Source: an uncultured Armatimonadetes bacterium
GTDB lineage: Bacteria; Armatimonadota; UBA5829; DTJY01
Reading direction: 5' to 3'
DNA length: 64,000 nucleotides
Assembly (NCBI GenBank): GCA_963717145.1
Contig: OY970325.1
Coordinates: forward strand, 4,320,001-4,384,000
Shown piece after piece: positions 1 to 64,000 of this stretch; positions within the stretch are counted from its first letter, which is position 1, and each line of letters opens with the position of its first letter. The translations under genes were made by a program, and so were the position numbers. Under the pieces are notes generated by a model that had not been told where the DNA came from, did no database searches, and saw only the letters and a program-made list of their open reading frames with translations.

Positions 1-497
1 ATCACGGGTCGGACGAGCACGTCGATGGACGTCGCGGTGAAGCTCGGTCTCAGGGGAACGAACTCGCTGTGACCCTTCATCGGGCCCGCACCCGGGGCGA
101 ACCACCGGCAGCCCTCGCGCTCGAGGAAGTCATAGACCGCAAAGAGAGTCCCTCTGGGCATCGCGCCCTTGAGGACCATGTTTCCACGGTCTGCCGTGAC
201 GCGGTAGGAGTCGTCGCCCTCGAAGCGCGATGAGACGACTCGGTGCTTGGCGAGGTCACAGTCGCCGACCGCGATCCACGGCGACGCGCCCGCGTCGGTG
301 CCGATCGGGAGCTTCGCGCCGGTCATGAGCTGCAGGTACTTCTGAAGCTCCTCGGCGGCATACCGCTCGGTCGGATCAGCCGCCGGACCGATCACGATCA
401 CGAAGGCGGACTTCCCCTCGACCGCCACTTTCGGCGGGGCCGCGAATGCCATACTGGAGAGCAAGAGTGCAATCAGAATGAGAATGGCGCGTTTCAT
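1..497 (-). CDS. Secreted DUF4838/GH67-N-like protein, runs off the window edge
   Basis: My translation: MKRAILILIALLLSSMAFAAPPK...ERYAAEELQKYLQLMTGAKLPI...GTLFAVYDFLEREGCRWFAP. It has a signal peptide and the N-terminal motifs typical of this family. Not in the ORF track. Confidence 0.75.
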   Translation of the reverse strand, partial: MKRAILILIALLLSSMAFAAPPKVAVEGKSAFVIVIGPAADPTERYAAEELQKYLQLMTGAKLPIGTDAGASPWIAVGDCDLAKHRVVSSRFEGDDSYRVTADRGNMVLKGAMPRGTLFAVYDFLEREGCRWFAPGAGPMKGHSEFVPLRPSFTATSIDVLVRPV

Positions 498-501
498 GGT
501 G

Positions 502-3213
502 TTACCTCTTTGTTTCAAGTGTGTAGCTCCCAGCGGGCACATGGGCGTTCACCGCTCCGGCGGAGTTGGCGTGGGCCGCCGTGCCGTCAGTGTCGCCGGG
601 CGCACGGAGTACGAGTGACGCGCCGGGAGGGAGGCCCTTCGCGGTGAGGGTGAACGCCCCGACGGATTGGGTATCGATGGCGAACTGCTTCCCGATCCCA
701 CGGACGGTGATCTCCACGGACGAGCCGGTGATCCAGATGTCGTAGGGCTTCAGCATGCCGGAACCGATGACGCGGTAGTTCGCCGGGAGTGCGATCGACT
801 TCGCCTTGAGCGCCTCTTCGTAGGCGTCGCGGTATCGGCCCTGGTCAAGGAGCTTCTGCGCACTCACGAGCAGCGCCCGGAGAACCCTCACCCCCGACCC
901 CTCTCCCTTCAGAAGGGCGAGGGGAGACGCTGACCCCCCTCGCCCTTCTGAAGGGAGAGGGGTCGGGGGTGAGGGTTCTCCGAGTTCGTCGATCAGGTTG
1001 AGGGTGTCCCTGCGCCAGGTGATGAGGAGGCTCTCCATGCGGCGGCGATACATCTTCGGCGTCGGCTGAGCGAGCATCCGGGCGATAGGCTTCCAGCTCT
1101 CCGGAGTGCCCTGGTTCGTATGGTGAGAGAACCGGCAGCCGTTCTCATACATGCCGCAGAGGTTCGGGATGAACCTGTAGGCATTGTTGTCGCCGTGGCT
1201 CTCGTAGTCGGAGCACGCTGCCCTGCCGAGTTCACGGGCGCGAAGATACGGCTCCGGTCCGCCGCCTAGCCCGACTCCCGCCTCGGGGTAGACCGCCTGC
1301 TCCCAGATCGGATGGAAGCGGTCATCGAGCGGGTAGCCCTTTCCGCCGACCCAGTAGACGTAGTTGCTCGCCCCACGATCATCCTTGGGGAATTCGATTC
1401 TGTCACCCTCGACGACGATTGCCTCCTTGCGGAGGTTCTGCCGCATCGTGTTGGAGATCATCTGGTTGAAGCGCGTCGGGTTCAGATGCAGCCACATCTT
1501 CTCGCGCTCATCGAGGCCGTCCGCCGGGTCGAGGTTCACCCCATCGCGGGCCGCGTCCTGGATGACCGACCAGTTGAAATCCATGAGCATATCAAGCCTG
1601 GGCACGCCGCTATTGACGCGGCCATAGCCGTCCTCGAAGACATCGACGATCTTCGTCCAGTAGCAGGGCTCGTCCTCGCCGATCATGCCGAGGAGGTTGC
1701 CGCCCATGCCGGCCTGCTCCATCCTGAGCAGCCAGGGATCGAGCTTGCGAACGGCATCCGCGATGCCATTCGACCGCGCCTCGTTCAGCACCGGGTTGTT
1801 CATCGTTAGCCACGGAACGCTCGACCAGTGGTTCGGCGTCGTGAGACCGTAGTGGACATCGTACCAGCCCGGCTTGCACGAGTCCATGTATTCTTTCAGG
1901 CCCGGGTCGTCGTAGTTGTCGAACTTGCTGTATGCGATCTGCTGGTACTCGATCGCGCGGAAGGTCTTTCCCTTGCCGTCGGAGGTGCCGAGCGGCGAGA
2001 ACGACCAGGTGGTCGGGAAGCCGGGCACGAATGGGACGTTCTTCTCCAGGACGAGCTTACCGAGCCCATCGGCGAGCGTCTGCATCTGGTCAGGCCCGCG
2101 CTGGAGGTATGCGAAGTCGACCGCGATCCCGATCGAGTCGCGCGCACCGGCCTCGTCGAAAACCTTGATCCACCGGTCGATCATGGCGGTATCCTTCACG
2201 GGGTCGAGCCGGGGGAACCTTGGGCAGATCACCATCGGCAGCATGAAGCGGCTCTCTTCGCAGTACATGTCGAAGTCCGAGTAGGCCCGGAGCGACCGGA
2301 TGCGCATCCCGTAGCCGGACGTGTCCCGGAATGTGATCTTTGCGGTGGACTTGCCGGTCGGGGGGACATCGACGAAGTAGGTCATCAGGCCGGGCCCGTC
2401 ATCGACGAAATCCCTGAGATGGACCGACTTGCCGTCGACCAGGACGCGGTAGAGGGTGCGGTCTCCGTTGCGGGCCTCGTCGTTGACCTCCTGGACCTCG
2501 AGCGTCCACATGCCGGTCGCCGGGACCTTGACCTGGTAGCTGATCTCCCTCGGCTTGAACGCCGGCACGGGAGAGGGTGGGGCATAGACCGCGAACTCCT
2601 GGATCCTACGGTAGATCGCCTGGTGCTTCGGGCCGTTGATGCAGCGCATTCGGAGCTTGCTGGCGGTCAGGTTGAGGCCGGGGAGGACGATGAGTGGCCC
2701 CTTGTTCCCTCTGATCCGCGCGATCGGGTGCTCGGTGTCCCAGGCGGATCCATCCCAGCGGAGGAGGTCGAAATCGCTGAGGGCATAGCTCGCCCACGTC
2801 TTGATCATCACCTTGCCGATGCGCGTCGGAAGGCCGAAATCAAGGTCCCAGGTGGACTCCTTCTCGTCCGAGGCGTCGTTCGTCCACGTGCCGTCCGCGC
2901 CGTCGAGCGGCCCCCAGACGTCGTATCCCGCGGATGTCGTGCCGGCGGTGGGACGCGGATAGCCCTCCTTCGCGAGGTTGAGGGCGAGGTTCTTGGGCTC
3001 GGGATTGATCGCGGGCGTCGTCCGGCAGAGGTAGAACTCGCTCCGCAGGCCGATGCTCCCGCCGCACTTCTCGATCTTCGATCCGAACTCCTTGACCTTG
3101 TGCGCCTTCTCCGACGCCGGATCCGAGGTCAGGACATAGTCGGTCTGCCCCGCCCCGAAGGCATGGGTGCTGAGCATCAGCATGGCAAGGAAGAGAAGAG
3201 TCCTGGGGAACAT
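502..3213 (-). CDS. Large secreted protein with a discoidin/F5-8-like domain and a probable glycoside-hydrolase-like domain
   Basis: 903-aa ORF with a signal peptide and a discoidin-like WDLDFG...RIQEFAVY segment. It contains an in-frame palindromic insertion. Confidence 0.7.
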   Translation of the reverse strand: MFPRTLLFLAMLMLSTHAFGAGQTDYVLTSDPASEKAHKVKEFGSKIEKCGGSIGLRSEFYLCRTTPAINPEPKNLALNLAKEGYPRPTAGTTSAGYDVWGPLDGADGTWTNDASDEKESTWDLDFGLPTRIGKVMIKTWASYALSDFDLLRWDGSAWDTEHPIARIRGNKGPLIVLPGLNLTASKLRMRCINGPKHQAIYRRIQEFAVYAPPSPVPAFKPREISYQVKVPATGMWTLEVQEVNDEARNGDRTLYRVLVDGKSVHLRDFVDDGPGLMTYFVDVPPTGKSTAKITFRDTSGYGMRIRSLRAYSDFDMYCEESRFMLPMVICPRFPRLDPVKDTAMIDRWIKVFDEAGARDSIGIAVDFAYLQRGPDQMQTLADGLGKLVLEKNVPFVPGFPTTWSFSPLGTSDGKGKTFRAIEYQQIAYSKFDNYDDPGLKEYMDSCKPGWYDVHYGLTTPNHWSSVPWLTMNNPVLNEARSNGIADAVRKLDPWLLRMEQAGMGGNLLGMIGEDEPCYWTKIVDVFEDGYGRVNSGVPRLDMLMDFNWSVIQDAARDGVNLDPADGLDEREKMWLHLNPTRFNQMISNTMRQNLRKEAIVVEGDRIEFPKDDRGASNYVYWVGGKGYPLDDRFHPIWEQAVYPEAGVGLGGGPEPYLRARELGRAACSDYESHGDNNAYRFIPNLCGMYENGCRFSHHTNQGTPESWKPIARMLAQPTPKMYRRRMESLLITWRRDTLNLIDELGEPSPPTPLPSEGRGGSASPLALLKGEGSGVRVLRALLVSAQKLLDQGRYRDAYEEALKAKSIALPANYRVIGSGMLKPYDIWITGSSVEITVRGIGKQFAIDTQSVGAFTLTAKGLPPGASLVLRAPGDTDGTAAHANSAGAVNAHVPAGSYTLETKR
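879..981. repeat. REP-like palindrome (CCCTCACCCC type) inside a CDS
   Basis: Near-perfect inverted repeat ggagaaccctcacccccgacccctctcccttcagaagggcgagggg...gggttctcc. Relatives at 27327-27364 and 55748-55836. Confidence 0.9.
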
Positions 3214-3288
3214 GTCATCACCGGTTTCTTAGATTGGTCTGTCTGCGGTATGTTCGGTCAGTCCCTCGGTATGTCCTGCGGACGGCCT

Positions 3289-3475
3289 GCCTCTCGTTAT
3301 GCCACCAGAGTGGCTACTCGAGGAGATCGGTCTGTCTCTTTCCGGGCTGCCCAGCCCCAACCGATCTCCTCGAGTAGCCACTCTGGTGGCATAACGAGAG
3401 GCCAGACGGGTTTGACCCTGCGCACAGCCCCAACCGATCTCCTCGAGTAGCCACTCTGGTGGCATAACGAGAGGC
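3289..3475. repeat. Three copies of a 43-bp structured repeat (forward 3289-3331, reverse 3360-3402, reverse 3433-3475)
   Basis: gcctctcgttatgccaccagagtggctactcgaggagatcggt and its reverse complement. Confidence 0.95.
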
Positions 3476-3477
3476 CG

Positions 3478-3822
3478 TCACACCTGCGCATCACCACCGC
3501 CGAAGCGCTGCGCCTTGTGCTTCTCGAACTCGTCCCAGTCCTTCTTCTTCGCTGCGGCTGAGACTGCGCAGAAGTCACCACGCACGAGCGCGGCTTTCTT
3601 CGCCTGACTCCACTTCTTCACCCTCAGTTCGGCCAGCTTGGCTTCTTCGCGCGTGGGCAAGGCTTCAGACCACACCAGTTCGACGGGCCTTCTGATGGTA
3701 GTGTAAGCACACTTGCCGCCTGCCTGGTGCTCAGCAAACCGGTTTTCCAGGTCATCGGTGTGGCCCACGTAGTAGGTGCCATCGGCACAGAGCAGCATGT
3801 AGACAAAGAACGGTTTGGGCAT
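3478..3822 (-). CDS. GIY-YIG nuclease (UPF0213/YhbQ-like)
   Basis: FVYMLLCADGTYYVGHTDDLENRFAEHQAG...YTTIRRPVELVWSE...AELRVKKWSQAKKAAL. Confidence 0.92.
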   Translation of the reverse strand: MPKPFFVYMLLCADGTYYVGHTDDLENRFAEHQAGGKCAYTTIRRPVELVWSEALPTREEAKLAELRVKKWSQAKKAALVRGDFCAVSAAAKKKDWDEFEKHKAQRFGGGDAQV

Positions 3823-3846
3823 GTCCTGTCTCCATAGGTTGGGTTG

Positions 3847-3959
3847 GCCTCTCGTTATGCCACCAGAGTGGCTACTCGAGGAGATCGGTTCTTTTCTTGC
3901 CGGGCTAGCCAGACCCGTCTAGCCTCGAGTAGGTTTCTCTGGAAACCATAGCGAGAGGC
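3847..3959. repeat. 43-bp repeat (forward) plus a diverged inverted copy upstream of the GIY-YIG gene
   Basis: Exact copy at 3847-3889. The variant at about 3923-3959 has the stem GGTTTC-CAGA-GAAACC. Confidence 0.9.
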
Positions 3960-3967
3960 GGTCAGAT

Positions 3968-4808
3968 CTAGCCCATCTTCCGGCAGCGGGCGATGTAGTG
4001 GTAGACCAGCTTGCCTGTCACGGCCTCGACCTCGAGCGCGTGGGAGAGAAGCTCACGCAGCTCGTCCAGCTTGAAGCGGAAGAAGTAGATGCCGCCCTCG
4101 TGCGCTCCCTCCTTCTCGCCGAAGAGCCGCGTCAGGATCGAATGCTGGTATGCCGATATCACGAGCCGCTCGCCACCCTTGAGCACGCGCGCAAGCTCAT
4201 TGACCGCCGACCTCCGGCTCTCGTGCGTCGGTATATGCTCGAGCACCTGGCAGCTCACCACGCGGTCGAAGCTCTCCGATCTGAGTGGCAGACGGCAGAT
4301 GTCGGCCTGGATCAGATCGACGTTTCGAATTCCCGCGCGTCTGAGCTTGGCCTTGCACCTGCAGAGTGACTCCCAACTGAAATCGACCGAAACCGAGCCG
4401 GCTGCACTTCGACGCGAAACTGCGGGTCATGCGCCCGGTCCCGCATCCGGCTTCGAGGAGGCGATCTTTGCCTGATAACCTAAGCTGACGAAGGGTGACC
4501 GGTATCTCCAGCAGGCCAAACAGGTTGAGGTACCACATGCGTTCGTAGTCCTTGACCTGGGAGTCGCGGGCGCGCATCTCGGTACGTTTGCGGGAGACTG
4601 CATGGTCGCCGGAATCGTGGGAGGAGCACAACTCTGAGGGCAGCATGCGGACGATGCCCTTCTCGATCGGGTATTCGCGGTGGCACTCGGAACAGGTGAG
4701 CGCACCTGAGACGACCTCGTCCATTCCGGCGAGGCGGTTCGCGTGCAGGGTCAGCTCCGACTCGCATCCGGCCGGGCAACTCAGTGAAGGGAGGATCGAT
4801 GGATTCAT
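3968..4808 (-). CDS. Trm112-like N-terminal domain plus class I SAM methyltransferase, frameshifted near 4400
   Basis: CPAGC...CSECHREYPIEKGIVRML and LEAGCGTG are in one frame, while VSCQVLEHIP...ELARVLKGG is in another. Confidence 0.8.
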
Positions 4809-4853
4809 GACGACATTACCATACCGGAAAACGGCCTCTCATGCAAGACCGGT

Positions 4854-4976
4854 GTTCGTGCGGATTTGCAATCCAGCACGCATTGGCAAAGTGGGAACTG
4901 TGATCCGGTCGCAAGCAGACTGGGCATCACAGATGCCGGTTTGCCCTCGGGTGCTGGATTACAAATCCGCACCAAC
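4854..4976. repeat. Inverted REP pair (GGATTTGCAATCC type)
   Basis: gtgcggatttgcaatccagcac ... gtgctggattacaaatccgcac. Confidence 0.8.
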
Positions 4977-4999
4977 GTCCTCTGTCATTCGACGCGAGA

Positions 5000-5944
5000 T
5001 CACTTTGCTTTCGGTTTCAGATGCTTCTCGAGGAACTTGTCGATCTTGTCATCCACATCGGGACGAGGCGGCCAGCCGTGCTTTCCGTCCTTCACGAGGT
5101 AGAAGTCCGACTCGACGCCCGCCTTCCTGAGGACCTTGTTGAGCAGCTCGCCCTGACTCGCAGGCGTCAACGGATCCAGGCCGCCGTGGAAGATGTAGAA
5201 CGGCGCATCGTCTTTCGATGCATAGGTCGTCGGGCTGGCTTTGCGGCACAGCTCCGGGTGCTCGAAGTACTTGACGCCGAGAAGGTGCGATATCGACTCC
5301 TTGCCATCAAGAGGCAGGAAGCGGGCAGTTGACTTCCCGGCCTTTGCCAGTTCATAGATAGCCAGGAAGTCGGTCATGCCGTAGTACTCGACGACTGCCT
5401 GGACGCGGCTCGACTCCGCGGCCCATCCGCCGTCGCCCTCGAACTCCTTGATGCCGCCGGTGACGCCGAGCATAGCGACGAGATTGCCGCCCGCCGAGCC
5501 GCCCCAGACGCCGATGCGGTCGGGATCGAGGTTGTACTCCTTCGCATGGGCTCGGAGAAACCTGATCGCGCACTTGCAGTCCTGGAGTTGCGCCGGGAAG
5601 CGCGCTTCGTAGGCGAACCGGTAGTCGATCGTGATGCCGACGTAGCCTTGCTTCACAAATCGTTCCAACCGCTTGTAGCCATCGGTCCTGCTGCCCGAAA
5701 CGAAGCCGCCGCCGTGGATCCACACCAGGACCGGCATCGGGTTCTTCGGCAGTTTCTTGAGCCGGAGGATATCCAGCCTGTGCTTGACGTTTCCGTCGGG
5801 GCTGTATGCGATGTCCTTGATCAGTTCCATGTCGTCCGGCGCCTTGAACTCGGGCTTCGGCGCGGGCTCGGGCGCGGCCTCTTCAGCCGCGGAGAGAGCC
5901 GCCGCCAGTCCGAGGATCGCCAGGACCAGAATAAGCTTGATCAT
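5000..5944 (-). CDS. Secreted alpha/beta hydrolase (HSL/BD-FAE-like esterase)
   Basis: HGGG oxyanion motif, GGSAGG nucleophile, C-terminal H..D and HG motifs, signal peptide. Confidence 0.92.
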   Translation of the reverse strand: MIKLILVLAILGLAAALSAAEEAAPEPAPKPEFKAPDDMELIKDIAYSPDGNVKHRLDILRLKKLPKNPMPVLVWIHGGGFVSGSRTDGYKRLERFVKQGYVGITIDYRFAYEARFPAQLQDCKCAIRFLRAHAKEYNLDPDRIGVWGGSAGGNLVAMLGVTGGIKEFEGDGGWAAESSRVQAVVEYYGMTDFLAIYELAKAGKSTARFLPLDGKESISHLLGVKYFEHPELCRKASPTTYASKDDAPFYIFHGGLDPLTPASQGELLNKVLRKAGVESDFYLVKDGKHGWPPRPDVDDKIDKFLEKHLKPKAK

Positions 5945-6885
5945 TTCAGTTTGCTTCCCTTCCCAAGATGCTTTTCGAAGAACTCCACGACCGGCTCGCC
6001 CAGATCGGGACGCCCGGGGAAACTGTGACCGATATCCTTGATGATCTGCAAGGTAGAATCGACACCAGCCCTATTGAGCGCTTCATGGAACGCCACGCTC
6101 TGATCGAGCGGAACGGTGTCGTCCTTGTCGCCGTGCATGATCAGAAACGGCGGAGCACCCTTCTTGACGTAGGTGATCGGGCTTGCCCTCTTGCATGCCT
6201 CCGGATTCTCCCAGATTACGCCGCCGACGAGTGCCGAGAGCCGTTCGGCGATGTCGCCCGTCACCCACGTCTCCTTTGTCGCACCACGAGCTTTCTCTTC
6301 CATGGCGGTCTTGTAGATGTCCATCCGGCCGAACCAGTCGCAGACGGCCTGCACCCGGCTCGACTCCTTCGCCCAGCCGCCCTTGCCCTCGAACTCCCTC
6401 ACGCCGCCGGTCACTCCGAGGAGGGCGACGAGAGTGCCGCCCGCCGATCCGCCCCATGCTCCGATGTGACCAGGATCGGCGTTGTATTCCTTCGCATGAG
6501 CGCGCACCCATCGCACCGCGCACTTGCAGTCCTCGATCTGGGCCGGGAAGATCGCCTCGCCGCTGAGCCGGTAGTCGATCGTGACGCAGAAGAATCCGCG
6601 CTGGGCCAGCGGTATCAGACGCCGAATGCCGGCGCCCTTGTTCCCGGACCGGAAGCCGCCGCCGTGAACGAAGATGACCACAGGCATAGGGTTCTTCAGC
6701 CGGACCGTAGGGCGCACGATGTCGAGCTTGAGGGATATATCGCCGCCCTTGCCGTACTCGATGTCGTGGATGACCTCCACGTCGGACGGGATAACCAGTT
6801 CCGGCTTCGGCGCAGGTTCCGCCGCCAATGTGCCGGCAGTCATCAGAATGGCAATCAGGGCGCAGCAGACGGTCAGTGTTGTCAT
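5941..6885 (-). CDS. Secreted alpha/beta hydrolase (paralogue 2)
   Basis: HGGG, GGSAGG, HGDKD, GHS. ATGA overlap with its neighbour. Confidence 0.92.
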   Translation of the reverse strand: MTTLTVCCALIAILMTAGTLAAEPAPKPELVIPSDVEVIHDIEYGKGGDISLKLDIVRPTVRLKNPMPVVIFVHGGGFRSGNKGAGIRRLIPLAQRGFFCVTIDYRLSGEAIFPAQIEDCKCAVRWVRAHAKEYNADPGHIGAWGGSAGGTLVALLGVTGGVREFEGKGGWAKESSRVQAVCDWFGRMDIYKTAMEEKARGATKETWVTGDIAERLSALVGGVIWENPEACKRASPITYVKKGAPPFLIMHGDKDDTVPLDQSVAFHEALNRAGVDSTLQIIKDIGHSFPGRPDLGEPVVEFFEKHLGKGSKLK

Positions 6886-7799
6886 TTCTGTTTGTTCACT
6901 TTGCGCAGATGCTTCTCGAAGAACTCCACGACGGGCTTATCCGCGTTGTACTTTGGGCCGAAGCCGTGCCCCGCGCCCTCCAGTATCTTCAGCGTGGCAT
7001 CGACTCCCACCTTCTTGAGGGCGTCGTAGAAGACCTGGCTCTGGCTCAACGGGACGAGCGGGTCCTGGTCGCCGTGCATGATAAGGAACGGGGGATCGTC
7101 CTTGCTGACATATGTGATGGGGCTCGCCTTCCTGCAGACATCGGGCTTCTCCCAGAACTTGCCGCCGACGAGCAGCGAGATCGGGTCGGTCGCGCCGAGT
7201 TTTGCGATCTGATCCTCGGTCATGCCGGCCTTTCTCGCGTCCTCGGCGATCTTGAGGAAGTCGGTCGGGCCGAACCAGTCGCAGACAGCCTGCACCTTGC
7301 TCGACTCCTTCGGGTAGCCACCCTTGCCTTCGAGGTCCTTCGCGCCGCCGGACGTGCCGAGTAGCGCGACGAGATGCCCGCCGGCCGAGCCGCCCCAGAC
7401 TCCGATGCGTATCGGATCGGCGTTGTATTCCTTGGCATGAGCGCGCATCCAGCGGATCGCGCACTTGCAGTCCTCGATCTGGGCGGGGAAGATCGCGACA
7501 TCGGTGAGCCGGTAGTTGATCGTGGCGCAGAAGTAGCCCTTTTGTGCGAGCGGGATCAGGTGCTGAGTGCCGCCCTGCTTGTCGCCGCCGCTCCATCCAC
7601 CGCCGTGGACGAAGATGACGACCGGCATCGGGTCCTTCGGCGTGACCTTTGGGCGCACGATGTCGAGCTTGAGGGACACCCCGCCGCCCTTCCCGTACTC
7701 GACGTCGCGGATGACTTCGACGTCTGACGGAATCTGTGCGAGCGCGGGGATGCACATCGCGAGGACGATCAGTATGGCAGTGATGATGCGCTTTCTCAT
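6882..7799 (-). CDS. Secreted alpha/beta hydrolase (paralogue 3)
   Basis: HGGG, GGSAGGHL, HGDQD, GAGHG. Confidence 0.92.
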   Translation of the reverse strand: MRKRIITAILIVLAMCIPALAQIPSDVEVIRDVEYGKGGGVSLKLDIVRPKVTPKDPMPVVIFVHGGGWSGGDKQGGTQHLIPLAQKGYFCATINYRLTDVAIFPAQIEDCKCAIRWMRAHAKEYNADPIRIGVWGGSAGGHLVALLGTSGGAKDLEGKGGYPKESSKVQAVCDWFGPTDFLKIAEDARKAGMTEDQIAKLGATDPISLLVGGKFWEKPDVCRKASPITYVSKDDPPFLIMHGDQDPLVPLSQSQVFYDALKKVGVDATLKILEGAGHGFGPKYNADKPVVEFFEKHLRKVNKQK

Positions 7800-7874
7800 G
7801 GTGTCACTTCCTTTGGGTGAGGTTACTTACCAAGACGGACTCGGAGATCAGTTGTTCAGTGTGTCACAGCCAAC

Positions 7875-8104
7875 GTAGGGAACGGAACGGGACGGCGGCG
7901 CGTTCCCCACATGATGATCAACCGCAAAGACGCAAAGGACGCCAAGACGGAACGGGACGGCGGCGCGTTCCCCACATGATGATCAACCGCAAAGACGCAA
8001 AGGACGCCAAGACGGAACGGGACAGCGGCGCGGTCCCTACATGATGATTGACCACGAAGACGCAAAGGACGCCAAGACGGATCGGGACGGCGACCGTTCC
8101 CTAC
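7875..8104. repeat. Tandem 65-bp composite repeat, about 3.5 copies
   Basis: Units start at 7882, 7947, 8012 and 8077: acggaacgggacggcggcgcgttccccacatgatgatcaaccgcaaagacgcaaaggacgccaag. Confidence 0.9.
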
Positions 8105-9399
8105 GAAGCGCAGTTCGTAAGTTTGAAGACGTGGGCGTGCTCGCATGGCAGCTCATCCACCGAGAGCTGTGGCATGACTAGGACCATCGTGCCGTCTCTG
8201 GTGCCCCACTTGAGCGTTCCGAAGCCGAGCAGTTCGACGGTTGTGTTGGGGGAGGGCTTTGGGGCGCTGAGCACCAACTCCTGGGCGGGCCACTTGAGGG
8301 CGATGGCGTAGACCGCGCCGTCCTTAGACGTGTAGCAGACATCACCTTCGGAGGAGACCCTCCACTGCTTCGTGCCGTAGATCGACTCGCCGTTGAGATC
8401 GAGCCACTCGCCGATCTGGAGCAGCCGCTCCTCCATGATGACCGGGATCGTGCCATCAGCGGCGGGCCCGATGTCGAGGAGCAGGTTGCCCCCCTTGCTG
8501 ACTGTCTCGATGAGGAGGTGGATCAGGTCGCGCGCCGACTTGTAGTCCTCGAGGCGCTCGTTGCGGCTGAAGCCGAACGACGCGCCGATGCCCCGGCACT
8601 CCTCCCACTTGCGGTTCTCCGCGAGCGTGAGGTCTGCTCCGAGGTGGATCTGCCCGTACTCCGTCGTGAAGTAGCCGCCGTGGACGCTTCGTGTCTCCTT
8701 GCCCCACCTGTCGTTGACCGCCACCTCGTCCTTCACGGGCGACTCGTTGAAGAGCCACGCGAGGAATTCGACGCTCTTCCAGTCCTCGCTCGGCTTCTCC
8801 CACTCGCCGTCGGTCCAGACCAGCGACGGCTCATACCGCGTGACGAGGTCCTTCATCTGCGGGATCATGTGCTCATCGACGTAGCGCGGGAGGTCGTTGA
8901 GGTAGTCGGGGTTGTACCACTCGTAGAGCGAGTAGTAGAAGCCCATCTTGATGCCGCGCGCCTTGACAGCGTCCGACAGGTCGCCGCAGATGTCGCGATG
9001 CGGGCCGATATCGACGCTGTTCCAGTTCCAACTATGCCTGCTCGGCCAGAGACAGAAGCCGTCGTGATGGCGGGAGACGAAGACGATGTACTTCGCGCCG
9101 GCCCGGTCGAAGAGGTCGGCCCACTGATCGGGGTCGAACATCTCGGCCTTGAACATCGGCGCGAAATCCTGATATTGGAAGTTCGGGCCGTAGACCTCGG
9201 GATGGCGCTTGTGCGTCGGATGCTTGGGGTTATTCATGTGGTGCCAGTACCACTCCGCGTAAGCATCCGCCCCGCCGCCGGTCGGGGCCCATGCGGGCAC
9301 GGAATAGACGCCCCAGTGGATGAAGATCCCGAACTTCGCGTCGTCGAGCCATTGAGGCGTGGGCCGCTTGTCGATCGATTCCCAGGTCGGTTGGTACAT
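8101..9399 (-). CDS. Alpha-L-fucosidase (GH29)
   Basis: YQPTWESID, KFGIFIHWG, RHHDGFCLW, WTDG, VNDRWG, GGNLLLDIGP. The likely start is ATG at 9399, after an AAGGAG RBS. Confidence 0.95.
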   Translation of the reverse strand: MYQPTWESIDKRPTPQWLDDAKFGIFIHWGVYSVPAWAPTGGGADAYAEWYWHHMNNPKHPTHKRHPEVYGPNFQYQDFAPMFKAEMFDPDQWADLFDRAGAKYIVFVSRHHDGFCLWPSRHSWNWNSVDIGPHRDICGDLSDAVKARGIKMGFYYSLYEWYNPDYLNDLPRYVDEHMIPQMKDLVTRYEPSLVWTDGEWEKPSEDWKSVEFLAWLFNESPVKDEVAVNDRWGKETRSVHGGYFTTEYGQIHLGADLTLAENRKWEECRGIGASFGFSRNERLEDYKSARDLIHLLIETVSKGGNLLLDIGPAADGTIPVIMEERLLQIGEWLDLNGESIYGTKQWRVSSEGDVCYTSKDGAVYAIALKWPAQELVLSAPKPSPNTTVELLGFGTLKWGTRDGTMVLVMPQLSVDELPCEHAHVFKLTNCAS

Positions 9400-9496
9400 G
9401 GTTTCTCCTTCGGAGCGCGGAATCAGGCTACTGTAAACATTGTAGGGTATGAGCCGACAAGCAGTCAACTGATCAGCGGTGCATTCGAGTTCAGCA

Positions 9497-9905
9497 GGTC
9501 AGCCTCTCGTTATGCCACGAGAGTGGCTACTCGAGGAGATCGGTTGGGTGGCCTGCGCAGGGTTGGTCAGCCTCTCGATATGCCACGAGAGTGGCTACTC
9601 GAGGAGATCGGTCGGGTGGTCTGCGCAGGGTTGGTCAGCCTCTCGTTATGCCACCAGAGTGGCTACTCGAGGAGATCGGTTGGGTGGCCTGCGCAGGGTT
9701 GGTCAGCCTCTCGATATGCCACGAGAGTGGCGACTCGAGGAGATCGGTTGGGTGGCCTGCGCAGGGTTGGTCAGCCTCTCGATATGCCACGAGAGTGGCT
9801 ACTCGAGGAGATCGGTTGGGTGGCCTGCGCAGGGTTGGTCAGCCTCTCGTTATGCCACCAGAGTGGCTACTCGAAGTAGCCACTCTGGTGGCATAACGAG
9901 AGGCT
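9497..9905. repeat. Tandem array of the GIY-YIG-associated repeat: six direct copies (68-bp period) plus a terminal inverted copy
   Basis: Cores start at 9502, 9570, 9638, 9706, 9774 and 9842. The inverted copy ends at 9904. Confidence 0.95.
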
Positions 9906-9945
9906 AACCCACGCTGCGCAAATGCGACCGCAGACCGGATCGCAG

Positions 9946-9975
9946 TTGACAAACGACCCTCCATGCCTATAGAGT
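9946..9975 (+). promoter_or_regulatory. Candidate sigma70 promoter
   Basis: TTGACA followed by TATAGA/TAGAGT 16-18 nt later, just before ATG 9985 (possibly a leaderless transcript). Confidence 0.5.
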
Positions 9976-9984
9976 TTGACTGAT

Positions 9985-12645
9985 ATGAACGAAGCAGCAG
10001 TCAGCAGCGGGATACCGGGGCTCGACGAGGTCCTTCAGGGCCTGCGTCCGGGCGACAACGTGGTCTTCCAGGTGGACAATCTGGAGGATTACCGCCATTT
10101 CGTCGAGCCGTTCGTCAGCCGGGCGATCGAGGACGGGCGGAAGTGCGTCTATCTCCGGTTCGCCCCTCACGATGCGGTGATCGAACCGCGTGAGGGCGTC
10201 GACATCGTGAAGGTCGATCCGCGACCGGGGTTCGACCTCTTCAGCGCCAAGGTCCACCAGATCATCGAGGAGAACGGGAAGGGCGTCTTCTACGTCTTCG
10301 ACAACCTCTCCGCACTCGTGGAGGAGTGGGCGACGGATGAGCTGCTGGCGAACTTCTTCCAGGTGACCTGCCCGTTTCTGTTCGAACTGGATACCGTCAC
10401 CTACTTCGCGCTCACCAGGGGTCAACACTCCCACAGCGCGGTCGCCCGCATCCGGGACACGACGCAGATCCTGCTCGATGTCTACCACGTCGGAGGCCGG
10501 ATGTACATGCACCCGCTCAAGGTGTGGGACCGCTATTCGCCGCAGATGTTTCTCCCTCATTCCGCGTCGGACGGCGAATGGGTGCCGGTCTTCCAGAGTG
10601 GAGATGCGGCCGCCCTCTCGTCGGTCGCGAGCAGGGAGCCTCTCGGGGCGACATCCGGCGCCATCGCCCCATGGGAGAGCGTCTACCGCCGGCTGCTCCA
10701 GTACAGCCAGTCGGGCGCAGAATCGCCCGAACTCGATGCCCTCAAGATCGAGTTCTCGCGTATGATCCTCGGCGCGCATCCCGAGTTCAACGAGCTGGCC
10801 GACCGCTATCTCACGCTCGACGACCTCTTCGGCATTCGCAACCGGCTGATCGGCTCGGGACGCATCGGTGGGAAGGCAGCCGGCATGCTCCTCGCCCGCC
10901 GGATCCTGCTTTCCGCCGATGACTGTAGGGGCGTGCCTTGTGCCGCCGGCGACCACCAACCGGGCGGCACAAGGCACGCCCCTACAGCCGTTGACTTCCA
11001 CGACGTTCTGGAGAGCCACGACTCGTTCTACATCGGCTCGGACGTTTTCTTCACCTTCCTCGTGAATAACGATCTCTTCCGCCTGCGTCTGCAGATGACG
11101 CGCTCGTCACAGATCTCGCGCGACGAGTTCGAGGCGGTCGAGGAGCGGTTCCTCGAAGGTAAATTCCCCCATGCGATCATGGAGCAGTTCCGAAGTCTGC
11201 TCGACTACTTCGGCCAGGCGCCGATCATCGTCCGATCGAGCAGCCTGCTCGAGGACAGCTTCGGGAACGCGTTCGCCGGCAAGTACATGAGCGTCTTCTG
11301 CGCGAATCAGGGCAGCCCCGAGGAGCGGATGGAGGCATTCCTGAACGCGGTAAGGCTCGTTTATGCGAGCGCGCTCAACCCGGATGCGCTCTCGTACCGG
11401 CGGCGTCGCGGACTCGGCGAGCGGGATGAGCAGATGGCGATCCTCGTCCAGCGCGTCTCCGGCATGCCGTTCGGCCACTACTTCTTCCCCAGCGCGGCGG
11501 GCGTTGCATTCTCGCGGAACCTCTATGCCTGGAGCGACCGGATCGACCCCGAGCAGGGCGTCATACGCCTGGTCTTCGGGCTCGGCACGCGGGCGGTCGA
11601 GCGGGTGGGGGACTATCCCCGGATGATCGCGGTCAGCGCGCCCCAGCTCAGGCCCGAGATCGGCTACGAGATCGCCAAGTATTCCCAGCGCCAGATCGAT
11701 CTGCTCGACTTGGAGGCGAACGAACTGGTGACGAAGCCGGTTGCCGAGGTACTCTCGGAGGAGAAGTACCCGAACCTGCATCTCCTGGTCTCCGTGCAGG
11801 TCGAGGACCACATCAGCGACCCGATCAGCGCTCATATCGACGGCACCCCGCACAACTGGGTGCTCACGTTCAACAACCTCATCCGCCGCACGGATTTCGT
11901 GAACCTGCTCGGCGAGATGGTTTCGAAGCTGGAGGCGGCATACGGCCACCCGGTGGACACCGAGTTCACCGCCCACGTGGACTCCAAGGGCAAGGTGTCG
12001 ATCAACCTGCTCCAGTGCCGGCCACTCTTCCTGCCCGGATCAGCCGGTCCGGTGGCGATTCCCGACGGCATCTCGCCCGAGCGCACTCTCTTCCGGTCGA
12101 GCCGCATGATCAGCGGCGGCGTGGTGAGGGATATCCGCTACATCGTCTACATCGACCCGAAGCGCTATGCGGCCCAGCCGATCGACACCAAGAAGATGCT
12201 CGGCAGGCTGGTCGGGCGCATCAACGAGCACCCTCAGGTGGTCGAGGGCAAGATGCTGATGATGGGCCCGGGCCGTTGGGGGAGCAGCAACATCGACCTG
12301 GGGGTGAACGTCGGGTACGCGGACATCGACAACACCTCGGTCCTCGTGGAGGTCGCGCGGGAGGAGGCCGGTCAGACGCCCGAGCTTTCGTACGGCACTC
12401 ACTTCTTCCAGGACCTCGTCGAGGCGCAGATCATCTATCTGCCGGTCTACCCGGATGACGATGAGGCGGAGTTCAATGGCGCGTTCCTCGACTACGGCCC
12501 GAATGCCTTGCCCGATTTGCTCCCGGACGCCGAGGGGTTCGAGCATCTCGTGCGGGTGATCGACGTTCCCGCCGCCGCCAACGGGGCGCGCGCCCACGTC
12601 ATCGCCGACCCGCAGGCCCGCAAGGCGATCTGTTTTCTGGCATGA
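9985..12645 (+). CDS. PEP/pyruvate-binding (PPDK_N) domain protein with an N-terminal KaiC/RAD55-like region
   Basis: SSGIPGLDEVL, IGGKAAGML, IVRSSSLLEDSFGNAFAGKY, GPGRWGSS, SYGTHFFQDLVE. Confidence 0.88.
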   Translation: MNEAAVSSGIPGLDEVLQGLRPGDNVVFQVDNLEDYRHFVEPFVSRAIEDGRKCVYLRFAPHDAVIEPREGVDIVKVDPRPGFDLFSAKVHQIIEENGKGVFYVFDNLSALVEEWATDELLANFFQVTCPFLFELDTVTYFALTRGQHSHSAVARIRDTTQILLDVYHVGGRMYMHPLKVWDRYSPQMFLPHSASDGEWVPVFQSGDAAALSSVASREPLGATSGAIAPWESVYRRLLQYSQSGAESPELDALKIEFSRMILGAHPEFNELADRYLTLDDLFGIRNRLIGSGRIGGKAAGMLLARRILLSADDCRGVPCAAGDHQPGGTRHAPTAVDFHDVLESHDSFYIGSDVFFTFLVNNDLFRLRLQMTRSSQISRDEFEAVEERFLEGKFPHAIMEQFRSLLDYFGQAPIIVRSSSLLEDSFGNAFAGKYMSVFCANQGSPEERMEAFLNAVRLVYASALNPDALSYRRRRGLGERDEQMAILVQRVSGMPFGHYFFPSAAGVAFSRNLYAWSDRIDPEQGVIRLVFGLGTRAVERVGDYPRMIAVSAPQLRPEIGYEIAKYSQRQIDLLDLEANELVTKPVAEVLSEEKYPNLHLLVSVQVEDHISDPISAHIDGTPHNWVLTFNNLIRRTDFVNLLGEMVSKLEAAYGHPVDTEFTAHVDSKGKVSINLLQCRPLFLPGSAGPVAIPDGISPERTLFRSSRMISGGVVRDIRYIVYIDPKRYAAQPIDTKKMLGRLVGRINEHPQVVEGKMLMMGPGRWGSSNIDLGVNVGYADIDNTSVLVEVAREEAGQTPELSYGTHFFQDLVEAQIIYLPVYPDDDEAEFNGAFLDYGPNALPDLLPDAEGFEHLVRVIDVPAAANGARAHVIADPQARKAICFLA
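10923..10987. repeat. GTAG-type REP pair inserted in frame in the PPDK_N gene
   Basis: ctgtaggggcgtgccttgtgccgcc...ggcggcacaaggcacgcccctacag. The same family is at 40192-40276. Confidence 0.92.
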
Positions 12646-12688
12646 TGGGGAATGGTTGATGGTTAATTGTCAAGTCCCACCACGTTGT

Positions 12689-14189
12689 GAAAGAGTTCAC
12701 GATCGTTGATAGTGAAGTTTGTCAGGCTGGATCGGTCGCGGGTGTCTGAGGAACGCCCATGAGCATCCGCCGGCATGACTCCATCGCATCTTCGCCGCGC
12801 AAGTGCCATGTCCCGAACAGACTCATGAGCGCCATTCGGGTCTCCGATCCTTTGGCCGAGCGTGTGCCGCCACTCACCTTCCGGGCCGTTACCGCAGGCC
12901 GGATCGCCCGCTCGGCGGCGTTGTTTTCAGACGGCACTTCTGGATGCTCCACAAAGACAAACATCTCCGGCAGGAACTTCTCGATCCGTTCAGCGAGTAT
13001 TCGCTGGGGAACATCCCGCTTCAGATATGGCTTGGCGAGCCGATACAACTCTTCCTCGAATGCGATCCGCTGCTTCTGCCCGGCCTTCGAACCATCGCCC
13101 GAAAATGCCTTCGCGCGCCTGTAGATGGCCTTGACCTTGCCCACCCAGACTGCTACCCCTCTCTTGTCAGGGTTCGCCTCGACGAGCGTTCGCAAGTCCC
13201 GCAGGTAGTGCACCCAGCACCGCTGATGCCGCCCCAAGAGCACGTTGTAACCGCAGTAGAAGTCGCTTACGACTACACCGCCGTAGTCCTCTCCCAGCAC
13301 ATCCTTTGCGACCTCTCCGCTCCGACTCTTGTCTCGGATGAAGTAGCGCACGCGTGGCGTCGAGAAGCTCCAGATGTATCCGTTCCTCCCGTCTTCCCGC
13401 CAGCCGGTCTCATCCGCGTTCACCGCAGGGCTTCCCCGCACCGCATGAAGAAGCTTCTCTACCTCCGACTTCCCCATGGATGCTACCGTATGTAGTATCT
13501 TTGTGATCTCTCCGCGCCCGAGATGCAGACCGTAGAGTGATTCCAGAAGCTTCTGCACACGCTCGACCGGCATTCTACCGACCGTGTGGAGATAGCTCAC
13601 CAGGCTCATCAGCCGGATGCCCACCCGGTGCGTTCCGACTACCTCTCCAGAGAGATCGAGCTTCGGCATATGCCTCTTGTGGCAGACTCCGCAGTACCGT
13701 CCGATCACCCTGTGCTCGATGACCCTGACCGGTGCTATCGGTATCTCGATTACCTGCCGGCTGTGATGCACCGTGCCGCCGGAGAGCTTCCTGCCGCAGT
13801 CGGGACAGATGTCGAGCGCATGCTCCACGATCTCAGTCGGAGTCTCCCTCAGCCGCGCAAACGACTTCTGTCGCTTCTTGCGGTCTTTCTTCTTGCGCTC
13901 GGGCCGGTTTGCCTTCACAAAGGCAGGAATCGTCCTGCCGCCGCCACCGAGCTTGGACCGGAGTTCCTCGTTCTCCTTCTCAAGCGCTCGGACGCGTTCG
14001 GTCAGGGTGTCCATCCCTTCACGCAACTCCAGGACGGCCTGATGCTGCTCTCGGATCGCCTGGTGCTGCTCCAAGACGATGCCGATCAGTTCTTCTCTTG
14101 ATAGGTTGCCGAGATCGTTCACAACCTACCATTCGACAGCCGATCCTGGGGTACTCTTCCTCAGATTATCAATGATCGTGAACTCTTAC
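12689..14189 (-). mobile_element. Single-ORF IS66-family element (ISBst12-like organisation)
   Basis: IRs g(t/a)aagagttcacgatc(a/g)ttgata. An 8-bp TSD CACGTTGT lies at 12681-12688 and 14190-14197. Confidence 0.9.
12722..14122 (-). CDS. IS66 transposase (TnpC-like)
   Basis: Coiled coil, CPDCG zinc finger, ADETGW, SDFY, QRCWVHYLRD, NNAAERAIRP. Confidence 0.93.
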   Translation of the reverse strand: MNDLGNLSREELIGIVLEQHQAIREQHQAVLELREGMDTLTERVRALEKENEELRSKLGGGGRTIPAFVKANRPERKKKDRKKRQKSFARLRETPTEIVEHALDICPDCGRKLSGGTVHHSRQVIEIPIAPVRVIEHRVIGRYCGVCHKRHMPKLDLSGEVVGTHRVGIRLMSLVSYLHTVGRMPVERVQKLLESLYGLHLGRGEITKILHTVASMGKSEVEKLLHAVRGSPAVNADETGWREDGRNGYIWSFSTPRVRYFIRDKSRSGEVAKDVLGEDYGGVVVSDFYCGYNVLLGRHQRCWVHYLRDLRTLVEANPDKRGVAVWVGKVKAIYRRAKAFSGDGSKAGQKQRIAFEEELYRLAKPYLKRDVPQRILAERIEKFLPEMFVFVEHPEVPSENNAAERAIRPAVTARKVSGGTRSAKGSETRMALMSLFGTWHLRGEDAMESCRRMLMGVPQTPATDPA

Positions 14190-15201
14190 CACGTTGTGAA
14201 CGGTAGTTCAGTAAGTCGGTAGGCTCTTTGATAAACAGATCTGGTCTTTGCGCGTACCAATCGCAGACCTTCTCATAGGGTGTCTTGCCACCGATCGCGC
14301 TGTGCTGTCTCCTTAGATTGTAGATGGTCAGCCACTGGTGGAGTCCATCTATCAACTCCGGATATCCAGGATATCTGTGCATCTTGTACGTGCCCTCCTG
14401 GATCAGTCCGTTCATGCGTTCCACCAGACCGTTGGTCTTTGGTGTATACGGCCGGGTGAGCCTGTGTTCAATACCACAGGCTGAGCATACTTCATCAAAG
14501 AAGTGAGGTCTCTTCGCCGGACTGCCCCAACGGCTCCAATTGGCCAGAGTGAACTCTCTACCGTTGTCTGTCAGGATCTTGTGGATCATGAACGGATAGA
14601 ACCACATGCACAGTCCAAGGAAGCCCACTGCGGATTCCTTGGTTAGGTTGTCGTACACCTGGAGGAAGGCTAGCCTTGTTGCTCTGTCTACCGCAACGAA
14701 GCAATACTTCCTCTTGCCCCCGATCTTGGGCAGGTAGAAACAGTCTATGTGAAGGTATCCAGGCAGATACTCTTTGAACTTGCCTGGACTTTCTCTCTTT
14801 TCTTTTTGGTACTGGGGGAGTCTGCTCACCCCTTTTCTGCTCAGTAAGCGATGTATACTGGCGCGTTCTGCATTCGGCAGAACTGTGACTACTGCACGCA
14901 CCAGTGCATCGAGTGCTAGACCTTTGTCCCGGAGCGAGAGGATGATCTCCTCCTCTTCGGGGCTGAATGCATAATGGATCTTCCTGGGCCGACTGCTGCG
15001 GTCTTGCTGGTCACCCCGGGCCTTCCATTTGCAGACTGTTGCCGGCGATACATGGCAGATATCTGCGAGCTTTCTGCAGCTCTTGGGACTCTGCCTGAAA
15101 AACCGCCGTTGCTTCATATTGCTGGTTGCGTTAGAATGGATCTGCATGCGAGTGGTCTCCTTTTTTGGTTTGGCGATCATCAAAGAGACTACCGCATGCA
15201 C
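14161..15201 (-). CDS. IS481 transposase, C-terminus altered by the IS66 insertion
   Basis: N-terminal HTH, YLHID, AVDRATR, LTDNGREF, TRPYTPKTNGLVERMN. Confidence 0.9.
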   Translation of the reverse strand: MHAVVSLMIAKPKKETTRMQIHSNATSNMKQRRFFRQSPKSCRKLADICHVSPATVCKWKARGDQQDRSSRPRKIHYAFSPEEEEIILSLRDKGLALDALVRAVVTVLPNAERASIHRLLSRKGVSRLPQYQKEKRESPGKFKEYLPGYLHIDCFYLPKIGGKRKYCFVAVDRATRLAFLQVYDNLTKESAVGFLGLCMWFYPFMIHKILTDNGREFTLANWSRWGSPAKRPHFFDEVCSACGIEHRLTRPYTPKTNGLVERMNGLIQEGTYKMHRYPGYPELIDGLHQWLTIYNLRRQHSAIGGKTPYEKVCDWYAQRPDLFIKEPTDLLNYRSQRGKSSRSLII

Positions 15202-15364
15202 CTCCTTCTTTTCAACCCACGGTGTTCATAATGTCATGAGACTGGACAGTTAATGGTTGATGGGGGACGGGGCAGTCCGCCATCAACCATCAGCCATAAA
15301 CCATTCCCGGCATGGTTGAAGGTTCCCGATTTGCAGGCGGTCAAACACGGTGGAGGTGGTTCTC

Positions 15365-16111
15365 ATGGAACGGAATGGCAAGGCAACGGTAGTGGCGCTG
15401 TATGGGATCGCCGTGATGCTGCTTGTGCTCACGGGCCTGTACGCTCGTAACTCCAGTCCGTCGAACTTGATGACCCGAAGCGGGCGGTCGACCGGGATCA
15501 AGGTGAGCGGGCACTCGGAGATGATGGTCAGCCCCGACATGGCCAAGGTATCGCTCGGCATTGTGACTCGCGAAAAGACCTCGAAACAGGCGGCGGAGAA
15601 GAATGCCGCCATCGCCCAGAGCATTCTGATTGGGGTCAAGAAGGCCGGCGTGGCTGCCAAAGACATCCGCACCACCGACTACTCGATCGATCCGTGGATC
15701 AAGTACACGGGCAACACTTCCCGCCAGCTCGGTTACCAGGTGCAAAACACCATGGTAGTTACCGTGCGCGACCTGGCCAAGATCAGCGATGTCATCGATG
15801 CCGGCGTCAAGGCGGGAGCAAACGACGTGCAGGGAGTGAGCTTCGGCTTTGCGGACGAAGAGGGACTCCGCCGGAAGGCTCTGTCCCTTGCGGTGAAGAA
15901 CGCACAGCAGAAGGCGGATTCCATTGCCAGGACGCTCGGCGTGGAGGCGGGCGAACCCCTCTCCGTCACTGAGGAAGGGGACAATGCACCCGCCTATACG
16001 TACTCTCGGGCACGGCCGATGGAGGCCGCGTTCTCAATCGCTAAGACGCCGATCAGTCCCGGAGAGCAGGAGTTCACCTACGATGTCGAGGTGACCTTCT
16101 CGATCCGCTGA
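15365..16111 (+). CDS. SIMPL (DUF541) domain protein
   Basis: IKVSGHSEMMVSPDMAKVSLG, GYQVQN, ALSLAVKNAQQKA, ISPGEQEF. GGAGG RBS. Confidence 0.9.
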   Translation: MERNGKATVVALYGIAVMLLVLTGLYARNSSPSNLMTRSGRSTGIKVSGHSEMMVSPDMAKVSLGIVTREKTSKQAAEKNAAIAQSILIGVKKAGVAAKDIRTTDYSIDPWIKYTGNTSRQLGYQVQNTMVVTVRDLAKISDVIDAGVKAGANDVQGVSFGFADEEGLRRKALSLAVKNAQQKADSIARTLGVEAGEPLSVTEEGDNAPAYTYSRARPMEAAFSIAKTPISPGEQEFTYDVEVTFSIR

Positions 16112-16187
16112 GCGCACGCAGGAATTCCAGGGGTCTCCGGCAGATAGGGAGTTGGGCGGCAGACCGCCCAATGGGAGGGACCTGAGG

Positions 16188-18884
16188 ATGATTCTGCGTG
16201 CGTTCGTTCCGCTAATAGTGCTGCTGGCAAGTATTCCCGCTGGTGCAGCCATCAAGGAAGGCTTCAGCAGCGGGAATCTGGAGGCTCCGTGGCAGATACA
16301 CTGCTCGGCGGGGAATGCGATCACAATCCGTGACGGTTCCGCCGAGATCAACGCCGACCTCAACACCTACGCCCATCTCTCTCGGCCGCTCGGTGTCGAT
16401 GATGTCACCGTCTCGGCGCGAATCAAGCCGTCGATGCCTGCCGGGGTGACCTGGTGTACCTCCATCTTCCTGGTCTGGGATGGCGGCAACTGGTGTCAGA
16501 TGGGCATGATCTCCGCCCCGGCCGGAGGCAGCGGTTTCTACGCGGTCGAGACCATCGGCGGCAGCACGCTCGAGACCTACCTTTCGGCGTGCGATCTCTC
16601 CAGATGGAGCTACGTCCGCATCCAGCTCGGCACGGACTGCATCCGTTACCTCGCGAGCGACGACGGCAAGGAGTGGAAGTCCCTGCGCGTGATCGAGCGC
16701 CCGGCGGAACTGTCGGGAGCGCCTGCCACCCTCGCAGTCGGCAAGGGATATGGTCGCGGGAAGGAGCCGTTCGCCGTACCGGAGTTGGACAACGACTACT
16801 CCGACCGCGGCCCGAAGGTCGTCTCCCAGGTCGATGATGTCAAGATTGAGCAGACGCCCGTCGGGATGCTGACATTGACGAAAATCGAGCGCCAGATCCT
16901 CGGCGAGGCGGGGGTCGATGCCGTGGGGACCACCGAACTCGCGCGCAAGGGCGACACGACCTACGATCGAATCTCGAAGTACTATCCCCCGATGAAGTAC
17001 CCGAAGGAGGCGGTTGGCGTACCCGAGCATCCGGTCGACATCTGCGTCGACCACCTTGGCCGGCTGCAACTCAACTACAACACGCCGCTGATCGCCCGGC
17101 TCGAGATCGGCGATCCGGCGATCCCGTTCGGCGACGAGACGACCCCGATCGCCCGCAAGCTCCTCGACGGCTGGATCCCGGCCGTGATCCTCACGACTGA
17201 GCACGCCGGCGTGAAGTACGAGCAGACGGTCTTCGGCTGGTCGGAGGGATTCAGCGCCGATACGCCGCTCTTCGCGTATATCCGACTCCGAGCGCGTGGG
17301 AAGGATCTCCCCAAGCAGGTGACGCTCAAATCGGACTCCATCGGCAAGCACTTCGCCTTCCCGCTGATTGACGGCGAGGTCTGCCTCCGAATGCCGTTCC
17401 CGGGCGCGGATGCTCCGCTCCTGATCACCTCTCAGGAGTTCGAGCAGACTCTGGAGCGGTACGCCGACTCCTGGAAAAAGGCCCTCGCGACCGGAGAGCG
17501 AATCGAGGTCCCTGAGAGGAGGGTCAACGATGCGTACAAGGCGTGGTCGGCGTATTCCCTGCTCGACGTGGACAAGGTCAACGGCTTCCCTGAGCCGCAC
17601 GACGGGACCGGCTTCTACGAGGAGATCTACGGCTACAGCGCCGCGCTCTACTGCATCATGCTCGACATGTACGGCATGCACGACCAAGCCGAGCGGTACC
17701 TCGACACGCTCCTGCACTTCCAGCAGCCGGACGGCCTCTACACCCAGAACTTCGGACTGCCGGACACCGGCGGTCTGCTCCTCGCATTGGCTGAGCACTA
17801 CAACTACACCGGCGACAAGGCCTGGCTTCAGCGTGTCTCGGACAACATGGTTCGCGCGGCGGATTGGCTCCTCCGAAGGCGAGATCAAGCGCCGAAGACC
17901 GGGGTCACCCGCGGGATGATCAAGTTCCGCGCGTACTGCGACTACGCCGAGCCGGTGTATGACTACTACGCCGACTCCTACTGCGCGGTCGGACTGGCGA
18001 AGGCCGCCGAGGCGCTCGATGCTATCGGGATGAAGGATCAGGCGCAGAAGTACCGAGCCGAAGCGATCCGATACCGGGCCGACATCATGACCTCGATGGG
18101 ATCCGCTGCGTTCGAGAAAGACGGAATGATGATGCTGCCCTTCGAGCCGGAGACTCATCGCCTGCTCAAGGACAGTCGCTACACCGGTGGCGACTACTAC
18201 GGCCTCGTCGCCTCCTCGATGCTGGAGAACGAGCTTATTCCCGCCGATGACAAGCGCGCGTGGTGGGTGACGGACCTGATGGAGCAGAAGGGCGGACTTA
18301 TCGCAGGCCTCTGCAAGTTCCAGTCCGGAGGCATCGACCACGCGTACACCTACGGCTATCTGCTGACCCAACTCAAGCGGAACGAGGCGCGGAAGGTGAT
18401 CCTCGGCTTCTACAGCATGCTGGCATACGGGATGACTCAGGAGACGTATTCAGGGGTCGAGGTCACAAACGTGGTGACGGGCAACAACTACTGGACGCTT
18501 CCGCACCTCTACTCGAACACGCAGCAGTTGAAGCTCCTTCGAATGATGCTCCTGCGCGAGGACGAGGACTCGCTGCTGATTGGGGATGCCATCCCACGAG
18601 CCTGGCTCGAAGACGGCAAGGTCATACGAGTTGACAAGGCGCCGACACGCTTCGGGGAGGTCTCGTTCACGATCGCTTCACACGTGAGGTCCGGGAGCAT
18701 CGACGTAGAGATTACTTCGCCCGACCGAGTGCCGCCGGATCGCATACGGATCCGTCTGCGCCATCCGAACGAGTCGCCGATTCGATCGGTCACGGTCAAC
18801 GGCCGGCGACACTCCCGGTTCACCGGCGATACGATCGAGTTGCAGGACGCTCGCGGGCCGATGCGCATCCAGGTGAGGTACTAG
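16188..18884 (+). CDS. Large secreted six-hairpin glycosidase-like protein
   Basis: Signal peptide, N-terminal beta-sandwich, LAEHYNYTGDKAWL, C-terminal AIPRAWLEDG..APTRFG. Confidence 0.72.
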   Translation: MILRAFVPLIVLLASIPAGAAIKEGFSSGNLEAPWQIHCSAGNAITIRDGSAEINADLNTYAHLSRPLGVDDVTVSARIKPSMPAGVTWCTSIFLVWDGGNWCQMGMISAPAGGSGFYAVETIGGSTLETYLSACDLSRWSYVRIQLGTDCIRYLASDDGKEWKSLRVIERPAELSGAPATLAVGKGYGRGKEPFAVPELDNDYSDRGPKVVSQVDDVKIEQTPVGMLTLTKIERQILGEAGVDAVGTTELARKGDTTYDRISKYYPPMKYPKEAVGVPEHPVDICVDHLGRLQLNYNTPLIARLEIGDPAIPFGDETTPIARKLLDGWIPAVILTTEHAGVKYEQTVFGWSEGFSADTPLFAYIRLRARGKDLPKQVTLKSDSIGKHFAFPLIDGEVCLRMPFPGADAPLLITSQEFEQTLERYADSWKKALATGERIEVPERRVNDAYKAWSAYSLLDVDKVNGFPEPHDGTGFYEEIYGYSAALYCIMLDMYGMHDQAERYLDTLLHFQQPDGLYTQNFGLPDTGGLLLALAEHYNYTGDKAWLQRVSDNMVRAADWLLRRRDQAPKTGVTRGMIKFRAYCDYAEPVYDYYADSYCAVGLAKAAEALDAIGMKDQAQKYRAEAIRYRADIMTSMGSAAFEKDGMMMLPFEPETHRLLKDSRYTGGDYYGLVASSMLENELIPADDKRAWWVTDLMEQKGGLIAGLCKFQSGGIDHAYTYGYLLTQLKRNEARKVILGFYSMLAYGMTQETYSGVEVTNVVTGNNYWTLPHLYSNTQQLKLLRMMLLREDEDSLLIGDAIPRAWLEDGKVIRVDKAPTRFGEVSFTIASHVRSGSIDVEITSPDRVPPDRIRIRLRHPNESPIRSVTVNGRRHSRFTGDTIELQDARGPMRIQVRY

Positions 18885-20713
18885 TCCAGGAGGATGATAT
18901 CGGAGTCGTTGCGCACCAGGATCAGCGAGGCCACGCCGCTACCGGCTGGTCCAATGGAACAGATGCCGGTAATGCGCACGAACCTGTCAACCGGGGGTGC
19001 AGTGATCTCAGGCGGAAGGTCCAGTACGATGCTGTCCGAACCGTCGTAGATGACAGCGTCGACGCCGCTCACTGCTGTTGGTATGACGCGTCCCCAGACT
19101 CTGACCAGCAGGCCGACGTTGTTCGGGCCGACGCCGGTCTTGCCAATCTGTCCCGACGCCGGTGGCCCGGCGTGATACTCGAAGTCGGCGCCAACGAGCG
19201 ATCTAGGTCCCATACCGAGCGGATCGAGGCCCGCCGGGTCGCCGACCGTCACCTTGTCGGCCCGTATCTGGCGCTCGACGCCGTTCCTGGTCTCCAGGAA
19301 GCCTGAGACGGATACCGCATGATTCGTCGGTACACTGCCCTCCCACGCTACTCGGATGCCCGCGACTCGATCCTGCTGCTCGATGTAGAAGAAGCCATCG
19401 AATGCCGTGCTGATCACCACGTTCGAGATGCCGACCCGCTCCCCGTCGCACTCCCGCTTGATTTCCACGATGCTATCGAAGGATGGGGCCGGACCATACT
19501 CGTACGCCCCCACATCGAAGCCTCCGCCCTGCGGCCGCAGAACGCCGTCCAGGTCATCCGTTGGCGCGGATACGTCCGTTCCCTTGTCGATGCAGCCCGA
19601 GATAGGCAAGAGGTGATAGTTGCTGAGCGCCATCTGGACAAACAGAGGATCCTTAGTGAGATTCTCGTTCCCCGCCGACGGATCCCAGGCGATCGGATCG
19701 AACGGCTGCGCTCCGTTCTGCCAGAAGTCGGAGTAGACAAACGACGGGTTGGACGCGGCATTCTTGTACGCTCCGCCGCCGATCGGCGACGTACCGAATG
19801 CCACGATCGTATTTCGAAAAGCAGGGCTGGAGGTGACCAGGTAGATGTTCCCGCCGGTCGAAGCGGCGGAATTGGCGGCGATCGTGCAGTTCGTGAACGA
19901 TGGCGACGACATGCTGCAGTATACTCCGGCTTCCATCGGCGCGGAGTTCTCCGCGATCAAGCAGTTCTCGACCGAGGCGGTGGGCCCACTCGACAGGAAC
20001 GATATTCCGCCTCCGCGAGCACTTGCCCCGGTGGCCTCGTTGCCGGTCACAACGCAGCGCTTGATAGTGGGGGATGCGGAGTTGCAGAAGATGCCGGCGT
20101 ATTGAACTGCGGAATTGTTGGCGATAGTGCAGCCGATGATGCTCGCGTTCCCACCGATATAGCAATAGACGCCCTTGTCGGTGTTCTCAGTGATCTCACA
20201 GTCGACGATGGTGGGTGATGACTGATAGCAGTAGACGCCCGAGCCTTTGTTGCCCGTGATCCTGCAGTTCGAGATCGTGGGCGAGACGTAGGAGCAGTAG
20301 ACCCCGCTGCCGTTGGACTTGCCGTTCGTGATGGTGAAACCGTCCATGACGGCGTTGTTCGCCCCATTCACGACGCTTCCCACCTGCCCGCCGTCGATGA
20401 TCGTCTCATTCGCCGCCGGAGATCGCTCAAAGCGGTCGGCTTCAGTGCCGATGAAGCCTCCGTAGAGGTGTCTCCCTGCGCGGAGGATCACATTCTCGGC
20501 GTACGTGCCTGTGGCGACCCAGACCTCGCTGTTGGAGTCCGAGGCGGCATCCAGGCCATTCTGGACGCGCTGGAAGGCAGTCGCCCAGGTGAGGCCGTCG
20601 CCTCCCGATGGCGCATTACAATCGACGAACACCGCGGCGGTGGCGGCTGAGACGCACAGAAGCAGGGTGAATCCGGCCGTCAAGAGTATGCGCAGGTTGC
20701 CTGGCAGTATCAA
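18881..20713 (-). CDS. Secreted right-handed beta-helix protein (DUF1565/choice-of-anchor Q-like) with a C-terminal OB-like module
   Basis: GDGLTWATAF, SPTISNC repeats, DLDGVLRPQGGGFDVGAYEY, FYIEQQDRVAGIRV. Confidence 0.85.
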   Translation of the reverse strand: MILPGNLRILLTAGFTLLLCVSAATAAVFVDCNAPSGGDGLTWATAFQRVQNGLDAASDSNSEVWVATGTYAENVILRAGRHLYGGFIGTEADRFERSPAANETIIDGGQVGSVVNGANNAVMDGFTITNGKSNGSGVYCSYVSPTISNCRITGNKGSGVYCYQSSPTIVDCEITENTDKGVYCYIGGNASIIGCTIANNSAVQYAGIFCNSASPTIKRCVVTGNEATGASARGGGISFLSSGPTASVENCLIAENSAPMEAGVYCSMSSPSFTNCTIAANSAASTGGNIYLVTSSPAFRNTIVAFGTSPIGGGAYKNAASNPSFVYSDFWQNGAQPFDPIAWDPSAGNENLTKDPLFVQMALSNYHLLPISGCIDKGTDVSAPTDDLDGVLRPQGGGFDVGAYEYGPAPSFDSIVEIKRECDGERVGISNVVISTAFDGFFYIEQQDRVAGIRVAWEGSVPTNHAVSVSGFLETRNGVERQIRADKVTVGDPAGLDPLGMGPRSLVGADFEYHAGPPASGQIGKTGVGPNNVGLLVRVWGRVIPTAVSGVDAVIYDGSDSIVLDLPPEITAPPVDRFVRITGICSIGPAGSGVASLILVRNDSDIILLD

Positions 20714-20801
20714 CGTGATTCCTCCTTTGCCCGTAAGAGTTCACTATCGTCAGGCTGGAGCACATCGAGGCAGGTCCCGGGGGTTGGGGAGACCAGGTAT
20801 T

Positions 20802-20830
20802 ATTATAGCTGTTTGCCGCCAATAAGTCAA
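20802..20830 (-). promoter_or_regulatory. Sigma70 promoter
   Basis: TTGACT-17-TATAAT on the minus strand. Confidence 0.75.
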
Positions 20831-21007
20831 CACGAAACTTGCTTGATAGCATCTGTCATTCGGGGCAGGTCACTGCCCCGCAAGCGCGATCTCCAGACGA
20901 CTCCGTCGTCGGTCGCCGGCCCCGACGACGGAGTCGTCTGGGGATCGTGTCTTCTTGGAGTTACAACTGTGCTTGGGAGGCTGTATTGCGCTGCTGAGAA
21001 AGCCCCC

Positions 21008-21122
21008 ACCGTCAGTCCTGAGTTCGCCGGTGAATGACGGCGTGTAACGAAGGACGGCTCGGTGCAGCAAGGCCGTCCTTCGTTACACGCCGTCATTCAC
21101 CGGCGAACTCAGGACTGACGGT
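21008..21122. repeat. CGTC-type REP inverted pair
   Basis: ccgtcagtcctgagt...gtaacgaaggacggc / gccgtccttcgttac...actcaggactgacgg. A sibling lies at 60221-60311. Confidence 0.9.
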
Positions 21123-21230
21123 AGTTTCTCGCGAAAACAACTGCGAGAGGGATGCAGTGATCCTCTCAGATTGACAGCCGGTTGGTCGCAGTATGGATTT
21201 CCTCGGAGATTTTTCGCGCGAAGTTGGCGA

Positions 21231-21247
21231 TTGGCACGGAACTTGCA
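21231..21247 (+). promoter_or_regulatory. Sigma54 -24/-12 promoter
   Basis: TTGGCACGGAACTTGCA matches the YTGGCACG-N4-TTGCW consensus. Confidence 0.8.
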
Positions 21248-21257
21248 GGTATTCCTA

Positions 21258-21365
21258 CCGGTAAGCAACATCTCTTTCTCCAATCTTACCACGTTTACGT
21301 GCCCGGCATGGCTAGGTCCTGTGGCACGCAGGCCCGTTGGCTCAATAACCCAGCGGGCTTTTTTT
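21258..21365 (+). ncRNA. Candidate sigma54-dependent small RNA
   Basis: About 105 nt between the sigma54 promoter and an intrinsic terminator, with no credible ORF. Confidence 0.55.
21332..21365 (+). terminator. Intrinsic terminator
   Basis: gcccgttgg-loop-ccagcgggc followed by a T7 tract. Confidence 0.8.
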
Positions 21366-21380
21366 CGTCTCCGCCAAGGT

Positions 21381-21409
21381 TTGACATCAGGGCGTTTATC
21401 CGGTATCAT
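21381..21409 (+). promoter_or_regulatory. Sigma70 promoter for bioY
   Basis: TTGACA-17-TATCAT. Confidence 0.75.
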
Positions 21410-21452
21410 CCCGGAAGAGTAGTCGAAAGTTGAGACCCCACCTGGAGGACAA

Positions 21453-22065
21453 ATGGCCGGCGATGTAAGAGGATACGCATACCCGAGAACCCGGGTTCAA
21501 AGTAACATCATCAAGTCACTGATGTTTGCGGGTGTCACCGCCGTGAGCGCCCAGATCGCAATCCCCCTGGGATTCACCCCCGTGCCGATCACACTCCAGG
21601 TTTTCGGCGTGCTGCTGTCAGGATTGGTGCTCGGCAGCCGATGGGGCGCCATCAGCCAAATGCAGTACCTGGCGCTCGGCGCGATGGGATTCCCGGTCTT
21701 CGCCGGATTGTCGGGCGGACCGACCGCCTTCTTTGGGCCGTTCGGCGGGCTATCTCGTCGGCTTTGTACCCGGGGCGTTCATCGTGGGATGGGCGTTCGA
21801 GCGGATGGGGGCCGGAAGTCGCTTCGGCGCATGGGTTGCCGGGATCGCAGGTGTCTGCGCCATCTATCTCTGCGGCGCATCATGGCTGGCGGTCTGGTTG
21901 TCGATGTTCTCCTCGAAGGGCCTCACGCTCCATGCCGTCTGGGCGCTGGGAATCGCGCCGTTCATCGGGGTCGATCTGCTGAAGGCGATCGCGGCTTCCG
22001 GGTTGGCCGTCGGGGGGCGCGCCGGCCGCGGGCTGATCCGCTCGTTTGGCGCGTTCGAGCATTGA
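21453..22065 (+). CDS. bioY: Biotin transporter BioY, frameshifted near 21745
   Basis: PVPITLQVFGVLLSGLVLG and GFPVFAG, then GYLVGFV...PFIGVDLLKA in another frame. Confidence 0.88.
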
Positions 22066-22493
22066 GACTCCGCGGTCATCACATTCTCTGCCTTCACGGC
22101 TGGCGGGGAATCGGCTACAGCGCGGATTTCACCGCCAACATGCACTCCATCTGCGACCGCCTGAAATCATCGCCGGATATGCTCGTACAGGTTCTCGATT
22201 CGCCCGACGATATCTGTGCCTCGTGCCCTCATGTGTCGAATGCGCGATGTGTTAGGAGTGGGGACGAGAGCGAGGACCGCATCAGCCGCAAGGACGCAGC
22301 CATCCTGCATATCCTCGACCTTGCACCCGGCGACCGGTTGACCGCCAGGGAGCTGTTCACGCTTGCTTCCGAGCGGTTTGGGGAGGACGGGCTCAGGGGT
22401 GTCTGCGGGTCATGCCGGTGGTTCGGCTTCGGATGGTGCGAGCAGGGCATCCGCGACCGAGTGATGCTTCGGGGGCCGGCGGATACCACCTGA
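22062..22493 (+). CDS. DUF1284 domain protein
   Basis: LRGHHILCLHGWRGIGYS..F..NM, PDDICASCP, VCGSCRW..C. The TTG start overlaps the bioY stop. Confidence 0.88.
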   Translation: MRLRGHHILCLHGWRGIGYSADFTANMHSICDRLKSSPDMLVQVLDSPDDICASCPHVSNARCVRSGDESEDRISRKDAAILHILDLAPGDRLTARELFTLASERFGEDGLRGVCGSCRWFGFGWCEQGIRDRVMLRGPADTT

Positions 22494-22499
22494 AGGCTG

Positions 22500-23591
22500 C
22501 TATGGCGCGTCCGGCTTCTGTTCCGGGAGGGGACTCGCATTGTCGCTCGGTAACACAGGCTCGGGCAGTGCGAGCGGCACGTCCGTCATCGTCGGAGTCG
22601 GTTCGTATGTCGGGATCGAAAGCTCGAGCGGATTCGCCACCGGTTCTCCTGACGAAGCATGCACCAGCACGACCTTGTTCCTCGGCCTCATGACATCCCT
22701 GCTGATCAACTCGTGCGCCACGACCTTGCAGTCCTGCCTGGTGATCCGCACGATTGTGACGGAGTAGCCCGGCTTGCCCTTTGTTTCGACGACGGGCTCG
22801 CCCTCTGGGACGGTCGCGTCTTCCTTCTGCGTCACATCATACGCGATCGGCTCGAAACCCTCGGCGGCAATCTCGATCTCGCGGCCCGGCTGCTTCCTGC
22901 CGTAGAATGCCACTACCAGTTTGCCATCTGATACTATCGAGCGGATGAGCACGACTCCGCCGGTATTGTTCTTGAACTGGAGATCGAGCGCTCCATAAGC
23001 GACGGCACTGTCGCGACCGGGATCCGCATAGGCCACTGGGCCTGAGTGCGGATGGCGCTCGATGATCTTCATACCCGTCTCGAGCGCCACGTTGTAGAGG
23101 ACAGTCGCTGTAATGCATATCCCGCCGCCGACCCCGCTGACCAGTTGCCCGCTCGAGTACATCAGCCCCGATTGGTAGCCGCGTTCGGTCGTGCGGATTC
23201 CGACGATCTTGTTGAATGAAAACGTCTCGTTCCGATGGAGAACCGTGAAATCCACCGCTTCAGCCGAGAGGTGGACATTGATGGCCGATTCGTCATCCCG
23301 CCCTGTCAGATCGAGCACCCGAACGCCGAGCAGCGCGGTCGCCTCAGGTGTGAATGCCTTCTCCAGGACGGCATCGCGGGCCTCGCCCGATACCGGAATG
23401 GCTTGCTGCCCGGAGATCCCGGGGAGACCCACGGCTGTTCTCGCCGAGATCGGAGTTGTCTCCATGCCTGCCAGGGGAGCAGTCGCCAACTCGTAGGCAA
23501 CGAGTCCGCCGACTGCCAGAATCGAAGCCGCATATAGCAGAAAACCTCTTCTCACCGAAGCCTCCGGATGCAGTTCTACCTGTGCCGACAT
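22500..23591 (-). CDS. VanW-family protein with a G5-like C-terminus
   Basis: FSFNKIVG, GGGICITATVLYN, ERHPHS, GRDSAV, DLQFKN. Confidence 0.88.
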   Translation of the reverse strand: MSAQVELHPEASVRRGFLLYAASILAVGGLVAYELATAPLAGMETTPISARTAVGLPGISGQQAIPVSGEARDAVLEKAFTPEATALLGVRVLDLTGRDDESAINVHLSAEAVDFTVLHRNETFSFNKIVGIRTTERGYQSGLMYSSGQLVSGVGGGICITATVLYNVALETGMKIIERHPHSGPVAYADPGRDSAVAYGALDLQFKNNTGGVVLIRSIVSDGKLVVAFYGRKQPGREIEIAAEGFEPIAYDVTQKEDATVPEGEPVVETKGKPGYSVTIVRITRQDCKVVAHELISRDVMRPRNKVVLVHASSGEPVANPLELSIPTYEPTPTMTDVPLALPEPVLPSDNASPLPEQKPDAP

Positions 23592-23688
23592 GCTGCCGAC
23601 GGCACACAACGAAAGTATTGTACCACATTCCCCGGTAATTTTGCCAGGCTCCGTCACGAAAAGGTCACAAAAAGGTGAATGATTTGAC

Positions 23689-25050
23689 CGTGTTGCCTCA
23701 TTTAACTTTGTTACCGAAACGCCATTCGTTGCGTCATTGATAATGTTACCAAGTAGTGTGTTCAAGTATGTCAGATCGGCTCTTGATCGCCGCTCAGGGC
23801 CGCGCCTTGCTCGCTTTCGATCTGTCTTTATTCGGCATCCTGTCAAGCTTTGATGATAGCCTGTGGATGCGTCTTAGTAGCTCCACCGGGTTCGTCGCTC
23901 TACGTTCTTTATCGAGGCGATCCTTTGCTTCATCGTCAAGCCATCCTTCAACACTTATCAGCTTGCGGTACGGCGTCATCGCAGGCTCATAGCGTTTGAT
24001 CACTTTACTCCCAATCCGCTCCTTTTCTTTAAGACGCATCATGGGCTGACAGAAGTTGTGATACGCCACGATCAGCGGATATATCGCCTTTAGTACCGCA
24101 AGCTGCTCGTCCGTCTCGAATCGCCGGTAACCTATAAACTGCCGGACTACGCTCCAGTTCTTCTGCTCTACATGACATTGATCGTTCTTCTTGTAAGGCC
24201 GACTGCGCGTAAACGTGATCCTGTGCGCTCGACAGTACTTGTTCATGTGATGGTTGATGAACTCGCCGCCGTTGTCGGTATCTATGCCTCTGACTGCAAA
24301 CGGTGCGCTCTTGGACGCGGACTGCACCGCAAGCACGGTTCCGTGCTCCCCTCGGCCTTTCATTCCATCAAGCGCTACCCATCCGGTCGCTACATCAGTC
24401 ATAGTCAAAGTATACAGGAACTCTCCGCTCCCGTCACCTCCGCAATGACCCACCAAGTCCATCTCGAAGAACCCAGGCTCAGCTTCATCCCAGTCGGCAA
24501 ACGTCCTCACCGGGATCTGAGACCGAAGCAGTGTCCCCGGCTTTGTTAAGGTCCTCCCTGTTAGCGATAGGGCAGACCGCTCCTTCTTCATCAACCTGTC
24601 GATGCTCGACGCGCTGATCGAGTTAAGCAGCCTCTCTTCTTCTGGTGTAACCGTTATCTCCCCGAATGACTCCAGTATGGGTAGAAACTCAGTCAGAAAC
24701 GGCTGCAGACGCTTACCGCACGCGTAGAAACTCGCAGCCCAGAGTGTCTTCAGCTTGTGGGCTATCGGCTCGTATTTCGACTTCCTTGCGCGTCTCACTG
24801 GACTCCTCGCTGGTGGAACTCCTTTCGCGAACAGCCTCACCAGCGACTTCCTGTGGTAACCGGTCAATCCCTGGACTTCACTCAATACCAGCTTCTTCTC
24901 CGATTTGGTGGCTTTGCCATATTCTTTGCGTTTGCGCCTCACGACTTCTCTTACGGATGCAGTTGTCATCTTCTCCATGCCTCAGTTTCGGTAACATTCT
25001 TATCTGAGGCAACGTTTCCGTTTCGGTAACATCGTTCGTGAAGCAATTCG
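23689..25050 (-). mobile_element. IS with an rve/DDE transposase (ISNCY/IS481-like) and doubled subterminal inverted motifs
   Basis: The motif GGTAACA-N7/8-TGA(G/C/A)GCAA occurs twice at each end (23689-23715, 23727-23750; 24990-25014, 25025-25050). Confidence 0.75.
23794..24978 (-). CDS. DDE integrase-core transposase
   Basis: TGYHRK, EMDLVGHCGG, IDTDNGGEFIN, RSRPYKKNDQCHVEQKN. Confidence 0.9.
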   Translation of the reverse strand: MEKMTTASVREVVRRKRKEYGKATKSEKKLVLSEVQGLTGYHRKSLVRLFAKGVPPARSPVRRARKSKYEPIAHKLKTLWAASFYACGKRLQPFLTEFLPILESFGEITVTPEEERLLNSISASSIDRLMKKERSALSLTGRTLTKPGTLLRSQIPVRTFADWDEAEPGFFEMDLVGHCGGDGSGEFLYTLTMTDVATGWVALDGMKGRGEHGTVLAVQSASKSAPFAVRGIDTDNGGEFINHHMNKYCRAHRITFTRSRPYKKNDQCHVEQKNWSVVRQFIGYRRFETDEQLAVLKAIYPLIVAYHNFCQPMMRLKEKERIGSKVIKRYEPAMTPYRKLISVEGWLDDEAKDRLDKERRATNPVELLRRIHRLSSKLDRMPNKDRSKASKARP

Positions 25051-25055
25051 ATGAC

Positions 25056-25084
25056 TTGAAATCCTTACTCCATTCTGCTAGAAT
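25056..25084 (+). promoter_or_regulatory. Sigma70 promoter with an extended -10
   Basis: TTGAAA-17-TAGAAT, with TGC directly before the -10. Confidence 0.65.
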
Positions 25085-25198
25085 GCTCCCCGGAGGACAG
25101 GCGGCCGCAATGGTGCCTCTGACCGCGCCGTATTGTCTGCACCACCTGCGATACAGCGTCGGCATGGGTTCCTAGTGCATTTGCACCTAAGCCTGGTC

Positions 25199-26237
25199 AT
25201 GAAAACCGTGCCTGGACAGAACACACCACTCGGATTCCTGCCTGGCGAAGTGGACGTTGGCGCCCACTGCATGTTCATCTACCCCAAGAGAGACGCCGTC
25301 TACTGCGACCGCGTTGCCGCCTATATCAAGGCGGGTCTCGATGTCGGCGAGATGTGCGTCTGCGCCTCCCCGGTGGCTGTCGATTCGATGCTGGGTCACA
25401 TGCAGTCACTCGGTGTGGACACCGAGTATGCCGTGAGGACCGGGCAACTTGGCGTCTACGATTCCTCCAAGGTCTACGTTCACGAGGGTGTTCTTGATCT
25501 CCGCCGAACGATGGCCTTCTGGGCGCAGAGGATCGAGGCCGCCGGTAAGCAGTGGAACGGCATACGCATCTTTGGTGAGCCCAGTCATGGGTCTGGATAG
25601 CCGTACCATGCGCCTCAAGTTGCTGGAATACGAATCGAGGGTGAATTTGTCCTCATCGCGGATCAATATGGCGCTCTGTGGCTACGAGTCGAGCACCACT
25701 CCGCGCGCCCTGCTGGTACAGATGAAGAGCCTGCATCCGTTCCTCGCCAGTGTTCGGAGTCTAAAGACCAACCGCGGGTATGTCGAGCCGGGCCGCTTCT
25801 TCACGACGTTCTACCGGTTCCAGCGTGTCTCCAGGACCTACCCGGCCGGCGCACAATACGCGACGGAATGTCGCCGGCACTTCGAGGAACTCGCCGCTCG
25901 CACACCGATGACGATGCCGGAGATCGAGGACATGAAGTTGGCGCTGGGTGAGGCGTTCACCAATGCCCTGGAGCATGGATGCGCAGGATTGGCCCAGGAA
26001 CGATGTCATGTCCACGTCGGTTTCTTCCCACAGACCACCGGCTTCACGATAGAGGTTCGCGACCACGGCCGGGGATGTCCGTCACCCGCCGAGGATGGTC
26101 TCTCCGAACCGTCCGGACTCCATGGCAGGGGAATCCTTCTCATGCGCAACCTCGTGTCCGATATGGGCATCGAGCGCAGGAAAAACAGCACGGTGGTCAC
26201 GCTCCATACGGCATACTCCTCCCCCTTTGCGAACTGA
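25199..26237 (+). CDS. MEDS sensor domain plus RsbW-like HATPase (anti-sigma factor), frameshifted near 25580
   Basis: GAHCMFIY...IRIFGE, then LLEYESRVN..ALCGY, ALGEAFTNALEHG, VRDHGRG, GRGILLM. Confidence 0.82.
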
Positions 26238-26360
26238 CCGCTGAGCCGCCGCTGGTTCCGGCCTCAATCCCGGTAAACTCCACAGGTAAGCCTCCATCAC
26301 AGACTCCCCGATAATGGCTAATGGAAATGCCCCGAGGGCTTCTTGTGAGGAGGTCGTTCA

Positions 26361-26540
26361 ATGTCTGAGTGCAATTTCTGGTGGAGAGCGGGCGACGTAC
26401 AGTGGTGCGATATGGTCGGCGAACTATGTCAGTGCTCGGGCTGGGACGAGAAATGCGATATGAAGCGCCGGCAGAGCCAGGCCGTCAAGGCGAAGCACCT
26501 GGCGAAAGTGCGAGCCAGCCGCGAGGACGATGACGACTAG
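26361..26540 (+). CDS. Small Cys/Trp-rich protein (59 aa), not in the ORF track
   Basis: GAGGAGGT RBS. MSECNFWWRAGDVQWCDMVGELCQCSGWDEKCDMKRRQSQAVKAKHLAKVRASREDDDD. Confidence 0.75.
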   Translation: MSECNFWWRAGDVQWCDMVGELCQCSGWDEKCDMKRRQSQAVKAKHLAKVRASREDDDD

Positions 26541-26552
26541 ACGGCAGTCCGG

Positions 26553-27209
26553 TCACTCGAGCATCCCCAGCCGAAGCTCGTGTCCGTCGAGCGACTCATC
26601 GACGCCCTGAGCCAGCCGCAGGAAGTCCGACACGACTCCCGCAAGGGCAGGCGGCGTGCATCGGGCGCCGGCCAGTTCCAGAGGGTGGAACATCAACTGC
26701 AGTGGGACCGGCCCATGCGGCGGGATCGGTGGCTGATGGTAATCATATCCCTCGATCAGTCGCGCGCCGAGCCGCTGGTAGAACCGTATTCGCCTGAGCG
26801 GGTCTCCGTATAACGGGTGTGCCTCCGTGGTCAGCCTCTCGACCTCGAAGATCATCCCCTTGAGGCTCATACCCAGGTCGCTCGCATCCCGATTGAGTAT
26901 TTCGAGCGACTCCCGATACAGCCTGCCACCCAGGCCCGACCCACGGGTGTCCGGATCCACGCAGATGTACCACAAGTATCCGAGCGACGCCTCCGGAAAC
27001 AGGGCGAAAATGCTTATCCCCGGCACACTGTCGCCGTCCAACGCGACGATCAGCCGCGACAGGCGCTTGCCATTCGGAGACACTAGTTCCTCGCTGATCT
27101 TCTCGAACGGCCGCAGCTCCTCCGGCGGAAACGAAGCCTCGTAGAGCGAGCGTATCTGCCCCATCAGCTCTTCCGAGCCCGTGGTAATCTGACGAATCTC
27201 GATCGGCAA
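26553..27209 (-). CDS. GNAT acetyltransferase
   Basis: LYEASFPPEE, YICVDPDTRGSGLG, RRIRFYQRLG. Confidence 0.88.
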   Translation of the reverse strand: MPIEIRQITTGSEELMGQIRSLYEASFPPEELRPFEKISEELVSPNGKRLSRLIVALDGDSVPGISIFALFPEASLGYLWYICVDPDTRGSGLGGRLYRESLEILNRDASDLGMSLKGMIFEVERLTTEAHPLYGDPLRRIRFYQRLGARLIEGYDYHQPPIPPHGPVPLQLMFHPLELAGARCTPPALAGVVSDFLRLAQGVDESLDGHELRLGMLE

Positions 27210-27386
27210 TGGGAGAACCTCTAATGCATAATAAGTAATGAGTAACTGGCGGAGTTTGTAAGCAGTCCGGGTTACTTGTTACCTATTAGCCTTTGGAGAC
27301 GCCGATTCCTCCCACTTGGAGTGCGACCCTCACCCCCAACCCCTCTCCCGGAGGGCGAGGGGAGTGCGGGTCCGCACTCCGAAGTC

Positions 27387-27416
27387 TTGACACTCGACGG
27401 TGCAGTCGAGTATCAT
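27387..27416 (+). promoter_or_regulatory. Sigma70 promoter with a palindromic spacer
   Basis: TTGACA-18-TATCAT. The spacer contains ACTCGAC-N6-GTCGAGT. Confidence 0.65.
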
Positions 27417-27465
27417 CTGACCAGTTATAGCCATCTGTGGATCGGCTGAGATGCCGGAGGGAACG

Positions 27466-28398
<933 letters not shown>

Positions 28399-28480
28399 TG
28401 AACGCCCGCCGTCGCGTTCAGACCTGCACGAACGGAACGGGACAGCGCCCGTTCCCTACACCCGTCAGAAAGAAGATAAC

Positions 28481-29701
28481 ATGAGTACCACCGTTTCCAT
28501 CGAGCGCGTGACCGGCCCGGTCAGCGCAGACAGCATCCTCGACGCCGTGCGCCGGGCCGTGAAGTCGGCTGCCGGCAACGAGCCGCTGATCCATCAGGGC
28601 GACACCGTCCTGCTCAAGCCGAACATCTTCTGCCCGAGTCCCGCGCCCCTGACCACCGATCCGCGCGTCGTGGCGGCGATGGTGACCGTCGCCCTCGAAC
28701 TCGGAGCCGGCGACGTGATCGTGGGCGAGGGGAGGAGCATCTCGACCGCCAAGTACCGCAAGGCGAACAACACTACACGCCTCTGCTCCGAGGCGATCGG
28801 GATGACGCAGGCGGTCGAGGCGGCCGGCGGAAGGATGCTTTTCTTCGAGGAGGCCGAGCGGGTCGAGGTCGAAGTCCCCGGCGGACTGGTGCTCAAGAAG
28901 GTGAACGTCCCGAAGATCGCGCTCGATGCCGATGTCTTCATCGACATGCCCGTGCTCAAGATCCACAGCCTCACGTTCGTTACGCTTGGGATCAAGAACC
29001 TGCACGGCGTCATCTCGGACGACGACAAGCTCTTCGGACACAGCTATCCCGCGCTCCCCGAGAAGCTGACCGACTTCCTCCGCGTGCGCAAGCCCGACCT
29101 GACCGTGATGGACGCCGTCGTCGGCTTGGAAGGCGATCATGCCGAGGAGGGCACGCCCGTCCCGATGGGCCTGATCTTTGCGGGCAGGGATGTCGTCGCG
29201 GTCGATGCGGTCGCATGCTCGGTGATCGGCTTCGACCCGATGGAGGTCGATATCAACCGTGTCGCCGCGGAGCAGGGCCTGGGAGTCGCGGACCTCTCGG
29301 CGATCGAGGTGCTAGGCGAGAGCATCGAGAGCGTGCGCAGGCCGTTCAGGCGTCCCGATGTCGTCTTGGACAAGGAGCTGTTCCCCGGCCTGTCGATCAT
29401 CGCCGGCGAGTATTGCCGCTCGTGCGAGTACTACATCCGGCGCGGACTCGATAAGCTGAAGGACGCGGGGTTCTTCGATGGGGAGCCCAAGCTGACGATC
29501 GTCCTGGGCAAGGAGCCGGACGCTCCGGAGGACATTCCGGGCAGGGTTATCATGCTGGGCGACTGCTGTCTCGGCTCGAAGTCGATCGTCCGCCTCCGGA
29601 ACCATCTGCTGCTCGACGGCCGCCTGCAAATGGTCTACTCCTGCCCGCCGATGCAGTTCCGCATCCGCGCGCTGGACATGGTGAAGGACGAGAATCCGTA
29701 G
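28481..29701 (+). CDS. DUF362 Fe-S protein
   Basis: VLLKPN, TDPRVV, PVLKIH, GIKNLHG, DVVAVD. Confidence 0.88.
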   Translation: MSTTVSIERVTGPVSADSILDAVRRAVKSAAGNEPLIHQGDTVLLKPNIFCPSPAPLTTDPRVVAAMVTVALELGAGDVIVGEGRSISTAKYRKANNTTRLCSEAIGMTQAVEAAGGRMLFFEEAERVEVEVPGGLVLKKVNVPKIALDADVFIDMPVLKIHSLTFVTLGIKNLHGVISDDDKLFGHSYPALPEKLTDFLRVRKPDLTVMDAVVGLEGDHAEEGTPVPMGLIFAGRDVVAVDAVACSVIGFDPMEVDINRVAAEQGLGVADLSAIEVLGESIESVRRPFRRPDVVLDKELFPGLSIIAGEYCRSCEYYIRRGLDKLKDAGFFDGEPKLTIVLGKEPDAPEDIPGRVIMLGDCCLGSKSIVRLRNHLLLDGRLQMVYSCPPMQFRIRALDMVKDENP

Positions 29702-29823
29702 GGGCGAGCTTCAACGCCCGCCCGTGTGGTGGCCGTGCTGCCGGCCATGCGTCATTAGGTCCTAATGCGCCCTATAGGCGAGCCCAGAGACATCCAGGGG
29801 AGGCCGTTGAAGGCCTCCCCTAC
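29698..29823. repeat. GTAG REP pair (gtaggggaggccttcaacggcctccc family)
   Basis: The family is also at 45420-45476, 51490-51566 and 58583-58612. Confidence 0.85.
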
Positions 29824-29837
29824 GGCTTTCCACTTGT

Positions 29838-32750
29838 CTATGGCGTCATAGGAAGGATGTACTGCCGGATGTCGCTCGGCATTCGCGGCCAGAGCACCCT
29901 CATATTGTGCTTATTCCCATCGGCGCCCGCGAGCATCACACACCGCATTATCCCCGATACAACGAAGTACTGAGGCAACGGGGGCAGTACCATCGACCCG
30001 CCGATGCCGGTCAGATCGACCCTGATCCCGATCTCTGCACCGTCGTTGATCCCCGAGCCATCATCGATCCAGAAGTAGTGGATGCCCCCGAGTCCCCCGT
30101 CGCGTAACAGTCCGGTTGCCGTAACGTACTGGCCGATCTGGTTCAGTCCGGCGCGCGTGACCGGCGGATCAGCGGTGATATCATTGCACACGCCCGACTG
30201 GCTCCCGAAGGTCTCCCCGCCGTCGTCACGGCCAATGCAGAAGTAAGGCTTCTGAAGGAGCATGTGGCCGGCCGGTCGCACGATGAATGCGTTCACCAGC
30301 AGTTCCTGGTCGTAGGGCGCATCGTTCAGCTTGAGGACGCCATCCACGTCGACGATGTCGCCCTCTCTGATCAGCAAACCGCCGTTCCAGTGAACTCCGA
30401 TCCCGGAACTGCCGTCACGCCACCCGAATGCGGGCGGGTCCTCAACGAAGAAGAGGTTCAGCGCGGGGAATGACGCGGTGACGATCTTGTAGCCCAGGTG
30501 AACCGGATCGAGCGGCCCGAATCGCGACTTGATCTGTCCGACGGTCAGCGTCGTCCGCACGAGCCCGAGGTCGCACCAATCGGTCTCCGCCAGGTCGGCA
30601 TTCCTTGCCTTCACCCTGAAGTGGTACTGCTTGTCCGGATCGAGTTTGAGGAGCGCCCAGGAGTTGGTGGCTGCCCAATCCGTATGCTTGCCCGTCACCA
30701 TCTCCTCGCAGTAGTACTCCGTGCCGCTCGGATTGCCGTTCGCCCCCCAGTTCGCCTGGATTGCCGTCCGCGTCACGGGACCATACGGCATGCTGACCGG
30801 GACCGCCGCGAGCGTCCGTCTGACCGTCTGCGCCCAGGTGGTCTCAGTCGCATCGCCGTTCCGAGCCTTGATCTTGAACGTGTACTGAGTGTTCGGCGTG
30901 AGCGTGACCGTATCGGTCGTTGTCTGTATCCACGCGTTGATCCCGCCTGACGCATCCGGGTCCGCATCGAAGTAGATCCCTGACTGGCCCAGTGTGAGGT
31001 TCGGGAACGTATCAGTCGCGCTCATGTCGGCAGATGTTGCAGTAATACCGGACACGTTGATGCCGGTCGGCGCGGGCATCAGCGTGTACTTGAGCACCTC
31101 CGATGAGTATCCGGTGTAGTTCGGCGGGCTGTAGCTGTCCCTCGCCCTGACCTTGTAGCCGTACTGCGTGTTGGCTGACAGGCCGCTGTCCGCGTAAGGG
31201 GCGCCGGCCTGCTCGACGCTGTTGCCGCCGGGATGCCCGGTCGTCTCGGTGAAGTTGTACCAGACGGGCGGATTCTCCGCATCTGTGGCTGTGCTCGCAG
31301 TCATCTCTATCTGGCCGGTGCCCGTCGCATGAGGCTGCACCGACCACGTCATCGGATTCGGCGTCGGCGGTGTGAAGTCAAGCAGATCATACCAGACGGT
31401 GGTCGGAACACCGGAGTAGTTGTTCTCGTGTTCTATACCGATCCGCCAGTTCGACATGTTGACGTTCGAGTAGTAGGTCACCAGCACGTCGTTGACGTAG
31501 ACGTAGAACATGCCGTTGGTCTTGTCGTATCGGATCTTGTACGTGAGATAGGTCGTCGTCTCGTTCTCGGAGGTCTGGGAGAAGAACCGCACTGCTCCGG
31601 ACGGCGGGGAGACCGGGTAATGGTCATCCCAGTAGGAAGCCCAGTAGGCGGCGCCGTCGTGGCGCTCCCCGTTCCCTGTCGCGGTACAGAGTCCGCTGAT
31701 CTCATAGTACTGAGCCGAGTATCCGATAGCATTGATGCGGACGTAGTTGCTCGTGCTGGGCTCGAACAAGCCGAAGCCTACCTGGCCCTGATTGACGCCA
31801 ACGATGCCCTGCTGCAGCTTGACCTTGATCGAGGCCTCGAAGCTACTGTTCATCGTGTAGTTCGTTGCGGAGCCGTCGGCCCCCCAGGCTGTATCCGAGG
31901 TCGCTCCGCTGCAGAGGAGCAGGCCACCGCTGTTGGAGAATGTGATCGTCGGGTCGGTGTTCCAGTAGTTCAGGCTAAGGTCCGACATGTTGATATCCAC
32001 AGCTGATTCGGCCTCAGGAATGACATAAATCACGACGAGTTCCGGCCGCTCGCTGCCCCATTCACTGCACCGGAAGTTGATGCCGCCGATGCTGTGGCCG
32101 CCGATCGCCGTCCAGTCGAGCACGAGACCGTAGTTCTTGGTGGGGTTGTTCTGCCAGTATTGGCAGGCGGGGGTGACGTCCCACTCGTGCCAGCCGTTCA
32201 CTTCCGTGCAGCGCTCAGTGTCTTCCAGCGTGTCGTGTCGGTCGGAGTTGGATCCCCGCGCGCCTGCTGTGGACCAGCCGACATACGGGTTGCAGGTCCG
32301 ATAGACCCAGCACGCCCCGACTTCCAGTCCGCCCTCATCGCCGCCGGTGCCTTCCTGCCAGTTCGGCATGCATCGGTAGACCCCGACATCCAGCCAGTCT
32401 CCAGTTGCGAAGTTGTAGGTTTCGAACTGGTAGAGCCTGAGGGTGGCCGACTTGATGCACGCGCCCGAAGGAAGCTGGCCCGTGAGATCGAACTTGATCA
32501 GGGCGGTTCTGTCATGCGACGTTCGTTTCTGTACCCAGAACTCCTCGTCGGAGTTGCCGTAGTTGTAGTTGGGCGCATACTGGTCCAGGAACGTGTCGGT
32601 GCAGCCTGAATAGCCGCCTGTCCCTTGTTTCAGGGTGATCGTCTGGGGCGTTGGTGAAGAAAGCGCGGTACCCAGACTCGCGCAAATCAGAGCGAGGGCG
32701 AGGAGAGTGAGATGCGGCCCTCGAAACCGGCGCCAGCAGTAGCTTGGCAT
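29838..32750 (-). CDS. Secreted DNRLRE-domain and Fn3-repeat protein with a C-terminal OB-like module
   Basis: GYSGCTDTFL..PNYNYG, ALIKFDL, NYGL, RPELVV, plus Fn3-like GLSANTQYGYKVRA repeats. Confidence 0.85.
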   Translation of the reverse strand: MPSYCWRRFRGPHLTLLALALICASLGTALSSPTPQTITLKQGTGGYSGCTDTFLDQYAPNYNYGNSDEEFWVQKRTSHDRTALIKFDLTGQLPSGACIKSATLRLYQFETYNFATGDWLDVGVYRCMPNWQEGTGGDEGGLEVGACWVYRTCNPYVGWSTAGARGSNSDRHDTLEDTERCTEVNGWHEWDVTPACQYWQNNPTKNYGLVLDWTAIGGHSIGGINFRCSEWGSERPELVVIYVIPEAESAVDINMSDLSLNYWNTDPTITFSNSGGLLLCSGATSDTAWGADGSATNYTMNSSFEASIKVKLQQGIVGVNQGQVGFGLFEPSTSNYVRINAIGYSAQYYEISGLCTATGNGERHDGAAYWASYWDDHYPVSPPSGAVRFFSQTSENETTTYLTYKIRYDKTNGMFYVYVNDVLVTYYSNVNMSNWRIGIEHENNYSGVPTTVWYDLLDFTPPTPNPMTWSVQPHATGTGQIEMTASTATDAENPPVWYNFTETTGHPGGNSVEQAGAPYADSGLSANTQYGYKVRARDSYSPPNYTGYSSEVLKYTLMPAPTGINVSGITATSADMSATDTFPNLTLGQSGIYFDADPDASGGINAWIQTTTDTVTLTPNTQYTFKIKARNGDATETTWAQTVRRTLAAVPVSMPYGPVTRTAIQANWGANGNPSGTEYYCEEMVTGKHTDWAATNSWALLKLDPDKQYHFRVKARNADLAETDWCDLGLVRTTLTVGQIKSRFGPLDPVHLGYKIVTASFPALNLFFVEDPPAFGWRDGSSGIGVHWNGGLLIREGDIVDVDGVLKLNDAPYDQELLVNAFIVRPAGHMLLQKPYFCIGRDDGGETFGSQSGVCNDITADPPVTRAGLNQIGQYVTATGLLRDGGLGGIHYFWIDDGSGINDGAEIGIRVDLTGIGGSMVLPPLPQYFVVSGIMRCVMLAGADGNKHNMRVLWPRMPSDIRQYILPMTP

Positions 32751-32825
32751 GTTGGTCCCTCCCTGCAGAAGAGTTTGTGTTGCTCATTCTGGTTGCCCAT
32801 GGGAAGGCAGGATCCCACTACTGCG

Positions 32826-32872
32826 AGTCTACCAGGTGGGAGGGCAGGTGTCAACTGGTATAATTACCAGTT
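32826..32872 (-). promoter_or_regulatory. Sigma70 promoter with an adjacent palindrome
   Basis: TTGACA-17-TAGACT on the minus strand. AACTGGTA-TAAT-TACCAGTT abuts the -35. Confidence 0.7.
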
Positions 32873-32878
32873 CGGCGG

Positions 32879-33886
32879 CTACAGGACTTGGCTCAGCGCG
32901 AGGTAGCAGAGCGCGCCGAGCAGCGCTGAGGTCGGCAGCGTCATCATCCATGCCAGCAGAATCTGTCCGACGATGCCCCATCGGACCGCGCTCAACCGCT
33001 TGGCAGAGCCGACCCCCATGATCGAGGACGATATCACGTGTGTTGTGCTGACGGGGGCATGCCAGAGAGTGGCGCTCAATACGACGAGCGCCGCAGCCGT
33101 CTCGGATGCGAATCCGTGTACCGGCTGCAGGCCCATGATCTTCTTGCCGACTGTCTTGATTATCCTCCAGCCGCCAACCGCAGTGCCGAGCGCCATCGCC
33201 GTTGCGCACGCAATCTTCACCCAGAGGGGAACGGTCACAGATCCCTGCATCCCCGCCACGACCAGTGCCATCGTAATGATGCCCATCGACTTCTGCGCGT
33301 CGTTCGATCCGTGAGTGAACGCCATCGAGAGCGCCGAGAAGACCTGGAGCACCTTGAAGTGCCTGTTCAACTTCGACGGCGCATGTTGAGCGAATATGTT
33401 CATGACGATGATCATCAGAACCGCGCCGCCGACAAACCCGGCGATCGGCGAAAAGATAAGCGAGGTGAATATCTTGTGCAGGCCCGCCATGTTCAACGCG
33501 CCGCCGCCCGCTGCCACGACTACCGCGCCGATGAGTCCGCCGATCAGCGCGTGTGACGAACTGCTCGGCAGTCCGAGCCACCATGTCGCGAGGTTCCAGA
33601 TGATCGCGCCGATGAGAGCCGACAACACGAGTAGTTGGCCGGTCGCGCCGGATACTGTCGTCGGATCGATTATTCCCGATCCAATGGTCTTGGCGACACC
33701 GGTCCAGATCATCGCGCCGATGAAGTTCATCAGCGCCGAAAGGACTATCGCGTTGCGTATGGACAGGGCTCTGGTCAGGACCGAGGTTGCAATGGCGTTG
33801 GCCGTGTCGTGAAAACCGTTGATGAAATCGAAACCGATGGCGAATACGACGACGGCGCCGAGAAGTATGATCTTGGTCTCAGGCAT
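32879..33886 (-). CDS. pit: Inorganic phosphate transporter (PiT family)
   Basis: NGFHDTANAIAT, GLPSSSSHALIG, HGSNDAQKSMG, PVSTTH. Confidence 0.95.
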   Translation of the reverse strand: MPETKIILLGAVVVFAIGFDFINGFHDTANAIATSVLTRALSIRNAIVLSALMNFIGAMIWTGVAKTIGSGIIDPTTVSGATGQLLVLSALIGAIIWNLATWWLGLPSSSSHALIGGLIGAVVVAAGGGALNMAGLHKIFTSLIFSPIAGFVGGAVLMIIVMNIFAQHAPSKLNRHFKVLQVFSALSMAFTHGSNDAQKSMGIITMALVVAGMQGSVTVPLWVKIACATAMALGTAVGGWRIIKTVGKKIMGLQPVHGFASETAAALVVLSATLWHAPVSTTHVISSSIMGVGSAKRLSAVRWGIVGQILLAWMMTLPTSALLGALCYLALSQVL

Positions 33887-34508
33887 TCTTCACCACGATG
33901 CTTTCCAGAACATTCGCCACATCCTCGCACTTGTCGGTGGCTGTCTCCAGGCGGTCGAATATCTCCATCCACTTGGCGATCTCGAGTGGTTTTGTCTCTT
34001 CTTTGAACAACCTGCGGAGCGCCTTTCGCTGGATCTGATCGGCCTGGTTTTCCAGCTTGTTGATCTCGACGCACGGGTTCAGGATGGTGTCGATGTCCCT
34101 GAAGGTCGAAAGCCCGTGGATGCCGTCACGGATTTGCTTCGTCGACTCGATCAGGATCGCGGCCAACTCCGCGGCCTCCTCGCGAGGCGTCTCGACGCCG
34201 TAGAGCTTCATGCGATCCGCCGAGGCTTCGATATAATCGAGCACGTCGTCCAGGCCCGCAGCTAGTTCATGGATGTCTTCTCGGTCTATGGGGGTCACGA
34301 AGCTGGCGTCGAGTCTCCGGCATATGCCGTCGGTCGCGTCGTCGATCGACTTCTCCATCTCGCGAAGCACGCGGCACTTCTCGTCGACGTTCTGGTAGTC
34401 GGTGATCAAGTCGTGCAGGCAGACTGCGGCGTCGACGAGCACCTTCGCGATGTCGTCGAAGAGATCGAAGAAAGGTTCTTCGGTCGGCATGAAACGGAAT
34501 TTCTTCAC
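33879..34508 (-). CDS. DUF47 (PhoU_div) phosphate transport regulator
   Basis: FFDLF, FVTPIDREDI, LENQAD, DKCEDVAN..VVKNA. Confidence 0.92.
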   Translation of the reverse strand: MKKFRFMPTEEPFFDLFDDIAKVLVDAAVCLHDLITDYQNVDEKCRVLREMEKSIDDATDGICRRLDASFVTPIDREDIHELAAGLDDVLDYIEASADRMKLYGVETPREEAAELAAILIESTKQIRDGIHGLSTFRDIDTILNPCVEINKLENQADQIQRKALRRLFKEETKPLEIAKWMEIFDRLETATDKCEDVANVLESIVVKNA

Positions 34509-34523
34509 GGTTCGCCTCCTGCC

Positions 34524-35144
34524 CTAAGCGTTCTTGAGCATCACGGCTTCGATGATGTCGGCGACATCCTCGCACTTGTCGATGGCGGTCTCGATGTGAT
34601 CGTAGATCTCCCGCCACTTCAGGGCCTCGATCGGCTGGTCGTGCATCTGGAAGAGCTTCGAGAGCGCCTTGCGATTGGCCTGATCGCCTTCGTTCTCGAG
34701 CCGGTTGATCGAGACGCATGCCTCGCGTATCGCTTCCGAATTCTTCATATCGCGGAGTCCCGTGACCGCCTTGACGGTCAGGTCGGTGGCCTCCGCCAGA
34801 ATGGCGCACAGTTTCACCGCCGAATCCGTCGGCTCGGCAACCTCATACAGAGCCATTCGGTCCACAGCCGACTCGATGAAATCCATGATGTCGTCGAGCG
34901 CGCTGGTCAGGGCGTGGATGTCTTCGCGGTCGAGCGGCGTGACGAAGGTCATGTTCAGCTTCTTCAGGATCTCATGAGCGACCTCATCGGCGTCGTGCTC
35001 GACCGCCTTCATCTTGAACGCGGCGTCCTCTACGTCTTTGTAGTCAGTGACGAGCCCGACGAGGGTATGCGCCGCGTCGTTGACCATGTGCACCTGTTTG
35101 TCGAACAGATCGAAGAAGGCTCCCTGTTTCGGTAGGATTCTCAT
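34524..35144 (-). CDS. DUF47 paralogue
   Basis: FFDLF, FVTPLDREDIH, LENEGD, DKCEDVAD. Confidence 0.92.
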   Translation of the reverse strand: MRILPKQGAFFDLFDKQVHMVNDAAHTLVGLVTDYKDVEDAAFKMKAVEHDADEVAHEILKKLNMTFVTPLDREDIHALTSALDDIMDFIESAVDRMALYEVAEPTDSAVKLCAILAEATDLTVKAVTGLRDMKNSEAIREACVSINRLENEGDQANRKALSKLFQMHDQPIEALKWREIYDHIETAIDKCEDVADIIEAVMLKNA

Positions 35145-35378
35145 TGACTTTCACGCCTCCGCTCTTCACCGGCTCGTGGACTCACAACAAAGGGTCAGCA
35201 TTATCCCTGTGCTGACCCGTGTGCAGTTCCATGACTGAGTGTCGCATTGGATGTTCCATCGGTTTCATTTTGATGCCAAATCGCGCACATTATATCAACC
35301 GGCAGCCCGCAACGTCAACAGCACGTCAGGCAACAAATCCGTGGAACGATACGTATAGAATCCCAGGAGGTAACGCCA

Positions 35379-36353
35379 TTGAGAAGGATATCGCTACTAA
35401 TCGCCACGTTTCTTCTGTTCTCCGCCGCCGCATTGTTCGCTTCGGAGAGCGTCATCGTCAAAGCGCAGGAAGGAATCGCCTGCATCATCCCTGTATGGTC
35501 GCCGGACGGCCGCTCCATCGCCTATGTATCCAAACCGAGCGAGGGCGCGCCGAATATCATGCTCGCCGCTGTGTCAGGCGGCGCATGGAAGAGCCGCGTC
35601 CTCATCAAGGATGCACTCAACCCCGTGTGGTCGCCCACCTCGAAGCAGATCGCATGCCACAACAACGGCATGGTGATCGTCGACGTCGCAACCGGCAAGG
35701 TGCGACGTTTGACCACGAACGGACCAGAGAGTGTCTACTATGCCGAGGCGTGGTCGCCGAACGGGCGCTATCTACTGCACGAACTGGCGTGTTGCGGGTT
35801 TCCATATCTCGTGATGGACCTGAACACCGGCAAGAACGTGGGAAAGTCGGTCGGTGACGGGGGCGTATGGACAAACGCCGGGAAGCTGATCGCTTGGCAG
35901 TGCGGTGATGCTGCATCGGTCAAGCTGATCGACATTGCATCCGGAAGCTCGAGGGTGCTGCTCAAGGATTCATGTGCCGCCGGGGCATTCGTTCCCAAAG
36001 GCGATGCGTTCGCCTACCTTTGGCTGATGCCGAGTCCTGCGCGAGGCGAGGGGATCTATAAGGTGGCCCTGAAGACCGCCAAGCTTACGAAGTGCGTCGC
36101 CCTGCGGTCCGAGCAGGTCACCTGGAGCAAAGACGGCACGCAGTTCGCCTGCGTATCGAAGCTGATCCCAAAGAAGGGCGCAGAGCCCGAGATGAACCTC
36201 TACGTGGGCAACACCGCGAACTGGTACTTCAAGGTGGTCAGCAAGGGACTCGCGAGCCCGAGCCTGGTGGGAAGCGCGATCAGTTGGTCACCCGATGGCA
36301 AGTCGATCGTCTGCGCCACGGCCGACGGCGGCCTCAAGATCGTGAAGCTGTAG
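35379..36353 (+). CDS. Secreted TolB-like beta-propeller protein
   Basis: Repeated WSPDG/WSPNG motifs and a signal peptide. Confidence 0.85.
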   Translation: MRRISLLIATFLLFSAAALFASESVIVKAQEGIACIIPVWSPDGRSIAYVSKPSEGAPNIMLAAVSGGAWKSRVLIKDALNPVWSPTSKQIACHNNGMVIVDVATGKVRRLTTNGPESVYYAEAWSPNGRYLLHELACCGFPYLVMDLNTGKNVGKSVGDGGVWTNAGKLIAWQCGDAASVKLIDIASGSSRVLLKDSCAAGAFVPKGDAFAYLWLMPSPARGEGIYKVALKTAKLTKCVALRSEQVTWSKDGTQFACVSKLIPKKGAEPEMNLYVGNTANWYFKVVSKGLASPSLVGSAISWSPDGKSIVCATADGGLKIVKL

Positions 36354-36361
36354 AAGCATCA

Positions 36362-36448
36362 TCATGTAGTGGCCGTGCCTCTGTGCCGGCCTGCTATGCC
36401 GGCCATACCGGCGCAGCAGGCCGGCACAGAGGCACGGCCACTACATGA
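36362..36448. repeat. GTAG REP pair (gtagtggccgtgcctctgtgccggcc family)
   Basis: Also at 39423-39490 and 45125-45201. Confidence 0.9.
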
Positions 36449-36459
36449 CACTCAATGCC

Positions 36460-37608
36460 TTACCCCGCGTCCAGAGGCATCTCCTCCAGCTTGATGACCA
36501 CCATCTGCGAGTCGCCCATCCGCCAGATAGAGAGCTTCACTACATCGCCGACCTTGTGTTTGTTGATCTCAGTGATCAGCACGTCCGGGTTGGCGGTCTT
36601 CTTGTCGTCGATACTGGTGATGATATCGCCCTGCGTCAAGCCCTTTTTGGCGGCGGGACCGCCGGGGACGGTCTGCATCACCACGGCGCCGTCTCGGCTC
36701 TTGTAGCCATGCTGCTCATACCATGCCGCGAGGTCGCCGGAGATTCCGGCAAGCTGCACACCGAGCCACGGGCGGACGATCCGGCCCTTGTCGATGAGTT
36801 CTTTGGCGACCTTGCGCGCAGTGTTGCTCGGGATCGCGAACCCGATGCCGATGCTTCCCTGGCCTGGTTCTGTCGAGTAGATAGCGGTGTTGATGCCGAT
36901 AAGCTGCCCGTCGATATTCGCGAGTGCGCCGCCACTGTTGCCGCGATTGATCGCCGCATCCGTCTGGATCGCCTCTGCGAGAACCTTGCCCGGGCCGACG
37001 GGGAGGTCGGTCCTCTTGGTCGCGCTGACGACGCCCACAGTGACCGAGTTGCCGAATCCGAGCGGATTCCCCACCGCAATGGCCCAGTCGCCCGCGCGGA
37101 TGGCGCCGGAATCGCCGAACTGCGCCGCCGGGAGATTCCGGCCATCCACCTTGATGACCGCCAGGTCGGTTCGCGGGTCCCTGCCGATGATCCGGCCCTT
37201 GAAATGCCGCCCATCAGCGAGTCGGACGGTGATCTTCTTCGCGCCCTCGATGACGTGGTTGTTCGTCAGGATATACCCGTCGGTGCTGATGAGAACGCCG
37301 GATCCCTGGCCGATCACCTGCGTCTTCTGAGGGGCCATCGGGATGCCGAAAAGCTGCTCGAAGGGGCTTGTGACTTCCTGCTCGCCGATGGTGTCGATGT
37401 TCACCACCGCCGGGCCGAGCCGTGCGACCGCGTCGGCGATCACGTTGTCCTTCGCGCTCAGGATGCCGCGCGCCGGAGACCGGTTCAGAGTGGCGAGCAC
37501 GCCTCCTTTGCCGGGTGATATCGTGGTGTACCCGAGTTCCCTAAGGACCCAGCCGCACACCGCAAAGCCCAGAATGAAAACGAGTACGTATGGAATGAGT
37601 TTCTTCAT
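36460..37608 (-). CDS. htrA: HtrA/DegP-family serine protease with one PDZ domain
   Basis: GSGV, TNNHV, DLAV, IQTDAAINRGNSGG. Confidence 0.93.
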   Translation of the reverse strand: MKKLIPYVLVFILGFAVCGWVLRELGYTTISPGKGGVLATLNRSPARGILSAKDNVIADAVARLGPAVVNIDTIGEQEVTSPFEQLFGIPMAPQKTQVIGQGSGVLISTDGYILTNNHVIEGAKKITVRLADGRHFKGRIIGRDPRTDLAVIKVDGRNLPAAQFGDSGAIRAGDWAIAVGNPLGFGNSVTVGVVSATKRTDLPVGPGKVLAEAIQTDAAINRGNSGGALANIDGQLIGINTAIYSTEPGQGSIGIGFAIPSNTARKVAKELIDKGRIVRPWLGVQLAGISGDLAAWYEQHGYKSRDGAVVMQTVPGGPAAKKGLTQGDIITSIDDKKTANPDVLITEINKHKVGDVVKLSIWRMGDSQMVVIKLEEMPLDAG

Positions 37609-37611
37609 AGG

Positions 37612-38088
37612 TTAGCCTTCCGAATCGATGCTCCTGAGAACGTTCGCCATCTCGATGGCGGTCTCGGCTGCATCGAAGCCCTTGTTCCCGACCTTGGTGC
37701 CTGCGCGCTCGATCGCCTGCTCGATGGTGTCGGCGGTGATCACGCCGTATACTGCAGGTATACCCGATTGCAGGCCGATCTGAGCGATGCCCTTGGTGAC
37801 CTCGGCCGCCAGGTAGTCGAAGTGCGGGGTCGCGCCGCGGATCAGTGCGCCGAGGCAGATGACCGCATCGTACTTGCCGGAAGTCGCCATCTTCTGAGCC
37901 ACGATCGGGATCTCGAATGTGCCCGGCACCCACGCGACGTTTATGTTCTCATCAACGGCCCCGTGTCGGATCAGCGCATCGAGCGCTCCCGCCAGCAACT
38001 TGCCGGTGATGAACTCGTTGAACCTGCTCACGACGATACCGAATCTCAGTCCGTCTGCGAGCAGCTTGCCCTCGAATGTCTTTGCCAT
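37612..38088 (-). CDS. ribH: Lumazine synthase
   Basis: [37 protein letters not shown]. Confidence 0.97.
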
Positions 38089-38106
38089 TTCAACCTCCCG
38101 TGGGGA

Positions 38107-38172
38107 AAATTCGAAACTCGAAATCCGAAATCCGAAAGCAGGTTTCGAGTTTCGAATTTCGTGCTTCGAGTT
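38107..38172. repeat. Heptamer-repeat hairpin (AAATCCG/TTTCGA type)
   Basis: aaattcgaaactcgaaatccgaaatccgaa...tttcgagtttcgaatttcgtgcttcgagttt. Confidence 0.75.
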
Positions 38173-39374
38173 TATGAATCCAGCAAGTGTCCGAGCTTGT
38201 CCTGCTTGGTGTCCAGATACCGCTGGTTCGCGCAGTTGGGCGTGATCACGAGCGGCACGCGCTCGACGATCTCCAGGTCATAGCCCTCGAGGCCCGCCAG
38301 CTTAGCCGGATTATTGGTCATATACCGAATCTTCTTGACGCCCAGGTCGAGCAGCACCTGCGCTCCGATGCCGTAATCCCGAAGGTCCGCCGGGAAGCCG
38401 AGCCGCTCGTTCGCCTCGACGGTGTCGAATCCCTGGTCCTGAAGTTCGTATGCCTTGAGCTTCTCGACCAGCCCGATGCCGCGGCCCTCCTGGTAGATGT
38501 AGACCAGCACGCCGCGTCCTTCCTCGGCGATCCTCTTCATCGCGCCTTCGAGCTGCTCACCGCACTCGCATCTCAGCGAATGGAGCACATCTCCGGTCAT
38601 GCAGCTCGAATGGATGCGCACGAGTACGGGCTTTCCGTCCGATACATCGCCCATCACCAGTGCTACATACGGATTATCCTCGATCGGAGTTTCGTAGGCG
38701 TGAAGCTTGAACTCGCCATACCTGGTCGGCAGGTAGGTCGTCGCCATTCGGGTCACGAGCTTCTCGGTCCGGCGGCGGTACTTGATCAGGTCGGCGATCG
38801 TGGCGATCTTCAGCCCGAACTTCTCGCCGATCTCCTGGAGTTCCGGCAGCCGCGCCATCGTGCCGTCCTCGCTCATGATCTCGCACAGCACGCCGCTCGG
38901 ATAGAGGCCCGCGAGCCGCGCGAAGTCGACGACCGCCTCAGTGTGACCCGCACGCTTCAAGACGCCGCCCTCTCGTGCGACGAGCGGGAAGATGTGTCCG
39001 GGCCGAGCCAGGTCCGACGGCCTGGTCGCCGGGTCGATACTCACCTTGATGGTATGCGCCCGATCGTAGGCGGAGATGCCGGTCGTCGTGCCGTGGACTG
39101 CATCGACGGTGACCGTGAATGGCGTCCCGAGGAGCGCCGTGTTCTGGCCGACCATCATCGAGAGGTTCAACTCCTCGGCGCGTTTCCTGGTCGTCGGCAG
39201 GCAGATCATACCCCGGCCGTGCTTGGCCATGAAGTTGATCGCGTCCGGCGTGACCTTTTCGGCGGCCATGATGAAGTCGCCCTCGTTTTCGCGGTCCTCA
39301 TCATCGACGACGATGAGGATTCGCCCCTCGCGTATTTCCTGTATCGCTTCTTCGATCGAGCAGAACTTGCCCAT
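38172..39374 (-). CDS. ribBA: Bifunctional DHBP synthase / GTP cyclohydrolase II
   Basis: [37 protein letters not shown]. Confidence 0.97.
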
Positions 39375-39525
39375 GAATTCGTACTCGTACTCCTAATCGT
39401 AATCGTACTCGTCCGCCGGGCTGTGTAGTGGCCGTGCCTCCGTGCCGGCCAGGACGGTCACAGGCCGGCACGGAGGCACGGCCACTACACCGGATCCTTG
39501 GCGTCTTGGCGGTTCAGTAATCGGC

Positions 39526-40170
39526 TCACTCCAGGAACCCGCCCTTCTCGAGCAGGCCGAGCATCCGGTCATCGGAATCCGCCGATTTCCCCACAAACTT
39601 CAGTACGTATTTACCTATTATATCAGTTTCCACGTTCACTCTGCCACCCACGGCCCTTTCGCCGAGGGTCGTCGCCCCAAGCGTGTGCGGAATCACAGCC
39701 ACCGTGAACCAGTCGCGCCCGAAGTCGGCGATCGTCAGACTGATCCCGTCGACCGCAATCGAGCCCTTCTCGACGACGAACCGCATGACATCAGGAGTCG
39801 CCTCGAAGCGGAAGACGGTCTCCGCGCCGGACCTGCGGATCTCACGGATGACGCCGATCCCATCCACGTGGCCGAGCACCATATGCCCGCCCATGCGCGC
39901 GCCCGCCCGGAGCGCTCGTTCGAGGTTGACGGATTGTCCCGGCTTGAGTTCGCCCAGGGTGCTCCGGTCGACGGTCTCGTGCACGACATCGAACTCGATC
40001 TGCGCGCCCTTGATGGAGACAGCGGTGAGGCATACGCCGTTGACCGCGATGCTGTCACCGATCGCCGTGCCCTCCGAGACCACGCGAGCCTCGACGGTCA
40101 GCCTGAGCCCGCCTCCACTCGGCTGAGCGCGTATCACCTTGCCCTTTTCTTCGATCAGTCCTGTGAACAT
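39526..40170 (-). CDS. ribE: Riboflavin synthase alpha chain
   Basis: MFTGLIEE, GDSIAVNGVCLT, VNLERAL, GGHMVLGHVDG. Confidence 0.97.
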   Translation of the reverse strand: MFTGLIEEKGKVIRAQPSGGGLRLTVEARVVSEGTAIGDSIAVNGVCLTAVSIKGAQIEFDVVHETVDRSTLGELKPGQSVNLERALRAGARMGGHMVLGHVDGIGVIREIRRSGAETVFRFEATPDVMRFVVEKGSIAVDGISLTIADFGRDWFTVAVIPHTLGATTLGERAVGGRVNVETDIIGKYVLKFVGKSADSDDRMLGLLEKGGFLE

Positions 40171-40191
40171 GCTGGCATTCCATTTCCGGAA

Positions 40192-40276
40192 GCAGAGATC
40201 GCTGTAGGGGCGTGCCTTGTGCCGCCCGGTCCCACGTTGCGGGCGGCACAAGGCACGCCCCTACAGCGATCTCTGC
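40192..40276. repeat. GTAG REP pair overlapping the ribD stop codon
   Basis: Palindrome gcagagatcgctgtaggggcgtgcc...ggcacgcccctacagcgatctctgc. Confidence 0.9.
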
Positions 40277-41364
40277 GGTCCAAACTCAAATTCCAGTGCC
40301 ACGTCATCCCCGAAGCGGCGGATGAGCGGCTTCGAAGTGGTGAGTGCATCGGCCATCGATTCGATGCCCTCGCCCTCGACCGGCGACTTCGCGTCCCGGC
40401 CGCCGACGATCTTCGGCGAGATGAAGATCAGCCCTCGGTCGACGACCCCCGCCGCGATCATCGAGGCGGCAAGCTCTCCGCCGCCCTCCAGCAAAACGCT
40501 GTGGATCCCCATGTTGCCGAGCTTTCGGAGGAGGCATCCCGGGTCGATCAAGCTGCCGTTGTCATTCACCTGCAGGACACGGATGCCGGCGCCCCTGAGC
40601 CTGTCGACATTCTCGTCCGGAGCGCCCTTAGTGGTGACAACGAGCGTCGGCGCTTCGTCACTCAGCACCCTGGCGCTCAATGGTATCCGCCCCTCGCTGT
40701 CCACTACTATCCTTATCGGCTGGTCCTTGGCGGTCTTGGCATCTTGGCGGTTGGTCAAAGCCGGATCATCCATCAGCACCGTCCCGATGCCGACCATGAT
40801 CGCGTCCGACTGACTTCGAAGCCGGTGGACGTGTGCCCTCGACTTCTCGCCGGTGACCCAGCGGGAGTCGCCGGTCCGAGTCGCGATCTTGCCATCGAGC
40901 GTCATCGCCGCCTTCCAGAGCACGAACGGCCGCCCGCAGGTCACCCACTTGATGAACCCGCGATTCAGTTCCCGCGCCTCGGCCTCGAGCAGCCCGACCT
41001 CGACCTCGATCCCCGCCGAGCGGAGTGTCTCGATCCCCTTGCCGGCGACCTCGGGGAACGGATCGACCATCGCGGCATAGACTTTTGTTATCCCCGCCGC
41101 GATGATGGCTTCCGTGCACGGCCCGGTCTTCCCATGGTGACAGCACGGCTCCAGGGTGACATAAAGCTCTGCGCCCTTCGCCACATCGCCCGCCGACTGG
41201 AGCGCGAAGACCTCCGCGTGAGGCTCTCCCGCCCGGGGGTGATATCCCTCGCCAACGATCCGCCCGTCTCGAACGACCACGGCCCCGACCATCGGGTTGG
41301 GGCTCGTTCGCCCGCGCCGCGCGATCGTCAACGCTCGTTTCATGTATTGGCTATCGTCCGCCAT
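40261..41364 (-). CDS. ribD: Riboflavin biosynthesis deaminase/reductase
   Basis: PNPMVG, HAEV, TLEPCCHHGKTGPC, TLDGKIA, LLEGGG. Confidence 0.96.
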   Translation of the reverse strand: MADDSQYMKRALTIARRGRTSPNPMVGAVVVRDGRIVGEGYHPRAGEPHAEVFALQSAGDVAKGAELYVTLEPCCHHGKTGPCTEAIIAAGITKVYAAMVDPFPEVAGKGIETLRSAGIEVEVGLLEAEARELNRGFIKWVTCGRPFVLWKAAMTLDGKIATRTGDSRWVTGEKSRAHVHRLRSQSDAIMVGIGTVLMDDPALTNRQDAKTAKDQPIRIVVDSEGRIPLSARVLSDEAPTLVVTTKGAPDENVDRLRGAGIRVLQVNDNGSLIDPGCLLRKLGNMGIHSVLLEGGGELAASMIAAGVVDRGLIFISPKIVGGRDAKSPVEGEGIESMADALTTSKPLIRRFGDDVALEFEFGPQRSL

Positions 41365-41707
41365 GGTTGTCCTTGTACGCTGCGACGAGTTCGTCGATCT
41401 TCTGCCTCTCCTTGGGGTCAACGAGTGGGCCGACGAAGAGCTTGACCACACCCAGCACCGCCATGGCGATCATTACCAGCAGTCCGTACCGGATGAACTT
41501 CCCTACATCAACATAGTGCTGGTGAGCACCTGACCAGTAGAGCCCGAAGTACACCCCCAGGAGCGCCAACCAGACGACCTTGTCCAAAACATGGAGCAAC
41601 GTCTGGCCGACGGTCTCCGCTCCACGGCGGAATGACCTAACGTGGGCAACGATGTTGATTGCAGAGGCGAGTGCCAACACCGCGAAGACGACGTACATCC
41701 AGTCCAT
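41351..41707 (-). CDS. Small membrane protein with about 3 TM segments
   Basis: Hydrophobic segments and an AGGAGG RBS. Confidence 0.7.
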   Translation of the reverse strand: MDWMYVVFAVLALASAINIVAHVRSFRRGAETVGQTLLHVLDKVVWLALLGVYFGLYWSGAHQHYVDVGKFIRYGLLVMIAMAVLGVVKLFVGPLVDPKERQKIDELVAAYKDNHGGR

Positions 41708-41786
41708 GCTGAGTCCTCCTGTGAAGCACATGGTGCATCGAGATAACCAGGGTGGGGGGCTTGGAACAAGCTCTCTCCATCTACCA

Positions 41787-42358
<572 letters not shown>

Positions 42359-42362
<4 letters not shown>

Positions 42363-42748
42363 GCCGATCCACCATCTGTGGAATCTGCCTCATCGGCGCA
42401 GTCTGCGCTTCTCAACACTTCGAAGCTCTGCTTCCTCTCCTCGCCGAAGCGGAGCGCCACCTGCTTCATATCCGCCAGCGTCATCAGCACAACGGCCACA
42501 GAGAGTGAGAAGCAGAAGGTCCACCAGCCGATCGCCGCCAGCGGGTTGTACGCCCGAGCCGGCCCGTCGCCGATCAGGATCATCGCGAGGATGATGAGGA
42601 TGAAGGCAGCCGACGTGACGCGCAGGACCTTCTGCCTGTGATTGACTAGCCGCGCGCCGGTGACCCAGCCGTGGATATCGACGCTGAGAAGCACGATCAC
42701 CAGCACCATACCCAGGCCGAGCAGTACCTGAAGCACCGGCGATTCCAT
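42359..42748 (-). CDS. Membrane protein with 3 TM segments
   Basis: GAGGTG RBS, directly after rpe. Confidence 0.75.
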
Positions 42749-42752
42749 GGCA

Positions 42753-43403
42753 TCACCTCATGCAGGCGGCCCGCAGGGAAGCGATCGCCGCCTCAGGGCC
42801 GCTGGGGTTATCGAAAACGAACGATCCCGCCACCAGCACATTCGCTCCAGCGGCGACGATCTGCGCGCAGGTATCGAGGTTCACGCCGCCGTCGACGTAG
42901 ATGTCGAGTTCGGGGGCCATCGCACGGGCCTCCGCGATCTTCGAGAACATCGCCGGGATGAACTCCTGGCCGCCGAATCCGGGGTTGACCGTCATGATGA
43001 GCAGCATGTCGATGTCGCCGATCACATTCTCGATTGTGCAGAGCGGCGTATGAGGGTTGAGTGAGACACCCGCCAGCGCGCCTGCCTCCTTGATCTGCTG
43101 GATCGTGCGGTGCAGGTGCGGGCACGTTTCGACGTGCACGGTGACCGAGTCGCATCCGGCATCGACGAACTCGCACAGAATCTGCTCCGGGTGCTCGATC
43201 ATCAGGTGGCCGTCGAGCCGGAGTGTCGTCTTGTCCCTCACGCTTCGGACCACCAGCGGCCCGAACGTGATGTTCGGCACGAAACGGCCGTCCATGATGT
43301 CGAGATGCAGGCAGTCGGCTCCTGCGGCCGTTACGATTCGGACGTCACGCTCCAGGTTGCTGAAATCGGCCGAGAGCAATGACGGAGCGATCTGAAATCT
43401 CAT
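42753..43403 (-). CDS. rpe: Ribulose-phosphate 3-epimerase
   Basis: APSLLSADF, HLDIMDG, DGHLM, MTVNPGFGGQ, VDGG. Confidence 0.97.
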   Translation of the reverse strand: MRFQIAPSLLSADFSNLERDVRIVTAAGADCLHLDIMDGRFVPNITFGPLVVRSVRDKTTLRLDGHLMIEHPEQILCEFVDAGCDSVTVHVETCPHLHRTIQQIKEAGALAGVSLNPHTPLCTIENVIGDIDMLLIMTVNPGFGGQEFIPAMFSKIAEARAMAPELDIYVDGGVNLDTCAQIVAAGANVLVAGSFVFDNPSGPEAAIASLRAACMR

Positions 43404-45095
43404 TTCTTCAGCTCCTCGATCAGCTTGTCGTCTATGTAGATGCGGATGGTAACCTGCTTGCCCAGGCCCTGTACCGATTGCCTGATCACGTCGCCCGGGT
43501 GGCCGATGTCCGAGTAGACGACATTCTCGCCATAGTCATCGACCACGGTGATCTGCACCATCTGATTGTCGCGGCCTGAGGGCACCTCGAACTTCACGTT
43601 GAACGTTCGCGGCTGAGCGGTTGCATCCGTGTTGTCGGTCGGAGGCTCAGGCGGGGTGAAGACCTCCTCGGTCGGCTTCTGGCCGAGACTGATGATGAGT
43701 TCGACCGGATCGCCGCGCATCAGACGGGTGCCCGGGACGGGCGATTGCCTGATGATTCTGCCCGTCTCGATGGTGTCGCTGTACTCCTGCGTCAGTTCGC
43801 CGACCACCAATCCCTCGTCCATGAGCCGCTTGCGGGCGGTCTCCTCGGGAAGTGTGCTCAGCCTGGGGACCAGGGCGTACTTCGATCCCTTGCTTACCCA
43901 TATTTCCACAGTCTTCCCGGATTTGATCGTTCGCCCGGGACCCGGATTCGCGTAGTAGAACCACGCCCTGATCGTACTTCTCGTTGAACTCCTCGGTCTT
44001 GACAACCAGAGTGATATGGACCTTCCTGGCCATCGTCTGCGCAGTGATAAGGTCCTTGCCGATGATATCGGGCACGACAGCTTCGCCTGGGTTCATCCAG
44101 ACGTATGCGACCATCGCCGTTGCGATCACCGCTATGACGGCGACCGCAACGATGAGCGTCTTGCGCAGGACTGAAAGCACAGCCGGCGCATCTTCCTCGA
44201 AGTCATCGTCGACGGCGATCGGCTCGGGTGTCTTCTTCTCAGTCGTCGGCGTCCAAGTCTGCGGCCTGGACAGGTTGAGTCCGTCCCGCACAGATTTCAG
44301 GTCGTTGAGCATCGCCTTGGCCGAGCGGAACCTGCTGTCAGGCTCCTTCTGCAGTGCCTTGGTGATCAGCGTCTCGAACGCCTTGGGCACCCCCGGATTG
44401 GCCGCTCGAATCGAAGGAATCGGGTCCTTGGCGTGCTTCAGGGCAATCGAGATCGGCGTGTCGGAGTCGTAAGGGACGCTCCCCGTCAGCAACTCGTAGA
44501 GAATGATGCCGAGCGAGTAGATATCGGATGCCGGGCTCGCCGCGACTCCTTCGGCGACTTCGGGCGCCATGTAGTGGACCGACCGCATCATCGCGCTGGT
44601 CCGGATCGCCTGTGATGAACTGACCGCGTTGCCCACCCAGAAGTCGGTAAGCTTGATGTAGCCCTCGGGGGTGACGAGTATGTTGCCGGGCCTGAGGTCG
44701 CTGTTGGTGAACCCGCGCTTGTGCGCGAAATCGAGGGCGTCGCAGATGGCGATTCCGACATCGACCGCGGTCGCGAGGCTGAATGGCGCGTTCCGTCGAA
44801 TGCGCTCCTTCAGGTCGACGCCGCGAACGTATTCGACTACGACGAAATAGCTGCCGTCTTCCTCGCCGGCATCGTAGACATCGGCGATACCGGGGTGCGA
44901 GATCCCCGCCATCGCCTGGGCCTCCACGAGTATCCGCTCCGCGAACATGCGGTTCGAGGCATACTGTGGGAGCAGTACCTTGACGGCCACGACCCGGTTG
45001 TCGATCTTGTCCTCGGCCTTATAGACGGTGAAGAGACTGCCCTCACCGATCTTCTCCTGCACCTCATATCGGTGCTTGAACACCGTTCCGGTCAA
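43400..45095 (-). CDS. pknB: PASTA-domain Ser/Thr kinase (PknB/PrkC-like), frameshifted near 43960
   Basis: Kinase fold (VAVK, SVHYMAPE, SDIYSLG), a TM segment, and PASTA repeats split across two frames. Confidence 0.85.
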
Positions 45096-45212
45096 GTAAT
45101 CCTACTCCTACTCAGTTACAGCGTGGTCATGTAGTGGCCGTGCCTCTGTGCCGGCCATCCGACCTCGCAGGCCGGCACAGAGGCACGGCCACTACATGAC
45201 CACGTCTGCCGT

Positions 45213-45407
45213 CTAGCCTTTCCGATCGCGAAACCACTTCACCGCCCTGACGCCCGATACCGCCGCCAGGAGCGCGAGCATCGCCCAGTATGTATACGTC
45301 AGATCGAGGCGCGATGTGCCGAAGTACCTGTCCACGAACTGAACAGCCACGATCATCAACCACACCGACGCCGCGATTTCGATTGCCAGATCACCGAGTT
45401 TGCGCAT
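45213..45407 (-). CDS. Small 2-TM membrane protein
   Basis: 64-aa hydrophobic ORF in operon orientation. Confidence 0.55.
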   Translation of the reverse strand: MRKLGDLAIEIAASVWLMIVAVQFVDRYFGTSRLDLTYTYWAMLALLAAVSGVRAVKWFRDRKG

Positions 45408-45472
45408 CTATGTGTGTCCGTAGGGGAGGCCTTCAACGGCCTCCCGTTCGGGCGGGCGTAGAAGCACCGCCC

Positions 45473-46594
45473 CTACGGTTTCAGCGTCTCTTGCTTCTTG
45501 AGCGCCTGGGCGATCAACTCCGGCGTCACATCTTCTGAGACGACCGCCGAGCCGATCTCGTTCACCAGTACGAACCGAAGCTTCCCGTGCGCTACCTTTT
45601 TGTCGAGCTTCATCGCCTGGATGACGGCCTCGGGACTGATTCCCTCGGGCGGCCGATGGGGCAGGCCGGCGCGCCGCAGCAGCTCCACGATCCGCCAGGT
45701 AATCGAGTCATCCAGCAAGCCCATCTCCTGAGAGATGAACGCCGATGTCACCATCCCGATCGCCACCCCCTCGCCGTGGAGCAGCCGCTTGTACCCGGTG
45801 AGCGACTCGACCGCGTGGCCGACTGTGTGCCCAAAGTTGAGGATCGCCCGCAGCCCGGATTCCCGCTCGTCCTGCGTCACGACGGACGCCTTGAGTTCGA
45901 CCGAGCGCTGGACCACATGCCTCAGCGGCTCGGCGTCCAGGCTCATTATGGCGGGCAGATTCTGCTCCAGATAAGCGTAATAGCCACTGTCGAGGATTAT
46001 ACCATGTTTGATGACCTCGGCCAACCCGGACCGATACTGGGACTTGGGGAGTGTGCGCAGAGTCCCAGTGTCGGCGAGCACGATCTTCGGCTGATAGAAT
46101 GCGCCGACGAGGTTCTTGCCCCGGGGGAGATCGACGCCGACCTTCCCGCCGACGCTCGCATCGACCTGAGCAAGGAGTGAGGTCGGCATCTGCACGAAGT
46201 CGATGCCGCGCAGATAGGTGGCCGCGACGAAGCCGGCCAGGTCGCCGACGACTCCTCCGCCGAGGCCGATCACCATGCCGGTCCGGTCGATCCGATGGTC
46301 GAGCATCTTCTCGTAGACGCCTCGGACGGTGCTGAGCGTCTTGTAACGCTCGCCCGCCGGGATCATGATGACGTGTCCGGTGATCCCGGCGGATTGGAGG
46401 CTCTCCACGACGCGTTCGGCATACAGCTTCCCGATGCGGGGGTTGGTCACGATGGCCGCAACCCGCGCCGTCGACGCGCCCGAAACCAGCTCGCCCGCCC
46501 GATCGAGGACTCCCTCCCCGACGTGTACGTCGTAGCTTCTCTCAGCAAGGCTGACGTGTACCAAACTCATACTCATACTCCTACTCATACTCAA
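45473..46594 (-). CDS. aroB: 3-dehydroquinate synthase (exact start uncertain because of a hexamer repeat)
   Basis: GGGVVGDLAGF, PTSLLAQVDASVGGK, LNFGHTVGHAVE, HGEGVAIG. Confidence 0.96.
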   Translation of the reverse strand: MSMSRSMSMSLVHVSLAERSYDVHVGEGVLDRAGELVSGASTARVAAIVTNPRIGKLYAERVVESLQSAGITGHVIMIPAGERYKTLSTVRGVYEKMLDHRIDRTGMVIGLGGGVVGDLAGFVAATYLRGIDFVQMPTSLLAQVDASVGGKVGVDLPRGKNLVGAFYQPKIVLADTGTLRTLPKSQYRSGLAEVIKHGIILDSGYYAYLEQNLPAIMSLDAEPLRHVVQRSVELKASVVTQDERESGLRAILNFGHTVGHAVESLTGYKRLLHGEGVAIGMVTSAFISQEMGLLDDSITWRIVELLRRAGLPHRPPEGISPEAVIQAMKLDKKVAHGKLRFVLVNEIGSAVVSEDVTPELIAQALKKQETLKP

Positions 46595-46600
46595 AACGGG

Positions 46601-47770
46601 TCAGCGACTGCCCGCACTTCCCTGCAGCAGCTTCACTATCCGTTTGTTGCCATATTTGTTAGCCAGATCCAGCGCCGTCCGGCCTTTATTATCCGTAATG
46701 GTAACATCCGCTCCACTGGAGAGCAACAGGCGGACCACGCCGGAGTGGTTGTGCCCCGTCGGTCCCCATCCGGTGGCCTCATGCAGCGGAGTCTGTCCCC
46801 GTCTGTTGCGGGCGTTCACATCGGCTCCGGCGGCAATCAGAAACCTCGCCACCCCGACCTGATTCTCTGACATCGCTCCGTGTAGCGGCGTGTCACCGCG
46901 CTTGTCTTTGGCGTTGACCTTCGCCCCTGACCGAATCAACAGAGCGACCACCGCTGTCAGGCCGGATACCGCAGGATAATACAGCGGCGGGTGTCCATAG
47001 CCGTTCCTCGCATTCGGATCAGCGCCATGCTTGATGAGGATTCTGATGATCGCCTTGTCAACGTGGACGACGGCTGTATGCAGCGCGGTGTCACCTTCAT
47101 CATTGTGGGCATTAGGATCCGCCTCCAGTCCAAGCACGAACTCTACTGCACCCTTTCGCTTCGATTCCACCATCGCCTGAAGCGGGGTGTACTGGTGCCC
47201 GTCCGCTGAGCTGATGTCTGCGCCTTGAGCCAGCAGGTTCTCAGCCATCACCCGGTCGCACAGCCCCGCTGCGACCCAGATGTCGGGCACTGCTCCCTTC
47301 GATAGGAGCAACTTCACAGTATCCTTGTATCCGTGAAACGCAGCATGATGGACCGGCATCCAGCCTTCCTCATCCGGAGCATTCACTTCGAGGCCGGAGT
47401 CGATCAGTATCTCCGCCACCTGTGTGCTGCCGAACCGAGCAGCTACGTGCAGCAGAGTTCCCTCCCAGCCGAACTCGCGCCGGGAGTCCGCGCCCTTCTC
47501 GATCAGAAGCCTGGCGACCTCTGGACAGTTGTGGAGCGCTGCCTCGTGCAGAGGCGTCTCCTCGTAGTCGTTCAGTGCCTCGATATCTGTTCCCTTGGCT
47601 ATCAGGAGGTCAGCCATGTCGCGTTCATCGTGTTCTGAGGCGATGTGCAAGAGCGTGAGCCCGGACTCATCCCGGGCATTCACGTCTCCGCCCTCGGACA
47701 GCCCGCGCCTGATAGTCTCAATGTCGCCGCGATATGCCGCGGTAACAAGATCAATCATCGGCCTTGTCAC
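46601..47770 (-). CDS. Ankyrin-repeat protein
   Basis: Multiple G.TPLH.A and GADVNA repeats. Confidence 0.93.
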   Translation of the reverse strand: MTRPMIDLVTAAYRGDIETIRRGLSEGGDVNARDESGLTLLHIASEHDERDMADLLIAKGTDIEALNDYEETPLHEAALHNCPEVARLLIEKGADSRREFGWEGTLLHVAARFGSTQVAEILIDSGLEVNAPDEEGWMPVHHAAFHGYKDTVKLLLSKGAVPDIWVAAGLCDRVMAENLLAQGADISSADGHQYTPLQAMVESKRKGAVEFVLGLEADPNAHNDEGDTALHTAVVHVDKAIIRILIKHGADPNARNGYGHPPLYYPAVSGLTAVVALLIRSGAKVNAKDKRGDTPLHGAMSENQVGVARFLIAAGADVNARNRRGQTPLHEATGWGPTGHNHSGVVRLLLSSGADVTITDNKGRTALDLANKYGNKRIVKLLQGSAGSR

Positions 47771-48371
47771 TCCTCGTGCTGCCCGTCAAGCCCATGACTT
47801 TCGTGTAATGATAGCCGAGGTCCTCGTCGATAGGGAGCGTGATCCTGCCAAAGAATGAATGCGCTCCGGTGTGGACGTTCTCCTTCGGCACGGTCTTGTT
47901 GAACGTGGTGTCCTCCTCGGGGGAGAGCACGCCCTCCAGGCGCACTGACGTGCCCCACTCCTTGTCGTCTTTGAACTCCCACTTGCCTGTGTTCGTGATC
48001 ATCTCGCCGTTCCTGCGCAAGTAGACCTGGAGATACGTGCCATCCGGCTTGAGCGCCAGGGTCTCGAATCCGCCGACCGCGCCGAACGTGTCATAGCGCG
48101 CCTCGTAGATGCCGACCACGTCGCTCCTGGGTATGTGCTGGTCGATCAGTGGTTTGAGGGCCAACAGCGCAGCATATCGAGCCGTCAGCAACGCCAGGCC
48201 GAACAAGACGCCGAAACCGACAAGCCACACGAGGGCGGCGACGATCGAGAACCGCCACGACTTCTTCAAGGCCCGCGCGAGGACCGTAACCGCAATCGCG
48301 ACGATCAGCGCGAAGATGCACGCGCCCAGAACGAAGACCGCAAAGGCAAAGAAGGGTAGTGCGAACTCCAC
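47751..48371 (-). CDS. Membrane-anchored hypothetical protein
   Basis: Two N-terminal TM segments followed by a soluble domain. Confidence 0.65.
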   Translation of the reverse strand: MEFALPFFAFAVFVLGACIFALIVAIAVTVLARALKKSWRFSIVAALVWLVGFGVLFGLALLTARYAALLALKPLIDQHIPRSDVVGIYEARYDTFGAVGGFETLALKPDGTYLQVYLRRNGEMITNTGKWEFKDDKEWGTSVRLEGVLSPEEDTTFNKTVPKENVHTGAHSFFGRITLPIDEDLGYHYTKVMGLTGSTRSDKADD

Positions 48372-48374
48372 GGG

Positions 48375-48758
48375 CTAACCTCCTTCGGGCGCTGTTTCCC
48401 CAGGCTGCGTCTGAGGTGTTCTCCAGATGTACAGATACCAGTACACCGGCAGCGCGAGCACGTTTCCCACGACTAACAGACCGATCCAGAGAGCCTTGCG
48501 GCTTCTTGTCGCCCAGCTCCAACTCGCGATCTCCCGGATGTACAGCACCATGAGCGCTATCACTATCCCTACCGTGGCCAGGTAGATCAACACCAGGATT
48601 GTCCCGAACGCCATCATTTCCGGTGACACGGATGAGCCCGGAAATGCCAGAATCATGCCAACATTGCCGAATACCCCGTAGAAAAGGAAGCACCATACGA
48701 GCGGCCAGATGGAAACCAGCCCCAAATCGATCTTGGTTGTTCTCGGCGTGCTGTTCAC
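48375..48758 (-). CDS. Small membrane protein (PLDc_N-like C-terminus)
   Basis: KALWIGLLVVGNVLALPVYWYLYIW. Confidence 0.65.
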   Translation of the reverse strand: MNSTPRTTKIDLGLVSIWPLVWCFLFYGVFGNVGMILAFPGSSVSPEMMAFGTILVLIYLATVGIVIALMVLYIREIASWSWATRSRKALWIGLLVVGNVLALPVYWYLYIWRTPQTQPGETAPEGG

Positions 48759-48853
48759 TCGGACGCCCCCCTACTGCAGTCTCATACAGCGATGGAGTGG
48801 CAGAACACCCCACCACTCCATCTCTCCAATACTCCATCACCCCGCCGGACCGA

Positions 48854-49270
48854 TCATTCCAGCCGGTCGAGTGGCTTCAGACCCGCATCACGCGCGGCGG
48901 CCTCGATCGCCTCGAGGTTATCGCCCTTGACGACGAACACCGCGCGCTTGCCCCGCTCGAGGATGCACCCGTAGGCGTCGGTCACGTTCAACTGCGCCTT
49001 CTCGATCGCCTTCGAGAGCGTCACGAGCGCGCCCGGCTTGTCGGGGATCTCGATGCACGCGACCGGATTGAGCGCGGCGGCGATCCCTGCGCCCGAGAGG
49101 ATATCCTTGGCGCGCGCGGGCTCGGCGGTCAGTATCTTCAGGACCCCGAACTGCCCCTCGTCGGCGAGTTCGAGCGCCAGGATGTCGATCCCCGCCTGCC
49201 CGAGCAGCTCGGCCACCCGCGACAGCTTGCCCGGCTTGTTCTCAACGAAAACCCGCACCTCGTTGTACAT
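48854..49270 (-). CDS. ACT domain protein (paaK-associated)
   Basis: VFVENKPGKL, IPDKPGAL. Confidence 0.88.
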   Translation of the reverse strand: MYNEVRVFVENKPGKLSRVAELLGQAGIDILALELADEGQFGVLKILTAEPARAKDILSGAGIAAALNPVACIEIPDKPGALVTLSKAIEKAQLNVTDAYGCILERGKRAVFVVKGDNLEAIEAAARDAGLKPLDRLE

Positions 49271-49300
49271 GGCGATCCTCCTGTCTTGGAGCGCGGTGGC

Positions 49301-49361
49301 TTGTAGGAGCAGCTTCCTAGCTGCGATCCGCTCCTTCGCAGCTAGGAAGCTGCTCCTACAA
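49301..49361. repeat. GTAG REP pair
   Basis: ttgtaggagcagcttcctagctgcga...tcgcagctaggaagctgctcctacaa. Confidence 0.88.
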
Positions 49362-49364
49362 AGA

Positions 49365-50684
49365 TCATGTCCGTTCGTCGATGACGCGCTTGGCCTTGCC
49401 CTCGCTCGCGGGCAGGCTGCCCGGCTCGGCGATCTCGATGTTGACGGTGAAGCCGACCTGCTCCCTGAGCTGCCTGCCGAGTTCCGCGCGCAGGTCGCGC
49501 AGGTGCTCGATCGAGCCGTCGAACTCCGACTTCGCGATCTCGACCTTCACCGTCATCTGGTCGAGCGATTCCTTCTTGCCGAGGCAGATGACGTAGTTCC
49601 CGCCGAGCCACTTGTGCCGCATCAGGACTTCCTCGATCTGGCTCGGGAAGACGTTCACGCCGCGGATGATCAGCATATCGTCCGAGCGGCCTACGAACCT
49701 CGCCAGTCGCGCATGTGCCCGCCCGCAGGGACACCCGTCACTCATGACGCGCGTCAGGTCGCGGGTCCGGTAGCGGATGATCGGCATCGCGGTCCGGCGG
49801 AGCGTGGTCATGACCAGCTCGCCGACCTCTCCGGGCTTGACCGGCTGCAGCGTCTCCGGGTTGATGATCTCGACGAGATACGAGTCCTCCCAGATGTGCA
49901 TACCGTCCTGCTGCTCGCACTCGAACGCCACGCCCGGGCCGTTCATCTCGCTCAGCCCGTAGCTGTTGAACACCTTGAAGCCGTAGAGGTCCTGGAGCTT
50001 GAGGCGCATCTCCTCGGTGTACGGCTCGGCCCCGAGCGCCGCGATCTTGAATCCCGAGGGATCGGGGGTCGTCGCCCTCCTGGACCATTCGCTCGGCGAC
50101 GTGCATGGCGTAGCTCGGTGTCGCGTGGATGACGGTGACGTGGAAGTCGCGGATGAGCGTGATCTGGCGCGCGGTGTTCCCCGCGCCGGCCGGGATGATC
50201 CACATCCCGAGCCGCTCGGCGCCGTAGTGCAGTCCGAGGCCGCCGGTGAAGAGGCCGTAGCCGCTCATGTTCTGGAAGACGTCGTGCGGGCGAGCGCCGG
50301 CCATCGTGGAGGCATCGGGCCATCAGCTCGGCCCAGTTGTCGACGTCCTCGCGCGTGTGGAAGATGGCGGTCGGCTTGCCGGTCGTGCCGCTCGAGGTGT
50401 GCATGCGGATGATCTCCTCGGGCGCGACGGAGAGCATCCCGGTGGGATAGCTGAGCCTGAGGTCGTCCTTGGATGGTCAACGGCAGTCGGGCGGCATCAT
50501 CGAGCGACTCTGATGTCCCCCGGCTCGACGCCGACTTCCTTGAGCTTCGATGCGTACCACGGCGACTTCTTCGCCTGCTCGACGATCGCTTGAGCGCCTC
50601 GACCTGCCAGTCGGTCAACTCATCGCGCGACATCCGCTCGAAGCGCCCACCGATTCTCTCGTCCAGCTGTTCCGTCGTGATCAT
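49365..50684 (-). CDS. paaK: Phenylacetate-CoA ligase with multiple frameshifts
   Basis: HTSSGTTGKP, YGLFTGGLG, YGLSEMNGPGV, RYRTRD and GRSDDMLIIRGVNVFPSQIE are spread over several frames. Confidence 0.88.
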
Positions 50685-50688
50685 GCTG

Positions 50689-51093
50689 TTACCTGATGAA
50701 CTTGATCGGGCATATCCCTTGCTGCTGGACAGCATCGAACTCGTGGTGATCAGCGGTCACTACCTCTCCGCCAACTCGCAAGGCAAGGGACAAGCAGAAG
50801 CAATCGGCAAGTGAGATCCGTCGCAAAGTAACCTTGTATCCGCCAGCCAATTGCCAGAAGTCTGGATCCATATCGTCTCGAACCGCTAGTGGCATCTCGA
50901 TCAGTTCCGTTATGATCCGTTTTGCCGCCTGTTCATCGTTCGTTCTCATGTAGTCATAGTACACTTCGCAGAGATTGACGGCATGGACGAAACAGGTGTT
51001 AGAGGGATCGTCGATCATGCGAGTCACTGATCGACCTCCGGGCTCATTCTGGACTATTGCGATCAGAGCATTGGCATCCAGGACGAGGTTCAT
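50689..51093 (-). CDS. vapC: PIN-domain (VapC-like) toxin
   Basis: VLDANALIA, VNLCEV, SLADCFCL, VVTADHHEF. Confidence 0.9.
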   Translation of the reverse strand: MNLVLDANALIAIVQNEPGGRSVTRMIDDPSNTCFVHAVNLCEVYYDYMRTNDEQAAKRIITELIEMPLAVRDDMDPDFWQLAGGYKVTLRRISLADCFCLSLALRVGGEVVTADHHEFDAVQQQGICPIKFIR

Positions 51094-51424
51094 GCAGCCT
51101 CATCCTCAGGCTTGCGGAGAGCTCGGATGATCCTCTTCCCACCTGCGCTCTTCCTCGTCGGTCTCTTCGTGTTTCTCACGCATAATGTCGTCAAGAGTCC
51201 GACCAGGTCTCGGGTACTTGCCCAGGAGCGAGAGGGCGCTCCGCGTAGCCGGCTTCACAGGCGATGATCCACCTGCAAAGCTGGTCGAGCGCCTGCTCAG
51301 GTATCCGATAGATGCGTCCGATCTTGCGCCCGGGAATGCGTCCCTGCTTGATCCATGTCCTGATGGTATTCGGCTTGACCTGCAACTTGTCCGCCGCCTG
51401 CTCCACGGTCATCATACTGGTCAT
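51090..51424 (-). CDS. Xis-like HTH antitoxin, frameshifted
   Basis: MTVEQAADKLQVKPNTIRTWIKQGRIPGRKIGRIYRI, continuing as SALSLLGKYPRPGRTLDDIMREKHEE in another frame. Confidence 0.72.
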
Positions 51425-51443
51425 GATCGCTCACCTCAAGCCC

Positions 51444-51488
51444 ATTATACCACCAAACACCACTAAACGCAACTAAACAACACTAAAC
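51444..51488 (-). promoter_or_regulatory. TA promoter with phased direct repeats
   Basis: TTGCGT-17-TATAAT. AC(C/T)AAAC occurs at 51452, 51462, 51472 and 51482. Confidence 0.7.
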
Positions 51489-51562
51489 CGTAGGGGAGGG
51501 CTTCAACGCCCTCCCGTTGGAGGTCTGCGATACCCACCCAGGGAGGGCGTTGAAGCCCTCCC

Positions 51563-52142
51563 CTACGGCTTGCCGTGCAACGCCTTCAGCACCCACGCCA
51601 TGTTCCGGCCGAGGGTCGCCATCGTTCGAAGGCCCTCCTCGTCGGACTCGACCGCGCCGGCCTCACGCCCGATGCCGATGTTCCAGTAGCTCGACCCGGG
51701 GACGATCATCTCCTGGATGAAGAAGAAGTGATTGAGCGTGTCGAAAGGTATGCATCGCGCCCGCACGCCGGACCGCCACGATCGCCGCGCCGACCTTCCG
51801 CCGGTACATGCCCTCGTTCGCCCGCCCGACGAATCCCGCGCGGTCGATCAGCGCCTTCATCTCGGAGGTCACATCGGAGAAATACGTCGGCGACGCGAGG
51901 ATGATTCCGTCGGCCTCGACCATCTTGTCGATCACCGGGTTGAGGTCGTCCTTGAAGGCGCACTGCTGGTCGATGTTCTCGAAGCACTTGTAGCAGGCGA
52001 TGCACCCGTGGATGCTCTTGCCTGCGAACTGGACCATCTCCGTCTCGATGCCCTCAGCCTCGAGTTCCTTGAACGCAGTCCGGATCAGGATGGCCGTATT
52101 CCCATCCTTCCGCGCGCTTCCGTTGACTGCTAAGACCTTCAT
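51563..52142 (-). CDS. Iron-sulfur flavoprotein / flavodoxin family protein, frameshifted near 51750
   Basis: [30 protein letters not shown]. Confidence 0.88.
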
Positions 52143-52153
52143 GGGTTGCCTCG

Positions 52154-52390
52154 TCATCGAATAGTGTTGATGATATGTTGGGCTGCGTAGTAATCCGATA
52201 TCAACCGGCCGAGGTAGGCTCCCAAGCCTCCTCCCAATCCACCGGCGATTGCACCCAGCCAACGCTTACGCCTCAACTGCTGCTCTTCGGGCAAGCGGCT
52301 ATACCACAGTGCCCGTAACGTGTAGTAGGCGAGAAGGGCAACAGTGAATCCGATACCAAAGCTTGCCAGTATACCGACCAGAGTCTCCAT
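52154..52390 (-). CDS. Small membrane protein
   Basis: Two hydrophobic/Gly-rich segments. Confidence 0.55.
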   Translation of the reverse strand: METLVGILASFGIGFTVALLAYYTLRALWYSRLPEEQQLRRKRWLGAIAGGLGGGLGAYLGRLISDYYAAQHIINTIR

Positions 52391-52447
52391 GCTCCACTCT
52401 CTCATTACCGTCTCGCACTGCGACGTTTCCGGGTCGCACTCTGCAGT

Positions 52448-53577
52448 CTACTTCCACTTATGCTCGAACTTCTGGAGGCTGTCGTAGCCGCGCCACATCA
52501 TCAGGTGGTCGACGAGCGTCATCGCCACCATCGACTCCGCGACCGGGATGATCCTCGACAGCAGGGTGGGGTCGCGGCGGGTGATCGCCCCCAGCGGCGT
52601 CTCCTTCATCTTCTCCATGTCGATCGATGGCTGCTCGACCGACACCGTCGGCGTCGGCTTGACGGCCATCCGCATCACGAGATCCTCACCGTTCGAGATG
52701 CCGCCCAGGAATCCGCCGGAGTTGTTCGTCTTGAAGCGCACCTTGCCGTTCTCATCGAGGTACGGGAAGTCGTTGCGACTCCGAGCCCTTCATCTCAGCG
52801 ACCTTGAAGCCCGCGCCGAACTCGAGGCCCTTGATCGCGCCGATGCTCATCAGCGCGTGCGCGAGGCACGCGTTCAGCTTGTCGAACACCGGCTCACCGA
52901 GGCCCGCGGGGACTCCGTGCGCGATGATCTCGACGATTCCCGCCGGCGGTCTCGCCCTCGTCCTTGATCTCCATCACGCGGGCGATCATCTTCTCCGCGG
53001 CCTCCTGGTCGGGGCAGATGATCATGTTCCTGTGGGCCTCCTCGTCGATCTTCTCGAACGGAGGGATGTTCGTCGCCTCGATGCCCATGCACGCCTTCGT
53101 GTAGCCGACGACCTGGATGCCTTCGGTCGCCAGGATCTTCTTCGCGAGTGCCCCCGCCGCCACGCGCATGCACGTCTCACGGCCGCTCGCACGTCCCGCG
53201 CCGCACCAGTCGGCATAGTCGCCGTACTTGATGAAGAAGGTGTACTCCGCGTGGCCGGGCCGGATCAGGTCCTTCACGTCGCGATACTGCTGGACGTGGA
53301 TGTCGTGCCGATCGACATTGTAGATGATCATGCCGACCGGAGCGCCGGTGGTCTTGCCCTCGAGCATGCCCGAGACGATGTGGACCTGGTCGGTCTCCAT
53401 TCTCGGCGAATCGAGCGGCGTCTGACCGGGCCGTCTGCGGTCGAGGTCATGCTGGATGTCGGCGTCGCATAATTCCATGCCGGCCGGCACGCCGTCTACT
53501 ATGCAGAGCAGCGCGTCACCATACGACTCGCCGCATGCGGTCACTCTGAATACTCTTCCGAATGTGTTTCCTAGCAA
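52448..53577 (-). CDS. aroC: Chorismate synthase, frameshifted at about 52780-52940
   Basis: [44 protein letters not shown]. Confidence 0.92.
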
Positions 53578-53738
53578 CTAGTGTCCTCCTCACGAAGCGT
53601 ACGGTCGAGGCTCCGACGAATCAATTCCGAGGCAGATACCCCGTGTTTCGCAGCCATTTCTTTGATCCGACTCCACTGCTCATCCGGGAAGCGGACCGTT
53701 ACCCGAACGAACCGCCGTCTACTCTCCTTGTCACCCAT
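53571..53738 (-). CDS. Ribbon-helix-helix (CopG-like) protein, 55 aa, not in the ORF track
   Basis: [55 protein letters not shown]. It overlaps the MNT stop and the aroC start. Confidence 0.75.
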   Translation of the reverse strand: MGDKESRRRFVRVTVRFPDEQWSRIKEMAAKHGVSASELIRRSLDRTLREEDTSC

Positions 53739-54057
53739 CTCTGCTGTATACTACCTTTCCGGTCCTTAGGACCTCGGAGAGGAAGCCACTTCTGTCACTC
53801 GATTCCTCGAGTAGAACCGGCTCGATCCTGAGATCGATATTCCGGGCAAGCTTGAACAGAAGAGCGGCCGAGTCCAGATAGTCACCCTTGACTCGCCTAA
53901 GAATCACCGCAACATCTATGTCACTGTCGGCTCTTGCAGTACCCGTTGCGTGGGAACCGTAGAGCACCACCTTGGTGACGGGGAACGATCGTCTGACAAC
54001 CTCGGCGTATTCTCTTACTTCGTCAAGAACTGTTCTCTTATCCGCTCGGTCATCCAT
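53731..54057 (-). CDS. Minimal nucleotidyltransferase (MNT)
   Basis: VLYGSHATG..RADSDIDVAV, IEPV. Confidence 0.9.
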   Translation of the reverse strand: MDDRADKRTVLDEVREYAEVVRRSFPVTKVVLYGSHATGTARADSDIDVAVILRRVKGDYLDSAALLFKLARNIDLRIEPVLLEESSDRSGFLSEVLRTGKVVYSRDG

Positions 54058-55336
54058 CTTCTTGAACTCCGCCAACTCGGATCTGTGCGCCCACTCCCTG
54101 CATCAGCTCCACAAAGCTCGGGAACGTGATCGAGACCGCCTCAGCGGTGTTGATCTCGGTCGTGCCATCGCACGCCAGTCCCGCGACCGCCAGCGCCATC
54201 ACGACTCGGTGATCCCCATGACCGTGAACCGTCGCCGAGTGCATCTCGCTGCCATGAATCACCAGGCCGTCCGGAAGCTCCTCGATCCGCGCGCCCATCT
54301 CCAGGAGTTCCCGGCACATCACCGTGATGCGGTCGGTTTCCTTCAAACGCGCCTGTGCCACGTTCACGAGTCGAGTCTCACCCTCGGCGAAGCAGGCCGT
54401 GACCGCCATCGCCGGGAGCGCATCCGGTGTGCCGGCGAGGTCGAATTCACCACCGACGAGCTTCCCACCGGTGATCCGGATGCCCTCTGGGAGCACTTCG
54501 ATCTCCGCGCCCATCGCCCGGAGCATCTCCACGATTGCCTTGTCGCCCTGCGAGTCGTCCATGTCGAGGCCGAGGAGTGTCAGCTCCGAGCCGGTGATCG
54601 CCGCCGCGCAGAGGAAGAACGCTGCCGATGAGAAGTCACCGGGGATCTGTCTGTCGAATGCGCGGTATGCCTGCCCGCCGGGAATCTTGAACCGGTCGAA
54701 GCCGTCGCGCTCGTACCTGACGCCCTGAGCGTCGAGCCAGCCCAAAGTCATCTCGATGAACGGCAGCTCGACCGGATTGTGAACGCGGATCGCCGTGTCG
54801 CCCTGTGCGAGTGGGCAATTCAGGAGCAGCGCGCTCAGGTACTGCGACGTCTTGCTGCCGTCGAGTTCAATGCTCCCACCCCTGATCGGCCCTCGGATGA
54901 CGAGTGGCGGCTTGCCGTTGCCCCGCGTGGAGAACGCCTCGACACCGAGCCTGGAGAGCGCCTCGAGGAGCGGACCCGCGGGCCTGCTGCGAATCTGTTC
55001 GTCGCCGGTGAAGACCGAGTAGCCGTCGACCAGAGCCGCTGTGCCCATCGTCAGGTAGAGCGTCGTCCCCGAGTTGCCCGTGTCGAGCACGTCGTCCGGC
55101 ACGATTGGATGGCCGCCGACCCCACGCACAGTCCAGTCGCCGTTCTGCTCGATATGAGCGCCGAGCTTGCCGCAAATGTGGACCGACGCGAGTGGATCGG
55201 CCGCTCTGAGAGGGTTCCGTATCGTGCTGATCCCATCCGCAAGTGACCCGATCACCACCGCGCGGATGGTGTGCGACTTCGAGGCCGGTATCAAGACGGC
55301 GCCCGCGAGTTTCGATTTCTGCGCAGATATCTTCAC
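54050..55336 (-). CDS. aroA: EPSP synthase
   Basis: PASKSHTIR, DTGNSGTT, SQYLSALL, GDFSSA, RLKETDRI, DHRVVM. Confidence 0.97.
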   Translation of the reverse strand: MKISAQKSKLAGAVLIPASKSHTIRAVVIGSLADGISTIRNPLRAADPLASVHICGKLGAHIEQNGDWTVRGVGGHPIVPDDVLDTGNSGTTLYLTMGTAALVDGYSVFTGDEQIRSRPAGPLLEALSRLGVEAFSTRGNGKPPLVIRGPIRGGSIELDGSKTSQYLSALLLNCPLAQGDTAIRVHNPVELPFIEMTLGWLDAQGVRYERDGFDRFKIPGGQAYRAFDRQIPGDFSSAAFFLCAAAITGSELTLLGLDMDDSQGDKAIVEMLRAMGAEIEVLPEGIRITGGKLVGGEFDLAGTPDALPAMAVTACFAEGETRLVNVAQARLKETDRITVMCRELLEMGARIEELPDGLVIHGSEMHSATVHGHGDHRVVMALAVAGLACDGTTEINTAEAVSITFPSFVELMQGVGAQIRVGGVQEDG

Positions 55337-55437
55337 GACCAGTCAGCCTTTGCCAAGCAATCGAGGGAATTCTATGCACAAGTATAGCTTGGGGAGCCGG
55401 CAACTGTCAACGTGAAGCCCGCTATGGAGGTACCCGT

Positions 55438-55629
55438 TCAGTCCATACCCGGCGGTTCGGGCTCGCCGTCGAGGTGCGGAGGACTCGTCGGCTCCTCCGG
55501 CGGGGGGTACGCATACTCGGGAACATCCTCTACCAACACCACTCCCTGCATATACTGCTCGTACTCGTCCTGGTTCCCGAAGCTGGGCTGCCCTGCGTCT
55601 TGCGTGATTCGTCCTTGATCCACTCTCAT
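55438..55629 (-). CDS. Small acidic, Pro-rich hypothetical protein
   Basis: AAGGAGG RBS before the ATG. Confidence 0.5.
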   Translation of the reverse strand: MRVDQGRITQDAGQPSFGNQDEYEQYMQGVVLVEDVPEYAYPPPEEPTSPPHLDGEPEPPGMD

Positions 55630-55747
55630 GTGAGTTCCTCCTTGTCACATTCGGCTGCGACTGCCGAGGTGCGAGTCGGTGAGAATAAGCTCAACGGGTC
55701 GGTAGTAGTGTACCCCGATTTGGGGTGGCTCATTCCAGCATCCGTAC

Positions 55748-55836
55748 CCGGAAACCTCCCCCAACCCCTCCTTCGTAAGGAGGGGAGTCCTGTTGCGCCC
55801 CTCCTTACGAAGGAGGGGTTGGGGGAGGTTTCCGGG
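55748..55836. repeat. REP palindrome (CCCCCAACCCC type)
   Basis: cccggaaacctcccccaacccctccttcgtaaggagggg...cccctccttacgaaggaggggttgggggaggtttccggg. Confidence 0.88.
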
Positions 55837-55847
55837 AGGGAGAGACG

Positions 55848-55879
55848 AAAAAACCGCCGGGTTCGAAAACCCGGCGGTT
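55848..55879 (-). terminator. Intrinsic terminator of the PEP-CTERM gene
   Basis: aaccgccgggtt-ttcg-aacccggcgg followed by T6 on the minus strand. Confidence 0.85.
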
Positions 55880-55938
55880 CACAGTACTTGTTGTTTTTGT
55901 TTCGTTAGTCCCTGGTAAACCGGGACGTGGTATCGAGC

Positions 55939-56859
55939 TTACTTCCTGCGGCGAATCAGGCCCATCAGGCCGAAGAGTCCTGTGCCGAGAGCCAGAAGGC
56001 TCGAAGGCTCAGGAACGACGCCTTCGCCTGAGAAGACGATGTCATCAACCCACGCGTTGGTCGCGAAGGTTGAGCCGCTGCCAACGTACAGCCCGACGAA
56101 CCTCTTCAGGTTGTTGTACCTGGCCGCACCAGAACCGCAGTCCAGCCTGGCGTTCGGCATCGGGTTCATGGGGTCCATGTTGATGTAGACGTTGGCGCTC
56201 ATCGTTCCTGCTACGGGGTCGCCGTACCAATAGATCGCCATCTCGTTCCATCCCGCATACGGTCTGCGAGGAGCGGGAGCAAGGCCGGCTGTGGTCAGCG
56301 TGTAACCAGTCACGGTGCTATTTGTACCCGAACCGTCCATCACAACCAAGCCGCTGCTGGCATAGGTCGTCCAGAACGCGCCACGGGTATCTGTGATACC
56401 TGCGGCCAGGGCATAGGTTACGGCTCCGGAATCACCCGCGATACCCCAACCACCAGTGTCGGACATCACGCCGACTCGGGTGTCTACCTTGCTGGTCTGT
56501 AATACGCCGCCTACCGTGGGATACGGATCATATATCCAAGCGGAGACCATGCCGGTGTAATACGCACTGCCTGTCAGGTTATAGGGTCTGAGGTCCTTCT
56601 TCATGACAGAGCGGAGGCCACCAGGCTGCAGTGCCGCCTTGGTTCCCGAGATGCCGTCCGATGACGGGGCCACGGAGATCCTCGGCGAGCCGTTCACAGT
56701 ACCGCCAGTCTGGACCCAGCCCTTGTTGCCGGCGATATTCATGCCAGCGTAACCATAGTCGAAGTTCTCCGACCAGTTGATGGCATACTGCGCGCACGCC
56801 GGAACTGCGAGTGCGATCACGATGGCCATTGCGGCCACCATCATCAGTACTTTCTTCAT
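55939..56859 (-). CDS. PEP-CTERM sorting-domain protein
   Basis: Signal peptide and C-terminal VPEPSSLLALGTGLFGLMGLIRRRK. Confidence 0.95.
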   Translation of the reverse strand: MKKVLMMVAAMAIVIALAVPACAQYAINWSENFDYGYAGMNIAGNKGWVQTGGTVNGSPRISVAPSSDGISGTKAALQPGGLRSVMKKDLRPYNLTGSAYYTGMVSAWIYDPYPTVGGVLQTSKVDTRVGVMSDTGGWGIAGDSGAVTYALAAGITDTRGAFWTTYASSGLVVMDGSGTNSTVTGYTLTTAGLAPAPRRPYAGWNEMAIYWYGDPVAGTMSANVYINMDPMNPMPNARLDCGSGAARYNNLKRFVGLYVGSGSTFATNAWVDDIVFSGEGVVPEPSSLLALGTGLFGLMGLIRRRK

Positions 56860-57093
56860 CTTTCTCTCCTTTCCTCTGTGGATGGCGCTCCCAATAGAAC
56901 AGGAGTCGCCTCTCACAGGGTTCGAGGTTTGTGACCATTGCGGTCAAAACCCATTCCCTTTAGAGGCTGTGAATCAGACTTGTCCAGGTCATGTGCGGTT
57001 TGTTGTCAACCGTCTCTTGCTCGGCTTGCGCCGGCGAACTGGACGCTTTTTGTAATTGGTGCACATGCGTCAGATGGACCACTTACATTGCGA

Positions 57094-57225
57094 ATGATAC
57101 ACCCAGTTCAAGTTCTTGTCAAGCCCTACGGCGAAAAACCAGCAAAAATACCTGGTTCCGACATAGAACTGAGTGGCAGCCGCCCGTACAAGCGCCAGTT
57201 TACGCCTGCGCCACAGATATGTCAA
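57094..57225 (-). promoter_or_regulatory. Two tandem sigma70 promoters for the PEP-CTERM gene
   Basis: TTGACA-17-TATCAT (57122-57094) and TTGACA-17-TAAACT (57225-57197). Confidence 0.7.
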
Positions 57226-57268
57226 GGCTGTGTCATCCGGGCGTCAGGACGAACGCATCAAAACACAA

Positions 57269-57835
57269 CGATGCTTCGGTAGCAGAGGCCCGGCGGCGCT
57301 GCCGAAGCATGTCACGACACCGTGGTGCTTCGGCAGCGCCGCCGGGCCTCTGCTACCGAAGCATCGTACTCCCGAGTCGAGACGATTGGTGCTTCGGCAG
57401 CGCCGCCGGGCCTCTGCTACCGAAGCATCGTACTCCCGAGTCGAGACGATTGGTGCTTCGGCAGCGCCGCCGGGCCTCTGCTACCGAAGCATCGTACTCC
57501 CGAGTCGAGACGATCGGTGCTTCGGCAGCGCCGCCGGGCCTCTGCTACCGAAGCATCGTACTCCCGAGTCGAGACGATCGGTGCTTCGGCAGCGCCGCCG
57601 GGCCTCTGCTACCGAAGCATCGTACTCCCGAGTCGAGACGATCGGTGCTTCGGCAGCGCCGCCGGGCCTCTGCTACCGAAGCATCGTACTCCCGAGTCGA
57701 GACGATTGGTGCTTCGGCAGCGCCGCCGGGCCTCTGCTACCGAAGCATCGTACTCCCGAGTCGAGACGATTGGTGCTTCGGCAGCGCCGCCGGGCCTCTG
57801 CTACCGAAGCATCGTACTCCCGAGTCGAGACGATT
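57269..57835. repeat. Tandem array: 8 copies of a 64-bp hairpin unit plus one inverted partial copy
   Basis: ggtgcttcggcagcgccgccgggcctctgctaccgaagcatcgtactcccgagtcgagacgat(t/c) starts at 57324 and repeats every 64 bp. The inverted copy is at 57269-57310. Confidence 0.97.
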
Positions 57836-57939
57836 AGATGCGTTCGCCCTGCGTCAGTGCGAACGCATCTCGCGAATATCTAGGGAATCGTGCTATACTG
57901 CGAGGGCACCTGATACCCAACGGGGAGGGTTTGGCCATC

Positions 57940-60197
57940 ATGAGCACGAGGAATACTCCAGCGGAAAACCGGTCAGGCGGATACGTTCTGCCTCTCATCG
58001 TAACAGCTCTGATCCTGTCCACGCTGATATCATACCGGCACATAACCCGCAACGGCTTTGTCTTCGACGACACACTGTATCTTGTCGAGAATCCCCACGT
58101 TCAGCAGGGCATCGGACCTGCTGCGGTGAAGTGGGCATTCACCACCTTCTACGGCGCGAACTGGCAGCCCCTCACATGGCTCTCGGAGATGCTGGACTAT
58201 CGCCTGTACGGCTCCAATCCCCTCGGACACCACGCGACCAATCTCGTGTTCCACATCGCGAACATCGTCCTGCTGCTTATTGTCCTGCGGCGAATGACGG
58301 GGTCCGTATGGAAGAGCGCTTTCGTGGCGGCTATCTTTGCCCTCCATCCGCTGCACGTCGAGTCAGTGGCCTGGGCGGCCGAGCGCAAGGACGTCCTGAG
58401 CACCTTCTTCATGCTGGTCGCCATCTGGGGGTATTGGAGGTATACGGAGCGTCCGAGTCTGCGAAGGTACCTGCTCGTTGCGTTTGCGTTTGCGCTCGGG
58501 CTAATGGCCAAGCCGATGCTGGTCACTCTGCCGATCTTGCTCCTGTTGCTCGACTATTGGCCGCTTCGGCGACTTCAGTCGCCAGGGAGGCCGTTGAAGG
58601 CCTCCCCTACGGCGCTCATCATGGAGAAAGTCCCTCTAGTTGCCCTCAGTTTCGCGTCATGCGTGATAACCTATCTGGCTCAGCGAAGCGGAGGAGCCGT
58701 GATTCAACTGGAGAAGTTCCCCATCGGGCTTCGAGTTGCCAACGCTGTGGTGGCTTACTCCGCTTACGTCTGGAAGGCCATCTGGCCGACGGGGCTGGCC
58801 GCGTACTATCCGTACCCCAAGGCAGGCGTGCCGGTGCTCTCTCTGGTCATCGCGCTGGCCGTGATGGCGGGTGTGACCGTGCTTGTGATCAGGCAGGTGA
58901 GATCTCGACCATACCTGGCCGTCGGGTGGCTGTGGTACGTCATCACGCTCATCCCCGTCATCGGACTCGTCCAAGTCGGCGAGCAGTCCATGGCCGACAG
59001 ATACATGTACATCCCGCTCATCGGGCTGTCGATCATGATCGCCTGGGGCATTCCGGACCTTCTGATGCGCCGGGCCGCCTCTCGCTCACTCGTCCGACTG
59101 CCCTGGCATTGGCAGGTGCTTCCGGGCTGGTTGTAGTCGCGCTCATGGTGGCGACATCGGCTCAGGTGAGATATTGGGAGAGCAACTACACTCTGTTCGG
59201 GCGAGTCGTGAGGGTTACCGGGGGCAGTGCCCTCGCGTTCAGCAACTACGGCATTGCGCTGGCGGAGCGAGGCGAATATGATCAGGCGATCGAGCAGTAC
59301 AGGAAGGCAATAGAGGCCGATCCGTACTATGTGTATTCCTATCTGAACCTGGGTCACGCACTCAAGGAGATAGGAAGGCCCGAAGAGGCCCTGCTGCAGT
59401 ACCAGAAAGCGCTGGAGATCGACCCGGATTTCACAAACGCCTCACTTGCCGCCGCAAACATCATGGCGGAACAGGGGCACGGCGATCTGGCCGCCCTTGA
59501 ATACGCCAAGGCAGTGGAGTCCAGTCCTGATGACGCCTCAGCTCACGCCAACCTGGGGTTCTTTCTGTCCCGGCAAGGCAAGACGGATGAGGCCGTCGAC
59601 CACTTCAAACGAGCCATCGAGTTGAACCCCGGATTTTCCAAGGCGCATTACGGTCTGGCGATCATTGCTTTTCGGCGGGGTGACGCGGAGAGGGCTGGCG
59701 AGCATTTCAACGAAGCGCTGCGGATCGACCCGAACTACGTTGAGGCACATCACGGTCTGGGACTTGTGCTTCGCGCACAGGGTCGGACGGACGAGGCGGC
59801 ATCCCACTTCCAGATGGCGATCAGGCTGAAGCCGAACTTCGCGGAGGCGCACAATGATCTCGGCGTCCTCCTGGCACAGCAAGGCAGCGTAGATGAGGCG
59901 ATGGCGCATTTCGGCGATGCGGTCAGGTACAGCCCGGGGTTCGCCGAGGCGCGCTGCAATCTCGCTCTCGCGCTCATTTCAAAGAACGACATCGCTGGGG
60001 CGATTGCTGAGTACGAAAAGGCTATCGAGGCCGACCCCGATTATGTCCAGGCCCATGCCGGATTGGCAGGGGCGTTGTATGCGGCAGGTCGGTACGCAGA
60101 CGCCTGGCGCGAGGTGCGAATCGCGGAGCGCCACGGTATGAAGCCTCCTCCTGACTTCTTGAAGGCGCTTTCGTCCAAGATGCCGCCGGGACCGTGA
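57940..60197 (+). CDS. TMTC-like GT-C membrane glycosyltransferase with TPR repeats, frameshifted near 59080
   Basis: FDD, NWQPLTWLS, HPLHVESVAW..ERKDVL, AKPMLVTLP, MADRYMY. The TPR tail is in another frame. Confidence 0.88.
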
Positions 60198-60220
60198 ACG
60201 ATTGTTTCGGGCAGGAAGCA

Positions 60221-60311
60221 CACCGTCAGTCCTGAGTGCGAAGCGTAACGAAGGACGGCTCGGTCCAATAAGGCCGTCCTTCGTTACGCTTCGCACTCAG
60301 GACTGACGGTG
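60221..60311. repeat. CGTC-type REP inverted pair
   Basis: caccgtcagtcctgagtgcgaagcgtaacgaaggacggc...gccgtccttcgttacgcttcgcactcaggactgacggtg. Confidence 0.9.
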
Positions 60312-60324
60312 GGGATGGTAGATA

Positions 60325-62358
60325 GTGAACAAGAACCGGATCACAATTCTCATCTGTGTAGTATTGGCCGTGTTGACTCTCGCCTCGTTCTGGCGGGTGC
60401 TCGGTAGCGGGTTCGTCGACTTCGACGACAATTTCTACATCACCGGCAACCGCTGGGTGCTCGCCGGCCTGACTGCCGGGAGCGTCAAGTGGGCGCTGAC
60501 CGCCGCTTATCAGTCCACATGGCAGCCGATGGTCTGGCTCTCGTACATGGCCGACCAACAGATCTACGGCCAGAACCCCATGGGCTTTCATCTGACCAAC
60601 CTGCTCCTGCATCTGGCGAACGTCCTACTGCTCTTCCTGATCCTGATGAGGATGACCGGATCGGTCTGGAGGAGCGCATTCGTCGCCGCCCTGTTCGCAG
60701 TCCATCCGCTCCGAGTCGAGTCGGTCGCGTGGATCGCTGAGCGGAAGGACGTGCTCAGCGGCCTCTTCTGGATGCTCAGCATGGGGGCCTATGTATTATA
60801 CAAGGAAAAGCTGGGGTGGAAGAGGTACGTTCCCATATGCGTGTTCATGGCGCTCGGACTGATGGCCAAGCCGACGCTCGTGACGCTGCCGCTTGCCTTT
60901 CTCGCTCTCGACTACTGGCCGCTCGGACGGCTCAATAAGGGCAGGACGTTCGGCCGGCTGGCGATCGAGAAGATCCCCCTGTTCTGCTTGTCGGCGGCAT
61001 CCGTTGCGGCGGCCGGCTTTGCGCACGTCGTAACCAGCGGATTCGCGGCAATGGATAGTCTCCCGAGCGGCGTCCGTCTGGCGAATGCGGCTTTCTCATA
61101 CGTCGCCTATCTGGTCAAGATGGTCTGGCCGGCCAAACTCGCCGTGTTCTACCCGCATCCATATGGCACTCTTCCGATGTGGCAAGTCGTGGGATCGGTG
61201 GTCGTGTTGGTCTGTGTGACCGTCATCGTCTCGAGATCCGCGCGAACGCGTCCGTACCTGGCCGTTGGTTGGCTCTGGTATCTGGTCACGATGCTCCCGA
61301 TGATTGGCATCATCCAGACCGGCAGACACGGAATGGCCGACCGGTTCACGTACATCCCGCTGATCGGGATATTCATGGCCGTCACGTGGGGCGTCGCGGA
61401 GTACGGGAGTATGGGAGTATGGGGGAATGGGAGAAGATCATCGGACACCCCCACACTCCCACACTCCCATGCTCCCATTCTCTGGCTCCCCGCAGCCATC
61501 ATCATCCTCGCATGTGCGGTCGGCACGTGGCAACAGACCGGCTACTGGAAGGATAGTGTGACGCTCTTTTCGCGAGCGGTTGCAGTGACGAAGGACAACG
61601 CCATTGCGGAGCGCAATCTCGGTATGGCCTACATCAATCGGAAGCAGTACGAAAAGGGTATTACGCATATGTGGGCGGCAATACGGATCAAGCCGGAACC
61701 CAGGGCCTACAACAACATCGGTGTCGCTCTCGTCCGCATGGGCAAACCGGAGCAGGCGATTCCATACTATGAGAGAGCCCTCGAACTCAGCCCGGATTAC
61801 GCCAGGGCCCGGTACAACCTGGGGCGACTCCTGTTCACCAAGCACCTATACGGTGAGGCGGCCGAGTGCTTCCGAAAAGTGATCGATCGCGAGCCGGACA
61901 ACGCCGACGCGCATTACTACTTAGCATTCTCACTTGCGGAGATGAGACAGGTCGATGAGGCGATCACCGCGTATCGGCAGACCGTGCAGGTCGATCCGCG
62001 CTACTACCTGGCGCACTACAACCTCGGAGTGCTGCTGAACGCTCAGGGTGACGCGTCAGCCGCGGTCGAGGAGTTCGAAGCCGCCATCCGCATCAACCCG
62101 AGCTATGTCAACGCCCACCACAATCTGGGCGGTGCGTTCGATTCGCTCGATCGCATCGACGAGGCGATCGCCGAGTATGAGGAAGCGATTCGTCTCAACC
62201 CGAAGCTCGCTGAGGCGCACAACAACCTCGCCATCGATCTCTATACCACCGGCCGATATGCGGAGGCGTGGCGGGAGGTGGGCCTGGCCAGGAAGTACGG
62301 CATGGAGCCGCACCCGGGATTCCTGAAGGCTCTCTCGGCAAGAGCGAGTGATCGGTGA
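60325..62358 (+). CDS. TMTC-like GT-C glycosyltransferase with TPR repeats (paralogue)
   Basis: FDDNFY, WQPMVWLS, HPLRVESVAWIAERKDVL, MADRFTY, TPR repeats. Confidence 0.92.
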   Translation: MNKNRITILICVVLAVLTLASFWRVLGSGFVDFDDNFYITGNRWVLAGLTAGSVKWALTAAYQSTWQPMVWLSYMADQQIYGQNPMGFHLTNLLLHLANVLLLFLILMRMTGSVWRSAFVAALFAVHPLRVESVAWIAERKDVLSGLFWMLSMGAYVLYKEKLGWKRYVPICVFMALGLMAKPTLVTLPLAFLALDYWPLGRLNKGRTFGRLAIEKIPLFCLSAASVAAAGFAHVVTSGFAAMDSLPSGVRLANAAFSYVAYLVKMVWPAKLAVFYPHPYGTLPMWQVVGSVVVLVCVTVIVSRSARTRPYLAVGWLWYLVTMLPMIGIIQTGRHGMADRFTYIPLIGIFMAVTWGVAEYGSMGVWGNGRRSSDTPTLPHSHAPILWLPAAIIILACAVGTWQQTGYWKDSVTLFSRAVAVTKDNAIAERNLGMAYINRKQYEKGITHMWAAIRIKPEPRAYNNIGVALVRMGKPEQAIPYYERALELSPDYARARYNLGRLLFTKHLYGEAAECFRKVIDREPDNADAHYYLAFSLAEMRQVDEAITAYRQTVQVDPRYYLAHYNLGVLLNAQGDASAAVEEFEAAIRINPSYVNAHHNLGGAFDSLDRIDEAIAEYEEAIRLNPKLAEAHNNLAIDLYTTGRYAEAWREVGLARKYGMEPHPGFLKALSARASDR

Positions 62359-62420
62359 ACAGTAGACGGTGAACGGTCCGAAATCCCCACTGTTCACCGT
62401 TCACTGTTCACTGTTCACCG
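62355..62420. repeat. Heptamer-repeat hairpin (GTGAACA/TGTTCAC) between convergent genes
   Basis: gtgaacagtagacggtgaacgg...cactgttcaccgttcactgttcactgttcacc. Confidence 0.75.
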
Positions 62421-62425
62421 TCCCC

Positions 62426-62920
62426 TCACCCCACAGGCGGGCGGTTGAAGTTGTACAACAGCTCCAGCACCTGGTGGTAGGTGCCGAATTGCAGAAACTC
62501 GGTGCCGAGCACCGAATCGGCAATCACAATAGGCACATTGCTTCCACCTGCGCCGAGCGCGATTGTCTGAACCAGCGCGTGTGCTGCTACAGTAGCCATC
62601 GCCAGGCCGCACAGTGCGCCAAGTATCGGGTCGAACACATCGGTGGATACCAGTGTCGCCGAGTGTACGAGCTTCCCGAGGAAGACGAGCACCAGCCCCG
62701 TGATCACGAATCCTCCGATGTAGAGGATCGCCTGGTTCGCGTGCTCGTTCGCTACCAGTTGAACCGATCCCGACAGCGCGTCGTTCAGCCCCCACGCAAT
62801 CCTGAGGGCCAGCAGCAACGCCGCCAGGTCGAAAACCGCTTTGCCGAACCCTCGCTTCCACTCGAGGAGGAATGCTCCGACGAAGAACACTGCAATGGAA
62901 GCATCGATCCAGTTAGGCAT
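62426..62920 (-). CDS. CvpA-family membrane protein
   Basis: NWIDASI..KRGFG, DPILGALCG. Confidence 0.75.
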   Translation of the reverse strand: MPNWIDASIAVFFVGAFLLEWKRGFGKAVFDLAALLLALRIAWGLNDALSGSVQLVANEHANQAILYIGGFVITGLVLVFLGKLVHSATLVSTDVFDPILGALCGLAMATVAAHALVQTIALGAGGSNVPIVIADSVLGTEFLQFGTYHQVLELLYNFNRPPVG

Positions 62921-62935
62921 AAAACCACCTGCCCG

Positions 62936-63820
62936 TCATTTATCCAATTCGATGGCTGCGTAGCCGACCACCTGAGAGTGATCGCCCGTGATGTCCCCTG
63001 ACGTGCTATACGCTAGCTGTCGGGCCGATTTCGCCCCCAGTGCCTTGCACGCCGCCAGGACCGCCGCGGTCGGCACGACTCCACACATCGATATGTCGAG
63101 GTCGCGAACCGTGTCCAGCAGACCCTTCTCGTTCATTGCCAGTATATGCCGGATGGCCTCGGAATCCTTCCGCTCGGCCGACTCCCGGCTCTCATAGTGG
63201 CTGAAATCCGTGCTGGCGATCACGACGGCGCTCCGGCCCTCCACCGCTTTTGCCACCGCTGTCCCCAGATCCTGTATCAGGGGGAGCGCGCTCAGGTCCC
63301 TGACCGACACACCGATGAGTATCGGCACTATCCGAATGTGTCCCTGCCCCAGATACTGCAGGAACGGGAGCTGGACCTCCAGTGAATGCTCGATCCGGTG
63401 GGCGAGTTCGTCTTCTGCCGCATAGCCGGAGAACGAGACCACCCGCCGGGCCGTCTCCACATCCACCTCTATGTCGCCCATAGGCGTGCGCCACGCAGTC
63501 TGCGTGTCGACCGCCACCGGGTCACCGTAGCCCCGATGGTTGACGCCGATGAGGACGGCGACTTCCGGCAGCCCGTCCTCTGCCAGTCGGTAGTAGGCAT
63601 GAGCCGCCGTCGGCCCCGAGTAGATCAGTCCCGCGTGCGGGCTCACCAATCCTATGATCCGTCGTGGACCCTGCGACTCCAACTGCGGGAGCCGTCCGGG
63701 CCCGAATGGAGACAGGAAGCAGCGCTCGATCTCGGCTCGCAATTCATCTGCTCCTGCGCCGTAGAACATGCCGGCCACCGCCGGTACGCGTACCGCCGGT
63801 CCGCTGTTGCCGCTCGACAT
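62936..63820 (-). CDS. AmmeMemoRadiSam protein B (MEMO1 family)
   Basis: PAVAGMFY, PHAGLIYSG, EHSLEVQLPFLQ, ASTDFSHY, SMCG, VVGYA. Confidence 0.93.
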   Translation of the reverse strand: MSSGNSGPAVRVPAVAGMFYGAGADELRAEIERCFLSPFGPGRLPQLESQGPRRIIGLVSPHAGLIYSGPTAAHAYYRLAEDGLPEVAVLIGVNHRGYGDPVAVDTQTAWRTPMGDIEVDVETARRVVSFSGYAAEDELAHRIEHSLEVQLPFLQYLGQGHIRIVPILIGVSVRDLSALPLIQDLGTAVAKAVEGRSAVVIASTDFSHYESRESAERKDSEAIRHILAMNEKGLLDTVRDLDISMCGVVPTAAVLAACKALGAKSARQLAYSTSGDITGDHSQVVGYAAIELDK

Positions 63821-64000
63821 GCGTGTCTACCTCCTTCTAGATTGTTCCACAACTGCAGAGGGTTTCCGCAACCATCCGGGAGGAGTATACCCCCAAATCG
63901 GCAGACTAAGAAGCACGATGATAGTCCTAAGCAGCCGTTAGGTCCTCGTGCATCCGCTCGAAACCCGGTAAAAATACCTGATTTCGTCCAAAACCATTGA

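What the first reader, a model, noticed from the sequence alone, without database searches (positions are those of the whole stretch)
3289..3959. GIY-YIG nuclease bracketed by its own structured repeat family: a candidate RAYT/REPIN-like system with a different enzyme
Seen: a 114-aa stand-alone GIY-YIG gene has the 43-bp repeat 2 nt from its stop codon and about 24 nt from its start, in inverted orientation. Each side also carries a REPIN-like inverted doublet with related spacers (five copies in total), and the same repeat forms an array 6 kb away. Established: REP/REPINs flank and are processed by HUH Y1 RAYT transposases. Inference: here a GIY-YIG nuclease occupies the RAYT position and may recognise, nick and spread these hairpins. 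No RAYT gene is present in this window.
Basis: partly seen in the sequence, partly recalled or inferred. Interest (0 to 1): 0.85.

Follow-up and report, generated by a model that had tools for sequence, protein, structure and literature searches.

The report
Hairpin-flanked nuclease, sister of Ssn
A tiny DNA-cutting enzyme gene sits between two copies of a hairpin repeat that is scattered through the genome; this kind of pairing was published in 2025 for the Ssn nucleases, but this gene belongs to a separate branch with a different repeat and shows signs of having moved between sites.

Summary
In detail: a 114-aa GIY-YIG gene with hairpin units 24 nt before its start and 2 nt after its stop, tags pointing outward. 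The link is general. 59 of 79 homologue loci have the same bracketing, against 0 of 403 shifted controls. Among 101 sphingomonad-family genomes the median repeat count is 62 with the gene and 1 without. The idea itself is not new: Chenal 2025 (PMC11893778) showed that small GIY-YIG 'Ssn' nucleases cut single-stranded DNA beside their flanking hairpins, and drew the RAYT/REP parallel. This protein, however, falls outside my Ssn-proxy clade, nearer UPF0213/YhbQ. Its CCG-tagged, tandem-GA hairpin does not match the published Ssn motif, and I found no paper on this branch. The orthologous site in two related genomes lacks the gene, which points to a mobile cassette. Caveats: the exact 43-mer, including the array 6 kb away, spreads mostly inside a MITE of a DDE insertion sequence; one relative has 209 units without the gene; no cutting or movement was shown. 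The scan reported this theme before on other DNA (30 notes; those shown mostly call it undescribed) and the MITE in this genome.

The parts
3478..3822 (-). Stand-alone GIY-YIG nuclease gene, 114 aa, with Y8, Y18, G20, R28, H32 and E65 in place; member of a hairpin-flanked clade next to UPF0213/YhbQ
3847..3889 (-). Unit A, inner 5' end of the cassette: CCG tag outward, hairpin toward the start codon (24 nt away)
3433..3475 (+). Unit A, inner 3' end of the cassette: inverted, tag outward, 2 nt from the stop codon
3360..3402 (+). Unit A, tandem duplicate of the 3' end unit (73-nt period)
   Evidence: (family D6)
3289..3331 (-). Unit A, outer left; matches in place and orientation the left arm of the gene-less doublet at the orthologous site of G006
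3915..3959 (+). Unit B, outer right: variant with compensatory changes in both stems; matches the right arm of the G006 doublet
3332..3359 (.). Spacer of the left tag-to-tag doublet; related to spacer 3890-3914, together giving a 70-nt direct repeat round the cassette
   Evidence: (D3)
3890..3914 (.). Spacer of the right tag-to-tag doublet
9477..9929 (-). Array of unit A (six direct copies plus a fold-back copy) inside degenerate ends of a MITE that shares 22-bp ends with a 1433-bp IS; TCAA lies 16 nt outside one end
60223..60309 (.). Gene-less tag-outward doublet of the C subtype, without MITE ends: one of 58 such doublets counted in the genome

Best explanation
The gene and its two inner hairpin units form a compact cassette of about 0.46 kb: tag-hairpin, nuclease gene, hairpin-tag. 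The protein is most likely a single-domain, metal-dependent endonuclease that recognises the folded single strand (CCG tag, 4-bp stem, tandem GA/GA mismatch, variable inner hairpin) and cuts just outside the tag, as SsnA does beside its CGTC-tagged hairpin. Cuts at both outward tags would free either the whole cassette or gene-less doublets, which host repair or recombination would then insert elsewhere without a target duplication. SHOWN here: anatomy, structural conservation of the unit, family-wide flanking, genome-level co-occurrence, patchy occupancy of orthologous sites, absence of a target duplication, intact catalytic residues. INFERRED: binding, cutting, cut position and the route of insertion. 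A separate layer is a MITE of a Mutator-like DDE IS that captured an A/B doublet and multiplied it; this accounts for most copies of the exact 43-mer.
For: Unit architecture: 194 of 201 stem-agnostic matches in the genome have a perfect 4-bp outer stem, in 5 sequence versions; the reversed-genome control gave 1 match, 0 paired. Flanking (forward unit upstream and reverse unit downstream within 200 nt): 59 of 79 scorable homologue loci, 0 of 403 shifted windows, 4 of 5000 random windows. In two further taxon samples 25 of 26 high-scoring loci have a unit on at least one side and 12 of 26 on both; for lower-scoring, mostly plain UPF0213 genes the figures are 2 of 25 and 0 of 25; E. coli yhbQ has none. 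Genomes: median 62 units in 33 genomes with the clade, 1 in 68 without; 70 or more units in 15 of 33 and 0 of 68. The A/B subtype was found in G006, which has the closest enzyme (72%), and in 0 of the 4 other relatives tested. Mobility: 87 loci fall into 34 neighbourhood groups; the orthologous site holds a doublet only in G006 and neither gene nor visible unit in G001; one sphingomonad gene junction is filled in L001, L130, L132 and empty (4 and 10 nt) in L128, L131. 58 gene-less tag-outward doublets show no target duplication above a shuffled null. Purifying selection: pN 0.16-0.26 against saturated pS 0.77-0.83. Precedent: PMC11893778.
Against: No activity was measured. G008 (one contig, about 100% complete) has 209 units, and G032, G035 and G009 have 46, 17 and 8, without a gene of this clade; in G008 the sites looked at lie mostly inside other composite repeats. 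10 of 68 sphingomonad-family genomes without the gene have 20 or more units, and 7 of 33 with it have fewer than 20. In this genome the 77 free loci are of the C subtype, while the A/B subtype that flanks the gene is free at only 3 loci, two of them the cassette's own sides; no C-type paralogue was found. The closest homologue (L085) has its downstream unit in direct, not inverted, orientation. Patchy occupancy can be loss: recombination between the 70-nt direct repeats would leave a doublet like that of G006. Kin are not independent, so the genome statistics overstate.
Confidence: 0.6

Rival explanations
1. Domesticated Ssn-like nuclease. It binds and cuts the hairpins, but its job is to trim incoming or exposed single-stranded DNA, or to clear cruciforms; the repeats are spread by other means (MITEs, slippage, recombination), and the gene is gained and lost with them.
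For: SsnA lowers the integration of repeat-bearing transforming DNA in Neisseria (PMC11893778). The A/B subtype is MITE-borne here. Repeat-rich genomes without the gene exist. The fold is close to the Slx1 branched-DNA nucleases.
Against: 77 loci of the C subtype have no IS ends and the doublets have no target duplication, so this DDE transposase does not explain them. The gene sits in many neighbourhoods and in 1-3 copies per genome, unlike a fixed host gene. All genomes with 70 or more units carry it.
Confidence: 0.27
2. Coincidence. The gene is an ordinary UPF0213/YhbQ-type repair nuclease, and the repeats are MITE cargo that landed beside it.
For: The best solved relatives are the UPF0213 proteins 1ZG2 and 1YWL. 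Most exact 43-mers are inside the MITE.
Against: The cassette lacks the MITE ends. Plain UPF0213 genes form a separate group and lack hairpins. Flanking is 59 of 79 against 0 of 403.
Confidence: 0.04
3. The hairpins act at RNA level (transcript stabilisation, termination or feedback control of the nuclease gene), and DNA recognition is not the point.
For: The units sit at a nearly fixed distance before the start codon in many homologues; compensatory changes fit an RNA structure as well as a DNA one.
Against: The downstream unit lies on the opposite strand, so a transcript would carry its complement, which lacks the GA/GA motif. No terminator-like site and no Rfam match at gathering score. SsnA does not act on RNA (PMC11893778).
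Confidence: 0.06

Closest known systems
Ssn nucleases (SsnA, CDD cd10448) with NTS/SRM repeats; Chenal et al. 2025, PMC11893778
   Same: Single-domain GIY-YIG of about 100 aa; gene between inverted, tagged hairpin repeats that are also dispersed in the genome; same catalytic positions (SsnA Y6, Y17, E64 match Y8, Y18, E65 here by spacing); the authors themselves compare the layout with IS200/IS605, REP and BIME.
   Different: The protein groups apart from my Ssn-proxy clade (100/100 on a long branch; 142 against 53 bits). The tag is CCG, not CGTC/TGTC. The SRM search pattern has no match round this gene and none on both sides in 87 clade loci. In the text I read the paper reports no empty sites or gene-less mini-cassettes.
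REP/REPIN with RAYT (HUH Y1) genes; PMC3116915, PMC2817692 (search listing only; features otherwise recalled)
   Same: A tagged hairpin unit, inverted doublets, arrays, a dedicated nuclease gene bracketed by units, no long target duplication.
   Different: The enzyme is GIY-YIG, not HUH; there is no GTAG tag. RAYTs are described as single-copy and vertically inherited (abstracts), whereas this gene occurs at many sites. The genome's own Y1 genes carry other repeats.
CGTC-tagged REP superfamily; Di Nocera et al. 2013, PMC3733652
   Same: Tagged hairpins, mostly head-to-head dimers, reported to lack a dedicated transposase; CCTC and TGTC tag variants are named (passages), and CCTC-tagged GA hairpins flank members of this clade.
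   Different: The CCG tag and nested inner hairpin are not in the passages seen. The consensus figure is not held, so overlap with their families 2-4 could not be checked.
UPF0213 / YhbQ / YazA-type small GIY-YIG proteins (PDB 1ZG2, 1YWL; Slx1 lineage)
   Same: Best sequence and fold matches; nearest group in the tree.
   Different: Plain UPF0213 genes lack flanking hairpins. The clade has its own conserved C12 and K-x-W-x-x-x-K-K-x-A motif.
MITEs of promoter-targeting Mutator-like IS (ISKra4 / ISLre2 groups; Guerillot et al. 2014, PMC3942029)
   Same: Explains the A/B copies: 22-bp ends shared with a 1433-bp IS of 12 copies whose protein hits UPF0236; 9-bp duplication in 19 of 25 MITEs; TCAA/TTGA 14-18 nt from an end in 17 of 25, against 2.8% at random.
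   Different: The MITE's whole interior is a captured doublet of the nuclease's hairpin; the cassette itself has no such ends.

Membership tests
Ssn (cd10448) | Single-domain GIY-YIG of about 100 aa with intact catalytic residues | tested here: met
   114 aa, one Pfam domain; Y8, Y18, R28, H32 nearly invariant and E65 invariant in 50 sequences
Ssn (cd10448) | Falls in the cd10448 clade; hits SsnA at E below 1e-10 | tested here: not met
   Proxy test only, as SsnA and the CDD profile were not held: GTC-tag-flanked proteins form a separate group (100/100); window protein 142 bits to its own clade and 53 bits to the proxy; best E to proxy members 3e-10 to 2e-6
Ssn (cd10448) | Flanked by NTS/SRM motif (published pattern) | tested here: not met
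   0 matches within 500 nt of the gene; 0 of 87 clade loci flanked on both sides, 1 of 87 on one side; the pattern did match L090, L100, L101 (3 of 21 others), so it works but is narrow
Ssn (cd10448) | Gene flanked by its own oriented hairpin repeat that is dispersed in the genome | tested here: met
Ssn (cd10448) | Sequence-specific cleavage of single-stranded DNA upstream of the tag | not testable with these tools
   needs purified protein
RAYT/REPIN | HUH Y1 transposase domain (PF01797) | tested here: not met
   Protein is PF01541; no Y1_Tnp match in the window
RAYT/REPIN | GTAG/GT(A/G)G tag at the hairpin foot | tested here: not met
   The tag is CCG, preceded by A in 150 of 195 units
RAYT/REPIN | Dispersed inverted doublets of the unit without the gene | tested here: met
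   58 tag-outward doublets
UPF0213/YhbQ housekeeping group | Groups with YhbQ and plain UPF0213 proteins; no flanking repeats | tested here: not met
   Separate group 90/88 against 94/84, neither starred, 94 columns, unrooted; hairpins 25 of 26 against 2 of 25
MITE of Mutator-like DDE IS (for the dispersed A/B copies and the array) | Terminal inverted repeats shared with a resident IS, 9-bp duplication, insertion about 16 nt from a -35 box | tested here: met
   the window's array copy has degenerate ends and no clean duplication (5 of 9); ISKra4 versus ISLre2 was not told apart by me
MITE of Mutator-like DDE IS (for the nuclease cassette) | IS ends round the cassette | tested here: not met
   No end motif beside 3291-3473 or 3849-3880

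The most novel reading that the evidence does not exclude
This is an autonomous mobile element of about 0.5 kb whose only protein is a hydrolytic GIY-YIG nuclease from the UPF0213 side of the superfamily. It cuts single-stranded DNA outside its CCG-tagged, tandem-GA hairpins, moves itself and gene-less mini-copies with the help of host repair, leaves no target duplication, and is the missing mobiliser of a very widespread class of bacterial hairpin repeats. It would be a second family of sequence-specific ssDNA nucleases beside Ssn. The direct repeat round the cassette and the tag-to-tag doublets would be traces of a circular intermediate joined tag to tag.
Probability: 0.3. Interest if true: 0.8.

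Novelty: new variant of a known kind. Interest (0 to 1): 0.5.

Why it matters
Sequence-specific nucleases for single-stranded DNA were first described in 2025, from one clade. A second clade with a different tag and a tandem-GA hairpin would widen that toolbox, and it is easy to test: a 114-aa protein and three natural substrate variants. It also bears on an open question stated in PMC3733652, namely what spreads the hairpin repeats that have no transposase. The filled and empty orthologous sites found here make the mobility question, which the Ssn paper only raised, directly testable. The locus also shows one repeat unit being used by two unrelated systems, the nuclease cassette and a DDE-type MITE.

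Tried and rejected
(1) First idea that the MITE explains all copies: true for the exact 43-mer, wrong for the family; a looser pattern found 200 units in 110 loci, 77 of them C-type without IS ends. (2) Repeat flanks a RAYT elsewhere: 0 of 7 Y1_Tnp loci have four core words of the A/B unit within 2 kb (the C subtype was not probed there). (3) Target duplication at doublets: none above the null. (4) Empty sites within the same genome through multi-copy flanks: no clean case among 58 doublets in the part of the output shown, which was cut. (5) Decayed second paralogue in the genome: not found. (6) Sequencing runs: no RNA holder listed. Four low-share runs were laid: three hold a near-full copy of the gene (14-20 differences in 370-424 nt) on contigs that end at the hairpins, one holds a 154-nt piece; a joint 3327-3959 rests on one contig with 26 letters inside a repeat and was not used. 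(7) Rfam: only miRNA hairpin models below gathering score. (8) Promoter/terminator scan: nothing. (9) NCBIfam: no family at cut-off. (10) Repeat subtype on the protein tree is clustered (13 changes against 34 shuffled, 82 of 87 loci labelled), but kin share labels and my rule mislabelled some rows as 'nested', so it is weak support only. (11) G006-versus-G000 junction alignments: one site (L213) is clearly empty in G000, but at about 80% identity no exact ends can be read. (12) The tree is a quick tree; its automatic tag labels are loose and were not counted. (13) The third GIY-YIG match of the genome (E 8e-5) was not characterised.

Full report
OBSERVATION. The gene (3478-3822, minus strand, 114 aa) is a single GIY-YIG domain (model pLDDT 92). 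Four identical 43-mers and one variant surround it at the stated distances. Read on the tagged strand, a unit is: CCG tag, a few unpaired bases, a 4-bp stem, GA, G, an inner hairpin, C, GA, and the stem's partner. The two inner units point their hairpins at the gene and their tags away from it. The reading of GA/GA as a tandem sheared pair is from my own knowledge, not from a tool.

THE UNIT IS A CONSERVED STRUCTURE. A pattern that does not fix the stem finds 201 units in the genome; 194 have a perfect outer stem, in five versions; the reversed genome gives 1 match. Inner hairpins differ in length and sequence and still pair.

TWO POPULATIONS IN THIS GENOME. The exact 43-mer has 49 copies at 28 or more of 43 matches. 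Most lie in a MITE of about 175 bp whose 22-bp ends are those of a 1433-bp IS with 12 copies; its protein hits Pfam UPF0236. Of 25 MITEs with both ends, 19 have a 9-bp duplication and 17 have TCAA/TTGA 14-18 nt from an end, against 2.8% of random sites. This is the promoter targeting described for ISLre2 and ISKra4 elements (PMC3942029, passages). The array at 9477-9929 is such a MITE with internal expansion. The cassette has no IS ends. A looser pattern gives 200 units in 110 loci: 77 C-type loci without IS ends, 29 A/B loci with them, 3 A/B loci without, 1 mixed. 58 C-dominated doublets have the cassette's own layout with a short spacer in place of the gene, and no target duplication above a null.

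THE LINK HOLDS ACROSS THE FAMILY. Of 233 related loci the tool returned the best 80, mostly Sphingomonadales. 59 of 79 scorable ones have a forward unit upstream and a reverse unit downstream within 200 nt; shifted windows 0 of 403; random windows 4 of 5000. In samples of 201 genomes each from two other groups (54 loci returned, 51 with full flanks), 25 of 26 loci at 105 bits or more have a unit on at least one side, against 2 of 25 below, and those two are damaged members of the clade. Among 101 genomes of one sphingomonad family, 33 carry the clade (E 4e-33 or better, next class 3e-19); median unit count is 62 against 1. Among the 41 genomes of the window's own family and class, four of the five with more than 100 units carry a close homologue. 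Against: G008 has 209 units and no such gene; 10 of 68 gene-less sphingomonad-family genomes have 20 or more. Kin are not independent. Translated repeat peptides occur in 66 of the 150 best library proteins against 7 after shuffling, a rough sign that the link extends over many 50%-identity clusters.

SIGNS OF MOVEMENT. The window's site is syntenic in two relatives. G006 has a bare A-spacer-B doublet between the same two genes; G001 has neither gene nor visible unit there. Both carry their own clade genes elsewhere. In the window the cassette sits between the arms of that doublet with the left arm plus spacer repeated directly (70 nt, 89%), as expected either from integration of a tag-to-tag circle or before a deletion; the direction cannot be told. 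A small methyltransferase gene beside it is also missing from both relatives. 87 clade loci fall into 34 neighbourhood groups. One junction is filled in three sphingomonad genomes and empty in two; a third lacking it has another neighbour (I read the flanking genes as yqeY and dnaG from recall, untested). In many sphingomonads the frame runs on into the next gene, which fits the SPOUT fusions noted in PMC1564403 (passages).

WHAT IS KNOWN. Ten paper searches. One search found Chenal et al. 2025 (PMC11893778); I read parts 1-6 of 11 of the text (introduction, results, discussion, part of methods), Supplementary Data 5 and searched 12 of 14 supplements; figures were not seen. It shows that single-domain cd10448 GIY-YIG proteins are flanked by their own hairpins, bind and cut them as single-stranded DNA a few bases upstream of the tag, and lower transformation in Neisseria; its discussion likens the layout to IS200/IS605, REPs and BIMEs. 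The terms cd10456 and UPF0213 occur neither in its main text nor in the supplements searched; searches for GIY-YIG with 'repetitive extragenic palindromic' and with UPF0213 gave 0 papers; papers citing it concern other enzymes (listing). Subscription journals and patents are not covered. Di Nocera 2013 (passages and supplement search) states that CGTC repeats lack a dedicated transposase; its consensus figure is not held.

MEMBERSHIP. SsnA itself was not available, so I used GTC-tag-flanked proteins from related genomes as a proxy. A careful tree of 52 chosen rows (94 columns, unrooted) gives three groups: hairpin clade 90/88, plain UPF0213 with YhbQ 94/84, Ssn proxy 100/100 on a long branch (groups were chosen beforehand by sequence type and flanks). 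The window protein scores 142 bits on a profile of its clade built without it, and 53 on the proxy. The published SRM pattern misses it. Several proxy genes carry the same GA hairpin behind a TGTC tag, so the hairpin core is shared and the tag differs between the clades. It works like an Ssn system, but on these tests it is not filed as one.

MECHANISM. Shown: anatomy, conservation, association, patchy occupancy. Inferred from SsnA: single-strand recognition and a cut outside the tag. Inferred: release and re-insertion by host repair, since GIY-YIG enzymes hydrolyse and cannot join strands as HUH enzymes do (established knowledge). Unexplained: why the free doublets are C-type while the gene is flanked by A/B units (G006 has one enzyme for each; this genome may have lost one, or one enzyme may read both), and why unit A is better conserved in the MITE (0.019 mean difference) than the IS ends (0.09-0.11) and the spacer (0.26) (20 copies).

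VERDICT. Real and general, but a new variant of a published kind. The scan noted the theme 30 times on other DNA (8 shown) and the MITE at least twice in this genome; I tested both myself. The claim of most of those notes that the pairing is undescribed does not hold for the concept. Interest 0.5.

Noticed in passing
window 878-982: Perfect 47-bp inverted repeat inserted in frame in the 903-aa ORF 502-3213; I recall this repeat type from DUF559 genes, untested.
   Followed up: no
window 3968-4808 (-): Trm112-like N-terminus and methyltransferase domain lie in two overlapping frames, so a frameshift near 4400 is likely; the gene is absent from the orthologous sites of G001 and G006.
   Followed up: partly
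window 4854-4976: REP-like inverted pair; G001 has a similar-looking short palindrome at the orthologous gap.
   Followed up: no
window 5000-7799 (-): Three tandem paralogous alpha/beta hydrolase genes at about 945-nt spacing (only the first was scanned).
   Followed up: no
window 7882-8092: Three copies of a 65-nt tandem unit; part of it also interrupts one MITE end at G000 3801054-3801168.
   Followed up: no
window 12722-14122 (-): IS66-family transposase.
   Followed up: no
G000 Y1_Tnp loci 242007, 827258, 1557731, 3783917, 4479024, 5159789: Each of these genes is flanked by its own distinct repeat, mostly GTAG-tagged, so the genome runs several REP-like systems in parallel.
   Followed up: partly
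G000 3762211-3762341 and 3764642-3764772: C-type doublets nested in the spacer of a GTAG-type REP doublet.
   Followed up: partly
G000 102572, 2517077, 4819016: Three of 58 doublets lie inside long open frames, possibly in-frame insertions.
   Followed up: no
G008 (L123-L127): 209 units, in the loci seen mostly single and embedded in a larger composite repeat, with no gene of this clade: possible second case of hitch-hiking.
   Followed up: partly
L092 (G004); L099, L107, L110, L111 (G020): Other small GIY-YIG genes are flanked by other repeats: tRNA-like copies in L092, long GC-rich hairpins in G020.
   Followed up: no
L085 (G006 C12 50054-52683): The closest homologue sits in a cluster of nine A/B units with short tandem repeats made of unit fragments, one running into the gene's 3' end.
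   Followed up: partly
G000 MITE copies, e.g. 1100229, 4183792, 4556972: Chimeric arms (B outer stem with A inner stem) point to sequence exchange between the two arms.
   Followed up: partly
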